Positions 1 through 64,000 of a stretch of DNA of 64,000 nucleotides are shown here, one piece after another (position 1 is the stretch's first letter; each line of letters opens with the position of its first letter). The position numbers and the translations under genes are program-made. Under the pieces are notes generated by a model. The model saw only the letters and a list, made by a program, of their open reading frames with translations, was not told where the DNA came from and ran no database searches. Source of the DNA: Carpediemonas membranifera BICM (lineage: Eukaryota; Protista; Fornicata); the NCBI GenBank assembly GCA_019828565.1, contig JAHDYR010000062.1, forward strand, positions 545,666-609,665, read 5' to 3'.

Positions 1-1965
1 GAGCGCCTCGTGCACGACATCCACATCAAGCGGACTGAGATCGTCCTCGACAAACTCAAAGCGTACCAGCGCGTCCGGCCCACGACGCCCGGTATCCTCG
101 GCGACGTCGACATCCACCACCTCTCCTTCATCTACGGCCCCAGCGCCCCCGAGCTGATGGAGCTCATCCGGACCCGACCAGACAAGGTCGTGCCCGTGCT
201 CGTCAGCAGACTCGAGGCCAAGCTCGAGGTGATGCGGTCGCAGGTGGACGACCTCATGGGGACGTGGTACAGGAGGGCGGCCATCGCCTGGCCCCGGTCC
301 TGCGATCTCGAGGGCAACAGGTTCAGATACAGGGACCGCCGCACACTCAACGCCCGCACGCTGCTGCTCGACCTCCTGTTCCGCACGGAGCACACCGCGG
401 CGGACTCGGATAAGGAGGTGCGGCACGACTGGCTCGCACAGTCGAACTACGTGACCCACCTCATGTCCGTCCAGGGCAAGGAGCTCGACGAGTGGAGCAC
501 GTTCGACATCTGCACGCACCTAGACGACCTGGCCCCCACGCGGCCCGTGTCCCTGCGGTGGCCCGACCTCTCTGTCGCCTCGACTCTGCGGTCCATGCCT
601 ACGGAGGAGGAGGTCGCCGCCTCGGGATTCACCATCTCCATCGAGGGCGCACGCAAGGTCAGACGCCTCCTGCGGGATGACCTCGGCCAGTTCCTCGGGC
701 TCGACCAGGAGACCGTCTCCTCTGGCCTGGTCGACGGCAACGACGCCCGCACCGCCGCTGCCCCCAAGACCTCCAGGGCCTACCGCGCCCTATTCACAGT
801 TGCCGAGCAGGCCCAGTCGGCCCCCAACTCACCAGAACCTCGGCCCCGAACAAGGGTGAGTGTGGGCCACGAGTCGGAGCCTGACAAGGCGATGGTGGTG
901 ACCAGGTTGACCCGGTCGCAGGCGAAGGGCGACGATGTCGACGTAGCGTTTACTCTCGAGGACGCTGATACGATACTGAAGACGAGACCGCGGCGGGCAC
1001 GACGGACTGCACCGGAGAAGCGGGCCCATCTCGAGGAGGAGGAGTCGCAGGAAGACGAGCGGGAGGAGGAGCCCGAGGCTAAGGCGCACAGTGACGCCGA
1101 GGCACCCACCGCTCACTCTGTAGCCACTACAGAGGCGTTCAACCTCCACGCCGTCGTCAAGGCGCTCCAGGTGAACTCCACGCCCGGCACCCTACCCGCG
1201 CTTGCCCTCAACACCCCTTCCGCGGACGCCGTGCGGGCAGCGGTGCACTGCGTCATCACCACGGCCTCGAGCAATAACAAGGCGCCGTGCCAGTACGTCT
1301 GCGCCGCTGTGGGCAACCGTCTGCTCGCCCCCGATGCCGAGGACGTCACCATGGTGGTCTCTGCCCCGCTGTACGCCATGATCCGCATGGTGTGGGCCCT
1401 GGCGAGTCGGTTCGACCTCGTCGTGGATGCCGCGGCCAGCAACAGTCGCGACAGGTTCAAGGGGCCTAGCGCCTGAGGTCTTCGTCCAGCGTTGCCGCGA
1501 CAGCCTCCCCGTCGACCCCGATCCCGCTGTGCCGGAGGGCGAGGCCGGCATCCGCATGGCCACCCGGGACGACATCATCGCCCACAAGCGCGCCCCCCAG
1601 ACCTTCGTAGAGATCGAGCGCAAGCCTGTGAGCCGCAGCGACATCCTGCAGGAGTGCCAGCGGTCGATCGAGCGGGTCTGCTCGAACCACGTCGAGCAGG
1701 CCGAGTTCGAGACCACGGGCGGGCTGTGTGCGGGCCCCACGCCTATCCCATATGGACAGCACGGCGCCTCATCAGCCACGTCCAGAAGCTCGCCACGAAC
1801 CTCTATGCGTGCCCCTGGTCGCGCTGGCAGCTCGCTCTGTTGGCCGGTGCCGACGAGGGTGACAGCGGTCTACCCTTCCCTTCTCTATCAACGGCGAAGG
1901 ATGACGCGCCCAACTTTGTGGCGATTGAGAAGAAGGCCGGCATGCTTGGGGCCTGGCTGGTTTAA
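1..1965 (+). CDS. SIN3: Sin3-type corepressor (HID and C-terminal domain), 5'-truncated by the window edge, with two compensating frame breaks (~1460 and ~1735)
   Basis: 'IYGPSAPELMELIRTRPDKVVPVLVSRLEAK...W...RSCDLEGNRFRYRDRRTLNARTLL' matches the Sin3 HID pattern (IY..A..II..L...P..AVP.VL.RLK.K..W..SLDHQ...FKQ.D...L). The C-terminal 'EFE...HAYPIWTARRLISHVQKL' matches Sin3-C. Joining needs a +1 shift at AAGGGGCC and a -1 shift at GGGCCCC. Confidence 0.75.
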
Positions 1966-2320
1966 GATAAATGTGATATTGGATGGATAAGGTGATGTTG
2001 CTGGTAACACTTCTGACTTGCGCATTGCAGGGAGCCATAAACGTGCGTCAGCTCCTGGGCTGAAGGCTGGTCGGGTGTCAGAGAGATGATCTCCGCAAAT
2101 GAATCGAAGTTCTCGCTGACGACGGCCTGAGCATGGGCGTACAGGGTCGTCTGGTCGCCCGAAGTGAGGTCGGGTGGGCTGACGCTCATCATGTTGGCGA
2201 TGACATCGAGCTGATTGGTGACCCAGCGGCGATACCCCAGGTCTTCCGGGCGGCGCGGGCGGGGATGACGGGGACCTCGTCGGGCTCGTAGAAGTAGTAC
2301 TCGTTGCTGCCGCGTTCCAT
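1962..2320 (-). CDS. small hypothetical protein with a probable frame break near 2245-2265
   Basis: MERGSNEYYFYEPDEVPVIP... and ...PEDLGYRRWVTNQLDVIANMMSVSPPDL... read as protein in two frames that meet in a C/G-rich run. Confidence 0.3.
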
Positions 2321-2485
2321 GTCGACTCAGTCAGACTCACTGGGTATGAAGTGAGGCAGAGACAGAGATGAACTCACTGAATTCCTGTCGCCGGCACCCG
2401 TCCAGGGCCCCTCTAAACGGAACCCTCCTCACATCGCCATGATGTGATTGGTCGACTTTAACTTATGGTTAATATTTATTTACAC

Positions 2486-3517
2486 TCACATGAACCACTT
2501 TACAACGTGCCAGCGGATGAGCACAAAGCCCGTCCAGCCAAGGACACCGAACCCGACAACATGACCCAGGGTAAAGGACGTCCGCAGAAGCAGCCAGGCC
2601 ATGGGACGAAGCCACTCAACCCAACGAAGTGCAGCCAGACCTACGAGAGCTCCCAATATGACCGCAGGACGGTGAATCATTAGATACGACTTGAGATAAA
2701 CAGTGATAAAGACTACGCGGACGGAAAGGGCGAGAATCTGGAACTCGACGTCGACCACAGAGGTAAGGATGAATCGTGACATGTGGAAAGCCCATGTGAC
2801 AAAGTTGGATGGGATCTGAATCTCCGATTCGGTCGAGTCAGCGGGGTCAGGTAAGTCGGCGGCCTCGGAGTCGGGGGTCTCGGGCTTGGCAGACTTGGAG
2901 GTCTCATCCTGCTGTACTTCTTCTTCTTCTTTGTCGTTGTCGTCGGCGGGGCGGGGGATGTCACCAAAGAGGACGGCGTAGTCCGCGTCAGGTCGGTCGA
3001 AGAGCATGTGGAGGCGCTTGACAGCGGCACCGAACGGGATGTTACCGAGGGGATCAATGCTGGCGACGTTATCGGTCTCTGGCTTCGAGAGTATTCTGCG
3101 GCGCTTCTTGTCGATGAAATACTTGACCCAGCAGACCGCCACGGCCACCAGCACAAGGGTGAAGCCGAGCCAGCCGACCTTGGCAGCTACGCCAAGGAGC
3201 TTGAGTGCCAGACGGAGGGGACCGCGGACAAACCACCATGTGAGCCGGAAGAAGAGGCGGATCTTCTCAAGGACGAACTTCACAATGGTCACAAGCCAGA
3301 AGATCACCACGAATGCAGCTACTTTGTGCTCACCAGCGATCTTGTTCAGGGCGGCGGCGGTGAGGCCCTTGTTCTCGAGGTAGAGACATCCACCACATCC
3401 TCGGCCGAATCTGAATCGATCAATCAAATGGCCCTTTGATTGGAATCGCGGACAAAACACCCGGCATGCAGAATACGTCCGAAAAGCTGTCCGGTTGGAC
3501 TTATTGTCTTCAATCAC
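2486..3517 (-). CDS. hypothetical multi-pass membrane protein
   Basis: 343-aa ORF with several hydrophobic segments and an acidic linker; start uncertain. Confidence 0.5.
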   Translation of the reverse strand: MIEDNKSNRTAFRTYSACRVFCPRFQSKGHLIDRFRFGRGCGGCLYLENKGLTAAALNKIAGEHKVAAFVVIFWLVTIVKFVLEKIRLFFRLTWWFVRGPLRLALKLLGVAAKVGWLGFTLVLVAVAVCWVKYFIDKKRRRILSKPETDNVASIDPLGNIPFGAAVKRLHMLFDRPDADYAVLFGDIPRPADDNDKEEEEVQQDETSKSAKPETPDSEAADLPDPADSTESEIQIPSNFVTWAFHMSRFILTSVVDVEFQILALSVRVVFITVYLKSYLMIHRPAVILGALVGLAALRWVEWLRPMAWLLLRTSFTLGHVVGFGVLGWTGFVLIRWHVVKWFM

Positions 3518-4264
3518 CGAGTAGTATCCGAGTTTATTCCATCTGTCTGTTTCTTTCCTCCCTCTTATGCAGTATCATCGTCCCCTTGTCGACCCAGATG
3601 ATGGCGTTCACCGCCTTCTTTCGCTTACAAGCATCTGCCCGTCATCCCATCAGTCGGCCCCTCACACTCAACTCGCTCGCTGATGAAGTCGACAATCATC
3701 TGCCGACGCCTGCTCGCACATAGCGCACCCTCCTAGTTATCCAATGCAGCTAAGAGCTTTCTCCGCTTGTTCCCCCATTCACTTGCGCCGTCTTTGACTT
3801 GTCCGGGTTGGGTTGATAGTCGCCCGCGTCAGTGTCGGTCGCAGTGGCATCGCTGTCGGAGTATACGAGGATGGTAGTGCCCGACGCAGAGTCCGCATCG
3901 TCGTCAGTCGACCGCTGGCAGAATGACCATGCATTGATCTTGATGCAACGACCCGCACCGTCTCGCCCATGGTCATGGCCACGCCGACAACACATGCCCT
4001 CGCCTGAAATCCGTTGCTTATTGCCGTCCCACACACCGGGCAGAGTCGGGGCCGTGCGAATGCCCACGGCCATCACCGGTCCAGACAGGATGAATGAGGC
4101 CCCCCAGCAGGAGAGACTGGCCCCTGTTAGCCGTGTGTAGCTGAACTCCAGCATGTGTCACGTGATGGTGTTGAGTAGCATCTGCGAGGTAAGGCCAGGC
4201 CAGATCTGGTGCCGAAAAACGGATTTGTTTCCAGCCAAGAAAATCGAAGGCTAAAGCCGGCCTA

Positions 4265-7009
4265 ATGCAAGCTGTTATTCTCGCTGCACTTCTCATTGCA
4301 GTTGTATGCCATCTATTTGACCAAAGATCGATCACAGTGACCTTTTCGGAGCTCCACACCCACTATACGGAGCAGGTCATCCAATCGGGCTGTAGCCTCG
4401 TCGGAATAACGCCCCCCTCGGGATGCACATTCATCTGCGAGACATTCAACGAGACTATTTCCGCCCTTCCCTTTGTTGCTGCCGTAGAACCACCCGCACC
4501 TGTCATATACGCCGATCCCGTTATCACTGATGCCTCGGGTATACGGCCAATCGGCAGCCTTGGCATCCACCGCGATGTTGTAGGCCAGTACGCCCACCTT
4601 GATACCGTCGATCACATCGTGCTTTCATTCCACCGCAGCCTGACGGACGAAGAGGTCGCGTCGTTCAACACAACACTCACAGCCGCCCTTGTCGCCGCAG
4701 ACATGCCCCCTGCCCTCGTCGAGCGCCACTTCTCCTCAGGCATCGTGCTCGGCTTCACTGACACCCCCGCCGTCGCCGCGATCCCCACGATCACCGCCCT
4801 GGACCTCCCCCTCCTCGCAGCAATCGCCCAGTCGACCCTGGCCGAGTCAGACAACGCATACGCCTCTGCCTCTATCCAGGGCATGGCCTCCAGCACCCAG
4901 GCAACAGTCAACATGCACAACCCCCACCCCCTGTGGGACCTCGGGGTCGACGGCACGGGCATCGTCGTCGGCGTGGGAGACACGGGCATGGCTCACGACC
5001 ACTGCATGTTCTACGACGACGCTGTGCCGTTCCAGAATGACACGTACCAGCCGAACCACCGCAAGATCGTGTACTACGACACCAGCGTGACCGGTGACAA
5101 TGTCGACGGCAACGGTCACGGTTCACACGTGGTCGGATCGATTCTCGGCAGCCCCAGCGACAGCACCGACCCCGGCGTCATCTACCAGGGCATGGCACCA
5201 GGCGCCAAGGCGTACTTCATCGACCTCGGGGCGGGCTCGGGCTCGGGCCTGACCCTCCCGTCGAACCTGTTCCTGGATTACTTCGACCCTGCATACAGCA
5301 AAGGCGCCACGGTTATGTCGTCGTCGTGGTCGTCCTCGCTCAGTGTCCCAGGCCCGATTTACTATTTACATTCATATAACATTGACCTGGCCGCTTATGT
5401 ATACCGTAACCTGACCATCCTCACGTCTGCAGGGAACAATGCCATGAGGTACGGCCCCTGGTCGATCGCCCAGGAGGGACTGAGTAAGAACGCCATCACA
5501 GTGGGAGCATCGACATCAGGCTACGACGCCATGATCGACTTGTATTGCCACAACACGACAAGTGTGATGGCCGCGTGCCGGGACGAGGTCAACTGGAACT
5601 GCACAGCAAAGTGTGGCTCCCTCAGTGTTGTCCCGCCAGTATTCCCAATGATTGGATCAAATTCTGTTGCAGATTTCTCAGCAATTGGAGGGTCGATCGA
5701 TAAGAGAATTAAGCCAGACATCGTGGCGCCTGGGTACTACATCATATCAGCAAACTCGTCCGGATCTACCGGCCTCACTTGTGACATGGACAATGATTTC
5801 AGGGCGGACGCAGGCACATCGATGGCGACCCCTGTGGCAGCTGGCGGCGTGGCGCTCCTTCAGGACTTCATCAGCCGGGGCATGCACTACGACGGCCGCA
5901 CCCCCAACAACACGGCCGCCTTCTTCCCCTCCAGCGCACTGGTCAGGGCGACCCTGATCGCGAGTGCCCAGAGCATGGATGGGAAGTTCTATATGATTGG
6001 ATCGCCCGAATATATGGATCTATCCAATCTTTCTGGGTGGGAGCCCAACAATTTCCGCGGCTGGGGCCGGATGGGTCTTTATAACTTGATCAAGAGCCGC
6101 CTCATCCTCAAGGACGAGGAGGATCTCCCAAGTTTCACCACAGACCGCACCGAGCAGCACTTCACGTTCGACGTCACAGCTCCCGGCCACACCCTGGACA
6201 TCGCTATGAGCTGGATCGACCCGCCCGCGGCCACGCCTACAGTGTCTGCTTCCACGTTCTACTCGACCAGCACCTCATTCCCAACGGCACACACGCTCGT
6301 GCTGTGGGTCAAGTCGCCTTCAGGCAAGTTCTTTACCGGTAATGTTCCTGGTGAGGCAACCTACTTCGACGAAGACGTCATCAACCTCAACCACCGCGTC
6401 CATATAGACGAGGCTGAGTCAGGCGCTTATTCCATCTGGGTCACCCTAAGAAGCAGTTTGTTCGTCGCCCAGCCCGTTGCCCTCGCTGTCATGGGCCAGG
6501 TCGACCCAGACTCATGGTCCGCCGGCGATGAGACCCTGCCCGCCTGTGTAGGTGGCTGTGGCGTTGGGTCGTGTGTGAACGACGCATGCGTGTGTCCTGG
6601 CGACTTCTTCGGGCCTGGGTGCGCGTCGAAGGCGCCCGTGTTTTCGGCTGATGCTTCCTCATTTACCATACCGGCTGGTGGTATCACAATCGCGAAGATT
6701 TATGAGGATACGGTGAAATCTCTCGATTCGTATCTTCTCAATATCGAGAGCAGCCTTTCTTCGACCGTTTGCACCCAATGTGAGACAGGAATGTACGTTA
6801 ATCAGCATTACATAGCCTTCATGTACGACGCTGCCATGGCAGAGCTTGGCGTTGACGTCGTCCTCCCGAATGCCTATGACCTGAACGAGAATAGGCATGC
6901 TTTTGACCTGACAGCGTTGGTTGAAGCCAGTCCAGAATATCCTCTGAATATCAAGATATACAATCTAGATCCATTTAATAATCTAACGCTATCCCACCCG
7001 GGATTGTGA
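4265..7009 (+). CDS. secreted subtilisin-like S8 serine protease (KP-43/TagC-like) with an EGF-like domain
   Basis: Signal peptide; catalytic motifs VGDTG (Asp), GHGSHVVGSI (His), SAGN (oxyanion Asn), GTSMATP (Ser); KPDIVAPG; GWGR; Cys-rich CVGGCGVGSCVNDACVCPGDFFGPGC. Confidence 0.9.
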   Translation: MQAVILAALLIAVVCHLFDQRSITVTFSELHTHYTEQVIQSGCSLVGITPPSGCTFICETFNETISALPFVAAVEPPAPVIYADPVITDASGIRPIGSLGIHRDVVGQYAHLDTVDHIVLSFHRSLTDEEVASFNTTLTAALVAADMPPALVERHFSSGIVLGFTDTPAVAAIPTITALDLPLLAAIAQSTLAESDNAYASASIQGMASSTQATVNMHNPHPLWDLGVDGTGIVVGVGDTGMAHDHCMFYDDAVPFQNDTYQPNHRKIVYYDTSVTGDNVDGNGHGSHVVGSILGSPSDSTDPGVIYQGMAPGAKAYFIDLGAGSGSGLTLPSNLFLDYFDPAYSKGATVMSSSWSSSLSVPGPIYYLHSYNIDLAAYVYRNLTILTSAGNNAMRYGPWSIAQEGLSKNAITVGASTSGYDAMIDLYCHNTTSVMAACRDEVNWNCTAKCGSLSVVPPVFPMIGSNSVADFSAIGGSIDKRIKPDIVAPGYYIISANSSGSTGLTCDMDNDFRADAGTSMATPVAAGGVALLQDFISRGMHYDGRTPNNTAAFFPSSALVRATLIASAQSMDGKFYMIGSPEYMDLSNLSGWEPNNFRGWGRMGLYNLIKSRLILKDEEDLPSFTTDRTEQHFTFDVTAPGHTLDIAMSWIDPPAATPTVSASTFYSTSTSFPTAHTLVLWVKSPSGKFFTGNVPGEATYFDEDVINLNHRVHIDEAESGAYSIWVTLRSSLFVAQPVALAVMGQVDPDSWSAGDETLPACVGGCGVGSCVNDACVCPGDFFGPGCASKAPVFSADASSFTIPAGGITIAKIYEDTVKSLDSYLLNIESSLSSTVCTQCETGMYVNQHYIAFMYDAAMAELGVDVVLPNAYDLNENRHAFDLTALVEASPEYPLNIKIYNLDPFNNLTLSHPGL

Positions 7010-7106
7010 GTCACTCAAAGCTTGTAAACTAGTTCTACACCCAAAAGTGTCACCTTATAAAACTCTCGCACACGGGTCTGCTCTCCCACTGCTTTCAGCG
7101 TCATCT

Positions 7107-8465
7107 TCACAGCTTCTTTGCCCTAGCAACAATGAATAGTACAACCATGCCCACTATGGCGAGCACTACAACGTCACCGGCAGCAACAGTGATGGGAATA
7201 ACCCAGCAGTAGCCGCCGAGAGCCACACAGATGCCCGCAGTGGTCGCGCCAATGGTGCATGAGGTAATAAATAGAACCAGCATGACCACCATAGAAGCCT
7301 TGACGAGGGCCATCACGGTTTTGGCAGACTGTTGGATGCGGGTTGCAAGCTCGTAATTGCCTTTCATCTGAACATACGTGAGGAACATATAATATGCGGC
7401 AGAAACAGTAAGTACTGGAGCTGTGAGGACGAAAAGGACGATTGGCGGCACTACCACAAGAATGGTGCCGTCCCAATGAGAGAAGGCGAGGCCCCCCAGC
7501 AGGAACAGAAGCACTCCTGCCGTGATGCTCAGACCAGCAGTGACGGAAAGACTCACCGCAGCAGCAGCGTAGGCCTTGGGCAGACCGTAGGTGGACGCAC
7601 TGATTACAAAGAATCCGAGGAGCAGGCCAAGGGTGAGTGAGATAATCAAGTCGGCCACGGCTGCCACGGGGATGAGCAGGGGCAGTGGGATGTGGTAGTT
7701 GAGGTAGTAAGAGACCACTAGCAGTACCACGGCGACTGTGGTAGGCACTGCTGCGAACAGCACGTACAGGATGAAGAATATCACTGTGGCCAAGGGGGAG
7801 GCGGGTGTGCCCCTCGCCAGCATCACCCGGCGACGGGCTGTATGGGTCAGTATAGCGTAGAGGAGGCCTGATGCGTCTGCGTTCGAGCTCAGTCTTGCCT
7901 GTGGCGTGGCTGTGTAGGGTAATGGCGATGATATCTCGGGGGGTGACGCAGACTGTGCCTTCTTGGCTCGTCTCGCGGCCTTCCTAGCTTTCCTGCTGTT
8001 CTTCTTCGTCTTACCGCTCTCCTTCTCCCCATACACCTTCTCGTCTCTGTTGTAGCGCCACATGTATGTCGCTGTCGAATCGGACAGGGATTCTTCTCTT
8101 CTAATGTCGTCATCCGATGATTCCAGCGTTGAGTTGAAGGCAAAGGGCTTGACGGCGCTCGATTGGCCCGGATCGGTGGCGTAGTAGGCCGCTTCGGCCG
8201 ATTCGTCAGCTGGCGAAGAGTGGTCGGATGCTGGTGGGGCAGCAGAAGACCCAGTGGGCAATGTGTACACGCTAGTATGACTATCTTCATATACTCCATA
8301 AGTATCATATGCAGAAGTGCCAGCTGAGGCTGAATAACCCGTCGTCAGCATGGCGTTGCCGTAAGCATTGGTCTGTTGCGATGAAACAGAACCAAAAGCA
8401 TTTCCATATGGATTATTATCGGAGTATGGGTTATAATACCCCGAGAAACCCGGGTTCTCCGTCAT
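7107..8465 (-). CDS. hypothetical membrane protein (Ser/Tyr-rich N-terminus, ~6 TM helices)
   Basis: Long ORF; likely ATG at 8465 (MTENPGF); multiple long hydrophobic segments in the C-terminal half. Confidence 0.6.
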   Translation of the reverse strand: MTENPGFSGYYNPYSDNNPYGNAFGSVSSQQTNAYGNAMLTTGYSASAGTSAYDTYGVYEDSHTSVYTLPTGSSAAPPASDHSSPADESAEAAYYATDPGQSSAVKPFAFNSTLESSDDDIRREESLSDSTATYMWRYNRDEKVYGEKESGKTKKNSRKARKAARRAKKAQSASPPEISSPLPYTATPQARLSSNADASGLLYAILTHTARRRVMLARGTPASPLATVIFFILYVLFAAVPTTVAVVLLVVSYYLNYHIPLPLLIPVAAVADLIISLTLGLLLGFFVISASTYGLPKAYAAAAVSLSVTAGLSITAGVLLFLLGGLAFSHWDGTILVVVPPIVLFVLTAPVLTVSAAYYMFLTYVQMKGNYELATRIQQSAKTVMALVKASMVVMLVLFITSCTIGATTAGICVALGGYCWVIPITVAAGDVVVLAIVGMVVLFIVARAKKL

Positions 8466-8691
8466 TTGAAGCGTTGGTTTTAATGGCATATATCCCGAGA
8501 TTTTGTTGCGGATTCGGTGGTATCGCCACCCCTCTCTCGATACCATTAGCTGTGCGGCGATGTAGTTTGACTTCTCAGACCCGCGACATCCAGTCAATTC
8601 CACCCTTCATCGCCATAGACTAGGTTCAAACAAGATAGACGCAGCTTTACCGTGATCATCATTCTGATCATAAATAACACCAGAGCGACAT

Positions 8692-10692
8692 TCACCCCCT
8701 ACCAATCCAAGCAGCGTCCCACAGCCCTTGCCCCAGTGCCGTCCGGGCGTTGGTGTACACCTTCGAGGCCATTCCAGCGCTGGGGGCGAGTGAAAAGAGG
8801 GGAGAAATCGTTGAAAGACGGGTCTCCTGACGTTGCCGGAGAACTTCCTTGAGGAACGGGGCAACATTCATGTCTGGTGTCGCGTGTGTTTTCCGGGACA
8901 GGGGCCGCATAGATCTGGGCGGTAGCGCTGGACTCTGGGCCTCGGACTGGGCTGAATCTTGGACCGCTGTTGGCTCGCTGGGCGGGGAACCACCGCGAGA
9001 CACCATAGCCGACTTAGATCCCTCAACACCGGCCGACTTGGCCTCTTGCGGCCGAGAGCGGGGCTTAAGCTGCGAAATGGACGCAGATAACGCGTTCCGG
9101 TACTGCTTCTGGGTTTTTGTCAGTTTCTGCCGGAGTGTCGCGGATGTCTCTTCCTCTGCTCTAAGAAGGTCGGTGAGGCCAGAGACGGTCTTGTTGTGCA
9201 TGTCCGATGCTGCTTTCGTGTTGGATTCCATGGTCCCAAGCTCACGGCGGAGATCTGCGTTTTGTATCTCGAGATCGGTGATTGTGGCGCGGATCTTGGA
9301 ATTTTCGGATGAGGCGCTGTCGAGTCTTGACCGCAAGGACCCGCACTCATCTCTCAGGCGCTCTAACTCGATACTCACACGGGTCTTGGCCTCTAACACA
9401 GTGCAGATAGCACCAATCTCAGTCGTATCGTCAGATTCAGTCAGATTCGACAAAACAGATTCGATACGAATCTCAGCGCCCTCCGAACCCGCCTTGACCG
9501 CCTTGAGCGCCTCCCACAGCTTCTCCAGCTCCTCACTAGACACCTGTGCCAAGTTAGTATTCGGGATGCTCACGTGTTGGGGCAGCACAATCTTCAGTAA
9601 TGTTGCTGGGATATCAGCGAACGGCACCCTGGTCAGTGGGGCCCTGGGGAGCTTCTGTGTGGCCTTCATGAGGCGTTCAACGAGCCCATCCATTGCTGCC
9701 ACCGTCTGCGGCCTGTCGGCGATGAGGCCGACGATGTCAGAGCGGATCGACGCGGGGAACGCTGCCTCGGCCGCCCTGCCTGTTCTAGCCCATAGCGCGG
9801 CTGCTGTGGCGGCCCCTACAGCGCCGAGTAGTGCCACTAGAGCCCATGCGATGTCGCTATCAACGGGGCAGAGGTCCGTGCATGATGCGAGGGCTGCCAC
9901 AAGCCCTACAGCGCGGACAGCCTCGCCGCACCTTAGGGGGGTGTCTGAGTCGACAGCAGCGGTGCAGACGGCTGCCGTGGCTTCGTGTGCGTTGGCAAGG
10001 GCATGCTGGAGGAGGGCATCGAACCGAAGCGCATCCATGGCCTCCAAACGGTGTTCCAGCGCCGTGATCTGGTCTTTCAGCACCAGGATGGTCTGCTCAG
10101 TGTCATCAGCGGTCAGATCAGCGATGGTGCCTTCGAGGTCAAGAATCTTCTCCTGCGCACCCTCCAGCTCGACGTCCATGGCATCAATCTGCTCCACAGC
10201 TGTGTCCCGCTCCTCCTCGGCCTCTACGAGGGCGTGCTGCAGTCCATCCCTCTCTGCGGCGAGTGCTGCGAGCTGTTTCCTCAGCGCCGACTCCGTCCGG
10301 ACGGTCTCTTCGTCAAGCTCGGCGTTCAGCGCGTTCAACTCTTCAAGCTCATCCAGCTGTGCCTTAAGGGTCTCGTTCTCTGCCCTAAGGTCCTCATTGG
10401 CCTGTGTGAGGGAGGCAATGATGTCGCCATGCTCCTCTAGGGACTCAAGCTGGGCCTGGAGAAGGCTGATCGATTCGTCACGCTCGAGTAGTTTTTCTTT
10501 GGCATTTTCGAGTTGGGAGAGGTATTCATTCTTCTCCTGCTCCATTTGTCCAATCGTCAGACGCAGCTCGTCGATCACGAGCTCGGTTTCTTCTTTCTCG
10601 AGCTGTGCGTCCTCTCGATCGAGAATAAGAGTCTCTATTGTTTCCTTAAGAACAACAGGATCGTCTGGAAGCTGGTCTACGTCGATATCCAT
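8692..10692 (-). CDS. dynactin p150Glued-like coiled-coil protein lacking the CAP-Gly domain
   Basis: Coiled coil; 'LEELNALNAELDEETVRTESALRKQL' resembles the conserved DCTN1 CC1 segment (LE.M.EMN.EL.E...E.E..LRE.L); helical middle domain and a second coiled coil. Confidence 0.55.
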   Translation of the reverse strand: MDIDVDQLPDDPVVLKETIETLILDREDAQLEKEETELVIDELRLTIGQMEQEKNEYLSQLENAKEKLLERDESISLLQAQLESLEEHGDIIASLTQANEDLRAENETLKAQLDELEELNALNAELDEETVRTESALRKQLAALAAERDGLQHALVEAEEERDTAVEQIDAMDVELEGAQEKILDLEGTIADLTADDTEQTILVLKDQITALEHRLEAMDALRFDALLQHALANAHEATAAVCTAAVDSDTPLRCGEAVRAVGLVAALASCTDLCPVDSDIAWALVALLGAVGAATAAALWARTGRAAEAAFPASIRSDIVGLIADRPQTVAAMDGLVERLMKATQKLPRAPLTRVPFADIPATLLKIVLPQHVSIPNTNLAQVSSEELEKLWEALKAVKAGSEGAEIRIESVLSNLTESDDTTEIGAICTVLEAKTRVSIELERLRDECGSLRSRLDSASSENSKIRATITDLEIQNADLRRELGTMESNTKAASDMHNKTVSGLTDLLRAEEETSATLRQKLTKTQKQYRNALSASISQLKPRSRPQEAKSAGVEGSKSAMVSRGGSPPSEPTAVQDSAQSEAQSPALPPRSMRPLSRKTHATPDMNVAPFLKEVLRQRQETRLSTISPLFSLAPSAGMASKVYTNARTALGQGLWDAAWIGRG

Positions 10693-10767
10693 CGCCTGGT
10701 GTCAAAGCGAGCATTTTATGGCATACGTCGTTGTGACGGCGTCTAGTCGTGGTTTGAGCCTATACAT

Positions 10768-13700
10768 GTGCTCAGCGACTTTTATGTCTGCAATAACGCA
10801 CGTTTTACACCCGGCCGCAGTTTACGCATGCAACGACTTGCGATGGTGATTCTCCGGACTGAGGCGAAATTCGCCTCAAATTCGGCATCATTATTCGTCA
10901 AATGCATATTTCTGTGCACTTTCGCCCTTTTAATCTCCTCTTCGATTGCCATTAACTACGACGACTATGGACACGGTCGTGTAACCTACTACGGCCTTGG
11001 CCTGGCTACAGAATCCAACGACCTCATTCAAACGAACTTTCCCTTCATGCTAGAGTACTTTGGACTTACCAGCGACTCCTCTGCCTCGCCCTACTGGGAA
11101 ATCCCGGTCACCTGTGCGATGAGCAGCGGCTACACGGCTACAGACAACCCCCTAAAGATCACATGCGGCCAGTCCGGCGAACATCGGTTCACAGTCTACA
11201 AGAACGGCGACGACACCACCGCGGATAGCTGGTACATCTACATTCCCGACATGCAGACAAAGTATGACTGGATGGCGGCAGACTCGGCGCTCACGGGCCT
11301 GGTTGTGCCCACTGAGTCGAGCAATCGGACGCTGAACATCTGGATCATAGACAGTCAGGACTGTGATGCAGACGAGCTCACCGGCGCAGCTCTCGCGCCG
11401 TCGGCGACGTCCAAACGCATCACCGCGGGCCTCAGGAGCATTGGAGTGGAGCCATTCATCGGCATAGCCACCGACGCGACCATCGACATCCTGACGGACA
11501 CGACGTGGAACTCTGACCTCGGGGCGTGGCAGCTCACTTACCAGGCTGAGTTTCCTACCATCAATAAGATCAGGCTCTCGACCAATGGGGCCTCGTTCCT
11601 TGGCGCAGACATCAGGTCGGTCAGTCACATGATTACGGCGACCGACCTGCCCAAAGAGCCGAGTGCCTTCACTGAGGACGTGACGGGGGTGATCGCGGGG
11701 TGGACGTCGGGCTGGCAGCTCAACCCGTGCGCAGTCAACCCAAGCGTGCAGATTGCTCGGCCGACGGGGACGTTTACCCGGTTCAGATTCACCCTAGTCA
11801 ACTTCCGGGAGGCCAGCAAGCTGTATTACATTGAACAGGGCGCTCTCGACGGCACCGCCGACACGACGGCGGTCAGTCTGCTCGAAATCATGCCCACAAC
11901 GACCAGCATCCTAGCCCTGACAGCATCGGGCTCGGTTTACTACACAGAGGGCAGCACATGGTCTGCCGCGACTGGTCTGACCTCGGCCGTCTCGTCCATC
12001 GTCGCCCCAGCCGCCTACGACCCCCTCCGCGACGAGGACAACAACATCTCCGCCCAGAACAAGGTCTACGCCGCATACAGTGCGACTGACGGCTTCTTCC
12101 TCTCAACCGACAACGGCGCCACCTGGTCCGCCTTGGCAGTTGACCTCGGGGCCCACACCACGGCGCTGTCGTTCATAGTCTCATCCGTGGAGGCCAAGAC
12201 CCTCAACATCCTGGCCTCTGACGGGTCGACGATCCATACCTTCGTTCATACAGTCGACGCAGTCGGTGATGAGACAACCGTTGACAATGGAGCGGTCGAA
12301 GATATTGACTCAATCGCACCATGGACTTTCCCATCGCCTTACATCATGGGATTCGGGACCACAGCTAAGGTATCGCCCAACATGGGCATATCCTGGACCG
12401 AACTGGACTTCGTATCTCGAGATCCAGCTAGACCAGCAGCTGGACTCGATGCTGGTGAGACCATATCGCGTGTGAGCGGCCGCGGCTCCTTTGCAGTCAT
12501 CCAGACCTCCACCAACCGGGTGTTTATCTTCCTTCTAGGGTCCATGACCGCCACGGAGCTGTCAGCGGGCATTGCAGTCGACGGTGCGGGCCTGATCTCC
12601 CCCGCCCCATGGAGCCAGGCGGTCTACACCATGCAGGCCCAGTTCGGCGGCGTCGGGTACCGGACGCTGGCGGTGAACGAGCTGATTAGCACCAAGGCGC
12701 CGCTGTACGTGGAGACAACTGGTGCTAATGTCCAGAACGCCATGGAAACATGCTCTTATGACTCGTTTACGTGGAGTTACGAGCCGATTATATACCTTGA
12801 TAGATTTGATACAGCATCTCTCGCACTCGCTGAATCAGATTCACTTCTCGTGACTCAGTCCGAGTCCGAGTGGCTCAATGTGACGATCTCTGGATCCACG
12901 GCCACTCTGGAACAACTCGAGAGTACAGTCAACCTCACGAGCGATGACGACTGGCTGCGGTCGATGCACTCCATATCTTTGACCCTCGGTACACCAGATC
13001 TTGTGGTACCCTGTATCTGGAAATCCGCATCTGTGTCTGAGTCCGTCATGTCTGTGTTTTCGTCCATTTACGAGGTTTACGTTGAGACTGTGCTCGACCA
13101 TGTTAAGACGTCTGCCATGCTTTCTGCTGCCGCCGACCCGCTTCACCCAACCACCCGGGTAAAGCTCGGCTGCCCACCCAACCGGCATTTGCGTGTCAAG
13201 GAGGTTTCTTTCGACCCATCCGACTGTGCAATTTTTGCCACGGGAGACCGTACCGACTTCTCTCAAGAGTTCAGCCTGTGGGAGTATCTGAGGCCCGGTC
13301 CCGCCGTCGCCTCGAGCTACGCGGCGGACGGGTTCGACTCGTACGACGTGACAGCGTATGGCTGCCCGATCTCGGTCTACCAGGGCACCTCGGGATGGAA
13401 GCCGACGCTGCAGCTCTACGATGGCCCCACATATGTCAAGGACGTCGAGGCCGACTACGTTATTTACGAGCTCCGCGGCCGGACCGACTTTACGTACAAC
13501 GCGACCGAGGGCGATGTAGGCTGCACTCACGGAGCGCAGTCCTGGGGCTACATGACGGACGGCTGTGCCAAGGACCGATGGGAGTGCTGGACCAAAACCA
13601 ACTACATCCCCTGCACCGAGGACACGGGCCGGTCGTACGGGTCGAGTGATGTTTATGACGTCCTCAACAACGCCGGGGATAACGCCATTGTGTTCACTGC

Positions 13701-13932
13701 GGACGGGGCGGACGGCGTCTTCCTCTTCAGGGCCCGTGTCCTCGATCCAGAGTTCTCGTTCTGCGAGCTCACTGTTGACTTCGCCGTCGACACGTATGGA
13801 GCTCCGCTCAGTGTGCTTGTAACTGTCCTTGTGGTCGTGCTAGGCGTGGCGCTCGCCTGCTGCGGCGTGTGCTGCACCTATTCATTATTCCAGTATAAGC
13901 GTTTCAAGGCGTACCGGAAGAAGAACGCATGA
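10768..13932 (+). CDS. CatSper auxiliary subunit epsilon/delta-like type I membrane protein
   Basis: Signal-like hydrophobic stretch; Asp-box-like propeller motifs (STDNGATW, SPNMGISW); C-terminal 'GCP..Y....WKPTLQLYDG..YVKDVEADYVIYELRGRTDFTYN....GC...AQSW..M...W...NY..C...GVFLFRARVLDPEFSFCELT..FA..TYG' matches the CATSPERD/E C-terminal domain; single C-terminal TM. True start probably 10828 or later. Confidence 0.75.
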   Translation: MLSDFYVCNNARFTPGRSLRMQRLAMVILRTEAKFASNSASLFVKCIFLCTFALLISSSIAINYDDYGHGRVTYYGLGLATESNDLIQTNFPFMLEYFGLTSDSSASPYWEIPVTCAMSSGYTATDNPLKITCGQSGEHRFTVYKNGDDTTADSWYIYIPDMQTKYDWMAADSALTGLVVPTESSNRTLNIWIIDSQDCDADELTGAALAPSATSKRITAGLRSIGVEPFIGIATDATIDILTDTTWNSDLGAWQLTYQAEFPTINKIRLSTNGASFLGADIRSVSHMITATDLPKEPSAFTEDVTGVIAGWTSGWQLNPCAVNPSVQIARPTGTFTRFRFTLVNFREASKLYYIEQGALDGTADTTAVSLLEIMPTTTSILALTASGSVYYTEGSTWSAATGLTSAVSSIVAPAAYDPLRDEDNNISAQNKVYAAYSATDGFFLSTDNGATWSALAVDLGAHTTALSFIVSSVEAKTLNILASDGSTIHTFVHTVDAVGDETTVDNGAVEDIDSIAPWTFPSPYIMGFGTTAKVSPNMGISWTELDFVSRDPARPAAGLDAGETISRVSGRGSFAVIQTSTNRVFIFLLGSMTATELSAGIAVDGAGLISPAPWSQAVYTMQAQFGGVGYRTLAVNELISTKAPLYVETTGANVQNAMETCSYDSFTWSYEPIIYLDRFDTASLALAESDSLLVTQSESEWLNVTISGSTATLEQLESTVNLTSDDDWLRSMHSISLTLGTPDLVVPCIWKSASVSESVMSVFSSIYEVYVETVLDHVKTSAMLSAAADPLHPTTRVKLGCPPNRHLRVKEVSFDPSDCAIFATGDRTDFSQEFSLWEYLRPGPAVASSYAADGFDSYDVTAYGCPISVYQGTSGWKPTLQLYDGPTYVKDVEADYVIYELRGRTDFTYNATEGDVGCTHGAQSWGYMTDGCAKDRWECWTKTNYIPCTEDTGRSYGSSDVYDVLNNAGDNAIVFTADGADGVFLFRARVLDPEFSFCELTVDFAVDTYGAPLSVLVTVLVVVLGVALACCGVCCTYSLFQYKRFKAYRKKNA

Positions 13933-14040
13933 GCGCCAGTTTCTAATTTATAAAGTATGCTTGCGATGGTTAAGAATTCGACAAACTAGCGAGAGAGCTG
14001 AGTGTACATTGCGCGCTGTTGGGCGTATCGCGCAAAGCTC

Positions 14041-15142
14041 GCGCAGGCAGGTTGATAATCTAATCTTTACTAGCCGATATGTACATTAGGCGAGGGGCAT
14101 GTAGGTGCGGGCGGCGCACATGCCGGTCAGGCCGACCCAGAGGGAGCGCTCGATGTCGTTGATGAGGGAGGACGCGCCGATGCGGAAGTAGTTGCTGTTG
14201 AGCCACTCGACGCCGAGCTCCTCGCGGATGAGCGAGAGCCAGACGAGGGCGGTCGCGGCGTCGTTGATGCCGCCGGCGGCCTTGAAGCCGACCATGTGGC
14301 CGGTGAGCTCGTAGTACTCGCGGATCTGGCGCACCATGGTCATGCCGATGGGGAAGGTGGCGTTGACCTCCTCCATGCCAGTCGACGTCTTGATGAAGTC
14401 GGCGCCGGCCATCATGGCGATCATGGAGGCCTTGGCGAGGTGGGTGAGGGTGGGCAGCTCGCCCGCGGCCATGATGACCTTGAGGGAAGCAGCGCCGCAG
14501 GCCTCACGGAAGGCGCGGATCTCGTCGTAGAGCTCGGTCCACTGGGCGAGGGCGACCTTGTCGCGGGAGATGACGACGTCGATCTCCTCGGCGCCGTCGA
14601 CGACAGCCTGGCGGATCTCCTCGAGCTTGAACTTGAGGGAAGTCTGGCCGGAGGGGAAGCCCGTGGCGACGGACGCGACAGGGATGCCGGTGCCCTTGAG
14701 CGCGCGGACGGCGTCCTTGACGCGGGCGGGGTAGACGCAGACGGCGGCGGCGGTGAGGTCAGACTTGCCGAGCTTCTTGATCATGTCCTGGCGCACAGGC
14801 ATCTTGGCCTTCTCGCAGAGGCGGAACACGCGCATCGGGGTGTCGTTGCCCTTGAGCGTGGTGAGATCCATGCAGCTGATGGCGCGCATAAGCCAGGCGA
14901 GCTGGTGGTCACCAGTAACAATGCGACGAGTGCCGAGCTCGCCGCATCTGCGGACGGTAGCGGACTTGTTGACGACGATAGCGTTGATGAAGCCCATATC
15001 GAGGGGCATGCCGGGATTGCGCTCTTGCTGAACCATTTCTATCCTTCTGAAGGAACTGCTTGCTCTGCTTGCGATTCGCCCATCCTGCTTCGCCAATTTG
15101 AGTTTGATCCGGCGATCGCAATCATCGGGAAGATCGAGGTCA
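14041..15142. repeat. left arm of a 1102-bp inverted repeat (DERA duplication)
   Basis: Reverse complement of 15606-16707; one mismatch seen near the inner end; the translations are identical. Confidence 0.95.
14086..15036 (-). CDS. DERA: deoxyribose-phosphate aldolase, eukaryote/long type, copy 1
   Basis: MDLTTLKG, AAVCVYP, SVATGFP, EIDVVI, ADFIKTSTG (Schiff-base Lys), GFKAAGG, FRIGASSL. First in-frame ATG is 15036; an in-frame stop lies upstream. Confidence 0.93.
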   Translation of the reverse strand: MVQQERNPGMPLDMGFINAIVVNKSATVRRCGELGTRRIVTGDHQLAWLMRAISCMDLTTLKGNDTPMRVFRLCEKAKMPVRQDMIKKLGKSDLTAAAVCVYPARVKDAVRALKGTGIPVASVATGFPSGQTSLKFKLEEIRQAVVDGAEEIDVVISRDKVALAQWTELYDEIRAFREACGAASLKVIMAAGELPTLTHLAKASMIAMMAGADFIKTSTGMEEVNATFPIGMTMVRQIREYYELTGHMVGFKAAGGINDAATALVWLSLIREELGVEWLNSNYFRIGASSLINDIERSLWVGLTGMCAARTYMPLA

Positions 15143-15477
15143 ATATTTGCTCCCTGCGGCCATCGACAATCCGAGAAGCGCGTCTGGGGACTCTTTTACC
15201 ATACTTGTTCGTTTTTCAAGGGCTCACCGCGGGGGCCTGACTAAATCAGAATTGGTGGCACGGAGAGACAGTCGCGAGTGTCACCCGTGCATTTAAGACC
15301 TTTCAACAGTTGTGATTTACTGTGCCACTGAAACTGCAGCTGTGTTGATATTGCGTCATTCTCAGCCTCGAGGTCACCGGGCAGGGTCCCAGTTCCCTCG
15401 GAGAGAAATAGAAGGCGATATCAGATCTGCTTGCTTACAGATCCGACTGACTGAAGCACTCGTCCGCCGAGGTCGTC

Positions 15478-16662
15478 ATGGAACCATCTCTTAAGGATGC
15501 CGACATAATTGTTCCGGGCCATGCTGATGCTCACCTTCAAATAGGCACCACTGGTACCACCACATGGACTTGCCCGGCCTCGAGGCAGCAGCTTTGTAAA
15601 CTTGATGACCTCGATCTTCCCGCTGATTGCGATCGCCGGATCAAACTCAAATTGGCGAAGCAGGATGGGCGAATCGCAAGCAGAGCAAGCAGTTCCTTCA
15701 GAAGGATAGAAATGGTTCAGCAAGAGCGCAATCCCGGCATGCCCCTCGATATGGGCTTCATCAACGCTATCGTCGTCAACAAGTCCGCTACCGTCCGCAG
15801 ATGCGGCGAGCTCGGCACTCGTCGCATTGTTACTGGTGACCACCAGCTCGCCTGGCTTATGCGCGCCATCAGCTGCATGGATCTCACCACGCTCAAGGGC
15901 AACGACACCCCGATGCGCGTGTTCCGCCTCTGCGAGAAGGCCAAGATGCCTGTGCGCCAGGACATGATCAAGAAGCTCGGCAAGTCTGACCTCACCGCCG
16001 CCGCCGTCTGCGTCTACCCCGCCCGCGTCAAGGACGCCGTCCGCGCGCTCAAGGGCACCGGCATCCCTGTCGCGTCCGTCGCCACGGGCTTCCCCTCCGG
16101 CCAGACTTCCCTCAAGTTCAAGCTCGAGGAGATCCGCCAGGCTGTCGTCGACGGCGCCGAGGAGATCGACGTCGTCATCTCCCGCGACAAGGTCGCCCTC
16201 GCCCAGTGGACCGAGCTCTACGACGAGATCCGCGCCTTCCGTGAGGCCTGCGGCGCTGCTTCCCTCAAGGTCATCATGGCCGCGGGCGAGCTGCCCACCC
16301 TCACCCACCTCGCCAAGGCCTCCATGATCGCCATGATGGCCGGCGCCGACTTCATCAAGACGTCGACTGGCATGGAGGAGGTCAACGCCACCTTCCCCAT
16401 CGGCATGACCATGGTGCGCCAGATCCGCGAGTACTACGAGCTCACCGGCCACATGGTCGGCTTCAAGGCCGCCGGCGGCATCAACGACGCCGCGACCGCC
16501 CTCGTCTGGCTCTCGCTCATCCGCGAGGAGCTCGGCGTCGAGTGGCTCAACAGCAACTACTTCCGCATCGGCGCGTCCTCCCTCATCAACGACATCGAGC
16601 GCTCCCTCTGGGTCGGCCTGACCGGCATGTGCGCCGCCCGCACCTACATGCCCCTCGCCTAA
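15478..16662 (+). CDS. DERA: deoxyribose-phosphate aldolase, eukaryote/long type, copy 2 (possible 78-aa N-terminal extension; alternative start 15712)
   Basis: Same motifs; identical to copy 1 from MVQQERNPG onward. Confidence 0.93.
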   Translation: MEPSLKDADIIVPGHADAHLQIGTTGTTTWTCPASRQQLCKLDDLDLPADCDRRIKLKLAKQDGRIASRASSSFRRIEMVQQERNPGMPLDMGFINAIVVNKSATVRRCGELGTRRIVTGDHQLAWLMRAISCMDLTTLKGNDTPMRVFRLCEKAKMPVRQDMIKKLGKSDLTAAAVCVYPARVKDAVRALKGTGIPVASVATGFPSGQTSLKFKLEEIRQAVVDGAEEIDVVISRDKVALAQWTELYDEIRAFREACGAASLKVIMAAGELPTLTHLAKASMIAMMAGADFIKTSTGMEEVNATFPIGMTMVRQIREYYELTGHMVGFKAAGGINDAATALVWLSLIREELGVEWLNSNYFRIGASSLINDIERSLWVGLTGMCAARTYMPLA

Positions 16663-16707
16663 TGTACATATCGGCTAGTAAAGATTAGATTATCAACCTG
16701 CCTGCGC
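15606..16707. repeat. right arm of the 1102-bp inverted repeat
   Basis: Reverse complement of 14041-15142; 463-bp unique spacer between the arms. Confidence 0.95.
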
Positions 16708-16870
16708 TTTCCTTGGCCATCCACTAAAACTGCGCGACTCGGATTCCAATGACCCAAGCTGCGCTTTTTACAGATGGCAGAACACAACAATAGGATTAAT
16801 AGGCTCCCACGAAAATATCATATTCCCAGTTTAATACAGGACCGGTAGTCGGTCACGGAACCTTGCCAGT

Positions 16871-17617
16871 CTATGCTACATTATCGATCCCTAATATCCG
16901 ATCTAGAATCTTGAGAACCAATCTCTCGATACACCGCTTGATCCGAAGATCCCAGCGATACGAGGGGATCTTCTTGCGAGGGAAGATCGTGTCAAACTGA
17001 TCCTTCGTGCTCGACGCAGCCTTCGGTGCAGGAACATCCTCGACGATCTCAAAGGTTACCGGATCAATCATCGAATCGTCTGAGTCAATATAGTCAGCGT
17101 CATCGCAATGGGTGGCAGAAACCTCGAGGATGATGCCGCCGCCATCAGAATCAGAGTCATCAAAGGTGAGATTGTCATGTGGCCCTGCAACACCGAGAGT
17201 GAGTTGATCTTGCTTGTCTTCTCCGCGGTTGTCGAACTCGGCCCGGGACTCGTCGAATGAAAGCGATCGGAGTTCATCCTCAAGAATCATGGTCTCTTCG
17301 CGCGTAAGCTCTATTTCAGCGTCAACAGGCTCGATTGTGAAGCCATATCGTGTCCTAAAGCGCCTAGCACTGTCTAAATCCGCCGGTCCCCGAGCAGACC
17401 TTGCAGTTCGTGCTTCTTCTTCGTCATTCCTTATTTTCTCGAGGTTTAGGCGCAACCTCGGGTTCTCATGGATCTCAATGATGAGCTTAACATCTTTCTT
17501 CTTCATTCTAAGCATCCCAGCGATAGTACTGGCGTTATGTCCAAGCATGTGCAACTTGATGATAAGTTCGGCCTTATTAGCAGCAGTGCGCGCTCCTACT
17601 TCTAAGTGTTCTTTCAT
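16871..17617 (-). CDS. hypothetical protein with a possible N-terminal HTH and an acidic region
   Basis: ORF from ATG 17617; 'IIKLHMLGHNASTIAGMLRMKKKDVKLII' is HTH-like. Confidence 0.45.
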   Translation of the reverse strand: MKEHLEVGARTAANKAELIIKLHMLGHNASTIAGMLRMKKKDVKLIIEIHENPRLRLNLEKIRNDEEEARTARSARGPADLDSARRFRTRYGFTIEPVDAEIELTREETMILEDELRSLSFDESRAEFDNRGEDKQDQLTLGVAGPHDNLTFDDSDSDGGGIILEVSATHCDDADYIDSDDSMIDPVTFEIVEDVPAPKAASSTKDQFDTIFPRKKIPSYRWDLRIKRCIERLVLKILDRILGIDNVA

Positions 17618-17899
17618 TGTGTGCGTTATGAGGCGAATGGATAAAACCTTTCGCGCTGAATTTCGTCTACGTATACCGTCTCTGAGAACCCACCTTGAAT
17701 GAATCACGACTGTATCTCAATATTGCCAGATCTAGGATTGAATCCACAGTCACACTGCTACCTAACGACGGACCAGGTCTCCAATGCAGACTCAGCCATT
17801 ACCATTTAATAGATTTGATGTTAAACAAAAGTAGCGAGCTCAATACCAAGAGGCGACAAGACTCGATAAACTTTATATATCACAGAATAAACACACCGC

Positions 17900-20558
17900 C
17901 TATAGCTCCACCTCCTTGCTCCGCACCGTTGTCTCCAGCTTGAACCCGCCCCCGACAAACTTGGGCTGGGCGGGGTCCTGCTGCACGACGTAACCCTCGT
18001 CCATAGTGCGCCGGGCCGCGCTCTGCTCCTTCCGCTTCTGCTCGAAGTACTTCTTCTTGATGTCGTGGGACTCCTTTGTGAGCTTGGCGATCTCGTACTT
18101 GTACTCCGCCACCTGCGTCTGGTACATCGTGAGCTCAGACGCCATGCTCTTGAGCTGCTTGTTCTTCTCCCGTAGGTTAGTCTGGTAGATCGACAGCTGC
18201 TCAACGACCTCGGGCCCGGGCTGGCGGGCAAGAAGCTTCTGGAGCTCAGTGAATGCCTTCTCGCGCTCGTCGATGATAAGCTCCTTCTCAGCGACCTCCT
18301 CCGTCTTCTTGAGCAGCCGCTTCTGGAGGGTGTGGATCTTCTGGATCATTTCATAAACTGCGGGATCAGACCCCTCAAGCTTCCGCCAACGGTGGACGTT
18401 CATGGGGTTCTGGAGTTCCTCGGACATCGCCTTGACCTTGGCGCGCTCCTCCAGCAGCTCCTTCTGGATTCTGATGACCTCCGTCTTGTACCCGTCGATC
18501 TGGTTGGCCGCCTTCGAGTAGACGTTGAGCTCCCGCATGACCGAGGCCAGCTTGATCTTCAGCAGACGGATGTCCTCGACCCGCTCCCTGTACTGCGCCT
18601 CGCCCTTGGCCAGCGTGCTCTGCTGGATCTTGATCTTCTCGTACAGCAGCGCGAGCTCGTCGTTGCGGCGGATGAGCTGAGTTCCCAGGATGTCGCGCTC
18701 GCTGATGACCTGCTCGAACTCCTTCTGCTGCCGGCCCCGCTCGTTGTCGGCCTCGTTGATAATGAGGTTGAGCTTGGCCATCTCGGCCTTCTGAGCGGCG
18801 ATCGTCTGCTCCGCCTCCTGGATCTGGCGCTGGATCCGCCCAATCTCGGCCTTGAAGCTGTCCCGCTCCTTCTCGGCCTTCTTCCGCTCGTAGTACTCCT
18901 GCACGAGGGCGCTGTCCTTCGCCTTGATCTCTTCCTTAAGCTGCTCGATCTGGTGGTTCATAATCTTGAACTTCCGCTTCATCTCGCTCACCTCGTCCTG
19001 GCTCTCGATCAGGTTCTTCGAGTACAGGTTCCGGTCAGCTCGAACGGCCTCGTACAGCGTCTGCTGCTGCTTGAGCTTCTTCTCGGCCTCGGCGATCTTC
19101 TTCTGGAGATCCTGGATGGTGTTCTCGCGGACCTTGACCTCCTCGAGCGCCTGGAGATACTTCTGGTTCGCCTCGGTCGCCTTCTTGTTGTTGAGCTCAC
19201 GCTCCTGCTCGAGGACGAAGATCATCTTGCGCTGCTTCTGCGCCTCGTTCTTGTATGCAGAGATCTCCTGGTCGAGGTTGGCTGCCTGGTTCTCGGCTAT
19301 CTTCACGAGCTCGGCCTGCTTGGAAGTGGCGGCGTCGGCCTGGCGGACATTCTTGTTGAGGAGCTCGCGCTCTCTCGCCAGCACGTCAGCCTGCTGCTTC
19401 TGCTTGTCGGCGTCGCGCGTGGTCATCTTCAGGTCCCGCTCGAGCCCGACCACGTCTGATCTGAGCGCCTCCCGCCGCTTCTCGAGGTCGGCCTTGTCCT
19501 TCTCGGCGCGCTGGATGAGCAGCTTCGTCGTGGCGAGCTCCTTGTTGACCCGGCTCGTCTCCTGCTTGGCCAGACGGATCTGCTGGTCCTTCTCCTTCAG
19601 CTCATTCTCCCGGGCCGCGAGCTCAGCCTCGAGCGTGCTGTTCCGCTCGTTGAGCTGGTTAACCTGCACGTGGAACTCGTGCACAGTGTCCTCCTTGCCC
19701 TTGAGCTCCACCTCGCGGCTGTGGATGTCGTTCTCAAGGCGCTGAAGCTCCATCTTCATGCTGTGCGCGGCGTCGGCGTTCGACCGGATAGTGTCCTTCT
19801 TCTCCTCGATCTCCTCCTGTCGAAGCTCGAGACGCTTGCGGAGGTCGGCCATATCCTTGTCGAGCACCTCCTTGCGCCACTGCTCGCTCTTGAGCTCCTG
19901 CTCCTGTCGCGTTACAAGGTCCTTGAGCGTCTTGATTTGTGCCTCGAGCGGCACCTTCTCGTCTTCCAGCTCGCGAACCCGCTCGAGGTAGTTGGACAGC
20001 TCCTGCCGCAGCTCCATGATCTGCTTCACCTTCGAGTCCCGCTGCTGGATGAGCTCGTCCTTCTGCTTCATCAGCTCGGCCACGGTGTTCTCCTGCCCGA
20101 GGTTGATGCCGGCTCCCTGCTCGACGAGCTTGGTCAGGTTGGCGATCTCGGCCTTGAGGTGTTGGACGGTCTCCCTGGAGCGAGCCTCCTTCTCGCGGGA
20201 GGCATCGAGCATGCTATAGGCCTGCTCGATCTCCTTCTTGAGGCTGGAGATGGCGTTCCAGTCGTCCTGCGAGATCTTCAGCGCGGACTTGACCTTGGAG
20301 GCGTTCGACGCAATTTCCCCGCCCAAAGTCTTGATCCTACTGATCAGGCGCTTCTCATTCTCGTGAGACTTCTTCAGCGCACGGTGCATCTTCTCATATT
20401 CCTTCCTGAAATGCTCTAGGGAGTCGTCACCGACTAGTTCGGCAATCACCTGGGTAAACAGCGGTTGGGAACGAAAAACGAACGTTGTTGAAGTCCTTCT
20501 CGAGCTGCTCAATGGCCCTGGTCTCAATGGACAGTTCTGGGGCCTTGTCTTCTGACAT
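17900..20558 (-). CDS. CFAP58: cilia- and flagella-associated protein 58; one intron (20450-20483)
   Basis: 'LYEAVRADRNLYSKNLIESQDE', 'ERDILGTQLIRRNDELALLYEKIKIQQSTL', 'PMNVHRWRKLEGSDP' and C-terminal 'KFVGGGF'. Removing the 34-nt intron joins MSEDKAP...LEKDFNN to VIAELVGD. Confidence 0.93.
20450..20483 (-). other. spliceosomal intron, 34 nt
   Basis: GTTCGT...GTTTACCCAG; removal restores the CFAP58 frame. Confidence 0.85.
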
Positions 20559-20738
20559 TCTTGCAGCTGAGGTCTGTTGTGAGAATGCTTGAAAAATTCA
20601 ATCAAAACGGAATTTGATTGGTGCATCATCTAAGTGGTGGCGGAGGGTAACTGGGCGTGAGCAATGTCTATATCCCGTTGCGCATCATTTAAAACGCCAA
20701 CACGGGCAAAATCCTTAAACTGCGTGGTGTTCGTTCAG

Positions 20739-21866
20739 ATGGCTGGAAAGAGACAGCGGAAGGTCCGTAGGCAAGAACCTATCGAGAAATCGATCTTGCG
20801 TAGTCAGTACGTCCAACCTGATGAGCAAAAGCACCGCAAGAAGCGGGACAAGAACGATAATGTCGAAGAGATGCTTAACAGCCACGACATGGACATAATC
20901 CAAAGCCTTGCGAAGGAATTGAATGAGGAGGAGGATCAGTTCACGATCGACGGCCGTGGTGTCGCCGACGAGGACGACAGCGAAGAAATCGAGGACACCA
21001 TCGTTGATGCCGAGCCCGCAGCCAAGGGTCTCGACCTTGGCGCTCTCATTGCCGCAAAGATGGAACAGAAGAACGCCACCGTGGAGAACCCCTCCTCTGT
21101 CTCTGACAAGATCCGCGATATGTACGTTGATCTCGGCAAGTCCGTGCTCTCGCGCTACAGATCGGGCAAGCTTCCACTCGCCTTCCACATCCTGCCCCAG
21201 ACGAAACAGTGGCCCGAGCTTCTCGAACTGACCAACCCTGCTTCTTGGACTCCCCAGGCGACCTACGCCGTGGCCCACAAGCTTGTGTCGAATCTCAAGG
21301 ACCAGAACAGGATCCTGCACGACTTCCTGCGCGGCGTGCTTCTTGAGAAGTGCATTGCGGACATCGAGGAGAACGGCAAGCTCAACCACCACTACTATCA
21401 GGCCCTCCGCAAGTGTCTGTACAAGCCCGAGGCGTTTTTCAGTGGCATATACTTGCCGATGGCGGAGATGGAGGTCAACAAGAAGGTCGCCATCATCGTC
21501 GGGTCAGTTGTGGCGAACTACTCGATTCCCGTGAAGTTCTCGCAGGTGACGATGTACCTCCTCGCCACTCATCCGGACATCCCGTTTTCACCCATCTCCG
21601 TGCTTCTACTCCGCATACTCCTGCAGAAGAGGTACAAGCTTGACACCAAGACGATAAGAACGCTCATCGTCTTCTTCGCTGAGAAGACGCCCGAGGGTCC
21701 CATGCCCCTGGTCTGGCAGAACTCGCTGCTGCTGTTCGTCCAGTCGAACGGTGATAGGCTGACCGCGGAACAGAAGAACACGGTGCTCAGTGCGGCGGGC
21801 AGGCACAGGCACGGCGCCATCACTCGTCTTGTGCAGCAGGCGCTGAGCGGGCGGGAGAAGGAGTAA
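20739..21866 (+). CDS. BYSL: bystin/Enp1 (40S biogenesis)
   Basis: 'LSRYRSGKLPLAFHILP', 'LTNPASWTPQA', 'KLNHHYYQALRKCLYKPEAFFSGI', 'PLVWQNSLLLFVQ'. Confidence 0.92.
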   Translation: MAGKRQRKVRRQEPIEKSILRSQYVQPDEQKHRKKRDKNDNVEEMLNSHDMDIIQSLAKELNEEEDQFTIDGRGVADEDDSEEIEDTIVDAEPAAKGLDLGALIAAKMEQKNATVENPSSVSDKIRDMYVDLGKSVLSRYRSGKLPLAFHILPQTKQWPELLELTNPASWTPQATYAVAHKLVSNLKDQNRILHDFLRGVLLEKCIADIEENGKLNHHYYQALRKCLYKPEAFFSGIYLPMAEMEVNKKVAIIVGSVVANYSIPVKFSQVTMYLLATHPDIPFSPISVLLLRILLQKRYKLDTKTIRTLIVFFAEKTPEGPMPLVWQNSLLLFVQSNGDRLTAEQKNTVLSAAGRHRHGAITRLVQQALSGREKE

Positions 21867-22032
21867 TTATAAATGATCGGATAGACGCGGACACTCATTG
21901 GCGGTGTTCTTTCAGTTTGAATGATGGCAGACTTGTGCTATCTGTCATTGTGGCATGAGAGTGCTGTCGTTGCGAGCTCCGACCAGCCAAGTTGAGGCTA
22001 AACTGCCACCAAACGTCGTTTTGCCGATTGTC

Positions 22033-22803
22033 ATGATTCCTGTGATCGCCGAGTACTGGTCCCACACAGTTGTATTCCTCACTGTACACGATATTCTCAC
22101 CCGTGAGTGCGCACCCCTCCTCCTCAACGGCCAGCTCCAGCACTTCGTCAAGGCCGGCTGCCATGCACAGCCAATCTCCATGGCTCTAAGCTACGCAATC
22201 ATCGCCGGCTCTGTTTTCCTGAAGCTTCCTCAGATTATCAAGATCCTTGCTTCCCGTTCAGTCGCTGGATTGAGCGCCGTCGGCATCGTTCTCGAGAATC
22301 TCGCCCAAGTCTTCACTATCGCCTACTCCATGCGCATTGAGGCACCTTTCTCCACCTACGGCGAGGGGTTCTTCGGCCTCGCCCAGAACTGCCTCATTCT
22401 TCTCCTGTTTGTCCCCTTTGCGCCCAAGAAACCTCTCCACTTCCTCGCGGCCATCGTACCCCCATCCCTCCTTGTCCCACTTCTTCGCCCAGACGTCCCC
22501 TTCCCCGTCCTCGCTGTCCTCCAGAGTGCTACCGCTGTTATGTTCATCCTGTCGAGAACCCCCCAGATCCTCGCCAACTTCAAGAACAAGAGCACCGGCC
22601 AGCTCGCTATGCTCTCGATCCTCATGGCGGCGGGCGGTACTGTGGTCCGCATTGCTACCCTCGTCCAGGCCGGCGTGACTGACGTACCCACTCTGTCGCC
22701 CCATGTCGCCGGGGTCGTGCTCAACTTTATCCTGCTCGCACAGTTTATCATGTATTGGGGAAACAAGGCGGAGCTCTCCGAGGTCGAGAAGAAGCTCGAG
22801 TAA
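22033..22803 (+). CDS. MPDU1: mannose-P-dolichol utilization protein (PQ-loop)
   Basis: Two PQ loops (KLPQIIKI, RTPQILANFKNKSTGQL), 'PFSTYGE', C-terminal 'QFIMYW'. Confidence 0.88.
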   Translation: MIPVIAEYWSHTVVFLTVHDILTRECAPLLLNGQLQHFVKAGCHAQPISMALSYAIIAGSVFLKLPQIIKILASRSVAGLSAVGIVLENLAQVFTIAYSMRIEAPFSTYGEGFFGLAQNCLILLLFVPFAPKKPLHFLAAIVPPSLLVPLLRPDVPFPVLAVLQSATAVMFILSRTPQILANFKNKSTGQLAMLSILMAAGGTVVRIATLVQAGVTDVPTLSPHVAGVVLNFILLAQFIMYWGNKAELSEVEKKLE

Positions 22804-22989
22804 AGCTTTGTAGTTTTGGGTGGCAGGCAAGGTCAACTGACTGGGCGATATGAGGCTGCGCGTGGGAGGAGTAGGCCCAGTATGCTGGCTCGGTGTACAG
22901 TGTGTCGACCGAATCTTGTCATGGTCGTATCAATCTTGAGATTGATTCACAGGCCATTGGTGACATCAACCAGAGTTCGACGACAGGAC

Positions 22990-23756
22990 ATGTTTGGTAG
23001 GTATGCAAACACTGTTTCCTCTCACATAGATCGCTGTTTGATGACTTCGACGACTTCTTCCCCTCCTTTGGCCACTGGCCTTCAAGAAACGGCCGCCGTG
23101 AACGTTATCGGCGCGAGAACGTCCATATAGAGCCTGTTTCGGATGGAAATAACCATACGGAGTCCTCATCGTCCCGTCCAACTGTTGACGAGCCCGATGA
23201 CCACGGGAATCTCCATCGTACGCAAGAAGCACGACCTGCCCCTCGTGACTGGCGGACACAAGCAGACAACGACGACTACTATGAACCACGGCAGTCTCGT
23301 CGTCAGCAAATCGACCAGTGGACCGACCCGTTTGACATGCTTGGACCCCGCGACGGCCCCTCTTTGTTCTCCCGGATGGATTCAATGCTCGGATCGATGT
23401 TTGACGACTCCGTTGAGAGCAGGGTGGGTCCTGGGGTGTCATACAGTAGCACTACTACCACCACGTCTCACGGTGGGGTGACTGAGACGAGACAGAGCGT
23501 GAGAAAGCCCGATGGCGTCACTCGGACGGTCCATAGCAGGCGGATCGGGGAGAGATCAGTCGAGGTGATCGACGAAGACGACGGGAGGGGTAACCAGACC
23601 CAGACCAGGAACGTTATTGGTATGGCTGATAACGACGCGGCCAGGTTTGACGATGACTGGAATGGGGTTGCTCAGAGTCTGCCTGACACGCGTAGGAGGC
23701 ACAGCGGACGAAGTAGCAGGATGCTCGAAGATAACAGGCGCCGTAGGCATTGGTAA
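22990..23756 (+). CDS. myeloid leukemia factor (MLF)-like protein; one intron (23001-23029)
   Basis: C-terminal 'SYSS...GGVTETRQSVR...RRIGERS.....G......IGMADNDAARFDDDW' fits the MLF domain. A 29-nt intron joins MFGR to SLFDDFDDFF. Confidence 0.7.
23001..23029 (+). other. spliceosomal intron, 29 nt
   Basis: GTATGC...TCTCACATAG; removal restores the frame. Confidence 0.75.
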
Positions 23757-23916
23757 AATCTCATACACCTGCGTGCTCATTAGCTGCTGAGAGTGCTATG
23801 TTGATAAAGTAGTGGCACGCAGAGATGTCCACTCGCGATCATGACACGTCCAGGCCTCACTGACATGATGATCCAATCAAAATGTGCAGGTTAAGCGTGA
23901 CAGCCCCTGCAACACA

Positions 23917-24714
23917 ATGTCTTCGGAACTACGCAACCGTTCCACACGTGAGCCAGTAGAACAGGAAGATGGCTTTGAGAGTGACAGCGACATGGAGACT
24001 GGCCCTGTTGAGCCCATCATGGAGCAGAGAATCAGGAATGAGGAGGCTAAGATGGCCGAAATGGACGCTGTCATCGCCAAAATCGCACCTGCGTTTAGGT
24101 TTAAGAAGCTGGAACACCTTGAGAAGTTCTTTTCCATTTTCCAGGCTCAGATCAAGGAGGAAGCCAAGGCGGAGCTCCGTCAGAAGCTCGAAAACCTTTC
24201 CAAAGTCGACGGCGAGCTCTGTTTCGATCCTATCAAGGGCAGGTTCATGGCATATATCGGCCCAGAGGCTAGAAAAGCGATGCACGACAAGATGCGGCCG
24301 GCCAAGAAGGCTCCGCCGCCCCCTCGCAAATTCCTCCTCACAGCCGTCGCCGTTTTTATCATCACCATGCTCATCCTAGGTGGTGTCGGCGCTGTGCTGT
24401 ACTGGCGTTTCCCGCAGCTCTTCGCCTTCACGGTGGAGACAGGGTACAAGGACTATTACGAGATCCTGGGGGTGCCACGGGACGCCACACAGGCGGAGAT
24501 CAAGAAAGCATACAGGAAGTTTGCACTAGAGCTTCATCCTGACCGAAACCCGAACTGCAAGACCTGCGGAGCGCAGCTGGCACTTATTAGTGAGGCCCAC
24601 AAGTGTCTGGCAGACGAGACAAGACGCAGCTACTACGACATCAACGGCCGTGACCCAGGACCACAGAGGGAGAAGCCAGTGGTCAAGCAAATGACTCGAA
24701 TGCCCAGGAGATGA
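23917..24714 (+). CDS. membrane-anchored J-domain (DnaJ) protein
   Basis: One TM followed by 'DYYEILGV...IKKAYRKFALELHPDRN...ISEAH..L.D...R..YD'. Confidence 0.88.
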   Translation: MSSELRNRSTREPVEQEDGFESDSDMETGPVEPIMEQRIRNEEAKMAEMDAVIAKIAPAFRFKKLEHLEKFFSIFQAQIKEEAKAELRQKLENLSKVDGELCFDPIKGRFMAYIGPEARKAMHDKMRPAKKAPPPPRKFLLTAVAVFIITMLILGGVGAVLYWRFPQLFAFTVETGYKDYYEILGVPRDATQAEIKKAYRKFALELHPDRNPNCKTCGAQLALISEAHKCLADETRRSYYDINGRDPGPQREKPVVKQMTRMPRR

Positions 24715-24830
24715 TCGATAGATGGTGTGGTCACCGGGCAGTTTAATGAAGGAGGAAAGTGACTTTCACGTCACGCCGCGTATAAATGACCCAGATGATG
24801 TGATCAAATCATAATGATGTAATCAGACCA

Positions 24831-26243
24831 TCACCGGCTGAGGAAAAGAACCGCCGAGCAGACCACCGCGATGCCCACAACAAAACCGAGATCAACCAAG
24901 AGCGGCAGAAAGAAGTCTCCCCCCAGCCCGGTGAACGTCAGCCGGCCGAGAGCGATAGGCACCGCGGACCCAAGGCACATGAGGATGGTCACCGCCGCCA
25001 TGAGCTTTCCCATGTGCCCGTGACCGAATACGGCGGGGAACACGGTCCACATGCCCGCAAAGGAGAGCCCGCGCCACAGCATGAGAGCTACACAGGCTGG
25101 GATGATGAGAACTCGGGCCTCGGGTATGCGGGTCGGGATTAGCAAAAGAACGACCATCGGGACGCCGAAGACGACCTGGGTGGCAATAAGAGACTTCAAG
25201 GCACCGAGCCAGTTGGCCAGGTAGACTGCTGGCAAGAGGATAAACGAGCTGATCTGAATGAACGCCATCACCGCGCTGTACCGGCCAGCTTCGGCCCGAC
25301 TGGTGCCAGTGGCGCGGACCATGTCGTATACCAGGCTTGTTACAAAGTTATTGACCGCCACGATAAATAGAACCATCGCGACCATGAATGGGAGGGCCGG
25401 CTTAAATATCGACTTAATAAAGAGTTTCCAGCCTTTGAACACGCCGCTCTCACGCACGGAGAAGTGGCGCATAGGCCAAACGAAAGCTCCAATGAGTGTG
25501 AGTATGGCGTTGCCCATTGTCATCATTGACAGGGGCACCAGTGGTGTTGTGACATTCGACAACACCTGCGCTGCAAGGAATATAGCCGGGGTGGTGGCGT
25601 ATGACACGGTGATGAGGCCCGACACGAACACTCTGCGGGTTGGGAATAGGTTCTGGAGGTCGAAGAGGACCAGCTGTATGCCTGCGCTGATGATGAAGAA
25701 GGAGAGCACTGATGGGAGAAAGAGGAAGGAAAGCGGCTCAAATGAGATGGCGACGGTCAACCCAAGGGCGCCTAGCGTGGTCACTGAGCCGCAGAACACG
25801 ATTGAGAGTTTGAGACCAATTGTGTCGGAGATGAAGCCGAGGATGGCGCAGAAGCCGGCGTTGACGATGGCCGTGAGGTTGAAAATGTCGTTAAACCGAG
25901 CGCTACGGGCATCGCATGATGTGTCTGAGGCGCCGCACAGATCTGAATAGATAGTCGTGTGTTCGTCGACGATTGCGACGAAGTTTGTGAAGGCGAGAAT
26001 CGCGCCTGAGGAAAAGAAGATGTGCAGAAGGCCAAGAATGAGAATGGGGTAGCGTATCTTAATATACTTCAGATTAGCTTCCTTTGTTGCCATCCCTTGC
26101 TCTTCCTTGGCGATGGGTGAGGAATCCAGCAGCAGCTCGCTCTCAGCAGACGAACAGGGCATCATTGGCGCCATCTCATCGCTGTTCACACTTTCAGAAC
26201 AACTGTTGCCTTCTTCCAGCTCTGAGAGGCTACTTGCTGGCAT
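24831..26243 (-). CDS. MFS transporter (SLC43/Fmp42-like)
   Basis: About 12 hydrophobic helices, MFS motif-A-like 'GFISDTIG', extracellular Cys pair 'YSDLC.....C', 'FG..HMGKL'. Confidence 0.75.
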   Translation of the reverse strand: MPASSLSELEEGNSCSESVNSDEMAPMMPCSSAESELLLDSSPIAKEEQGMATKEANLKYIKIRYPILILGLLHIFFSSGAILAFTNFVAIVDEHTTIYSDLCGASDTSCDARSARFNDIFNLTAIVNAGFCAILGFISDTIGLKLSIVFCGSVTTLGALGLTVAISFEPLSFLFLPSVLSFFIISAGIQLVLFDLQNLFPTRRVFVSGLITVSYATTPAIFLAAQVLSNVTTPLVPLSMMTMGNAILTLIGAFVWPMRHFSVRESGVFKGWKLFIKSIFKPALPFMVAMVLFIVAVNNFVTSLVYDMVRATGTSRAEAGRYSAVMAFIQISSFILLPAVYLANWLGALKSLIATQVVFGVPMVVLLLIPTRIPEARVLIIPACVALMLWRGLSFAGMWTVFPAVFGHGHMGKLMAAVTILMCLGSAVPIALGRLTFTGLGGDFFLPLLVDLGFVVGIAVVCSAVLFLSR

Positions 26244-26366
26244 TGCTTTGTTGTTCTGACGGGGTCCACGTCACAAAATCCAAATCTGATGTTGATTTTC
26301 GCACGATTCGATCGAATCACCAGACAAGCCGTGCTTTATACTTGTTAATCATCCTTATGTATCATT

Positions 26367-27365
26367 CTAGGACCGCATCAAACCCTTGACCAGAGTCATC
26401 ATCTCGTTCACCGAGGCCGCGTCGTTCTCATCAGCCATCAGCCCGGCATCCTCGGACACTTCCTGCAGCGCCCCGTCAAGTCTGGAAAGACAGGCGGTGG
26501 TTCCGCAGAGGTCGAGGTCCTGCCGGGGCAGCTGCTGCAGCATAGTCAGCGTCTTCTCGGCAAGGTCCATGACACGACCGTCAAAGTCCTCGAGCTTCGA
26601 CCTTGCATGGTCGATGATTTTGTTCGAGAGCCGGCATATCATCTCACGCATGGGTTGGTTTGACGAGATCATTTTGGCCCTCAAGTCATCCTTGAGCTGA
26701 GACAACGTCACCGAGAGATAAAACACAACTCGGAGAGCGAGTCTGAAATGCTGGTTAGAGTCCAGCGGTTCGTTGATAACAGTGTTCATTGCCACGCTGA
26801 GGCAGTTCTGGAGTACCTCGCTCTCGATCGTCTGAGCCAGAATGCCAGGATTTGCCCTGGTCATCGTAGAGAGCACGGAGATACCAGCAGAGCACACGCC
26901 CGGGTCCTTGTTGGTCACACATTCAGCTGCGGCGGCAAGGACGTCGCGCTTCATCGCCTCTGCCTGTGCCACTGGGTTGTTCTGAACGGCCGCAGAAATC
27001 ACCTGGGCGGCCGCAGCACGGGTAGCTGGTGTGGAATCATGGCTCCGCATCACATGGAGGAGAGGAAGCCAGCCGTCGGGGTCGTATTTGTGGAGGTTGT
27101 TTGCTATGTCGAGTCTTTCGATGGAAGTGAGCAATGCGTCAAGATATTGAAGCGTCGTCTCTTCATCGAGATCGGGACGTGTAATGGCATCCAGAAGGTT
27201 CTGAACGTGCTTGTTTTCATCGATAACACTGCCGTTGATGGCGGCTTCAAGCCATTTCTTCCTTTCGGGATCGAGTTGAACGTTCTCGTGGTTCGAAAAC
27301 GCATCAGGGGTGTTCGCTACATACTCAAAGAGTGCCTTCCAGGCAGGATTGCTGGGCAATGCCAT
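26367..27365 (-). CDS. Hsp70 nucleotide-exchange factor HspBP1/Fes1-like
   Basis: 'LDPERKKWLEAA', 'IERLDIANNL', 'AAQVISAAVQNNPVAQ' armadillo motifs. Confidence 0.85.
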   Translation of the reverse strand: MALPSNPAWKALFEYVANTPDAFSNHENVQLDPERKKWLEAAINGSVIDENKHVQNLLDAITRPDLDEETTLQYLDALLTSIERLDIANNLHKYDPDGWLPLLHVMRSHDSTPATRAAAAQVISAAVQNNPVAQAEAMKRDVLAAAAECVTNKDPGVCSAGISVLSTMTRANPGILAQTIESEVLQNCLSVAMNTVINEPLDSNQHFRLALRVVFYLSVTLSQLKDDLRAKMISSNQPMREMICRLSNKIIDHARSKLEDFDGRVMDLAEKTLTMLQQLPRQDLDLCGTTACLSRLDGALQEVSEDAGLMADENDAASVNEMMTLVKGLMRS

Positions 27366-27465
27366 TGAACTTTCTGACGGATTGTCACATCGATCCAAGC
27401 CAAGCCCAAGAATCGAATGCATCCCGGAATACATGCACTAAACTCGGTATTTAACGTCGCCCCAC

Positions 27466-30135
27466 TCATATGAGGATGCCATCGACCTCCGCCTGAAGCC
27501 GATCGAGCAGAGAATCGCCGCTTGGGACCTCATCCTCCTCGATCCTCCTCAGCTCGTATACAAGACACGAGTCGAGCCACGCACGGGCAGTTTTCCTCAT
27601 ACGCGTCGCAGCCACGCCCTCAGCCTTGTCTGCATCGACCATAGTCTTCCTGCTCCGGACCTGAGCAATCGCCAGTCTTCGCACGTCAACGAGTGCACCA
27701 GGGTCCATATCGACCAGATCTTTGATTATCTCACCGGTATGACAGTCCACCGTGCTACCCGCAGCGTTCCAGGCGAACCCCATAAATCCAGTAAACCCAC
27801 ACATAGCGTATGCCGTCGAGGCGTCCACCCGGCCCTGTCCCAAGACGCCGACCGGTAGGGCCGCGCTACCACAGCCCATCATCACTGCTGCCACGGGCCC
27901 GAGCTCCTTGGGGTCGGCCAGAGTTGTGTGGTTGTTCGCCTTTGAATAAATCAAAGAGGCTGGCTTCAGGACCTGGACACCCCAGTTGTGGCCCGAGTAT
28001 AGGTAGAACTCTCGACCCCGTAGTAGTTCCTCACCCCGCTCGCCCTTGGCTCCCAGGGCCTGGGCTGACTCGGCCTCGCCCTGGACGACGCGCCATCCCT
28101 CCCCAGGAGCCGACTGGCCCTTGAGCTTGGCCAGTGGGGCCTTCAGCGCCTTATGGGACTGCGGAGTGGTGCCGTCAACGTTGATCATGGCGAGACCGGG
28201 GTTGAAAGCATCAGGAGTGGAATGTGTCCTTGGTTCAAGGGCGACATACGCTGGGTGGACCCGCGCAGTGGCGATGGGGGAACGGTAGTAGTAGACGCCA
28301 GACGAGTCCTTGATGAAGGCGCCCTGCCAACACGGCATGAGTTCCCACGGTAGGTTCCTCAAAGACGAACTCGGGCTGACTCGCATAAACTGCACTGCAG
28401 TCGGTTTTTCCTTGGTAAACTGGACGCGGGAGTCGCACGCGCTCCTGTGCTCCTTGGTCAGTCCCAGCCTGGCATACATCGACGAGTCTGGCCCGCAGGC
28501 CGGGTCCGCGAGGACACACGCGGCCAGCAACGGCTGAGCCACGCCGAGGGCAGCGAGCTTATCAACTGTGGTCTTGCTGACCCATGGGAGTGCTGTGATC
28601 GGCTGGACCCATTGCCCGAGCCACTGTGTCTGCCAGTCCTTGACGAGGGCCTTGGCGGTCTGGTTGTGTCCCTCAGTCTCGGCGATCGCCTCCTTCGACG
28701 TCAACTCGCCGTGTTCTAGGCGATCAAATGTTTTCCCCACAGCTGCTGTGAGGTCGTGGAATCTTGTAAGAATGGCCGTGTACGCATACTGGCTCCCGCC
28801 CCGCTCCCGTGCCTTGGCCAGCTCCCTAAGTAGCTCCCGGTCAACTGTCGCCGGGTGCGGGTCCGTTGGGCCTGGGGGGAGGCCGACCCAATGCTCCTCA
28901 GAGATGCCGTCAGTAGCGTCCCGCTGTCCCCCGTCAACGTCAGCCTGGGCGGCTAAGCGAGTCGACCTCCGCACCCCGCGGGCAAGGGCGCTGGGGCGAG
29001 CGCGGGTAGCGGGTCGACTGGCCGGCCTTGTAACAGCAGGATTCTCCTCACTCTGCCGTGAGACATTGACCAGGGGCCGTGTGACAGCCTCAACTCTCCC
29101 GTGGGCCACGAAGATCATCGCCAGCTGTGCCAGCTGACCGGGCGACTCGATTAAGTCGAGGTACACTCCATCGGGAAGCTCGCCGACCCCCTCCTCCTCC
29201 GCCCTGAAGCTCGTAGCCGTGAGCAGGGTGGGACTGTCACCAGCCATGAACCGGAGCAGGCTCGGAACCCGGGTCTGCCGCCACCCCCACGCATTTACCG
29301 CGCTCCAGTCCCACGAACGGGCCTCCTTGGAGCAGAGTCCGGCCGCCCTGAGTTCGGATGACAGCGGCTGTAGAGTGTGGAACGCTGTGGCCGCCAGCTC
29401 GCCCTTACCAGCTGCCAGGCACTCCTCTTTGGCCCGCGAGAGGACCGCGTTGAGGGGGGTGAAACCCGTATTGGTGGGGCGGGCCAGATCCTCCTTGTTC
29501 TGCCCCTGGAACAATGCCATCGACATCGCCAAGTGCCACAGCGCCCGCTCAGTCTTGCTGAACGAGCTAGTAGAGTCGGATCGAATGATGCGCAGGACAA
29601 CGGTCATCACATACCGGTTGTGGGGTGTCTTTGAGGCCAACGCCGCGTCGATAGGCTTGTGGAACTTCTCTTCCAATGCATCCTTAAGCCAAGCTCCGTC
29701 GCCAAGGTCGACTGGGGCTGCGAGTACAGAGATGACGAGCCGTAGGACGGCGTCCAGTCGGGTGCACGGCCCAGGGTGGTCCGCAGGGCTGTAGCTGACA
29801 GTCATGTAGTTAGCTAGGCCCCACTGGGTGGCGTACTGGCCGTAGTGGGCCGGGTGCTGCCGAAGGTGAACGACGAGGTGGTAGAGATGGGAGAGTTGGC
29901 GGTATTTGAGGCCCTCGTCGAAGGCGGCAGTACCTTTCTTCAGGTGGAGGTCTTCAATGAGCACATCTATGTAGCGTAACGCGTTTGTAGCGTATGAAAG
30001 CAAGCCGTAGTCGATTGTCAGAGCTGTGTACTCAGAAAGGTACTTAACGAGGGTGAAGGCATTGGCTTTCGTAAGATTCGCAATATGCTTAGAGATAGTA
30101 GCTTGGTATTTCAATATAGCTTTCCCAGCTGGCAT
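27466..30135 (-). CDS. divergent separase (peptidase C50)
   Basis: 'LRNLPWELMP', 'MINVDGT', 'YLYSGHNWG' (catalytic His), 'MMGCGSAAL' (catalytic Cys) and 'MGFAWNA....VD' occur in separase order. N-terminus uncertain. Confidence 0.75.
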   Translation of the reverse strand: MPAGKAILKYQATISKHIANLTKANAFTLVKYLSEYTALTIDYGLLSYATNALRYIDVLIEDLHLKKGTAAFDEGLKYRQLSHLYHLVVHLRQHPAHYGQYATQWGLANYMTVSYSPADHPGPCTRLDAVLRLVISVLAAPVDLGDGAWLKDALEEKFHKPIDAALASKTPHNRYVMTVVLRIIRSDSTSSFSKTERALWHLAMSMALFQGQNKEDLARPTNTGFTPLNAVLSRAKEECLAAGKGELAATAFHTLQPLSSELRAAGLCSKEARSWDWSAVNAWGWRQTRVPSLLRFMAGDSPTLLTATSFRAEEEGVGELPDGVYLDLIESPGQLAQLAMIFVAHGRVEAVTRPLVNVSRQSEENPAVTRPASRPATRARPSALARGVRRSTRLAAQADVDGGQRDATDGISEEHWVGLPPGPTDPHPATVDRELLRELAKARERGGSQYAYTAILTRFHDLTAAVGKTFDRLEHGELTSKEAIAETEGHNQTAKALVKDWQTQWLGQWVQPITALPWVSKTTVDKLAALGVAQPLLAACVLADPACGPDSSMYARLGLTKEHRSACDSRVQFTKEKPTAVQFMRVSPSSSLRNLPWELMPCWQGAFIKDSSGVYYYRSPIATARVHPAYVALEPRTHSTPDAFNPGLAMINVDGTTPQSHKALKAPLAKLKGQSAPGEGWRVVQGEAESAQALGAKGERGEELLRGREFYLYSGHNWGVQVLKPASLIYSKANNHTTLADPKELGPVAAVMMGCGSAALPVGVLGQGRVDASTAYAMCGFTGFMGFAWNAAGSTVDCHTGEIIKDLVDMDPGALVDVRRLAIAQVRSRKTMVDADKAEGVAATRMRKTARAWLDSCLVYELRRIEEDEVPSGDSLLDRLQAEVDGILI

Positions 30136-30583
30136 CAGCGCCGAGAAACCGACCGAATATCGTTCGCAGGATAGTGTTGGCGACGGGCGTCCACCGGCCC
30201 CGGAGAAGCGGTGAGGGCCTCAGTGATGCATAGCGTGCTTCAACGGGTATACCGCCCGACACCACAATTTCCGAATGTCGTTTCTGATGACAATGGTGAT
30301 GACCGCACTCAACCCGTGTCCGGAGAAGTTGTGATGACGAGCGGATTCTTTCAACGCCCAGGAGAACCCCACATCGACGTCCACTCAAGCTGCCCGAACA
30401 CGGCACAGCTGCCTTGGTGCTGTTGACTGTAAGCCATCATCGCTGGTACATCGCGCCTCGTTGGCCTCGCAGCAGCAGGAATACTCGCTACGGTACACCG
30501 GTAGTCATTGGATGGCTTCCGGAGCCTCTTCATGCCCCGCACTTTAAAGCAACGATTTGAGGTAAGCGACCTCAAACTGTCAA

Positions 30584-32314
30584 ATGTCCGCAACTATGAA
30601 CGTAGTGACAATTTCCGCGCTCGTTGAAGAGTTGCGGAGCGACGATATTACCAGCAGACTTAACGCTGTTCGCCGTATATCCACAATTGCTCTTGCCATT
30701 GGAGCTGAGAGAACCAGGGCAGAATTGCTGCCTTTCCTTGCTGATACTGCGCAAGACGATGCAGATGAGATCCTTTGTGTCATGGCAGAGGAGCTTCAGC
30801 ACTTCATTCCATTCGTTGGGGGCGCCCCTTATGCATACACCATTATTGCGCCCCTCGCTGTTCTTGCCAAGGCCGATTCCCAGATGGTGAGAGATCGGGC
30901 CGTGGAAAGCCTTCTCTCCGTCGCCGAGCAGCTTTCTGAAGAGCACTTTACAGCCCATTTCATGCCTCTCATCGACTCTCTGGCCGAGTCCGAGTGGTAT
31001 ACACACCGCGTGTCCGCGTGCGGGCTCTACTCAGTCGCCATGAAGCGTGCCCAGCCCAAGCAGAAGCCTGGAATCATCAACCGCATCAAGGCGCACGCCG
31101 ATGACGAGCTTCCGATGGTTCGCCGTGCTGCAGCTCTCTGTATCGCAAAGGTTGCCCCCTTCGTCGGCGGCGGTGAGGCCTCCAAGGACCTCCTCCTCGT
31201 TCTGCTCAAGCAGCTCGCGGCCGACGAGCAGGAGTCTGTCCGCCTCCACGCCGTACCCCTCAGCGCTGTGTTCATCCAGGCTGACATCGCCCCCGCTGCC
31301 ACGGAGCCCGTCATGTCTGCCCTGGCCCAGGATATCAGCTGGAGGGTCCGGTCGGTCTTCATTGACCACCTGCCCCAGTGGGCCACCGCCCTCGAGCAGC
31401 CCGACGCTGCCGTCGACCACTGCGTCGCCCTCCTCACTGATCCCGAGCCCGAGGTTCGTGCCAAGGCCATGAGCGCCGTGCCCCAGTTCGCCGCGGTGCT
31501 CCCGCCGGCCACAGTCGAGGCTCGCATCGTCCCGGCCCTCGGCGCCGTCACCAAGGACCCCGTCCTCGCTGTGAGGCTGGCAGGGTCGATAGCGATCTGC
31601 GAGCTCGCCTCGATCGTGCCAGAGAAGGCCATGACTCAGCTCGAGTCGATGATCTCCGGCTTCCTGGCCGATGAGACGCCCGACGTCCGCCTGAGCACTG
31701 TGTCGGCCCTGCCTACGCTTTTCAAGACTCCCGCTGCGGCCAGGATCGCTGCCAAGCTCGTGGTGTCCATCATCAACCTCAGCGAGGACACTGCCTGGCG
31801 TGTCCGCCGGGCCGTGATCGACATCATCCCGCTCATCGTCGAGAGGTCGGGCCCGAGCTTCATGACGGAGCAGATGTCTGCAGCTGTGCTCTCTTGGCTC
31901 AGCGATGCCGTGTTCTCGATCAGGGACAGTGCCGCGAGGACCATCGCCGACATGCTGCCCCACCTCGACTCCAGCTGGGCCCAGGCCGTCCTCCTGCCCA
32001 AGCTGGCCTCTCTCGCGACCCACCCCAACTACCTCTACCGCGTCTCCGTGCTCATCGCCATCAGGGCCATCGCCCCCAACGTCGAGGAGACCCTGCTCGC
32101 CACGTCGATCCTGCCGATCGTCATCCGCATGGCCACCGACGGGACCCCGAATGTGCGGTTTAACGCAGCCCAGACCCTGGGCAAGGTCGGCCAGCTTGTG
32201 GAGGGCAAGTCGAGGGACGGGGAGATCGTACCCGTGCTCACCGGTATGGCCGACGACGGGGACCTGGATGTTAGGCAGTTTGCGGAGACCGCGCTCGAGC
32301 AGGTGCTTGTATGA
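30584..32314 (+). CDS. PPP2R1: PP2A scaffold subunit A (HEAT repeats)
   Basis: 'LVEELRSDD...RLNAVRRISTIALAIGAERTRAELLPFL', 'PMVRRAAA', 'SWRVR', 'NYLYR', 'PNVRFN'. Confidence 0.95.
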   Translation: MSATMNVVTISALVEELRSDDITSRLNAVRRISTIALAIGAERTRAELLPFLADTAQDDADEILCVMAEELQHFIPFVGGAPYAYTIIAPLAVLAKADSQMVRDRAVESLLSVAEQLSEEHFTAHFMPLIDSLAESEWYTHRVSACGLYSVAMKRAQPKQKPGIINRIKAHADDELPMVRRAAALCIAKVAPFVGGGEASKDLLLVLLKQLAADEQESVRLHAVPLSAVFIQADIAPAATEPVMSALAQDISWRVRSVFIDHLPQWATALEQPDAAVDHCVALLTDPEPEVRAKAMSAVPQFAAVLPPATVEARIVPALGAVTKDPVLAVRLAGSIAICELASIVPEKAMTQLESMISGFLADETPDVRLSTVSALPTLFKTPAAARIAAKLVVSIINLSEDTAWRVRRAVIDIIPLIVERSGPSFMTEQMSAAVLSWLSDAVFSIRDSAARTIADMLPHLDSSWAQAVLLPKLASLATHPNYLYRVSVLIAIRAIAPNVEETLLATSILPIVIRMATDGTPNVRFNAAQTLGKVGQLVEGKSRDGEIVPVLTGMADDGDLDVRQFAETALEQVLV

Positions 32315-32404
32315 GGTACGAGGGGATAAATCGGCAGTCTTTACCGTATTTACATCGATACAGGATTAACAAGGTGGATAAGATAGCCTTTACAGAGGTG
32401 ACCG

Positions 32405-32962
32405 TCACCCTTTGATACGGCCCCAAGTGGCCAACCAGGACGCGTAGTCGAGCACGCTGTCCATATTGTCCGTGGACATCCGCTCCTTGGCGTCCTCCAG
32501 CTCCCGTTCGCTCGCCTTGATCCGTTGCTTTGCCGCTTCAATCTCCTGATCGTTAACGGTGTTATACTCTTCGACACGCTTGTTGACGGTCTCAATCCAC
32601 TCTCGGAGCTTAATCATCTCTGGTATGAGGCTAGCTGTGTTCGAGACATCAGTGGAAAGGGCCGTTTGCTGCTGCTGGAGGTTCGTTTCATCCACGGCGT
32701 TCACGTCCCTAACAAGGTTTTCTAAGTAGTCGTGCTCAGACTTCATGTCTGCTAGTGCATTTTGAAGGGTAGTAATTACGCTCTGCATGAGTGTAACATC
32801 CACTTCGGGGTTCGTCAAGGAGCGGATGGCCTGGAAGACAAGCTTTGAGATCTCTTCTTGCGGAATTGTACTATTTCTATTGAATGCAGTATCCTCAAGC
32901 GCCAAGCGATCGTACTGCGCTTCTTCCGCCGCCCTGTCGGTTTCGTCGTCCATTCTGTGCAT
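32405..32962 (-). CDS. hypothetical coiled-coil protein
   Basis: ORF with heptad-rich helical character. Confidence 0.5.
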   Translation of the reverse strand: MHRMDDETDRAAEEAQYDRLALEDTAFNRNSTIPQEEISKLVFQAIRSLTNPEVDVTLMQSVITTLQNALADMKSEHDYLENLVRDVNAVDETNLQQQQTALSTDVSNTASLIPEMIKLREWIETVNKRVEEYNTVNDQEIEAAKQRIKASERELEDAKERMSTDNMDSVLDYASWLATWGRIKG

Positions 32963-33107
32963 TTTAAGGGTACAACGCCATGCCGGCCTAAAGACGACCA
33001 AATTTGCCTTCAGACATGCTCAAACGCTACGTATGGCCACATATAGGCCCTGCTTTCCTGACCGACTTCACCTGGAGTTGCAATATTTTGCAGCAATTCA
33101 CAGTCTC

Positions 33108-35076
33108 ATGGCCTCGAGAGGCCCAATACGACAAAATCAGTATCAAAATCGACCTACATCCGCCCCACCAGCGCCAGCGAACATTCTGAGGAATGAGGTG
33201 AAGCGCCGTTTCTCAAACAAGGTTATCGTTGTTGTTCGTGTCCGGCCACATCTAGCGAACGAAAGGGCGCAAAAAGCAACGAACATCCTTCATGTGATAG
33301 ACGATAAGAGTGTCAGTTTCGATCCCCGCGAGGAAGGCGAGGTTTATCGTCACGATGTTTGGAAGCGCCAGGCAACTACCTTTGGCTACGATGCCGTCTT
33401 CCCCCGCACGTCCTCGCAGTGGGATGTGTACGCAGCAACCTCTCAGAAGGTGATTGAGCCCGTGCTGGCAGGCTTCAATGCGTCTGTCTTCGCCTACGGG
33501 GCCACCGGGAGTGGTTTGTCAGCCAACCCACGCTAACACAGGAAAGACGTACACCATGATGGGTGATGAGAAGGAGGGGGTGTCTGGAATCATGATGCTG
33601 ACTCTCATTGAGACTTTCAAGCAAATTGACCAGATGCCGGGGGACAAGAGATTCTCGGTATCAGTTTCTTACATCGAGATCTACAACGAGAAGATCAGAG
33701 ATCTGCTCGACGCAAAAAAACGCGATCTCCCCCTGCGTGAAGACCGCAGCCGGGGCACCATTGTCGCGGGGGCGACAGAGAGGGTTGTGCACTCATCCGA
33801 CGGCATCATCGACATCCTCAGAGAGGGCGCCAAGATCCGCACCGAGCACTCCACCGCAGTTAACGAGCACTCGTCCCGCTCACACGCCGTGTTGCAGATT
33901 AAGGTCACCCATCGCGCCGGCAGCGGCACGAGAGTCGGGAAGCTGAGCCTGGTAGACCTGGCAGGGTCAGAACGCGCCTCCCGCACTGGTAATAAGGGCG
34001 ACAGGCTGGCTGAGGGGGCTGCTATCAACAAGAGCCTGCTCTCGCTGGCCAACTGCATCAACGCGCTCTGTCAGCCCCGCGGTAAGGCTGGGCACATACC
34101 CTTCAGGGACTCCAAGCTCACTCGTATGCTCAAGGACAGTCTCGGCGGCCATTGTATGACTTGCATGATCGCTAATGTCAGCCCAGCCTCAGTTGCGACG
34201 GAGGAGACATTCAACACGCTCGTGTATGCCGGTAGAGCAAGAAACATCAAGTCTAAGGCCACAAAGGCGCCCATTGAGCCTGACAGAGGCATGACACCGG
34301 AGCAGGCGGTCGGAGTCGAGGCTGAGTTGGAAAAACTCAAGACCCGTATCGCCCAGCTCGAGAAGGAGAACGCCTCGCTTAAGGCAGCTAACCTCAGTGC
34401 ATCCGACGGCATTCAACAGCACTCAGTCTTCAACAAGACGCCGCCCCTGCCGCCGAGACCACCGCTCACGGTAGCGATGGGCACACAGACTGACGCCCTG
34501 CCGAGCCCCACACCGCCGGCGGTCAAGTCCGACGCGTTCCCTCCCAGACCCGTGTCGAAGCATGCCCAGCAGCGGAGCACCAGCCAGCAGAGCAGAGCTA
34601 GGAGCCAGAGCCAGGTCAGTGCCGTGCCGTTGCACCCCATCCCGCTACACCAGATCACATCATCCCACAGCAGCGGTCAGGCCCAGTCAGCAAGAGGACC
34701 CAGCCCGCACCGCCAAGTGACGCACCCGCCCCCGCCAATCTCGGCGCGGGGCCAGAGACATGGCCCTAGTGCTGATGGTCCAGTCGCACCTGTTCAGCTG
34801 CAGCAACTGAGCGGCTTGGGCGTTTATGGTAGAAGTAAGTCTGCCCCGCGATCGCCCAGTCGGCCCAGTCTTCCCACGGGCAACGGGTCTGGCCGTCGGT
34901 CACGACTCCGACCCAACCCCAAGGTCGCCGGCCGAGTGAGCTTGCAGCCCTTGAATGTGGAGGACCAGCGGGTAGCCCGTGAGCGGAGTGCCAGGTTGCG
35001 GAGGATTAGGAACGACATGAAGGTGACGATGAAGTTCAACGAGCTCAAGGCAGAGTGGGGGCCGCGGGGAAGATGA
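33108..35076 (+). CDS. kinesin-8 family motor (KIF18/KIF19-like); one intron in the P-loop (33514-33541)
   Basis: VVVRVRP, FAYGATGSG|KTYTM after splicing, SSRSHA, LVDLAGSER, NKSLLSLANCINAL, HIPFRDSKLTR. GAT in the P-loop and L.NCINAL are typical of kinesin-8. Confidence 0.88.
33514..33541 (+). other. spliceosomal intron, 28 nt
   Basis: GTTTGT...GCTAACACAG; removal rebuilds the GSGKT Walker A motif. Confidence 0.95.
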
Positions 35077-35223
35077 GGGGACCAGATGGGATGAAGGATC
35101 GGATTATTTCAAGCGCTAAGTTTGTAACAAGCGCAGTATAAAGTGGCTGGTAGTGCTGAGAAGGTTGAGTTGGTATTACATGTTGCGTATATCAGCCATG
35201 TTATTCCCAAGCAAAACAGGAGC

Positions 35224-35664
35224 ATGTCATCAGGACGAGGCGTGGACTGGGCACAGGCGGTTAATTCACTAACCAGTAGCCCCTACTCACACAAAGCGCA
35301 GTTCAGCCCAGCAGCGAGGCATTCTCCGAAGATTTCGTCTTCCTCGTTGAACTCTCCTTCAAAGCGCGATGATTTATCTCTCAGTTCTGCTGAAGCAAGG
35401 GAATTGATGCAAGATATCTCTGGCCCAGTGTCTATTGACTCCGATGGCCACTTTATCAGCAGCCCTTCTCGATCGTCTTCCGCCACAACATCGCCCCTCA
35501 GCGGAAAGGCGAGCCCCAACCACAACTCAGCCCCCCACACTCCCACGGCACACCACAGCTCCCGTCCGAGCCGCCTGAACATCTTGAACCAGCCGCTGGA
35601 CGATGACATTCCCCGGTCGCCCATGGTCGTGGTGACCGACCAGGGGTTCATGGATGCTAATTAG
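35224..35664 (+). CDS. hypothetical Ser/Pro-rich protein
   Basis: ORF only; low complexity. Confidence 0.4.
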   Translation: MSSGRGVDWAQAVNSLTSSPYSHKAQFSPAARHSPKISSSSLNSPSKRDDLSLSSAEARELMQDISGPVSIDSDGHFISSPSRSSSATTSPLSGKASPNHNSAPHTPTAHHSSRPSRLNILNQPLDDDIPRSPMVVVTDQGFMDAN

Positions 35665-35744
35665 TAGGGCGCATTTAGTGCCACTCGGTTGTACTATACT
35701 CTAAATTTTCTCGATAATTTTGGTTTAGATGAATGGGTCTCGCT

Positions 35745-36437
35745 CTAGTCGACCCAGGCGACGCAGACGGTTCCAAACCGACTGGCCATCGTCCCTGCGG
35801 CATCCACCACATCGTCAATAGCAACTTTGCCTCTCGCTACATCCCACTCGATTGCCTCTGGCTGCACCCCGTCTCCAGTGACCCCCGCTTGTCGGGTTTT
35901 CTGGACGAATGGGATAGCTGCCAACACCAGTAATACAGCAGCTACCCCGAGCACTGGCTTCAGGGTGATAGGGCCGACCGGTGCAGTCTGGGCTGGGGCG
36001 GGGGGCTTGGGATGAACGAGAGGGGGAAGCAGCAGTGCGAGAGGGAATTGATTGAATGGACGTGCTGATGGGGCGGAGGGTTTCTCCTGCTGGTGTGGTT
36101 CTGGAGTCATGTGTTGTGGGGGAGCGGCAGGGAGTGTGGGCAACAGTGGTGGGAGCGGAATCACGAATGCGCTGGGCGAATGCTCCGGTTCAATCGTCGT
36201 TATTTCTGTCTCATTCGCGATAATTGTAACATTGTTCACTTCTTCTCTAATGAGAGTGATGATATGCGGTGGCGCCTCTGTGTTCTTGCTCGAAACTGAG
36301 ATGCTGATCCAAACTCGGGATGCTATGGCTATTGATGTCAGTATAATGAAGAACAGTGCCAAGTCTGTCTCATTCTGCTGCGCAATTGCTCCTTTCAGCG
36401 ACCGGCGCATTCTGCCGGCGTCAATCAGAGGAGTCAT
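35745..36437 (-). CDS. hypothetical protein with two TM segments and a Pro-rich linker
   Basis: ORF with two hydrophobic stretches. Confidence 0.45.
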   Translation of the reverse strand: MTPLIDAGRMRRSLKGAIAQQNETDLALFFIILTSIAIASRVWISISVSSKNTEAPPHIITLIREEVNNVTIIANETEITTIEPEHSPSAFVIPLPPLLPTLPAAPPQHMTPEPHQQEKPSAPSARPFNQFPLALLLPPLVHPKPPAPAQTAPVGPITLKPVLGVAAVLLVLAAIPFVQKTRQAGVTGDGVQPEAIEWDVARGKVAIDDVVDAAGTMASRFGTVCVAWVD

Positions 36438-36465
36438 GGAGTCAAGATTATGTCAAGCGCTAGCA

Positions 36466-37878
36466 ATGACTGAAGCAAGGAGGCGGCCAAACCAGCGGCA
36501 TCAGCGAGTGCTGCCTTCTCACTCATCCGACCCGACCTGCAGGTGGCCATGGGAGATTCAATCCGAAGTCTGCAGCGCCAAACTCAACCTCAGTGTTGCA
36601 GTAGACCCATCCACTACCCTCAGCAAGGTCGACGGCTTGATCGCCAAGTGTCTTATTCTGCACTCGATCGTTCCCACGAAACTAATGAACGGACAGACAA
36701 GCGTGCCTGAAATCATCCAGTCGCTACATTCTGCATGGAACACGAGTCTCAAGGATGCCAATCAGTTTCGAGAGCAGTCTATTGACCTCAGAAAGCAGCT
36801 CCTGCTCTCAAAGCGGGAAATTGAGAGCGCTAAGCGCGTAATTGCGGATCTTATTCTCAAGAACGAGAAACTTGAAGCATCCTCTATCCCTGCTGCGCCC
36901 GCTGCGCCAATGCCGACGATTCTTTCCCGCCGTGACGAACTGAAGGTCCCTGGTCGTGTTGCCGCACTCATCCCACTCAACGAGGACATGGTAGCATCGT
37001 TTGGCACTGAGGGCATCTATACGACATCAATCGCTGCCCGCGCGACCACACAGAAAGCTTCTGTGCGACTGGCGGGTGCCGTAGCGATCAAGGATGCCTT
37101 CGTGGGTGTTTCTAGAACGGTCAGTGAGAGTGGGGAGTGGGAAAGTGACCATATCGTGTTCATCGGCAAAGATTGGACCCTATCTTCAAGTCTATACCAC
37201 TATTCCACAAATCGGATCAAGATTGAGAGATTCTGCTCAGATTCAGCAACAAATGCAGTTATCGTGATGTCTGGCAGCCACTGGGACATCCTCACCGTCA
37301 CCCCCACCGCTGCTGCAGTCATATGCTCCGGTGTCCTCGGCACGGGGCGTGTTGGACTCGCGCTCGCATCCCATCCCACAGCTGCCACGGCCGCCATCTC
37401 AGCTGAAGACGGTGACAATGGGCTTATTAGAGTGATCTCGGTCGCGCCTCAGTCTTACAATCAAATGATTGTTGGAAAAGACTTGAGCAAGATTCAAATC
37501 GAAGAATCTGACATCAAGATCGCCGATGATGTCCCGTATGGCCTGACGGTCACATCTGACTCAATCCAGGTCTCGCTCGAGTCGGGTCATTTCGCAGTTT
37601 ACGACCTGGCTTCAAAGGAGCGGCAGCTGTCACAGGACATCCATATGGTCGGTGATGACTTCGTGCATGGGGTTCTTAGGACAGACACGTGTGCCTGTGC
37701 ACTATCTGTGGGCCCCGGTGTTGGAGTCCGGCTGATTTGCCCGACTGGTGGCTACACTACTGGCTGGGCAAACATGGGCAATGGTCAGGCATGTGTGAGC
37801 AGTTTAAGGGAGAGGGGGCGGAGTACTGAGACGGATCTAGGGGTCTGGGGGGTCGGGCTTGATAAAGTTGAGAGCTGA
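36466..37878 (+). CDS. Prp19-like protein (coiled coil plus degenerate beta-propeller)
   Basis: 'TSVPEIIQSLHSAWN...LRKQL....E.ESAKRVIADLI' matches the Prp19 tetramerisation coil (TSIP.IL..LQ.EWD...RQELS......AA.RVIARL). Start uncertain. Confidence 0.6.
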   Translation: MTEARRRPNQRHQRVLPSHSSDPTCRWPWEIQSEVCSAKLNLSVAVDPSTTLSKVDGLIAKCLILHSIVPTKLMNGQTSVPEIIQSLHSAWNTSLKDANQFREQSIDLRKQLLLSKREIESAKRVIADLILKNEKLEASSIPAAPAAPMPTILSRRDELKVPGRVAALIPLNEDMVASFGTEGIYTTSIAARATTQKASVRLAGAVAIKDAFVGVSRTVSESGEWESDHIVFIGKDWTLSSSLYHYSTNRIKIERFCSDSATNAVIVMSGSHWDILTVTPTAAAVICSGVLGTGRVGLALASHPTAATAAISAEDGDNGLIRVISVAPQSYNQMIVGKDLSKIQIEESDIKIADDVPYGLTVTSDSIQVSLESGHFAVYDLASKERQLSQDIHMVGDDFVHGVLRTDTCACALSVGPGVGVRLICPTGGYTTGWANMGNGQACVSSLRERGRSTETDLGVWGVGLDKVES

Positions 37879-38055
37879 GTCATCGTTGCTGATTTGAGTG
37901 ATTGGGGCGGTAATATGTTTTAAAAAGAAGCTGGCTGGCTATACTTGGCCTACTGCACGTGAATATGGCGTTAGAATCTGTGCCCCGTGCCCATGGTGTT
38001 GAATAGGATTTGAATTCGTCAGCTTGCGGGTTTTGAAAAGGCAGAAAACTAGCTA

Positions 38056-39616
38056 ATGTCGAATCGCTTCGTCGTTGCGCATTTTGAGACTTTTCAGAAG
38101 GCACGTGTCGAATTCGTACAAGGACTTGCCGAACTCGCTCAATCGCCGCAAAATATCGAGACTATCAAGGCTCTCGGAGGGTTCGTATTTCCATGCCGAA
38201 AATTCCCGCTTACACAGTATCCCTCTCTGCCGTGGATTGCTTTTAGATAATGTTCCTTCTATCCAGCAGAGTGCGGCGCTCGCTCTCGGTCGCATTGCTG
38301 AGTTCAGCCCCGAGATGGCCGAGCTTGTTGTCTCGAACGACGTTCTGCCCCAGCTTGTGTTCTCTCTCAGCGAACAGAACCGTTTCTACAAGAAGGCTGC
38401 TTCCTTCGTCCTCCGTGCTGTCGCGAAGCACTCTGCTGCCCTCGCACAGGCCGTTGTCGATGCGGGCTCTCTCGAGGCCCTCATCGCCTGCCTCGAAGAG
38501 TTCGACCCCGGCGTGAAGGAGGCTGCCGCGTGGGCCCTTGGCTACATTGCCCGCCACTCCGCCGAGCTCTCGCAATACGTCATCGACGCCGGCGCCGTCC
38601 CCCTCCTCGTCCTTTGTGTCCAGGAGCCCGAGCTCGCCCTCAAGCGCATCTCTGTCTCTGCGCTCAGCGATATCGCGAAGCACTCCGCGGAGCTCGCTCA
38701 GGCAGTCGTTGATGCCGGTGCCATTGCTTATGTCGCACCTCTGATCCAGAACGCGGACGCCAAGCTCAAGCGGCAGGTCTGCTCTGCCTTGGCTCAGATC
38801 GCTAAGCACAACGTCGACCTTGCCGAGCTTGTTGTCGAGGGTGGCATCTTCCCCAAGGCTCTCTTCCTCCTCCGTGACCCTGACGCCGTAGTCCGTCGTA
38901 ACGCCGCGACTCTCGTCCGTGAGGTCGTCAAGCACTCGCCCGAGCTCGCCCAGCTTGTCGTCAACGCCGGCGGCATTGCTGCCCTCGTCGAGTTCACCGA
39001 CGATACCACTGGGGCCGCCCGCCTGCCCGGCATCATGGCTCTCGGCTTCATCAGCGCCTTCTCCGAGACCCTCGCCCGCGCCGTTATCACTGGCAAGGGC
39101 GTCAAGCCCCTCGTCGACTCCCTCGACAAGGAACCCGAGGACCATGTCAAGGCCGCCGCTGCCTGGGCTCTTGGTCAGCTCGGACGCCACTCACCCACCC
39201 ACGCCAAGCAGGTGGCTGACACTAACGTGCTCCCCAAGCTCGTCGACGTTTACCTCGAGTCCGGCGCCTCCGAGGACCTCAAGCAGAAGTGCAAGCGCGC
39301 TGCCAAGAACATCATCCAGAAGTGCGTCCACCTGCCCGCCCTGGATCCCCTGCTCCACATGGCCCCCCTCCCCATCCTCGCATACGTCGTCGGGCAGTAC
39401 GCCAAGGTGCTCCCGTCTGATGTGGAGGCTAGGCGGACGTTCGTTACCAGCGGCGGTCTCCAGAAGGTCCAGCAGCTTCAGGCTGAGCCTGGTAGCAAGC
39501 TCCAGGAGCACATTGATGGAGTGAACCGGTGCTTCCCAGACGAAGTGGTGCGGTACTACTCCCCTAACTACGCTGATACGCTGCTTGAGAAGATCGATCA
39601 GTACAACCCGAATTAA
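38056..39616 (+). CDS. SPAG6: axonemal central-pair armadillo protein PF16/SPAG6; one intron (38181-38217)
   Basis: 'FQKARVEFVQ..AELA..PQNIE', 'QNRFYKKAASFVLRAVAKHS', 'LEEFDPGVKEAAAWALGYIARH', 'VRYYSPNY'. Confidence 0.96.
38181..38217 (+). other. spliceosomal intron, 37 nt
   Basis: GTTCGT...GCTTACACAG; removal joins the two ORFs in frame. Confidence 0.9.
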
Positions 39617-39892
39617 ACTGTATATTTGATGATTGGGCTTTACCTTATCGATCTTGGCACAAGATTCTCCATCGATTTTCCTGAAGTATCAGAGTGCACA
39701 GTGCAAGCACTGCGTCTCTCCACTTCAATTAGCTTGCCCGGAGGCGAAGACTAGCGGCTGGTTAGCCGTAATTGGTGTATCGAAGTATCACTCTCAAGAA
39801 GAAGGAAGGGAGAGCGGGAAGGGGTAATGAAGTATTTGAAGGATTTTCCGGTTTTCGCAGGTTAGGCCACAATCCTCACTGTCGCAGTTGTG

Positions 39893-42800
39893 ATGGACAC
39901 TGAAAGCCATGCAGCGTCATCCACATTTGGTGTTACAGTAGAACAGTTAGATGAGCTGATGGAGTCCCGTGAGAACGGGACCAAGAAGCTCGAGGAATTC
40001 GGCGGCTTGCCCGTCCTGTTCGAGAAGCTGAAGACCTCTGAAGACGGCCTTGGCCAGATTGATATTGACAACGCATGTGCTGATCGTTTCTCCGCTTTCG
40101 GCCGCAACGTCCATGCCACGCCCAAGAGCAAGTCCTTCATTCGTCTTTGGCTCGAGTGCCTCAAAGACCCGATCCTCATCATCCTAATCATCTCCGCCAT
40201 CATTTCCTTCCTCCTTTCCTTCATCCCCAAGGAGGACGAGGGCAGCGAGGGCAACTGGGACTGGATCGAGGGTGTCGCCATCCTCGCCGCCATCGTCATC
40301 GTCTGCACTGTCACTGCTTTCAACGACTGGTCCAAGGAGCGCCAGTTCCGCAAGCTGAACGCTGCCAAGGAGGACCGTATGGTCACCGTCATCCGCACGG
40401 GCGTCCAGCAGACTATCAACATCCACGACCTCGCCGTTGGTGACGTCGTCGACCTCCAGCAGGGCGACCAGCTCCCCGCCGACGGCGTCCTCATCCGCGC
40501 CATCAACCTCGAGTCGGACGAGTCTGCTCTCACGGGCGAGTCCGTCACCGTGAACAAGGACCCGAAGAGCTCGCCGTTCATGCTGTGCGGCTGCACCATC
40601 GCCACTGGCAACGGCGCCATGGTCGTCACCAACGTCGGCATTCACTCTGAGTGGGGCAGGACCCTCGCCTCCCTCGTCAAGGAGCCCGAGCCCACTCCCC
40701 TCCAGAACAAGCTCGACTCCCTCGCCAAGCTCATCGGGTACTTCGGCGCCGGCACCGCGCTCTTCACCGTCCTCGTCCTCGGCATCCGCTGGGCGTATAA
40801 GGAGATCGTGAAGAAGGTCATCATCGACAATGGCACCTTCCACGCCTCATCTCTCACCGCCTGGATCGACTTCATCATCCTCGCAGTCACCATCGTCGTC
40901 GTCGCCGTGCCCGAGGGCCTCCCTCTCGCTGTGACGATATCCCTGGCCTACTCCATGAAGCGTATGATGAAGGACAACAACCTCGTCCGTCACCTCAACG
41001 CCTGCGAGACCATGGGCGGCGCCACCAACATCTGCTCCGACAAGACAGGCACCCTGACCCAGAACAAGATGACCGTCACCCAGGGCTGGTTCGCGGGCAG
41101 ACTGTTCGACCGAGTCCCCGCCCGCGACGAGCTCCCCGCGTCCATCGTCGCCCACATCGGTGTCGGCTCCGCAGTCAACAGCACTGCCTTCCTGCAGGTC
41201 GACGAGGCCGGCCAGCCTGAGTTCGTCGGCTCGAAGACCGAGTGCGCGCTCCTCCAGCTCTCCCGGAACTGGGGCCTCGACTACGTCCCCGTCCGCAAGG
41301 CCACGTCCGAGATCACCGAGTACGACTTCAACTCTGACCGTAAGCGCATGTCCAAGGTCGTCGACATGACCCAGTCGAGCTACGAGGAGGCCGCCCGCGA
41401 CTTCCCCGACTTCACCGCCCACGCTGGCCCCCGCATCTTCTGCAAGGGCGCCTCTGAGATGGTGCTCTCCCTGTGCACGTCGTACCTCGACGAGCAGGGC
41501 CAGGTCGCCCCCATGACCGATGGTGTCCGCAAGTCCATCGACGAGGCCATCATCAGCCTCGCCTCGAACGGCCTCCGCACCATCATCCTTGCATACCGCG
41601 ACATCGAGCCGGGCCAGACCCCCGAGCAGCTTAACGACTCAGACCTCAACGAGAAGGAGCTCACGTGCGTCGGCCTGACTGGCATCATGGACCCCCTCCG
41701 CGAGGAGGTGCCCGAGTCCGTCCGCCGCTGCCAGATGGCGGGCATCATGGTCCGCATGGTCACGGGCGACAACATCCTCACCGCCAAGTCCATCGCCCGG
41801 TCCTGCAACATCCTGACCGAGACGGGCACTGCCATCACCGGGCCCGAGCTCCGCCGCATGACGGACGCCGAGCTCGACGCCGTCATCCCTACTCTCCAGG
41901 TCGTCGCCAGGTCGACCCCTTCTGATAAGCTCAAGCTCGTCACCAGGCTCCGTGCTCTCGGCGAGGTCGTGGCTGTCACGGGCGACGGCGCCAACGACGC
42001 CCCCGCGCTCAAGGAGGCTGACGTCGGCCTTGCCATGGGCATCAGCGGCACTGAGGTCGCCAAGGAGGCCTCCGACATCATCCTGCTCGACGATAACTTC
42101 CACTCTGTCGAAATGGCCATCCTATGGGGGCGTGCAGTTTATGACAACATCCGGAAGTTCCTGCAGTTCCAGCTCACCGTCAACGTCGTAGCCCTCGTCA
42201 TCGCCTTCACCGGCGCCCTCTTCCTCGGCGAGTCTCCCCTCGGCGCTGTCCAGCTTCTCTGGGTCAACCTCATCATGGACACCCTCGCCGCCCTCGCCCT
42301 CGCCACTGAGGGGGCCCCATGAGGGCCTCCTCAAGCGCAAGCCGTACGGCCGCTACGAGGCTCTGATCTCGCCCGACATGTGGAAGAACATCGCCTTCCA
42401 GTCTGTGTTCCAACTGGTCGTGCTCTTCGTCTTCATGGCTATCCTGCCCGACGGCCAGAAGAACGCCCAGTATCTCCGCGACGCGCCCGTGCTGAGCTTC
42501 TTCTACGACTCGGACACCGTCGTCTACCGCAAGGATACGATCATCTTCAACACGTTCGTCTTTAGCCAGCTGTTCAACGAGCTCAACGCCCGTAAGATCA
42601 CCTGGCTGGATTGGAACATTCTCCAGAACATCCACAAGAGCCCCATGTTCATCATCGTCATGGTCGCCACCGTCGTGCTCCAGGTCCTCATCGTCGCCTT
42701 CGGGTCGTACGCCGTCCGTGTCCACTTTCTCGAGCCCCAGGAGTGGGTGTACACCATCGCCATCGCTTTCCTGTCCATCCCCATCGGTTTCATCCAGCAT

Positions 42801-43079
42801 CTGGTCCCCATCCCTGCGCCCCTCGCCAAGCTCCTTGGTAAGATCGGTGCTGCCCGACGCCCTAAGAAGGAAAAGTGGGCCCCCATCGCCGACCAGCTCA
42901 AGCATGAGGAGGACGAGGTCGTCGGAGGCCAGGCTGAGGCCTACCCTGCTGTCCCGGAGAGTGTCAGCCCGGTCTCGACCTCTGATGCCGCGGAGGAGGA
43001 GGTCAACTACGGTATCGCTGAAGAGCCTGCAGTCGAGGTCGACGCTGAGGACGTCAACGTTGAGGAAGGGAGCGACTAA
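39893..43079 (+). CDS. P2B-type Ca2+-ATPase (PMCA) with a single frame break at ~42310-42318
   Basis: LTGES, VVAVPEGLPLAVT, DKTGT, KGASE, MVTGDN, TGDGANDAPALK, QLLWVNLIMDT. Deleting one G from G5 gives ALATEGPHEGLLKRKPYGR and continues into ORF 42378-43079 (FNTFVFSQLFNELNARKI). Confidence 0.93.
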
Positions 43080-43157
43080 TCGGAGAATAGCTATAAATAA
43101 AGGTCACACTGCTGAGACTCCCTCCCGTTCCATCATACATCTTTACTTTTAGACATC

Positions 43158-45599
43158 CTAACATATAACAGGGACCGTGGCCATAAGTGTAAATGCCTCC
43201 TCGTCCGCCGTCTTCCAGTACAGCCGCAGCTTCCCGCTCTTGCCCTTGGACCCCTTCGGGCCATGAATCGGGATCTCGCACCTTTCCTTGCCCTCTATTG
43301 TGTCGTACTCGCCCTCGTGACCATCTCCGTCCTCTGTTTGGAAGAAAAGGTCGATCGGATCACACTTGAGCACTACAGGACCAACCAGACACCCAGCCCG
43401 AGACCTCTTGGCCCTGAGGCTGCAGCGGTGGTCGTAGTAGTCGCTCCCAAGCATGCAGTCCCTCATCACAGCCGGGTCGACCCGTCCGTCGACCAGGACA
43501 GCCTTGGCCTTCACCTCAGCAGCGTTAGCAGCCTCTACCACCGACCACTTGGCAATGACGTTGTATGACCCGCCCTCTAGCTTGGTCAGGAGCTGGACGG
43601 TCTCTTCTCCGATGGGGATCTTCACTGTTGCACGCCAGACGTCGCCGTCCAGTGTCATTGGGTGGCAGTTGAGGTATGGCACGGCATCCGAGACCGCCTT
43701 GGCCGTGAACTCGACGGTGGTCCCGCTTGCTACGGCCCCGATCGGAGTGAGGTCGCTGAAGTCGCGACTGTCCACGCCGTAAACGACAGGCAATATCTTC
43801 TCGGGCGGGACCACACCGTTGTGTCCAGTTGGACCACCAGAGACTGTGATCAGATACTTTGTGACCTGCTCGATGATGTGACCGTCGCCCGACCCGACAA
43901 GGCTGACAACGTACTGGCCGGCGCCGGGGAAGTGGATCGCGATGACGGAAGCTACCCTATTCCTGCCTGTCTTGACGTACTGCTGGTGTACAATACCCCG
44001 GATGGGCTTCCTCTCGAAAGTGACGCGGGCTTCGATGGACACATCTGGAGGGTGACTGAGAGTGATCGAGAAGGGCTTGTTGGGGTCGAACTCGTGGGTG
44101 TATCGAACTTCAGGGAGCTTATGGTCCAGCGAGACCATGTGGCGCCACACGAATGCCTCTGGGAAAACTCTGGTCTTAAACTGCTCGAGAGTCAGGGGCC
44201 AGTGTTCGGCCTGTGGTTTGTCGAGGTTGACACTATCTGGCGAGACGAGCAAAGACAGCCATCTGATGTCACCGAGGGGGAAGTGCGTGTAGAAGAACCG
44301 AGTCGCCGGGATAGCGAACCAGTACGGTGTGAAATTTGCCGTAAACGTCTGTGAAGTGAAATCAACTGTACCAGCACCCCAGGTAGGGTCCATGAAGACC
44401 CAGCGGGAGTCGATCAGGGCAGCCACAGCGGCGTGTGTGACCTTGGTAGGAGTCTGCGTGCTGAGCACGTCTCCTCTGGTTGCAACGTGGATCTTCTTCA
44501 CCGTCAGCCCGGCCCGTTCAGCAAGGGCGACATATGCGTTGGCATAGCCCTCGCATACTGACAGGCGGGCCTTGAGCACAGCTGCGGGTGACTGTTCGGG
44601 GAAGTGGAAGGGCGGGAGATTGAAGTAAGAGCGAGTGTCGTATCTAATACGGTGGGCGACATAATCATAGATCGCTCGATGTTTCTCGAGCTCGGTGTTG
44701 CAGCGCTGAGTGATTTCTCTTGCGGTGGCTGCGATTCCGTCGAACCTGCTGGCAAGAGGTGCAACGAAGAGGTCGATCGCCTCGAAGTTCTTGGTGTCGA
44801 GGGAGAACACCTGGGTCCGCTCGACTCTTCTTGCCTGTATGAACTTACGAGCGGCCCTTTGGCACTTGACGACCATGTGGGCTATATCAGCAAAGGACCT
44901 GGCCGGCTCCGTCCTCTCCTTCTGCCGATTCTCCGCCTTCGCCCACCGAGCATTGCGACGGGCGACGGCTTCGTCGCTCTCATCGCTAGTGAACCCGTCG
45001 AGGCTGTCGACGAAGTCATCGTCGTCCCAGTCCCCAGACGGAGGCATGGACCTCTCCTCGATGACTTCCTCCTCGTAGTCCGCGTGCTCGTCCTCGTTGG
45101 CCTCAGACTCGTCCTCTGAGCCCACATCAACCTCTTCCTCTTCGTCCTCTTCGCCCTCGTCCTCGGCCCCCTCAGCCCCCTCGAAGTCTTCGGGCATCGG
45201 GATTTCAATAACCCTCTCATCCTCAACTTCAACCTCAGGCTCCTCCTCCTCGTGGGTGTCTAGATCATGGCGAACAACGACATCTGCCGGCTTGCAGTAC
45301 CCGCCATGCCCAGGCCTGCACCTGAAGTGCCAGTTGCCGAGTATGAACCCATCGCACTTGTTCCGCTTATCCCGGTGAATGAACTCGATGCCAAGGAACG
45401 TGCCATCGATCTCTGCGTCTTGGATTGGCCCAATGTAGCGGACATGGCCGATTCTACCCAGATACGAGACAGTGCTTCCAATGGAAATGTTCTTCAGAGC
45501 GAGCTCGTCGGTGAAGGAAACAATTGACGATACCACGCTAACTGGCCTCAAAAGCTGCGAATCATACACGTTCCGTTTCTTCGTTCGGCCAAACTTCAT
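43158..45599 (-). CDS. CAP-Gly domain plus transglutaminase-like (KY/Cyk3-type) protease-fold protein
   Basis: N-terminal 'GHVRYIG.....GTFLGIEF.....KCDG...G..HF.C..GHG'; acidic linker; 'RAIYDYVAHRIRYD', 'VCEGYA', 'THAAVA', 'FMDPTWGAG', 'YTHFP'. Confidence 0.8.
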   Translation of the reverse strand: MKFGRTKKRNVYDSQLLRPVSVVSSIVSFTDELALKNISIGSTVSYLGRIGHVRYIGPIQDAEIDGTFLGIEFIHRDKRNKCDGFILGNWHFRCRPGHGGYCKPADVVVRHDLDTHEEEEPEVEVEDERVIEIPMPEDFEGAEGAEDEGEEDEEEEVDVGSEDESEANEDEHADYEEEVIEERSMPPSGDWDDDDFVDSLDGFTSDESDEAVARRNARWAKAENRQKERTEPARSFADIAHMVVKCQRAARKFIQARRVERTQVFSLDTKNFEAIDLFVAPLASRFDGIAATAREITQRCNTELEKHRAIYDYVAHRIRYDTRSYFNLPPFHFPEQSPAAVLKARLSVCEGYANAYVALAERAGLTVKKIHVATRGDVLSTQTPTKVTHAAVAALIDSRWVFMDPTWGAGTVDFTSQTFTANFTPYWFAIPATRFFYTHFPLGDIRWLSLLVSPDSVNLDKPQAEHWPLTLEQFKTRVFPEAFVWRHMVSLDHKLPEVRYTHEFDPNKPFSITLSHPPDVSIEARVTFERKPIRGIVHQQYVKTGRNRVASVIAIHFPGAGQYVVSLVGSGDGHIIEQVTKYLITVSGGPTGHNGVVPPEKILPVVYGVDSRDFSDLTPIGAVASGTTVEFTAKAVSDAVPYLNCHPMTLDGDVWRATVKIPIGEETVQLLTKLEGGSYNVIAKWSVVEAANAAEVKAKAVLVDGRVDPAVMRDCMLGSDYYDHRCSLRAKRSRAGCLVGPVVLKCDPIDLFFQTEDGDGHEGEYDTIEGKERCEIPIHGPKGSKGKSGKLRLYWKTADEEAFTLMATVPVIC

Positions 45600-45753
45600 G
45601 TGCTATTGTGTTGTCAGCGATTTTTGTGGTAGACCGTCATAGATACATGAGATACGTACGCCACAGTCGAGATCACATAAATCCATCGAACTGCCTGTTC
45701 TAAAGCTCCGTTTACCGTTTTGCGACGCTGCCTGAGCCACGCCTTCCGTTCGC

Positions 45754-47454
45754 TCATCCCAAGTGGCCGCGCATTATCTTGTCCACAGGGAAAGGGTCGT
45801 AGTCCCCCGACGGCCCTGTCCTATAGCAGCCAGTGGCCACCAGCTTGTACGACGCCGTGTCGGGCATCTCCCCGCTGACGAGACAGTTGGACAGATGGAG
45901 CTCCTTGAGACGGGGGAAGAACGACGCCACGACGTCGAGAGAGGTCTCCGCCTGCTCAAGGTAGAGCGTCGTGACCACGTTGGGGGTTACATATGACCCA
46001 TCCTGCTGCTCAGTGAATATTGGGCTCTTGGCCTGGAAGCCGCAAGTCAACGTCGTCAGCTGGCTAAACTGAGCAGCTAGCGCTGCAATTCTCGAGCCGC
46101 AGTCCGTTATCAGCCTTGGGAGATACCGGAGGAACATCCGCTCGAGCCTGGACGACTGACCTGTGACGACGGGCGGCACAGAGTACAGGGTGACCGTAAA
46201 CGGGTCGTCTAAAGCCAACGGCGTCGTTTGATTCTCGCTAGGCGTGTTCCTACTGGTCCTAGCAGCAGAGAGGAAGGCCATGAGGTCGTCCTCGTCAATG
46301 AGCTGGTCACAGTTGATGAACAAGTCGGACAAGGTCGTCCGGTACTTCTCCACCGCCGCCCTGACCGCGGTCCCGAGGTGGGGGGCGACCAGACCCTTCC
46401 AGTGTGCGATGTTCACCTTGAGGACCTTCTCGCCGGTCGGCCACTCAGCCCCGCTCCAACCGACGGGGTCCATGACAATCAGGGTGTCGACGTCGGGGTG
46501 AAGCGTCATCCGTTTCATATATGAGTCGGTGAGTCTCAGACGGCAGAGGAGGAACACCTTGAGGGCCCAGGCGCGGGCTATGGCGAGCAGGGTCTCTTGC
46601 TCCAGCTGGCCGAGGAGGTATATGATGGGCTTCATCTTCTGCTCGATGAACTCGGGCGTCCCTTCACTCATGGGCCGCCACGCCTCCTTGAACTGGGCCG
46701 TCATGACCAGGATGAGATCCGTCATCGCCCTCAGGGGCACCGTATTACTACTACTACTGTCCTGCCCCATGCTCCGCTCGAACAAACTACTCACACCTGT
46801 CCGCTCCATCATGTCGTACCGGGCCACGGAGGTCGGCGGCACGGGCTCCTCCATTCTGGGTCTCTTGAGCTCCTGTACCCGCTGGATCTGGTCTCTGAGT
46901 GTGAAACCGTGTTCCCCGGGCTGCAGGAAGGGCTGGAACTCAATGTCGTTCAGGTCCATGTCGAATGGACCTGACCGACATGGACCAGTCGTGATCGGTC
47001 CCGAGCCAAACTCTAGCGGGGTGGGGTTGATCTCGAGGGGGTCGAGGGGCGAGGGTTGCGGGAGGGCCTCTGGGCCCTGGAAGGGCGGCGGGGTCATCCT
47101 CGGGATGCCTGCGTCCATGGTAATCGGTTTGGGAGCCGGAGCGGCGGCCGCACCGGGCTCCTGGTTCTCCCAAGAGCGGAGGAACTCGTTGTAGTGTTTC
47201 TTGAGGACAAAGCCAACGTTCGTGACGGACTTGGGGAGTTCAAGCTTCCGCCCAACATCCTTCCACTTCTTTTCGCGGATGACAGCATCAATGCCGCCTC
47301 GATCACGGACTTCTTTGAAGAGTTTGCCGAAATCGAGTTTCTGGTGGCCAACAACGGGCCACCGCAAGTTCGGATTGTTCACTCGGACACGCTCAAAGAC
47401 AGCTACATTGAAAGGATCCAATTCCACCGGGTCCTTCTCCTTCTCGGCGCTCAT
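45754..47454 (-). CDS. ARID/BRIGHT domain protein
   Basis: 'PVVGHQKLDFGKLFKEVRDRGGIDAV...KKWKDVGRKLELP......LKKHYNEFLRSWE'. Confidence 0.85.
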   Translation of the reverse strand: MSAEKEKDPVELDPFNVAVFERVRVNNPNLRWPVVGHQKLDFGKLFKEVRDRGGIDAVIREKKWKDVGRKLELPKSVTNVGFVLKKHYNEFLRSWENQEPGAAAAPAPKPITMDAGIPRMTPPPFQGPEALPQPSPLDPLEINPTPLEFGSGPITTGPCRSGPFDMDLNDIEFQPFLQPGEHGFTLRDQIQRVQELKRPRMEEPVPPTSVARYDMMERTGVSSLFERSMGQDSSSSNTVPLRAMTDLILVMTAQFKEAWRPMSEGTPEFIEQKMKPIIYLLGQLEQETLLAIARAWALKVFLLCRLRLTDSYMKRMTLHPDVDTLIVMDPVGWSGAEWPTGEKVLKVNIAHWKGLVAPHLGTAVRAAVEKYRTTLSDLFINCDQLIDEDDLMAFLSAARTSRNTPSENQTTPLALDDPFTVTLYSVPPVVTGQSSRLERMFLRYLPRLITDCGSRIAALAAQFSQLTTLTCGFQAKSPIFTEQQDGSYVTPNVVTTLYLEQAETSLDVVASFFPRLKELHLSNCLVSGEMPDTASYKLVATGCYRTGPSGDYDPFPVDKIMRGHLG

Positions 47455-47736
47455 GGTCTAACTGCTGCTGGTGACTACAAATACTCGAGAGTCGAACGGC
47501 ATCGGATGTCCGCAAGCTCAGCAGCAGCAGCGCTAGTACGTCGCAACGGATGAGCTCAGTCGGCAAAAAGCAAGACTATTTGACAGACGTTTTGAGTACC
47601 GGGTTGAGTACAGGGATGAGAGAGCGCCAGCCCATCCTTGCTAAGAGTGTTGATGGTGAGGTCATGATGGTGGTCGCGCCTTCATTCGCAACATCGACTG
47701 ATCGGGCAGTTTTGTCGATGGCGCCATCTCAGCGAA

Positions 47737-48253
47737 ATGTTCCAATCGCCGCGCCGTTGCGGGAAGATTGTCTATTTCTCCACATTCATACAGCTTGTAT
47801 GCACATACATTGATTATTACACAGGGAGTTCGTTTACTCAGTCCAAATAACACAGCTGGTTCGTTTCTCACGATTCACCATCTAATACAGCAAGTGCGTT
47901 TCAAAACACCCATGACATCTGCCTTGTCCTCTCCCATATCATGCAGGGTACCATCATCCCCAGACTGTTCAAGATGGAGATAACCAACGTCGATACGAAC
48001 AAACTGACCGTTGTCGAGATGAAGGACCGCTTCCTCGTTGCAGATGGCGACGACAAAGTCATTGCGGAGATCCTCAATAACGCCAATCGCTGGTGTCTTG
48101 ACTTCCAGGTAGCCGACTTCGTCTAGTCCAGTTGTTGCAGGTAGCGTCGTCCAAATGATCCCGCCTGGAAACCCGAGAGCGACCCTTGAGGACCTGAAGC
48201 GCATGGTAACCCATATTAAGAAACAGCACAAGCAGTATCAGTCAGACGACTGA
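47737..48253 (+). CDS. possible small spliced hypothetical gene
   Basis: Candidate introns 47797-47824 (GTATGC...ATTACACAG) and 47894-47946 keep one frame from ATG 47737; the 3' end is unresolved. Confidence 0.3.
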
Positions 48254-48289
48254 TCATTGCGCGGGTGCAATTTATGAAGTCTGCGTGTA

Positions 48290-49165
48290 TAAATTGAGTT
48301 TATGAAGTCAGAATGGTCGAAATCGAAATCGGCAACGCTGGTCTTCCAACTGACCGCATCGGCCAAGGCTGATGTTCAGCTCATCCGGTAAGATGAGCAA
48401 TTTCGACTTACGTAGGTTGCCGGAGCGCAGGTAAGTCTCTGAAGCTGACTACAGGCAGCTCGTGTCACCTCGGCGTGACGGCCGTAATATTTACACAGCT
48501 CAAAATATATGATACGATCCTGATCCGGTCCCGGCAGGTCGTGTAATCAAATCAGGATGGCCAGTTCGAATGGCCGACGAGACTTCGGACGCGGGGCGCC
48601 TACCTCATTCTCAGATCGCGGCCGGAAACCGCGAATTCCAAATATTTGATCAGAGAATAAATAATTGCCCCTGGGAATAGAGTAGGAGTATAGGTAGGAG
48701 GAGCACTGTTAGTGTGCCAGATTGCCTGGCTATTTACTTGGAGGCCGGGGATTCTAAAGTAAATCTTCCCCCCCCCCGTTGGATATCTAGCGTAGTATGT
48801 GAGAAAGGCCTGCCAGTCAAGCCGTAGCTTCGTGCTCGAAGTTAAGTGGCGCTTGGGAGCGCAGCTGGCAGGTTCCGGCGTGGGTTGGAAGCAACCGACC
48901 AGATTTTATATAGGCTATGTATCCGTCTAGATTCGACACAATGGTGTCGAGACGTCAGTGCTCATGAACGAGGCCGTGGCCGCGCGAGTCTACCACGCCC
49001 GGCGGACAACAACCCAGGCGGCGCAAGCCGACGATATTTGCGGACGTGAGAACTTCACGGACAGTAAATATCCTTCCCCCCCATTGGTTTACACAGCGGA
49101 TGAGCTAGTGTGGATGTGTCAGACATCGTCTTGGAACTCAATCGCCCAAGCAGAGCGCGAAATCA
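48290..49165 (+). ncRNA. putative large structured non-coding locus with splice-like signals (unidentified)
   Basis: No recognisable protein; more than 10 hairpins; G-U pairs and a GCAA tetraloop favour the + strand; 5' and 3' ends are complementary; motif is duplicated. Confidence 0.5.
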
Positions 49166-49195
49166 ATAAAAACAATAAAAAGTTTGCATAAAATC

Positions 49196-49266
49196 TGCAC
49201 CAGCCGGGATTCGAACCCGGGTAACCAGCTTGGAAGGCTAGTGTGATGCCACTACACTACTGGCGC
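49196..49266 (-). tRNA. tRNA-Gly(TCC)
   Basis: GCGCCAG acceptor, anticodon arm CTAGC-CT-TCC-AA-GCTGG, GGTTCGAATCC T-arm; T-runs downstream (Pol III terminator). Confidence 0.96.
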
Positions 49267-49903
49267 TGGGTTTTTGCATTTCGGTTGAGCACCTCCTGCT
49301 CATGTTGCCTTGCTGAGCTTATTCTTCTTGCTCCTGTTCCATCTTGGCCTCTTTGTTCCGATATCGAGCGACTCTACTGAGTCAGACCAAATCAGGACTG
49401 GATCCAAATCACCTCGGCCACCTGCGACGAATGACTAACGCTTCCCTCTCCTTGCCAGCGCGACGCCAGCCAGAGCGCCCTCCGCCGAATGGCATCACAC
49501 GGCAGAGTCCTTTGAGTGTTCCAATGGTTCCTGGTGATATCACATTATCAGTGCACTATATGCTGACATACCCGCTAAACTCGTTGCGCTGGGTCGGGCC
49601 CTTTTTCGAAGATGGTCGCCCCTTGGCATCACGAGTTGGGCTGCTCCGGACTAATGCCTCACTGAATCGCCCGGGCTACTAGTGGACTATGTGCACAGGC
49701 GCGGAATCCCCCTGAATGAATCAGCTGATCGAGTTCCGAAAATGAGAATTTTGATTGCGGACGAAAGGTGATGGTGAAGCTATAGTGAAGGTAGGAAGGG
49801 TCTTATCTCGCATTTAACAGCTCATTATACTATAAATGGACGAACGGCACTGTCTCCGCGTGGCCGAAATCTACTTCAAAATTCTAAGATGTCAGTATGT
49901 ATT

Positions 49904-49991
49904 GCTGGCTTAGTTCAACGGAAGAACAAAGAATTCATCCACGGCTTACGTAAACTCTTCGATACTGGTTCGACTCCAGTAGCCGGCACCA
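49904..49991 (+). tRNA. atypical tRNA with a 14-nt insertion in the anticodon loop (nominally CAT) and encoded CCA
   Basis: Acceptor GCTGGCT/AGCCGGC+A, D-arm GTTC-AACGGAA-GAAC, T-arm ACTGG-TTCGACT-CCAGT, then CCA and TTTT. Isotype uncertain. Confidence 0.75.
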
Positions 49992-50316
49992 TTCTTTTGC
50001 ACCTCCAGTCTTGCAGTGCGTCGACATCGTGCTCGCGTGTCGAAATCCAAATTTCTGCGCCACGACTAACATAAACTGCCCGAGGCATCGACACCCCAGG
50101 CGTCCACGGTTCTGTGTAGAACCAACGTGGGGCCTTGACGCTTGGCGTGCTGAACGGTGTTGGACAAGCGTCCCATCAACCATTCCAGCATATTTCTCAG
50201 CAGTATGTCGCACAGACATAATTCCTTCCCCAAGGGCTTTGAGTCGCAAAGGTGACTAATGCTCAGTCTGTCATCATTTATGGTACATATGTAACATGTA
50301 TGTCTATATCAAATGA

Positions 50317-51468
50317 CTAGGCCTCTATGGCCTCTCTATCACCCTCCTGGTCAACCTCGGCCACCTCCGAGATGACTGGAGCTGAAGGGGGTGACGCCAC
50401 AGAAAGGGCGCCCTTATATCCTGGTGACGTGGCACACATGTAGGGCATTGACTCGCCATACATGTTGTCCTTGGCGTGCTTGCAACGCTTGATAATGCAG
50501 TGCACGATGAATTCGGCCAGCTTCTGGTGGCCCGCTTCGATGGCGAAGTCCGTCGCCATCATCCCGTCTGGGGTCTTTGCCACCAAGTTTGCCTTGTGCT
50601 GATTCAGCAACACCACACCCTTGGTCTTGCCCGAGGACGCAGCCATATGAATGGGTCTGAGCCCACTGCTACAGGCCGCATTGATGTTGGCCCCGTTCTT
50701 AATTAGAGCCGTCGCCATGCCGAGCGCACCAATGCGTACTGCTACGTGCAACGGCGTCATGCCACTGTGCGTGGTCACGTTAGGGTCTGCACCGTGATCG
50801 AGCAGCAGTTGAGCGGCGGCCCTTGCATTACCATGTGCGAGGTTGAAGAGAGGCGTGTGCCCATTTTTGTCTCGAATGTTGACGCAATCTTTGGTCTGCA
50901 GGATGACCTTCATCATCTTCAAATTGCCCTTTGCGCCGAATCTGACGAGAAGCTCGGCCCGATAGCAGGGAAGGCTCTCGGTAAGCATGATGTTGAGAAG
51001 CTCTCGCTCGTTGCGAGCTATGGCCTTGTCGATAGCGGTCTGCTTGCCGGCCAAGGGGCTGGCACCAGCGGCTAGCAGAGCACTCACAAGGTTGACTGAC
51101 CTATGCTTGACTGCCAGCCACAATGCCGTGTGGCCATCGGTATTCAGGCGGTTAGGGTTGATAAAGTGACTAGAAAGTACCGTGATACTGTCCTCAAAGC
51201 CGACCTGGGCTGCAAGATAAGCGAGTGGCAGTGGCGCAGTGTCGCACGAAAAGTGACTGAGTAGTGCGTCAAGGATATCCGAACGATGGTGTAAGACGGC
51301 ACTGGCGAGGAGATCTAGGCCATTAGCGTTCCGTTTGGCGATGAAGGTCATCGAGTTGCGGCGCTTTTCGAGGGCGGCGTCAAGCGCGGTGCGGAACTCT
51401 TCAATTGTGGTAGAACTATCACGAATAAGCTTTCTTAAGCGTTTGTTTGCTTCTTCAGTGCTGGACAT
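50317..51468 (-). CDS. ankyrin-repeat protein
   Basis: Repeated GHTALWLA, GHTPLFNLA, GMTPLHVA, GLRPIHMAA and LL..GAD.N motifs. Confidence 0.92.
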   Translation of the reverse strand: MSSTEEANKRLRKLIRDSSTTIEEFRTALDAALEKRRNSMTFIAKRNANGLDLLASAVLHHRSDILDALLSHFSCDTAPLPLAYLAAQVGFEDSITVLSSHFINPNRLNTDGHTALWLAVKHRSVNLVSALLAAGASPLAGKQTAIDKAIARNERELLNIMLTESLPCYRAELLVRFGAKGNLKMMKVILQTKDCVNIRDKNGHTPLFNLAHGNARAAAQLLLDHGADPNVTTHSGMTPLHVAVRIGALGMATALIKNGANINAACSSGLRPIHMAASSGKTKGVVLLNQHKANLVAKTPDGMMATDFAIEAGHQKLAEFIVHCIIKRCKHAKDNMYGESMPYMCATSPGYKGALSVASPPSAPVISEVAEVDQEGDREAIEA

Positions 51469-51608
51469 GAGTGAGTGTGCAACTCAGGTCCGCATTCAGC
51501 GCCGCTATTGTGTCATCGCCATCATCTGCGAATGCTGAGTCAAGGCAGGTCAACCAGCACTGCCAAGTCGATAGGAACACTCTACCGGTACTAAGTTGCG
51601 TTTATTGA

Positions 51609-52721
51609 TCAAACACCGACGATGATCCCCATGGTACCTTCGATTAATTCGCCATGGCGGGCGGCGAAGAGAGCTTGAGCATATTCGGGAGTAGACAGCC
51701 ATGCCTGGTACGTAGTGATCACGAGATACACCAGGAGGGCCGTAATGGTGATGTAGATGAGATAGCGGGTCTCGGACACTGCGAAGCCTGAACGGCGGCG
51801 GTGCCGTCGCCTTTGGTGATACATCATCGCTTCGAGCCCGGAGAGATACCGGTCGACTACAGACAACACTGAATGGCCTGCCAGTACGGTGTAAAGTGCG
51901 GCGAGTGGGGCGATGGCACCGTAGTGATAGTCAGCAGCCATGAACAGGACGATGGAGAGGAGCAGGCCCAGGCGACCGTGGCAGCTAACATGAAGCACAG
52001 CGGGGAGAGCAACGACCAGTGCCAGAATCGGGAGGGGGTTGTTGATGACGTCCGTGCGGGTCGGGAATCTGAAAGGGGGTGGGGTCAGGGCAAGCAAGCC
52101 CCGGAAATGGAACATAGCGGTTGTCGCAGCGAAGGCTGACAGAACTACGACAGCAGGCAACGTCATTCTTCTCAGGGGATGGTGGCGGTGGTCGCTGAGG
52201 ATGAGGGCAGCCCCGGTCACGAGGATTGCGGGGGAGCCGTAAAGTCCACCGATCAGAGTGAACAAGGTTAGCAGCGTGGTATTGCGGGAAGCCCACGCCG
52301 CGGTGATTAGGCACACTGCGGCCAAGGGGATGAAGTCGGGGCTGATCGAGGTGAATGAGACAAAGGTCGGGGGATTCACGATCATCATGAATGTGAAGAT
52401 AGCGGTGCTAACCTTGCCTACAGTGATAAACGGGGAACTGAACACCGTTGCTGCGGTAAAGATGATGCAGACTGAAGAGATGCCGGCCATGACGAAGCGT
52501 TGAAGCAGAAACGCGGCAAGTGGTGGCAAAAAGCGGCGAAGCATAAGAAGAGGGCCAAATAAGATCACATCACCTTGCTTGAATAGGGGAATTCTGAGTT
52601 CAGTGGTCCCATGAAGCAAGGAGATAATATCTTCGCCAGAAGCAGCTGGGACAGTCAAAATGGATGAATAAAAGACGGTCAGAAGCACGACGCATGCCAT
52701 GAGCGGCATGAATCGACCCAT
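51609..52721 (-). CDS. hypothetical polytopic membrane protein (possibly GT-C glycosyltransferase-like)
   Basis: About 9-10 hydrophobic segments; family not established. Confidence 0.55.
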   Translation of the reverse strand: MGRFMPLMACVVLLTVFYSSILTVPAASGEDIISLLHGTTELRIPLFKQGDVILFGPLLMLRRFLPPLAAFLLQRFVMAGISSVCIIFTAATVFSSPFITVGKVSTAIFTFMMIVNPPTFVSFTSISPDFIPLAAVCLITAAWASRNTTLLTLFTLIGGLYGSPAILVTGAALILSDHRHHPLRRMTLPAVVVLSAFAATTAMFHFRGLLALTPPPFRFPTRTDVINNPLPILALVVALPAVLHVSCHGRLGLLLSIVLFMAADYHYGAIAPLAALYTVLAGHSVLSVVDRYLSGLEAMMYHQRRRHRRRSGFAVSETRYLIYITITALLVYLVITTYQAWLSTPEYAQALFAARHGELIEGTMGIIVGV

Positions 52722-52885
52722 GTTGCTCTTGACGAGATCGTGGTCCGGAAACTGCGGAGATCTCAAATGAGGCGAGTTGCGCGACGATGATCGCTTCGGT
52801 CGGGGGAACCGACATATCCGACACTGCCAGCTCTTTGTACATAATCGCTTAGCGGATTTTACAAAGTACTCTCGTCTCGATCGTG

Positions 52886-53473
52886 ATGAACCATTTAGAG
52901 AGACAGTCTCGTAAGAAATGCGCGACCTTACGGCAGTACTTGAATGGGCTTGTGAAGCAGTCCAATTTTGAAACGAAGATGATCAAGGATCGTGGTGAAA
53001 TGCTACGATCACTCCAGTCCTTCCAGAAGCAGCTTGTTCAGACAGCGAGATTCGTTGAGGATGAAACTGGTATGGATTTCTACCTCCATCCGATGTTCAA
53101 AGACGGCTGCCAGAACCCACTCCTCACCCAAGGACTAATCCCTTTCCTTCTCGACTCAAAGACCAGCCCAGCCGTCACATACGACGAGCAGAGGTCGCTA
53201 GAGGAGCTGAAGCAGGTAACTAGGGCCTTTAACATTCAGGGCCAGGATCCGGGCGAGGCGTTTGACTACATCAAGCCAATCCTCGAGTCTTACAACGCCT
53301 TCATCGATAATGTCGTTCGGGCCGTGCAGTCGTCTGTCGCAGAGCCGCGGCAGCGTACTGCATACTTTGCTGACCAGCGGCGATATGCCAAAAACCATGT
53401 TACCGGCCGTCTTCAGGGGCTTCCGTCTGCTCCACGCCGGACAGGGGGAGGGACAGTCCCCTGCTTCTTTTGA
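52886..53473 (+). CDS. hypothetical protein with weak Mediator Med8-like pattern
   Basis: 'YLHP...IPFLLDSKTSPAV..DE...I...LESYN' loosely recalls Med8 (P..L.SK..PE.E). Confidence 0.4.
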   Translation: MNHLERQSRKKCATLRQYLNGLVKQSNFETKMIKDRGEMLRSLQSFQKQLVQTARFVEDETGMDFYLHPMFKDGCQNPLLTQGLIPFLLDSKTSPAVTYDEQRSLEELKQVTRAFNIQGQDPGEAFDYIKPILESYNAFIDNVVRAVQSSVAEPRQRTAYFADQRRYAKNHVTGRLQGLPSAPRRTGGGTVPCFF

Positions 53474-53983
53474 TTCATATTCATTTATCCCATCACCATC
53501 CTTCGCCATTGCCCATGACCTATCGGGCACACAGTGCACACAACACACAAGTGTCCATGACTTGGGCCTGAACGATGCAGCTTGAGACGACAAGCGACGA
53601 TAAAGATAACCGAGAGATTAAAAGGTGCGGTCACCTACCCCGTCAGAGGCATTGTAGCCCCAGCAGTTGCCCTCAGCAAGGGCGACGGCAATGTCAAACT
53701 TGAGTCGGAACATGCCTCGTTTGACAAATGTCGAACATTCATATGTTCCAATCTGCCGACTTGTCATGCGCCCTGGGGTGTCGTCCGTCGTTATAAAAAA
53801 TCATAGTCGTCATGTGTCATCCGAGATATGAGACGATCCGTGACACACCCTCTGTTGCACGAAACTAGGCTTAACCAAGCTACCTCGACCGAGCGGGTGC
53901 TCCCACCGCTGACGACAACAGGCAGCAGCAGCGATACAACGTTGTTTCAGGTGATTTATCGGGTGAGTGTCTAAGCGCTATGT

Positions 53984-54227
53984 TTAGTTGCCAACTGAGT
54001 AAGAGGTCCGAAGAAGGAGCTATAAAATACATACCAAGAACGTTGTTGACGGGGATGGAGAGGAGCTTGATGAAGAAGCCCGAGAAACCGAGGATCAGGA
54101 AGCCAATGGCAATGCTGCTGCTGATCTTGATGTATTCTCCACGGTCAGGCTTAGTGCATCTGCGGATAAACCGCTTGCTATCGTTATAAGTCTGCATAGG
54201 TGCGCTGACCTGCTTCTCTTCAGCCAT
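53984..54227 (-). CDS. SEC61G: Sec61 gamma subunit; one intron (53995-54034)
   Basis: 'DSKRFIRRCTKPDRGEY.KI....AIGF..LGF.GFFIKLL.IPVNNVL'; the 40-nt intron GTATGT...TCTTACTCAG gives the end VGN*. Confidence 0.93.
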
Positions 54228-54926
54228 CGTATTCTTCTGTCAGGTTTTGCATGAAAAAAAGTTGTAGCCTGACACGGCGGTACCATAATGCATGTTTGCC
54301 AATGCATCTGCTTGTATGCTGATAGAAGTATCACATATCGCTTTTGAAGTGATTTGGTAGGTTGGACCTAAAACTGCACGGCATAGTCTCTCAGTGATGC
54401 TCCTCCTCAAGTGCACAGCCTGCGAATCATACTGCATTTCTGTTCGTTTTATTTGTAGCTATTACATAGCGTTGCTGCCCAAAATGTGGTGCTGCTGCCG
54501 TTTCTGCGCATCCTGCCCGCTTTTCGCCAGATGATCCCTATTCAAGGCAGCGGATGGAATCTAAGCAAGCTCACGGCCTTCTTCTGACGCAACAGCCTGA
54601 GCAGCCGTGGTAGGTTGTAAATATTTTCGGTTCCGTGGGCTTGCTCACCTTGAATCTCATTGCTTGCGGCACGCCTCACTCAGATGGTGAAGGAGATTGG
54701 TGGAGTTTCCGTGTTTGACTTTGTTATCCCTTTATCCTCTCCTTGCTGCTCTTGTTTGGTGTCCACTTGCCAATTGCCAATGTGACCCAACACTTCACGA
54801 GAGTCGCCGTGAACTAATGCGATGGAGGCTCGGCGCATGATCATTGGCATCCATGCGACCTGCGCTCGAAGTGAAGGGCGTGGCTGACCCTTGTTGACCG
54901 TGGCGATTTTTCACGCTCGCGATCTG

Positions 54927-55763
54927 ATGCCCTTCGATCCCGCTACCGTTCCTGTAATCATTGATGCTGCCAAGGCCGTTGCCAAGGCCGATGCCGCTAC
55001 TGCTGCTCGTGCCATCTCCGTGCTCGATCTCACCAGCCTGAACGACAACGACACCGATGCTGTCATCGAGGCTCTTTGCAAGCGTGCTGTCAACACTGCT
55101 GGCCACACCGCCGCTGTCTGCGTCTACGCTCCCTTCATCAAGATCGCCCGCGCTGCTCTTGGCGAGAACCCCGTCAAGATTGCCACCGTGGTGAACTTCC
55201 CCGCTGGCGGCAACGACGTCGAGGCCGTCAAGGCCGAGACTGAGGCTGCTGTTGCTGACGGCGCCGATGAGATCGATCTCGTCCTCCCCTACAAGGCCTT
55301 CCTTGCCGGCGACATTGCCACGTGCGAGGCCATGCTCGACGCCACCCGCGCTGCCTGCGGCACCAAGGCCGACATGAAGGTCATCCTTGAGTCCGGCTAC
55401 TACGACGACCTCGCCAAGGTCTACGACGCCGCCCGCCTCTGCATCAAGCATGGCGCCAACTTCGTCAAGACCTCTACTGGCAAGATCCCCGTCGGCGCCA
55501 CCCCCGAGGCCGCTGTCACCATGATCACTGCTGTCCGCGACGCCAAGGCGGAGGACGGCGCCATCTGCGGCTTCAAGGCTGCCGGCGGAGTCCGCACCAC
55601 TGCTGACGCGGCCCACTACATCGCCATCGCCGACAACATCATGGGCGAGGGCTGGGCTGCCCCTGCCACCTTCCGCTTCGGCGCCAGCGGCGTCCTCACG
55701 GCTCTGCTCGAGACCTACGGCGTCGACCAGAGCGGCGAGGCCAAGCCTTCCGGCAACTACTAG
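54927..55763 (+). CDS. deoC: deoxyribose-phosphate aldolase, bacterial (E. coli DeoC-like) type
   Basis: LDLTSLNDNDTD, TAAVCVY, IATVVNFP, GADEIDLVLPY, FVKTSTGK, GFKAAGGVRT, FRFGAS and C-terminal Tyr. Confidence 0.93.
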   Translation: MPFDPATVPVIIDAAKAVAKADAATAARAISVLDLTSLNDNDTDAVIEALCKRAVNTAGHTAAVCVYAPFIKIARAALGENPVKIATVVNFPAGGNDVEAVKAETEAAVADGADEIDLVLPYKAFLAGDIATCEAMLDATRAACGTKADMKVILESGYYDDLAKVYDAARLCIKHGANFVKTSTGKIPVGATPEAAVTMITAVRDAKAEDGAICGFKAAGGVRTTADAAHYIAIADNIMGEGWAAPATFRFGASGVLTALLETYGVDQSGEAKPSGNY

Positions 55764-55885
55764 ATAAAGTATCCTTTCCAAATGAGAATGTCATTCGACG
55801 GCAATATTCCTGGATAGAGTGTGAGTCCAGTGCTACATGAGGGCACGTTATTCTCATAAAGCAAGAGGACAACACAAACAAGACA

Positions 55886-56950
55886 ATGAACAGCGACCAA
55901 ACCGCAAAAGTTACCGGTTTTGTTGCTCCTGCAAAGGGCATGACACCTCCTGCTGCCGTTAAGATTCATCAGACGACTGGCGTTCGCGTCTGGGAAGACA
56001 CTGGAAAGATTGGAGCCATCATGGTCGTTCTCGACATGACGAAGGGTGGAAACTTCCTTCGCGTGTATGATATCGACAATGGAACCATACATGTGGACAT
56101 TCCTATCGTGGGGAACGACTTCCGCTACGACAGCCTCGGCTCCCGCTTCCATTGCGCCATGGACGAGGAGACCGACACCCTCTACGGATTCAACTTCGCT
56201 GATGCCCAGGAGGCGTCGACATTCCTCTCCGCCATGTCGGCCTTCGGCCCCCAGAAGCCGCAGAAGCAGAAGAAGGAGAAGAAGAAGGGCGGCGGGCTTT
56301 TCGGCCTCTTCCGCGGCGGGCAGGCGGAGGAGATGCCCGAGCTTGAGATTGGCGCCCCCACTAACTTCGAGCACAAGTCCCACATCTCGTTTGATCCCGA
56401 GACTGGGTCGTTCGATGTATCGAAGCTCTCCAACGAGATGAAGGACATTTTCAAGCAGGCCGGCGTCCACAAGAAGGACCTTCAGTCTCCTGAGACGGCG
56501 ACCATGCTGTTCCAGGTGCTCCAGAGCGAGTTCTCCAAGGTCGAGAACAAGCCCGCGCCCCCACCGCCACCGGCTGCCAAGCGGGCCCCGCCTCCGCCCC
56601 CTGCCGCCAAGGGCAAGGCTCCCCCACCTCCACCCGGCCCCAAGGCACCCGCCCCACCGCCAGCCCCGGTGGCCCCAGCGGCCCCCGCCGAATCGGCCAA
56701 GCTCGGCGTGGACACCGAGCGTGGCTCAGCCATCGGTGCGGGGACCCGCATGTCCTTCCTGGACCAGATCAGGGCGGGGAAGGAGCTCAAGGCCGTGAAG
56801 AAGGAGGAGAAGGACGACCTCGAGATGGACGCATCCAAGCTGGACTCGAACCAGAAGAGCGGCATGGCCAACGCCATCGCAGCAGCCATGGCCCAGCGCA
56901 GAGCCGCTATGGTGGAGGACGAGGACGACGAGGATTCAGACTGGGATTAA
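55886..56950 (+). CDS. WASP-family actin nucleation-promoting factor
   Basis: WH1/EVH1 (YGFNFADAQEA..F), CRIB (IGAPTNFEHKSHI), poly-Pro, WH2 (FLDQIRAGKELKAV), C helix (IAAAMAQRR) and acidic tail with Trp (DEDSDWD). Confidence 0.93.
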   Translation: MNSDQTAKVTGFVAPAKGMTPPAAVKIHQTTGVRVWEDTGKIGAIMVVLDMTKGGNFLRVYDIDNGTIHVDIPIVGNDFRYDSLGSRFHCAMDEETDTLYGFNFADAQEASTFLSAMSAFGPQKPQKQKKEKKKGGGLFGLFRGGQAEEMPELEIGAPTNFEHKSHISFDPETGSFDVSKLSNEMKDIFKQAGVHKKDLQSPETATMLFQVLQSEFSKVENKPAPPPPPAAKRAPPPPPAAKGKAPPPPPGPKAPAPPPAPVAPAAPAESAKLGVDTERGSAIGAGTRMSFLDQIRAGKELKAVKKEEKDDLEMDASKLDSNQKSGMANAIAAAMAQRRAAMVEDEDDEDSDWD

Positions 56951-57035
56951 AGGATGCTTATACTGTGATCGTGTCTCAATGATAACACAGTTGTGCTGCC
57001 CGGCGTTTATTATAATAACTAGCTACCATTGCCGC

Positions 57036-57497
57036 TCACGCCTTCATGACGTCCCGCGTGGCCAGGGCGGTGAGGACGCGGTTCTCCCACTCCGACTCGG
57101 GGACCTTCTTCAGTGAGTACAGGGCAGACACCATACCGGCGTCCCTGAACTCGGAAAGTCGGCTCATGTGGATTTCGTGGCCGCTTAGCTCCTCGGGGAG
57201 GGCATGGTCGGTGAATGTTGCCAGGACAGCGGCCTTGGTGTCCTTGGAGGGGCCGAATGAAGACATCGCAGCAGAGATTGACCGTGTAGGGAACATATCG
57301 GTCTTAAGCTCAGCACAAATGTGGTCAGCCTTCATCTTACCTTCCGCTTGTGCCTGCAGCGCCTTCTTTGCTCCGAATTGCAAGATTGAAAGACTCAGAA
57401 GCGTACGGGCATCGAAGACAGCCCAATCTCGATGTAAATCCGCAAACTGGCAAAAATCAAGCGATTCTGCATTAATTAGGAAGAATTGGAACTGCAT
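57036..57497 (-). CDS. KEOPS subunit CGI-121/TPRKB-like
   Basis: 'KAL......KMKADHICAEL....FPTRSISAAMSSFG' and C-terminal 'ALATRDV'. Confidence 0.75.
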   Translation of the reverse strand: MQFQFFLINAESLDFCQFADLHRDWAVFDARTLLSLSILQFGAKKALQAQAEGKMKADHICAELKTDMFPTRSISAAMSSFGPSKDTKAAVLATFTDHALPEELSGHEIHMSRLSEFRDAGMVSALYSLKKVPESEWENRVLTALATRDVMKA

Positions 57498-57798
57498 GGC
57501 GAGGGACAGAGTGCAGCTTATGGCGCCGGAGGTGGAGCCGACTTGGGTGGACGGTTGACAATACTTGGCCATATAGAGCGCGTGAACGCCATCATTCAAG
57601 CCTGGAGAGAGAATTCGAACCCCAGTTCGTCTGAATCGAATAATTCATGATTTGAGCCGGAAAGAGACGAAAAAGAGCATTCCGCGCCATTATCACTCAG
57701 GATCTCACGTTTCCTTTGATTATTATTGCTTCCATCACACCTCAGCGCCTCATCGGGCCAGTGCAGTTTACCATTGCAATTCTCATCGCGAAGCTACC

Positions 57799-60700
57799 AT
57801 GCCGTCTGAAAATGCGGCAGGAGGCAGAAACGGTAAGAATCGGCGTTTTGATGCCACTCAACGTCATGCGGAAAGTTCATCTTCTGCGCAAGACAGTTCG
57901 ATGGCAAATACCAATCTTGCTGCGTTTGTTCAGGCAATAACCCCAGCTCCGATTACGTTCAAGCGCGTGAATGCTGTAACTAGGAAGGATGAGGTAGTAT
58001 ACAGCATGTCTAGTCTCTGGAAGACTTACGACTGCCCTTACGGCTTTCCCATTCTCATCCAGTTTGGCGGCTCTCCGGTCACCGTGCATTATACCCCCTT
58101 CCTCTCAGCCATAGAGCTCTTTCCTCGTCTCGGCGAGGGGAATTCCCCAATTCTGCAACACGCCTCGAAGTTGACGCCTGACATTCGACCCCCCTTCATC
58201 GATCAGATTGAAGCTCTCGCCCGGACCTGCCCCCAGCTCATCGAGGGCATCTCCTCAGACTTCGACATGGAGAGGTCCTGGTATTCGGTCTCGTGGTACC
58301 CCATCCTCCACGACGCCCGCACCATACCCCTGGTCCGAGGCTTCATCCTCACGTACCATCGCCTCCCGGTTTCCATGCCGGACAACACCGTCAACCCACC
58401 CTGCTCTTGGGCACCCAGCTACCCCCGCTCGCATAAGGGCTCTCCGGCGTCGTCTCGGGCCGCCTCACCCATTCCTGCAGGCGGCCACCGTCGTTCCGCC
58501 TCAAGGTCGAGTTCGGTGCTTTCTGAGTTCGGTGAGCCAGACCTAGAGCCACGCCATAGTGTGAAGTTCGACGGGAACAGGATCCTGAGCGACGCCGACC
58601 ACACTGTGATCGGATTCAGATGCCAGAGCTGCGCGCCCTCCCCCTTCCCCACCCAGACCCACAAACTCGCCCTGTACCACGCCAACCTCTGCACACACTA
58701 CAGGTACGGTGTCCCCGCCCAGCGATGCAACTACCCCGAGCCGCCTGCCATTATCGAGGAGGAGGTTGAGGCGCAGGTCGCCCAGATGGAGGCATCGGAC
58801 GCCGACACAGCTGACGAGCTGCCCTTCTGCGAGCCCCCTACGCCCCTCCCCATGCCGTCGGGTGAGTTCAGCGCTTATAGTCTGCTCGCACCCCTCGGGA
58901 GGGACGCCTCGATAGAGGACATCATCGCATCCCCTGGCTGGTGCGACCCGACGCCCGTTGTCGCCCACCCCAGCCAGATCAACGACCTCCTCGTCCGGCA
59001 CCAAGGTGACTTCGACCCAACCGTGTGGCTGCTGAGCGAAGAGTCGGATGATGACGATGACAGCCCATTCATCTCACTACCGGACGGGCGGAAGCACCTT
59101 CTGCTCCCGCCGTCGGTGCCGTACGAGAAGGTGCAGCCCGATTGGCGTCGTAAGATCGACACTCTCACTCCCGCCGCCAAGACGATCGTCAGCGGGATGA
59201 GGGGGAAGTGGAAGAGCAAGAAGGCCGAGGAGCGGGCTTTGGTGAGGCAGAGAGAGAAGGAGCTGATGGCATGCGTCAAGGACACCCTCGGAGACGACAG
59301 GACAGCCATCAATGGGATTAAGCGGGCCATCAGCAACATCGGCCGACTCCGGTCAAAGTCGAGTTCCCGCGACTTCCCTGACTCTACCTCGGACTTCTCC
59401 ATGGGAGACGCCGGCCCGGCATCCCCCGCCCAGCCCGTGTACTCACAGCCGTCGAGTCCGGTGGAGTCGGCGCCGTTCGACCGTCGGGGCCACTCTGATC
59501 AGGAGGACTATCACCCATCTGACACTTCGCACACGGATGATGAGGTCTGGTACGATCGCCAGCCAGTTCTTGCCACTGAAGATACGATAGATATCTGGGA
59601 TATGGTCTCGGATATCACCAACGAGAGATGTGGATGCCGCCGGAATTTTATCGAAACCATCGGTTTGATCCCGTACAAGATCCGATCGGATGTGTGGCAC
59701 GCGGCATCACGTCCCGAGTTGGTCTGTGCAGTTGGGGGAAAGGGCAAGCCCATCCCCGAGGCGGCGCTGACCCCAGATTACGTGACGTACTTCCTCCAGC
59801 ACTACATGATCGACCACCCGGACCTCCAGCATTGCGTGGCAGCTGGGTCGGTTGTCTCGGTTGCAGGAGGGCTCGGCTACACCGTCTCTGAGCTGTACAA
59901 CACCCTCAACCGGGCAGCCGGCAGCAGCGAAAGGGGAGGAGGCCAGCAGCATGTTGTGCCGACATCTATCCCAGTGTGGACATTCAGTCACAGTACCGCG
60001 GCGCCCCACCGGTTCGCCCACTACCCTGCCGCGAGTGTCATTCGCAACGTCAATACCCAGGCCATGAAGCAAGTCACCCTACTTGACGGCACCCAGGTCA
60101 CATGTACCGCTGACCATCGCCTCCATGTCATCCGTGAGGGCCAGACTGAACCTGTCTGGGTCATGGCTGGTGAGCTCAATGACTCCGACCGAGTCGTCAT
60201 GGGCCCTAAGCCCATCACCGAACACTTGCCGCCGCTCGAGCACGTCCTAGAGCCCAAGACGGAGGGAGACCTGCTCTTGCCCCGCATAGGGTCGGTCCAG
60301 CTCTCTCTCGTACTCCCCCTGCACCTGGCGGACATCCCCCGCGTCTCAGCTCTCGCCCGGCTGAGTGGCTACTGCATGGTGGCCGCCAGTACCAATGAAG
60401 ACGGCTCCATCGTCTGCGGCGAGTCGGCCGACGTCGAGGCCCTTGTGTCTGACATCCGCTGCATCTTGAGGACGCCCCAGCTGCCAGTCGAGTCCCAGTG
60501 GAACGACGCCTCGTCTGCATTCACGGTGAAGGCCAACGATGTTCTGGCAGAGCTGATACGGCTCTGTCTCCCTCAGGAGGGCCAGGCTGCCATCCCAGCG
60601 CTCTGGGCCGACGCACCGCCCTGGGTCGTCCGGGAGTTCCTGGCGGGCCTGTGGGGCGCCGCCGGCACCATAGCTGGACTCGTCATGCCCGACCGGAACT

Positions 60701-61290
60701 GTGCCGATGCGGTGTGCCGTCTGATGAGCAAGGTTGGAGTCCGCGCGGTGCTGGACACCGCTGGGACCATCAGGCCGCAGGAGGACGCTAGCCCCTTCGA
60801 CACCACGCTTTCGTTCGCGTACGCTGCCAGGAAGAACCGCGAGCAGGCCATCCCACTAGCTTGGCACCGTCACTGCGAGTACGCTGGCTCCGACGCCCTC
60901 GATCAGGCTGCGTTCGAGGCCCGCACCACCACGGTTATCGGTGCTCTGGCGATGCCCGTCGCGACCGTCACGGATGTCTCCGCTGAGCAACACCCCTTCT
61001 CGTTCGACATCAGCGTCGACACGCTTGACGAATCCCGGCAGAACTTCGCAGTCGACGGCGCGCTGGTTCACAACTGTAAGAAGTATGGCCTAGTGCTGCC
61101 GACCATCAGGCCGATGAGCATGGGCAACTACCACTGGACGAAGGGCGACAAGAGCTACATCCATCCTCCTGCCGGGAAGAAGTCTGGGACTTTGCGCCGC
61201 GCCCAGGGTCGCAAGAAGCAGCAGAGCGGCATTGGGAGTGACAACTGGCGCGATCGTCCAACCGGTGGGCACCAGCAGCGGAAGGGCTAG
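57799..61290 (+). CDS. DUF789-like protein precursor containing an intein
   Basis: 'NLAAFVQAITP', 'LWKTYDCPYG', 'YTPFLSAIELF', 'PPFIDQIEALA...P.L....S.D....SWYSVSWYPI', 'FILTYH.L', 'GLIPYKI...VW' and 'HPDLQH' follow the DUF789 motif order. Confidence 0.75.
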   Translation: MPSENAAGGRNGKNRRFDATQRHAESSSSAQDSSMANTNLAAFVQAITPAPITFKRVNAVTRKDEVVYSMSSLWKTYDCPYGFPILIQFGGSPVTVHYTPFLSAIELFPRLGEGNSPILQHASKLTPDIRPPFIDQIEALARTCPQLIEGISSDFDMERSWYSVSWYPILHDARTIPLVRGFILTYHRLPVSMPDNTVNPPCSWAPSYPRSHKGSPASSRAASPIPAGGHRRSASRSSSVLSEFGEPDLEPRHSVKFDGNRILSDADHTVIGFRCQSCAPSPFPTQTHKLALYHANLCTHYRYGVPAQRCNYPEPPAIIEEEVEAQVAQMEASDADTADELPFCEPPTPLPMPSGEFSAYSLLAPLGRDASIEDIIASPGWCDPTPVVAHPSQINDLLVRHQGDFDPTVWLLSEESDDDDDSPFISLPDGRKHLLLPPSVPYEKVQPDWRRKIDTLTPAAKTIVSGMRGKWKSKKAEERALVRQREKELMACVKDTLGDDRTAINGIKRAISNIGRLRSKSSSRDFPDSTSDFSMGDAGPASPAQPVYSQPSSPVESAPFDRRGHSDQEDYHPSDTSHTDDEVWYDRQPVLATEDTIDIWDMVSDITNERCGCRRNFIETIGLIPYKIRSDVWHAASRPELVCAVGGKGKPIPEAALTPDYVTYFLQHYMIDHPDLQHCVAAGSVVSVAGGLGYTVSELYNTLNRAAGSSERGGGQQHVVPTSIPVWTFSHSTAAPHRFAHYPAASVIRNVNTQAMKQVTLLDGTQVTCTADHRLHVIREGQTEPVWVMAGELNDSDRVVMGPKPITEHLPPLEHVLEPKTEGDLLLPRIGSVQLSLVLPLHLADIPRVSALARLSGYCMVAASTNEDGSIVCGESADVEALVSDIRCILRTPQLPVESQWNDASSAFTVKANDVLAELIRLCLPQEGQAAIPALWADAPPWVVREFLAGLWGAAGTIAGLVMPDRNCADAVCRLMSKVGVRAVLDTAGTIRPQEDASPFDTTLSFAYAARKNREQAIPLAWHRHCEYAGSDALDQAAFEARTTTVIGALAMPVATVTDVSAEQHPFSFDISVDTLDESRQNFAVDGALVHNCKKYGLVLPTIRPMSMGNYHWTKGDKSYIHPPAGKKSGTLRRAQGRKKQQSGIGSDNWRDRPTGGHQQRKG
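59833..61074 (+). mobile_element. intein (414 aa) with a degenerate LAGLIDADG homing endonuclease
   Basis: Block A C-VAAGSVV, block B DGTQVTCTADH, WVMAGEL...D.V, block C ARLSGYCMVA, block E EFLAGLWGAAG, block F FDISV...NFAVDG and block G LVHN followed by +1 Cys. Confidence 0.92.
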
Positions 61291-61324
61291 ATTTGATACG
61301 GATATTTTAAATTTCGAGGGTGGA

Positions 61325-62722
61325 TCAGAGTGGAACGCTAGCCTTAGCACACAGTTTCTCCAGGACAGTTTCATACAAAGTGGCGTAGTCGACGGGCTCG
61401 GGAATGGCCAGCTTGCCGAGGACTGACCGTTGCAGCTCAGGCGACCCGTTCACAACGATGTCACAGACAGATGCCGCCAGCTGGGGGAGGTGGACCGACC
61501 GCACGAGCTTAGCATCCTTGGTCGCGGGGTCCTCGATGGAGGGACACGCCTGGAGCAAGCTGTCGACAGCACTCTTATGGGCCTTCCTGAGGTCACTCTT
61601 CTGCTTGTTGTTGAGGATCACTGACCGCTTCATTGCATTGGAAAACCTGACCCCGCTGGCGACGATGAATACTGAGAGTGAGTGTAGGCCAGGCACAGGC
61701 TGACACTCAGATTTGAGTGAATCAAATGACGAGTTCAATTCTACCGCCTTCCACTGAGTTGGACCGAGGCCCAGAGCTCTGCTGAACTGCCGCATGGCGC
61801 ACATCAGGTCGCATGACGTCTTTGGGCCGAGTGGCACCCCGTTGGCAAGGCGGTAAACATGAACGGCAGTCTTGCCATTGTTGGGTAAAGTAGAGAGGCT
61901 GGCCACACATAGCACAGTAAATGGGCCGTACTCAGCTGCGACAGTGTGCAGGGGATGGGGCATTCTATGGCACAGGGCCCGTGCAGCGACACCCATGTCG
62001 ACCGGGTCCGACACGACGCCACCGTAGCGCACCCCAATGGGGCCGGCACCGACACGCCACAGGTCGAGGTAGCTGTCGATGTCCCGCAGTGCTGTTTGAT
62101 CAGCTATGGCGACAACTCGGATGGTGGTGCCCTCCAGAGAGGTGGGGCATGGGGTGGAGGCAAGCTTGGTCGTAGGGGCATGCCCTGACACCGTCCAGGC
62201 CATATGATGCATTGATAGATCGCCCAGAGTGGTGCTAAGGACTTCTGCGGGGACACCACTGCTGAGAAATGCCCAGACGGCTGCGAACTTGGCCCCGAGT
62301 CCGTACAGACCGGTGGTCTCGGCCTCAGGGTCAATGTCGTTCCCCTTTGTGCTGGTAAATAGTTTCCCGAGGAGAGAAGGCATTTCCTGCGCTGGAATAC
62401 CGTGGCCGCTGTCTGAGATGGTCATGGTCACCAGCACGGGGTCACAGTGAAGGAAATCAACATGCGACGAGGATAATGGGGATGCTAGCAGGTTTTGAAT
62501 TGCCTGCGATGTCTCATACTCGTCATGCTGCTCGATGTTGATCTCAATCATCTTGTTCTCGCATTCTGTTACGGCGTCTATAGCGTTCTCGAAGAGTTCT
62601 CGGAATGAAAGGAAGAATGCGCTCCGAAGATCAGTAAAATGACTCAAAAACCATCGAAGCACAGTGTCTTGCGTTTGATTCATCGTGCACACAAGTTTCC
62701 GGTTTCCGCCCACATATGACAT
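61325..62722 (-). CDS. topoisomerase VI subunit B-like protein (GHKL; MTOPVIB/TOPOVIBL-like)
   Basis: Bergerat motifs FRELFENAIDA, ISDSGHGI, FTSTK, TGLYGLGAK and GTTI; transducer 'RLANGVPL' and 'F.NAMK'. Confidence 0.8.
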   Translation of the reverse strand: MSYVGGNRKLVCTMNQTQDTVLRWFLSHFTDLRSAFFLSFRELFENAIDAVTECENKMIEINIEQHDEYETSQAIQNLLASPLSSSHVDFLHCDPVLVTMTISDSGHGIPAQEMPSLLGKLFTSTKGNDIDPEAETTGLYGLGAKFAAVWAFLSSGVPAEVLSTTLGDLSMHHMAWTVSGHAPTTKLASTPCPTSLEGTTIRVVAIADQTALRDIDSYLDLWRVGAGPIGVRYGGVVSDPVDMGVAARALCHRMPHPLHTVAAEYGPFTVLCVASLSTLPNNGKTAVHVYRLANGVPLGPKTSCDLMCAMRQFSRALGLGPTQWKAVELNSSFDSLKSECQPVPGLHSLSVFIVASGVRFSNAMKRSVILNNKQKSDLRKAHKSAVDSLLQACPSIEDPATKDAKLVRSVHLPQLAASVCDIVVNGSPELQRSVLGKLAIPEPVDYATLYETVLEKLCAKASVPL

Positions 62723-62869
62723 AACCTGCACCTGTAAAATAAGCGCCGAAGAACGGCAGAGCGTGGCAAGACGCGCTGATACTGACGTCGATCGTCTGCT
62801 TTGAGTCATTTGATGTAGATTCTCGACTTCTCCAATTCTATCCGGACACGAGAAACGAAGGCCAGTAAC

Positions 62870-64000
62870 ATGGTTACTTCGGGTCATGAGGCAACTTCAA
62901 CCGTGGTTGATGCAATTACAGTCATCGATGAACTAGACTTCAAGTGTTTGAACCCGAGTGGCATCCGCAGCGCACAGAGCAGCCTTCAACGCGTCGAAAA
63001 CTATCTTACGACCGAGAAGGTCACGGCTACACCTGAGATTCACGATCGCCTTGCGGATATATACTCTCGGTATAAGATGCTTGTCGATCGGCTTGCCACT
63101 GATGCCTCATCTCCGCAGCTCACCTCATCCCCGAAGCACCAGCCTGTCCTGGAGCTCTCTGAGTTCGCCTCCAACCAGCTCCTCGCCATACACCTAGCTC
63201 TCGACGTTTCTGCATGCGCTGTTACACTCGCAGACCTCTGTTTCCGCGAGGAGCTCGCCTCGAGTGTCCCCGACGACCTGTGCCACCTCGCTGTGCTTGT
63301 TTTCAGGCACGCACTCACTACCGTGCTTGCCCCTAGTACTAACAAGGATGTGTCTACCTCAAACGCCGTCATTGCAGGTGTCTCATCCCGTGTTGCGCTC
63401 CTCCTTCTCGGCCTTGCCAAAGTCACCCCGGGGATGTCGGAGAGCACCACAGAGACGCTCGCATATAACCTTATGTCAAAGGACACCCTGTTCAGAGGCG
63501 ATGCACCCCTAGCCGACGCCTCCTTCGCCGCCGTCAAGACACTGTGCAGTTTAAGGGAGCATGTACCGACGTTCTCCCTCGAGGACATGGCCCAGCAGCT
63601 GGCACACCAGGTTCCAATGATCGCCCAGGGCACTAAGAAGGGCTCTATCACCCTCCTGCCCCAGGTCAAGGTCCGTCCGCTGTCGTTCCTCGCCCTCGAG
63701 TTGTACACGGCTTCACCGCCCGACACAACCCCCGATACCATCCATGCCCACGTCAAGGAGGTCAACCGGTGTCTCCACACAGTTGTCATGGCGGGCCTCG
63801 CCCATCGGTCCCTCGTGCTCGAGCTGTGCGAGGACCTCGAGGCCATCGTGCTCGTCGGCCCCAGCTTCCCCGGCGCCATTGATGCGCTATCCTGTATCAT
63901 CCAGACGTGTCACGCTGTGGTGAACGCCGCGCTGCAGGGCAAGACTCTCCCCATGGAATCTGGAGACGTGAAGGATGCCCTCAAGACGGCCGTCAGCGCC
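62870..64000 (+). CDS. large helical hypothetical protein, 3'-truncated by the window edge
   Basis: Frame opens at ATG 62870 (MVTSGHEATSTVVDAITVIDELDF...) with coding-like codon usage; absent from the ORF track, consistent with no stop before the window end. Confidence 0.6.
   Translation, partial: MVTSGHEATSTVVDAITVIDELDFKCLNPSGIRSAQSSLQRVENYLTTEKVTATPEIHDRLADIYSRYKMLVDRLATDASSPQLTSSPKHQPVLELSEFASNQLLAIHLALDVSACAVTLADLCFREELASSVPDDLCHLAVLVFRHALTTVLAPSTNKDVSTSNAVIAGVSSRVALLLLGLAKVTPGMSESTTETLAYNLMSKDTLFRGDAPLADASFAAVKTLCSLREHVPTFSLEDMAQQLAHQVPMIAQGTKKGSITLLPQVKVRPLSFLALELYTASPPDTTPDTIHAHVKEVNRCLHTVVMAGLAHRSLVLELCEDLEAIVLVGPSFPGAIDALSCIIQTCHAVVNAALQGKTLPMESGDVKDALKTAVSA

Follow-up and report, generated by a model that had tools for sequence, protein, structure and literature searches.

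The window, a 64,000-nucleotide stretch of contig JAHDYR010000062.1 from Carpediemonas membranifera BICM, includes, at 57799–61290, one open frame of 1163 aa, counted from the first ATG, in which a DUF789 protein carries an in-frame insert of 414 codons without stops (precursor residues 679–1092; Table 1). This host is the one DUF789 gene that a profile search found in the C. membranifera genome, and its Pfam match covers profile positions 1–229 of 296 (residues ~38–199). A sequence-only reading of this DNA had placed the insert between a 678-aa N-extein and a 71-aa basic C-tail, directly after HPDLQH as the terminal DUF789 motif. Coordinates, lengths and position all hold, whereas the end of DUF789 itself is less secure: residues 621–678 (GLIPYKIRSDVW...HPDLQH) are what we take to be that end, by resemblance to plant motifs (GLASYK..W and HPDFxFF), and residues 600–678, with the HPD, gave no usable Pfam or Atlas match. 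DUF789 proteins presumably carry an aromatic residue at the position of the present +1 Cys and end soon after. The C-extein has a net charge of +13, and neither for it nor for the intein was a paralogue or donor found in the C. membranifera genome. Word-based homologue searches and a virus scan with the DUF789 part retrieved no DUF789 homologue, intein-free or other. As a lead only, residues 30–200 have Tet_JBP look-alikes in the Atlas (0.92, 155 shared features).

Table 1. Features of the intein-bearing DUF789 gene, in window positions.
Feature	Position	Strand	Details
Host gene	57799..61290	+	1163-aa precursor: 678 N-extein, 414 intein, 71 C-extein
DUF789 (PF05623), profile positions 1-77 and 146-229	57910..58395	+	72.6 bits, cut-off 25.5
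Stretch of ~400 aa, mostly low-complexity	58399..59598	+	No Pfam match; between two DUF789-like parts
Putative last DUF789 motifs (GLIPYKIRSDVW ... HPDLQH)	59659..59832	+	Resemblance to plant motifs; no Pfam or Atlas match; intein adjoins
Class 1 intein, 414 aa	59833..61074	+	Single copy in genome
N-terminal splicing region	59833..60201	+	C1 at 59833; block B T92-x-x-H95 at 60106-60117; W109
Degenerate two-motif LAGLIDADG domain	60328..60882	+	Deletions common to sister intein
C-terminal splicing region	60943..61074	+	Block F D392 at 61006; H413-N414 at 61069-61074
C-extein: +1 Cys and 71-aa basic, Gly-rich tail	61075..61290	+	No paralogue in genome

The insert runs from C1 to HN|C, with the +1 Cys at 61075, and every class 1 residue named in the sequence-only reading is in its place. 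Block B reads TADH (T92 at 60106, H95 at 60115), and the block F residue is Asp, not the Cys of class 3. Across 31 aligned inteins T92 and H95 are invariant and D392 nearly so. Pfam Intein_splicing matches at E 4.5e-7 (30.2 bits, under the curated cut-off of 35.8) and TIGR01445 at E 0.017, and an HMM of a giant-virus-type intein family, built from non-Carpediemonas relatives alone, gives 75 bits. DUF789 scores above its Pfam cut-off, and Pfam LAGLIDADG has no match in the insert. Pfam Hint, Hint_2, Vint and PT-HINT have none in the host protein, and a PDB sequence search with the insert returned nothing.

An AlphaFold2 model of the intein (pLDDT 83.5, pTM 0.86) matches 46 PDB structures at E ≤ 0.001; the matches listed are without exception inteins or LAGLIDADG enzymes, led by the endonuclease-bearing TliVMA (4e-12), PI-PfuI and PI-SceI; an earlier model from 10 sequences was dropped (pLDDT 48.6). 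The predicted fold matches that of Hint-plus-LAGLIDADG inteins and is closest to inteins of giant-virus RNA polymerases, with TM 0.78 to a Nucleocytoviricota RPB2 intein cluster and TMq 0.71 to Pithovirus RNA polymerase. PI-SceI (from yeast VMA1), PI-PfuI and TliVMA share the Hint fold with an inserted two-motif LAGLIDADG domain and the class 1 residues, but they are active or allelic homing elements in conserved enzymes, at 10–16% identity. Hedgehog-type and bacterial intein-like Hint domains likewise lie near a protein C-terminus, but presumably lack the embedded LAGLIDADG and the His-Asn|Cys, both of which the window intein has.

Whereas an active LAGLIDADG homing endonuclease has an acidic residue in both motifs, the catalytic positions here are A184 (60382–60384) and A277 (60661–60663), with a GCC codon at each; in 93% of 29 relatives each is Asp. 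The decayed homing endonuclease proposed from the letters is therefore borne out, and we are highly confident that 59833–61074 encodes a real class 1 intein whose nuclease is dead. An intron and a misassembly are both rejected, because one 1908-nt contig (runs X1 and X2) crosses both intein junctions unchanged, with no joints and no variant letters. The contigs from these runs cover 57814–61323 without flanking intergenic DNA, and from this ending of coverage at the gene limits the read-derived contig across the junctions is probably RNA.

The only close relative found, P0002, is 44% identical to the window intein (P0001) over all 414 aa (E 7e-74). It comes from one short-read 6.3 kb contig, probably of C. 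frisia, judging from orthologue identity, GC and contig numbering. In the word-based searches, limited to 0.55–1.75 times the query length, P0001 and P0002 were the only genuine matches; P0003, a bird repeat protein at E 4e-8, was spurious. Virus scans with the Carpediemonas pair or one PolB intein gave no match. The two inteins group together (100/100) on a long branch, and the trees built do not settle its place inside the family. They have derived damage in common, namely D277A, C331A and deletions of 6, 10, 8 and ~58 reference columns. Given the common second Asp-to-Ala change and the large deletions, the ancestor common to both Carpediemonas copies had probably lost homing already; the catalytic position of motif 1 is Ala in the window intein but Thr in P0002, so the two may have decayed partly on their own. 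Synonymous divergence between the inteins equals that between the arginine-deiminase (ADI) orthologues (pS 0.63 for both), a dating that is only rough because synonymous sites are near saturation. GC3 of each intein matches that of its host (0.77 versus 0.73–0.79; 0.89 versus 0.87–0.93).

P0002 does not sit at the orthologous site. It is flanked by the N-half of an ADI, ending MHLD, and the C-half of a ThiI/MnmA-like protein, starting CKINM, and these halves meet exactly at conserved cysteines. Both host sites are intact and empty in C. membranifera, and the ThiI-like site, NPCxD|C, is invariant across 31 bacterial homologues. The assembly may have fused two near-identical copies here, or the rearrangement may be genuine; the neighbouring genes map to C26, C63, and C11 or C2, a synteny that gives no verdict. 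Movement is not directly visible in C. membranifera, since its genome holds no near-identical second copy.

Comparison of the two copies also bears on whether the insert still splices. With the site at the end of the domain, DUF789 could work even if splicing had been lost or reduced to N-terminal cleavage, as the score under the Pfam cut-off, changes at otherwise conserved splicing-domain positions (T6S, G74N, A407V) and the little host structure downstream of the insert might suggest. Yet every catalytic residue is in place, conservation between the copies is highest in the splicing halves (52–57% identity versus 40% in the nuclease), and the sister copy, with enzyme hosts that would need ligation, carries the same changes; we regard loss of splicing as very improbable. 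Domestication, in which conditional splicing or cleavage would decide if DUF789 receives the basic tail, had also been put forward from the sequence, and we find it hardly more probable. The splicing residues are retained, dN/dS is below 1 along the intein (about 0.25–0.4, dead nuclease included), the gene appears transcribed, and conditional splicing is known in some prokaryotic inteins (cited in PMC10710043); but any intein that needs to fold for excision should be under purifying selection, and the pair has no conserved extra Cys beside C1 of the kind that conditional splicing might use. A role specific to DUF789 is further argued against by the sister intein sitting in other genes. The companion suggestion of an ageing parasite fits.

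The wider family occupies many unrelated Cys/Ser sites, among them three in PolB, two in RPB2, and others in aconitase, a UBA-type enzyme and a PPP phosphatase. Members from Nucleocytoviricota RPB2 and PolB (Pithovirus, Cedratvirus, Hyperionvirus, Pandoravirus) and from Steroidobacteraceae aconitase, to which the 75-bit HMM score and fold TM values of 0.6–0.78 tie the window intein, have the CT[PA]DH block B, R-x-x-G-Y and EFL-x-G in common with it; they are 18–26% identical, keep both catalytic Asp residues and are mostly 490–540 aa long, compared with 414 aa here. TIGR01443 revealed two more inteins in the C. membranifera genome, which are unrelated to this family (11 and 1 bits against its HMM). 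The window intein, treated at first as a lone oddity, belongs to a promiscuous giant-virus-type family in a genome with other inteins. Our literature search found no published intein for a DUF789 host or this site, in agreement with the earlier claim, and nothing on Carpediemonas inteins, DUF789 motifs or ADI inteins.

The nearest published parallel is Anaeramoeba, above all its clusters 15 and 17, which have several hosts and are linked to viruses (Gallot-Lavallee et al. 2023, PMC10710043). It is likewise an anaerobic metamonad with nuclear, Nucleocytoviricota-related inteins in novel hosts, where non-allelic spread within one genome is described and many old copies have no obvious endonuclease. 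The main text of that paper names no DUF789, ADI or ThiI/MnmA-like hosts, and a two-host chimera through an intein is not among the Anaeramoeba cases it describes. Anaeramoeba has NHEJ, whereas Carpediemonas does not; metamonads are described as lacking canonical NHEJ, and C. membranifera as retaining homologous recombination and alternative end-joining (PMC8516963).

We lean towards a splicing-competent, homing-dead parasite that host recombination moved between unrelated genes. Following the standard class 1 pathway, an N-S acyl shift at C1, aided by T92 and H95, would be followed by transthioesterification onto the +1 Cys, aided by D392, and by cyclisation of Asn414, aided by H413, with a 749-aa host protein and a free 414-aa intein as predicted products. 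The intein would have been acquired once, from a family present in Nucleocytoviricota PolB/RPB2 and other eukaryotes, and would have resided long in the Carpediemonas lineage, its endonuclease dying before the two copies diverged. Copies would then have reached unrelated Cys codons (DUF789 H|CK; in the relative, ADI D|CT and ThiI/MnmA-like D|CK) by host recombination or end-joining on few-base microhomology around TGY-A, and would persist because only exact loss is harmless. Non-allelic spread has its precedent in Anaeramoeba (PMC10710043).

Alternatively, all three genes (DUF789, ADI and ThiI-like) were invaded while the endonuclease still worked, through relaxed-specificity homing; gene conversion then made the copies alike, and differential loss by species followed. 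Relatives retain both aspartates and occupy many unrelated sites, relaxed viral endonucleases have been proposed for Anaeramoeba (PMC10710043), and the three target sites have TGY-A in common, with TGYAAG in two and GAC|TGCA in two. This history is nevertheless unlikely: it requires two exact losses in C. membranifera, where the ADI and ThiI-like sites are clean and empty, and the common deletions would have to pass whole, by conversion, between unlinked copies.

Compatible with the movement of a homing-dead intein, though doubtful, is that the window gene is itself a chimera, in which recombination through the intein gave an almost entire DUF789 a foreign C-extein; the tail would be its remnant, an eroded ThiI/MnmA-like C-half. 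Like the ThiI-like site, the tail begins CK (a K after Cys occurs in 2.5% of control fragments), and CK, KYG, VL and RPMS are colinear in it. With cheap gaps the anchored alignment beats all 446 control fragments, and a 33-sequence family profile gives p 0.01–0.04 against natural fragments. The aromatic residue and early end that we presume for DUF789 proteins point the same way, and P0002 exemplifies that such joins arise. Standard gap costs, however, bring p to 0.15–0.5, which is not significant; CK-keeping shuffles give 0.02–1.0, varying with gaps, HMMER gives 0.2 bits, and the parameters were picked after the match was seen. It is also plausible that the native protein ends this way, with a short helix behind HPD and then a disordered basic tail.

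An intein in a new host alone is of moderate interest, as Anaeramoeba already showed dozens, although DUF789 adds a non-enzyme of unknown function to the known hosts. The finding bears rather on the open question of how inteins reach new genes, for which the two species provide a test: one lineage at three unrelated cysteine sites, with a nuclease that had apparently died by the time of the common ancestor. It also speaks for Carpediemonas, which has no NHEJ, as a second metamonad rich in inteins next to Anaeramoeba, and suggests that inteins of this kind can change genes without their own endonuclease. A bolder and decidedly less probable reading treats homing-dead inteins as joints at which recombination reshuffles halves of proteins in vivo, the relative's ADI/ThiI-like fusion being a real gene and the window gene an older product whose foreign C-extein has eroded to the 71-aa tail; if so, protein splicing would make such fusions seamless.

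The 414-residue insert in the DUF789 gene of Carpediemonas membranifera contains every residue needed for class 1 splicing. It begins with Cys directly after HPDLQH (precursor residues 679–1092 of 1163) and ends VHN, followed by Cys, and T92/H95, D392, H413 and N414 are all in place and conserved in an alignment of 31 inteins. The Pfam Intein_splicing profile matches it with an E value of 4.5e-7, under the family cut-off, and an HMM built from seven non-Carpediemonas relatives scores it at 75 bits. In Foldseek searches with its AlphaFold2 model (31-sequence alignment; pLDDT 83.5, pTM 0.86), the best PDB matches are endonuclease-bearing inteins. The top Atlas match is a cluster of Nucleocytoviricota RPB2 inteins (TM 0.78), and the viral models are headed by RNA polymerases of Pithovirus, Cedratvirus and Hyperionvirus. 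The sequence-only reading of an intein with intact splicing residues is thus borne out, as is its decayed homing endonuclease: the catalytic positions of both LAGLIDADG motifs, Asp in 93% of relatives, are Ala (A184 and A277, codon GCC). Standard class 1 splicing would yield a 749-residue host protein and a free intein; we found nothing pointing to regulated splicing, as the suggested post-translational switch would have it.

Contigs from sequencing runs X1 and X2, whose kind is not on record and which may be one data set, cover window positions 57814–61323 but none of the intergenic DNA on either side, as would be expected of RNA. If they are read as RNA, the intein belongs to the transcript. 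It is no artefact: a single 1908-base contig crosses both its junctions with zero differences and zero joints. No empty allele was seen in the X1/X2 contigs, which drop rare variants. The surrounding genes are dense and mostly intron-poor; part of the GHKL ATPase gene (61342–62000) has no contig from runs X1–X4, though neighbouring genes are covered, and the loose ends of X3/X4 contigs at CGI-121 resemble library adapters.

Coordinates of inteins, hosts and neighbouring genes (G000:C, C. membranifera contigs; window, G000:C54:545666-609665; L, fetched loci; a slash marks the intein junction)
Feature	Location	Strand	Remarks
DUF789 gene with intein	window 57799-61290	+	1163 aa
DUF789 intein	window 59833-61074	+
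Deoxyribose-phosphate aldolase-like gene	window 54891-55763	+	by reading of sequence
WASP-like gene	window 55886-56950	+	WH1, PBD
CGI-121	window 57036-57497	-
GHKL ATPase	window 61325-62887	-	tail to tail with DUF789 gene
Intein ending HN/CGVFAK	G000:C8:695384-698434 (L035)		host read as CoA-substrate activase
Mini-intein ending HN/T	G000:C6:1603923-1606985 (L036)		Na/K-ATPase host
Arginine deiminase N-half, intein P0002, ThiI/MnmA-like C-half	L005/L020:2909-5902 (PPCM01002416.1)		single frame
Aconitase inteins	L021-L033:2501-4054		GCTT/C, presumably adjoining an Fe-S ligand Cys; 13 Steroidobacteraceae/gammaproteobacterial genomes; nuclease motifs mostly intact
Intein P0005	L080:307-2139		UBA3-like enzyme, RLPEH/C; eukaryotic-looking metagenome contig
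Intein P0010	L081:8001-11564		PPP phosphatase, EKIF/C, beside Vps54; eukaryotic-looking metagenome contig

The host is the only DUF789 gene found in the assembly searched (24,237,836 bases, 69 contigs; 24.2 Mb and 57.1% GC as published, PMC8516963), and its intein is single-copy there. The Pfam DUF789 match (72.6 bits, profile positions 1–229) is followed by roughly 400 low-complexity residues and then by residues 621–678. We recognised these as presumably the last two DUF789 motifs, for which neither Pfam nor the Atlas gave confirmation. If they are the DUF789 end, the insertion point is the domain's final conserved position, which in plant members is an aromatic residue, and all that lies downstream is a 71-residue basic tail. 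The function of DUF789 is covered by predictions only, in two plant surveys. An Atlas feature search with window 57886–58398 (residues 30–200) returned Tet_JBP/2OG-Fe(II) oxygenase clusters (0.91–0.92), a weak lead on the fold. Window 58399–59598, about 400 largely low-complexity residues without a match, splits the DUF789-like region and holds a short Cys/His-rich stretch. Two further inteins were identified in the genome, in CoA-activase-like and Na/K-ATPase hosts, both unrelated to the DUF789 intein family, and the idea of a lone intein was rejected.

P0002 (44% identity, E value 7e-74) was the one close relative found among 1.84 billion representatives; further matches were weak (1e-6 to 1e-3). 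With fetched viral and bacterial loci, these place the family at three PolB and two RPB2 sites and in D5 primase, aconitase, a UBA-type enzyme and a PPP phosphatase, with both aspartates kept in nearly all members outside the Carpediemonas pair. The family is therefore promiscuous, with giant viruses at its centre, and resembles the virus-linked clusters that the Anaeramoeba main text describes (PMC10710043).

P0002 lies on PPCM01002416.1 (GCA_002919055.1), which we infer to be from C. frisia on orthologue identities of 72% and 52% and GC content. Its N-extein is arginine deiminase (ADI), ending DRMHLD, and its C-extein, from CKINM, a ThiI/MnmA-like protein with an NFACT-R domain; neither flank is accompanied by the remaining half of its enzyme, and both are conserved relative to orthologues (dN 0.25 and 0.41, lower than dS). 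An intron lies just upstream of the chimeric frame, in the ADI 5′ end. In C. membranifera the two are separate intact genes, empty at DRMHLD/CTS and NPCVD/CKINM, and the latter site is invariant among 31 bacterial homologues, so that in each gene the join coincides precisely with a conserved Cys. The simplest reading is a short-read assembler's merge of two near-identical intein copies, one per gene, and the single copy found in the searched collection is what a collapsed repeat would give. The chimera may instead be a recent real rearrangement; synteny is too weak for judging the join, as the kinase that follows (L005:6007-6281) matches best at G000:C11:161494 (75%, 40 kb from ADI) with a close paralogue at G000:C2:395737 (66–69%). 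Under either reading, both Cys codons are sites of the Carpediemonas intein lineage.

The tail of the DUF789 protein, which has no paralogue in the C. membranifera genome, shares CK, KYG, VL and RPMS within its first 15 residues, in the same order, with the start of the ThiI-like C-half. This match outscores 446 control fragments with cheap gaps, not with standard gaps, and against the family profile its p value ranges between 0.01 and above 0.1, depending on setting. As these tests were picked after the match had been seen, a non-native, ThiI-derived tail is a lead that we consider rather unlikely.

Among the papers searched, none connects Carpediemonas with inteins, and DUF789, ADI and ThiI-like hosts are absent from the 2018 intein survey and the Anaeramoeba main text (PMC10710043); within these two texts, DUF789 is, as first read, a host without a published intein. 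As new intein hosts and non-allelic spread are already on record in that main text, what is new here is the insertion site, not the kind.

The two Carpediemonas copies pair with 100/100 support on a long branch and share, against the family, D277A, C331A, a 19-column insertion and deletions of 6, 10, 8 and ~58 columns; LAGLIDADG motif 1 differs (Ala in one, Thr in the other). Their splicing halves are 52–57% identical, versus 40% for the nuclease; synonymous divergence equals that of ADI orthologues (pS 0.63 each, near saturation), and codon third positions match those of the respective host. Near saturation as the divergence figures are, these data fit a single acquisition long ago and a nuclease that was dead by the time the species separated. 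The lineage is tied to three unrelated sites (H/CK, D/CT and D/CK) that have only TGY-A in common as DNA. Metamonads are without canonical NHEJ and depend on homologous recombination and alternative end-joining (PMC8516963). The main rival account has the intein invade with an active nuclease, gene conversion and differential loss coming later. The most economical is movement by host repair, in which homing would have been lost first and the intein would then have reached unrelated sites. The value of the case lies in a homing-dead intein lineage at unrelated sites, which is testable.
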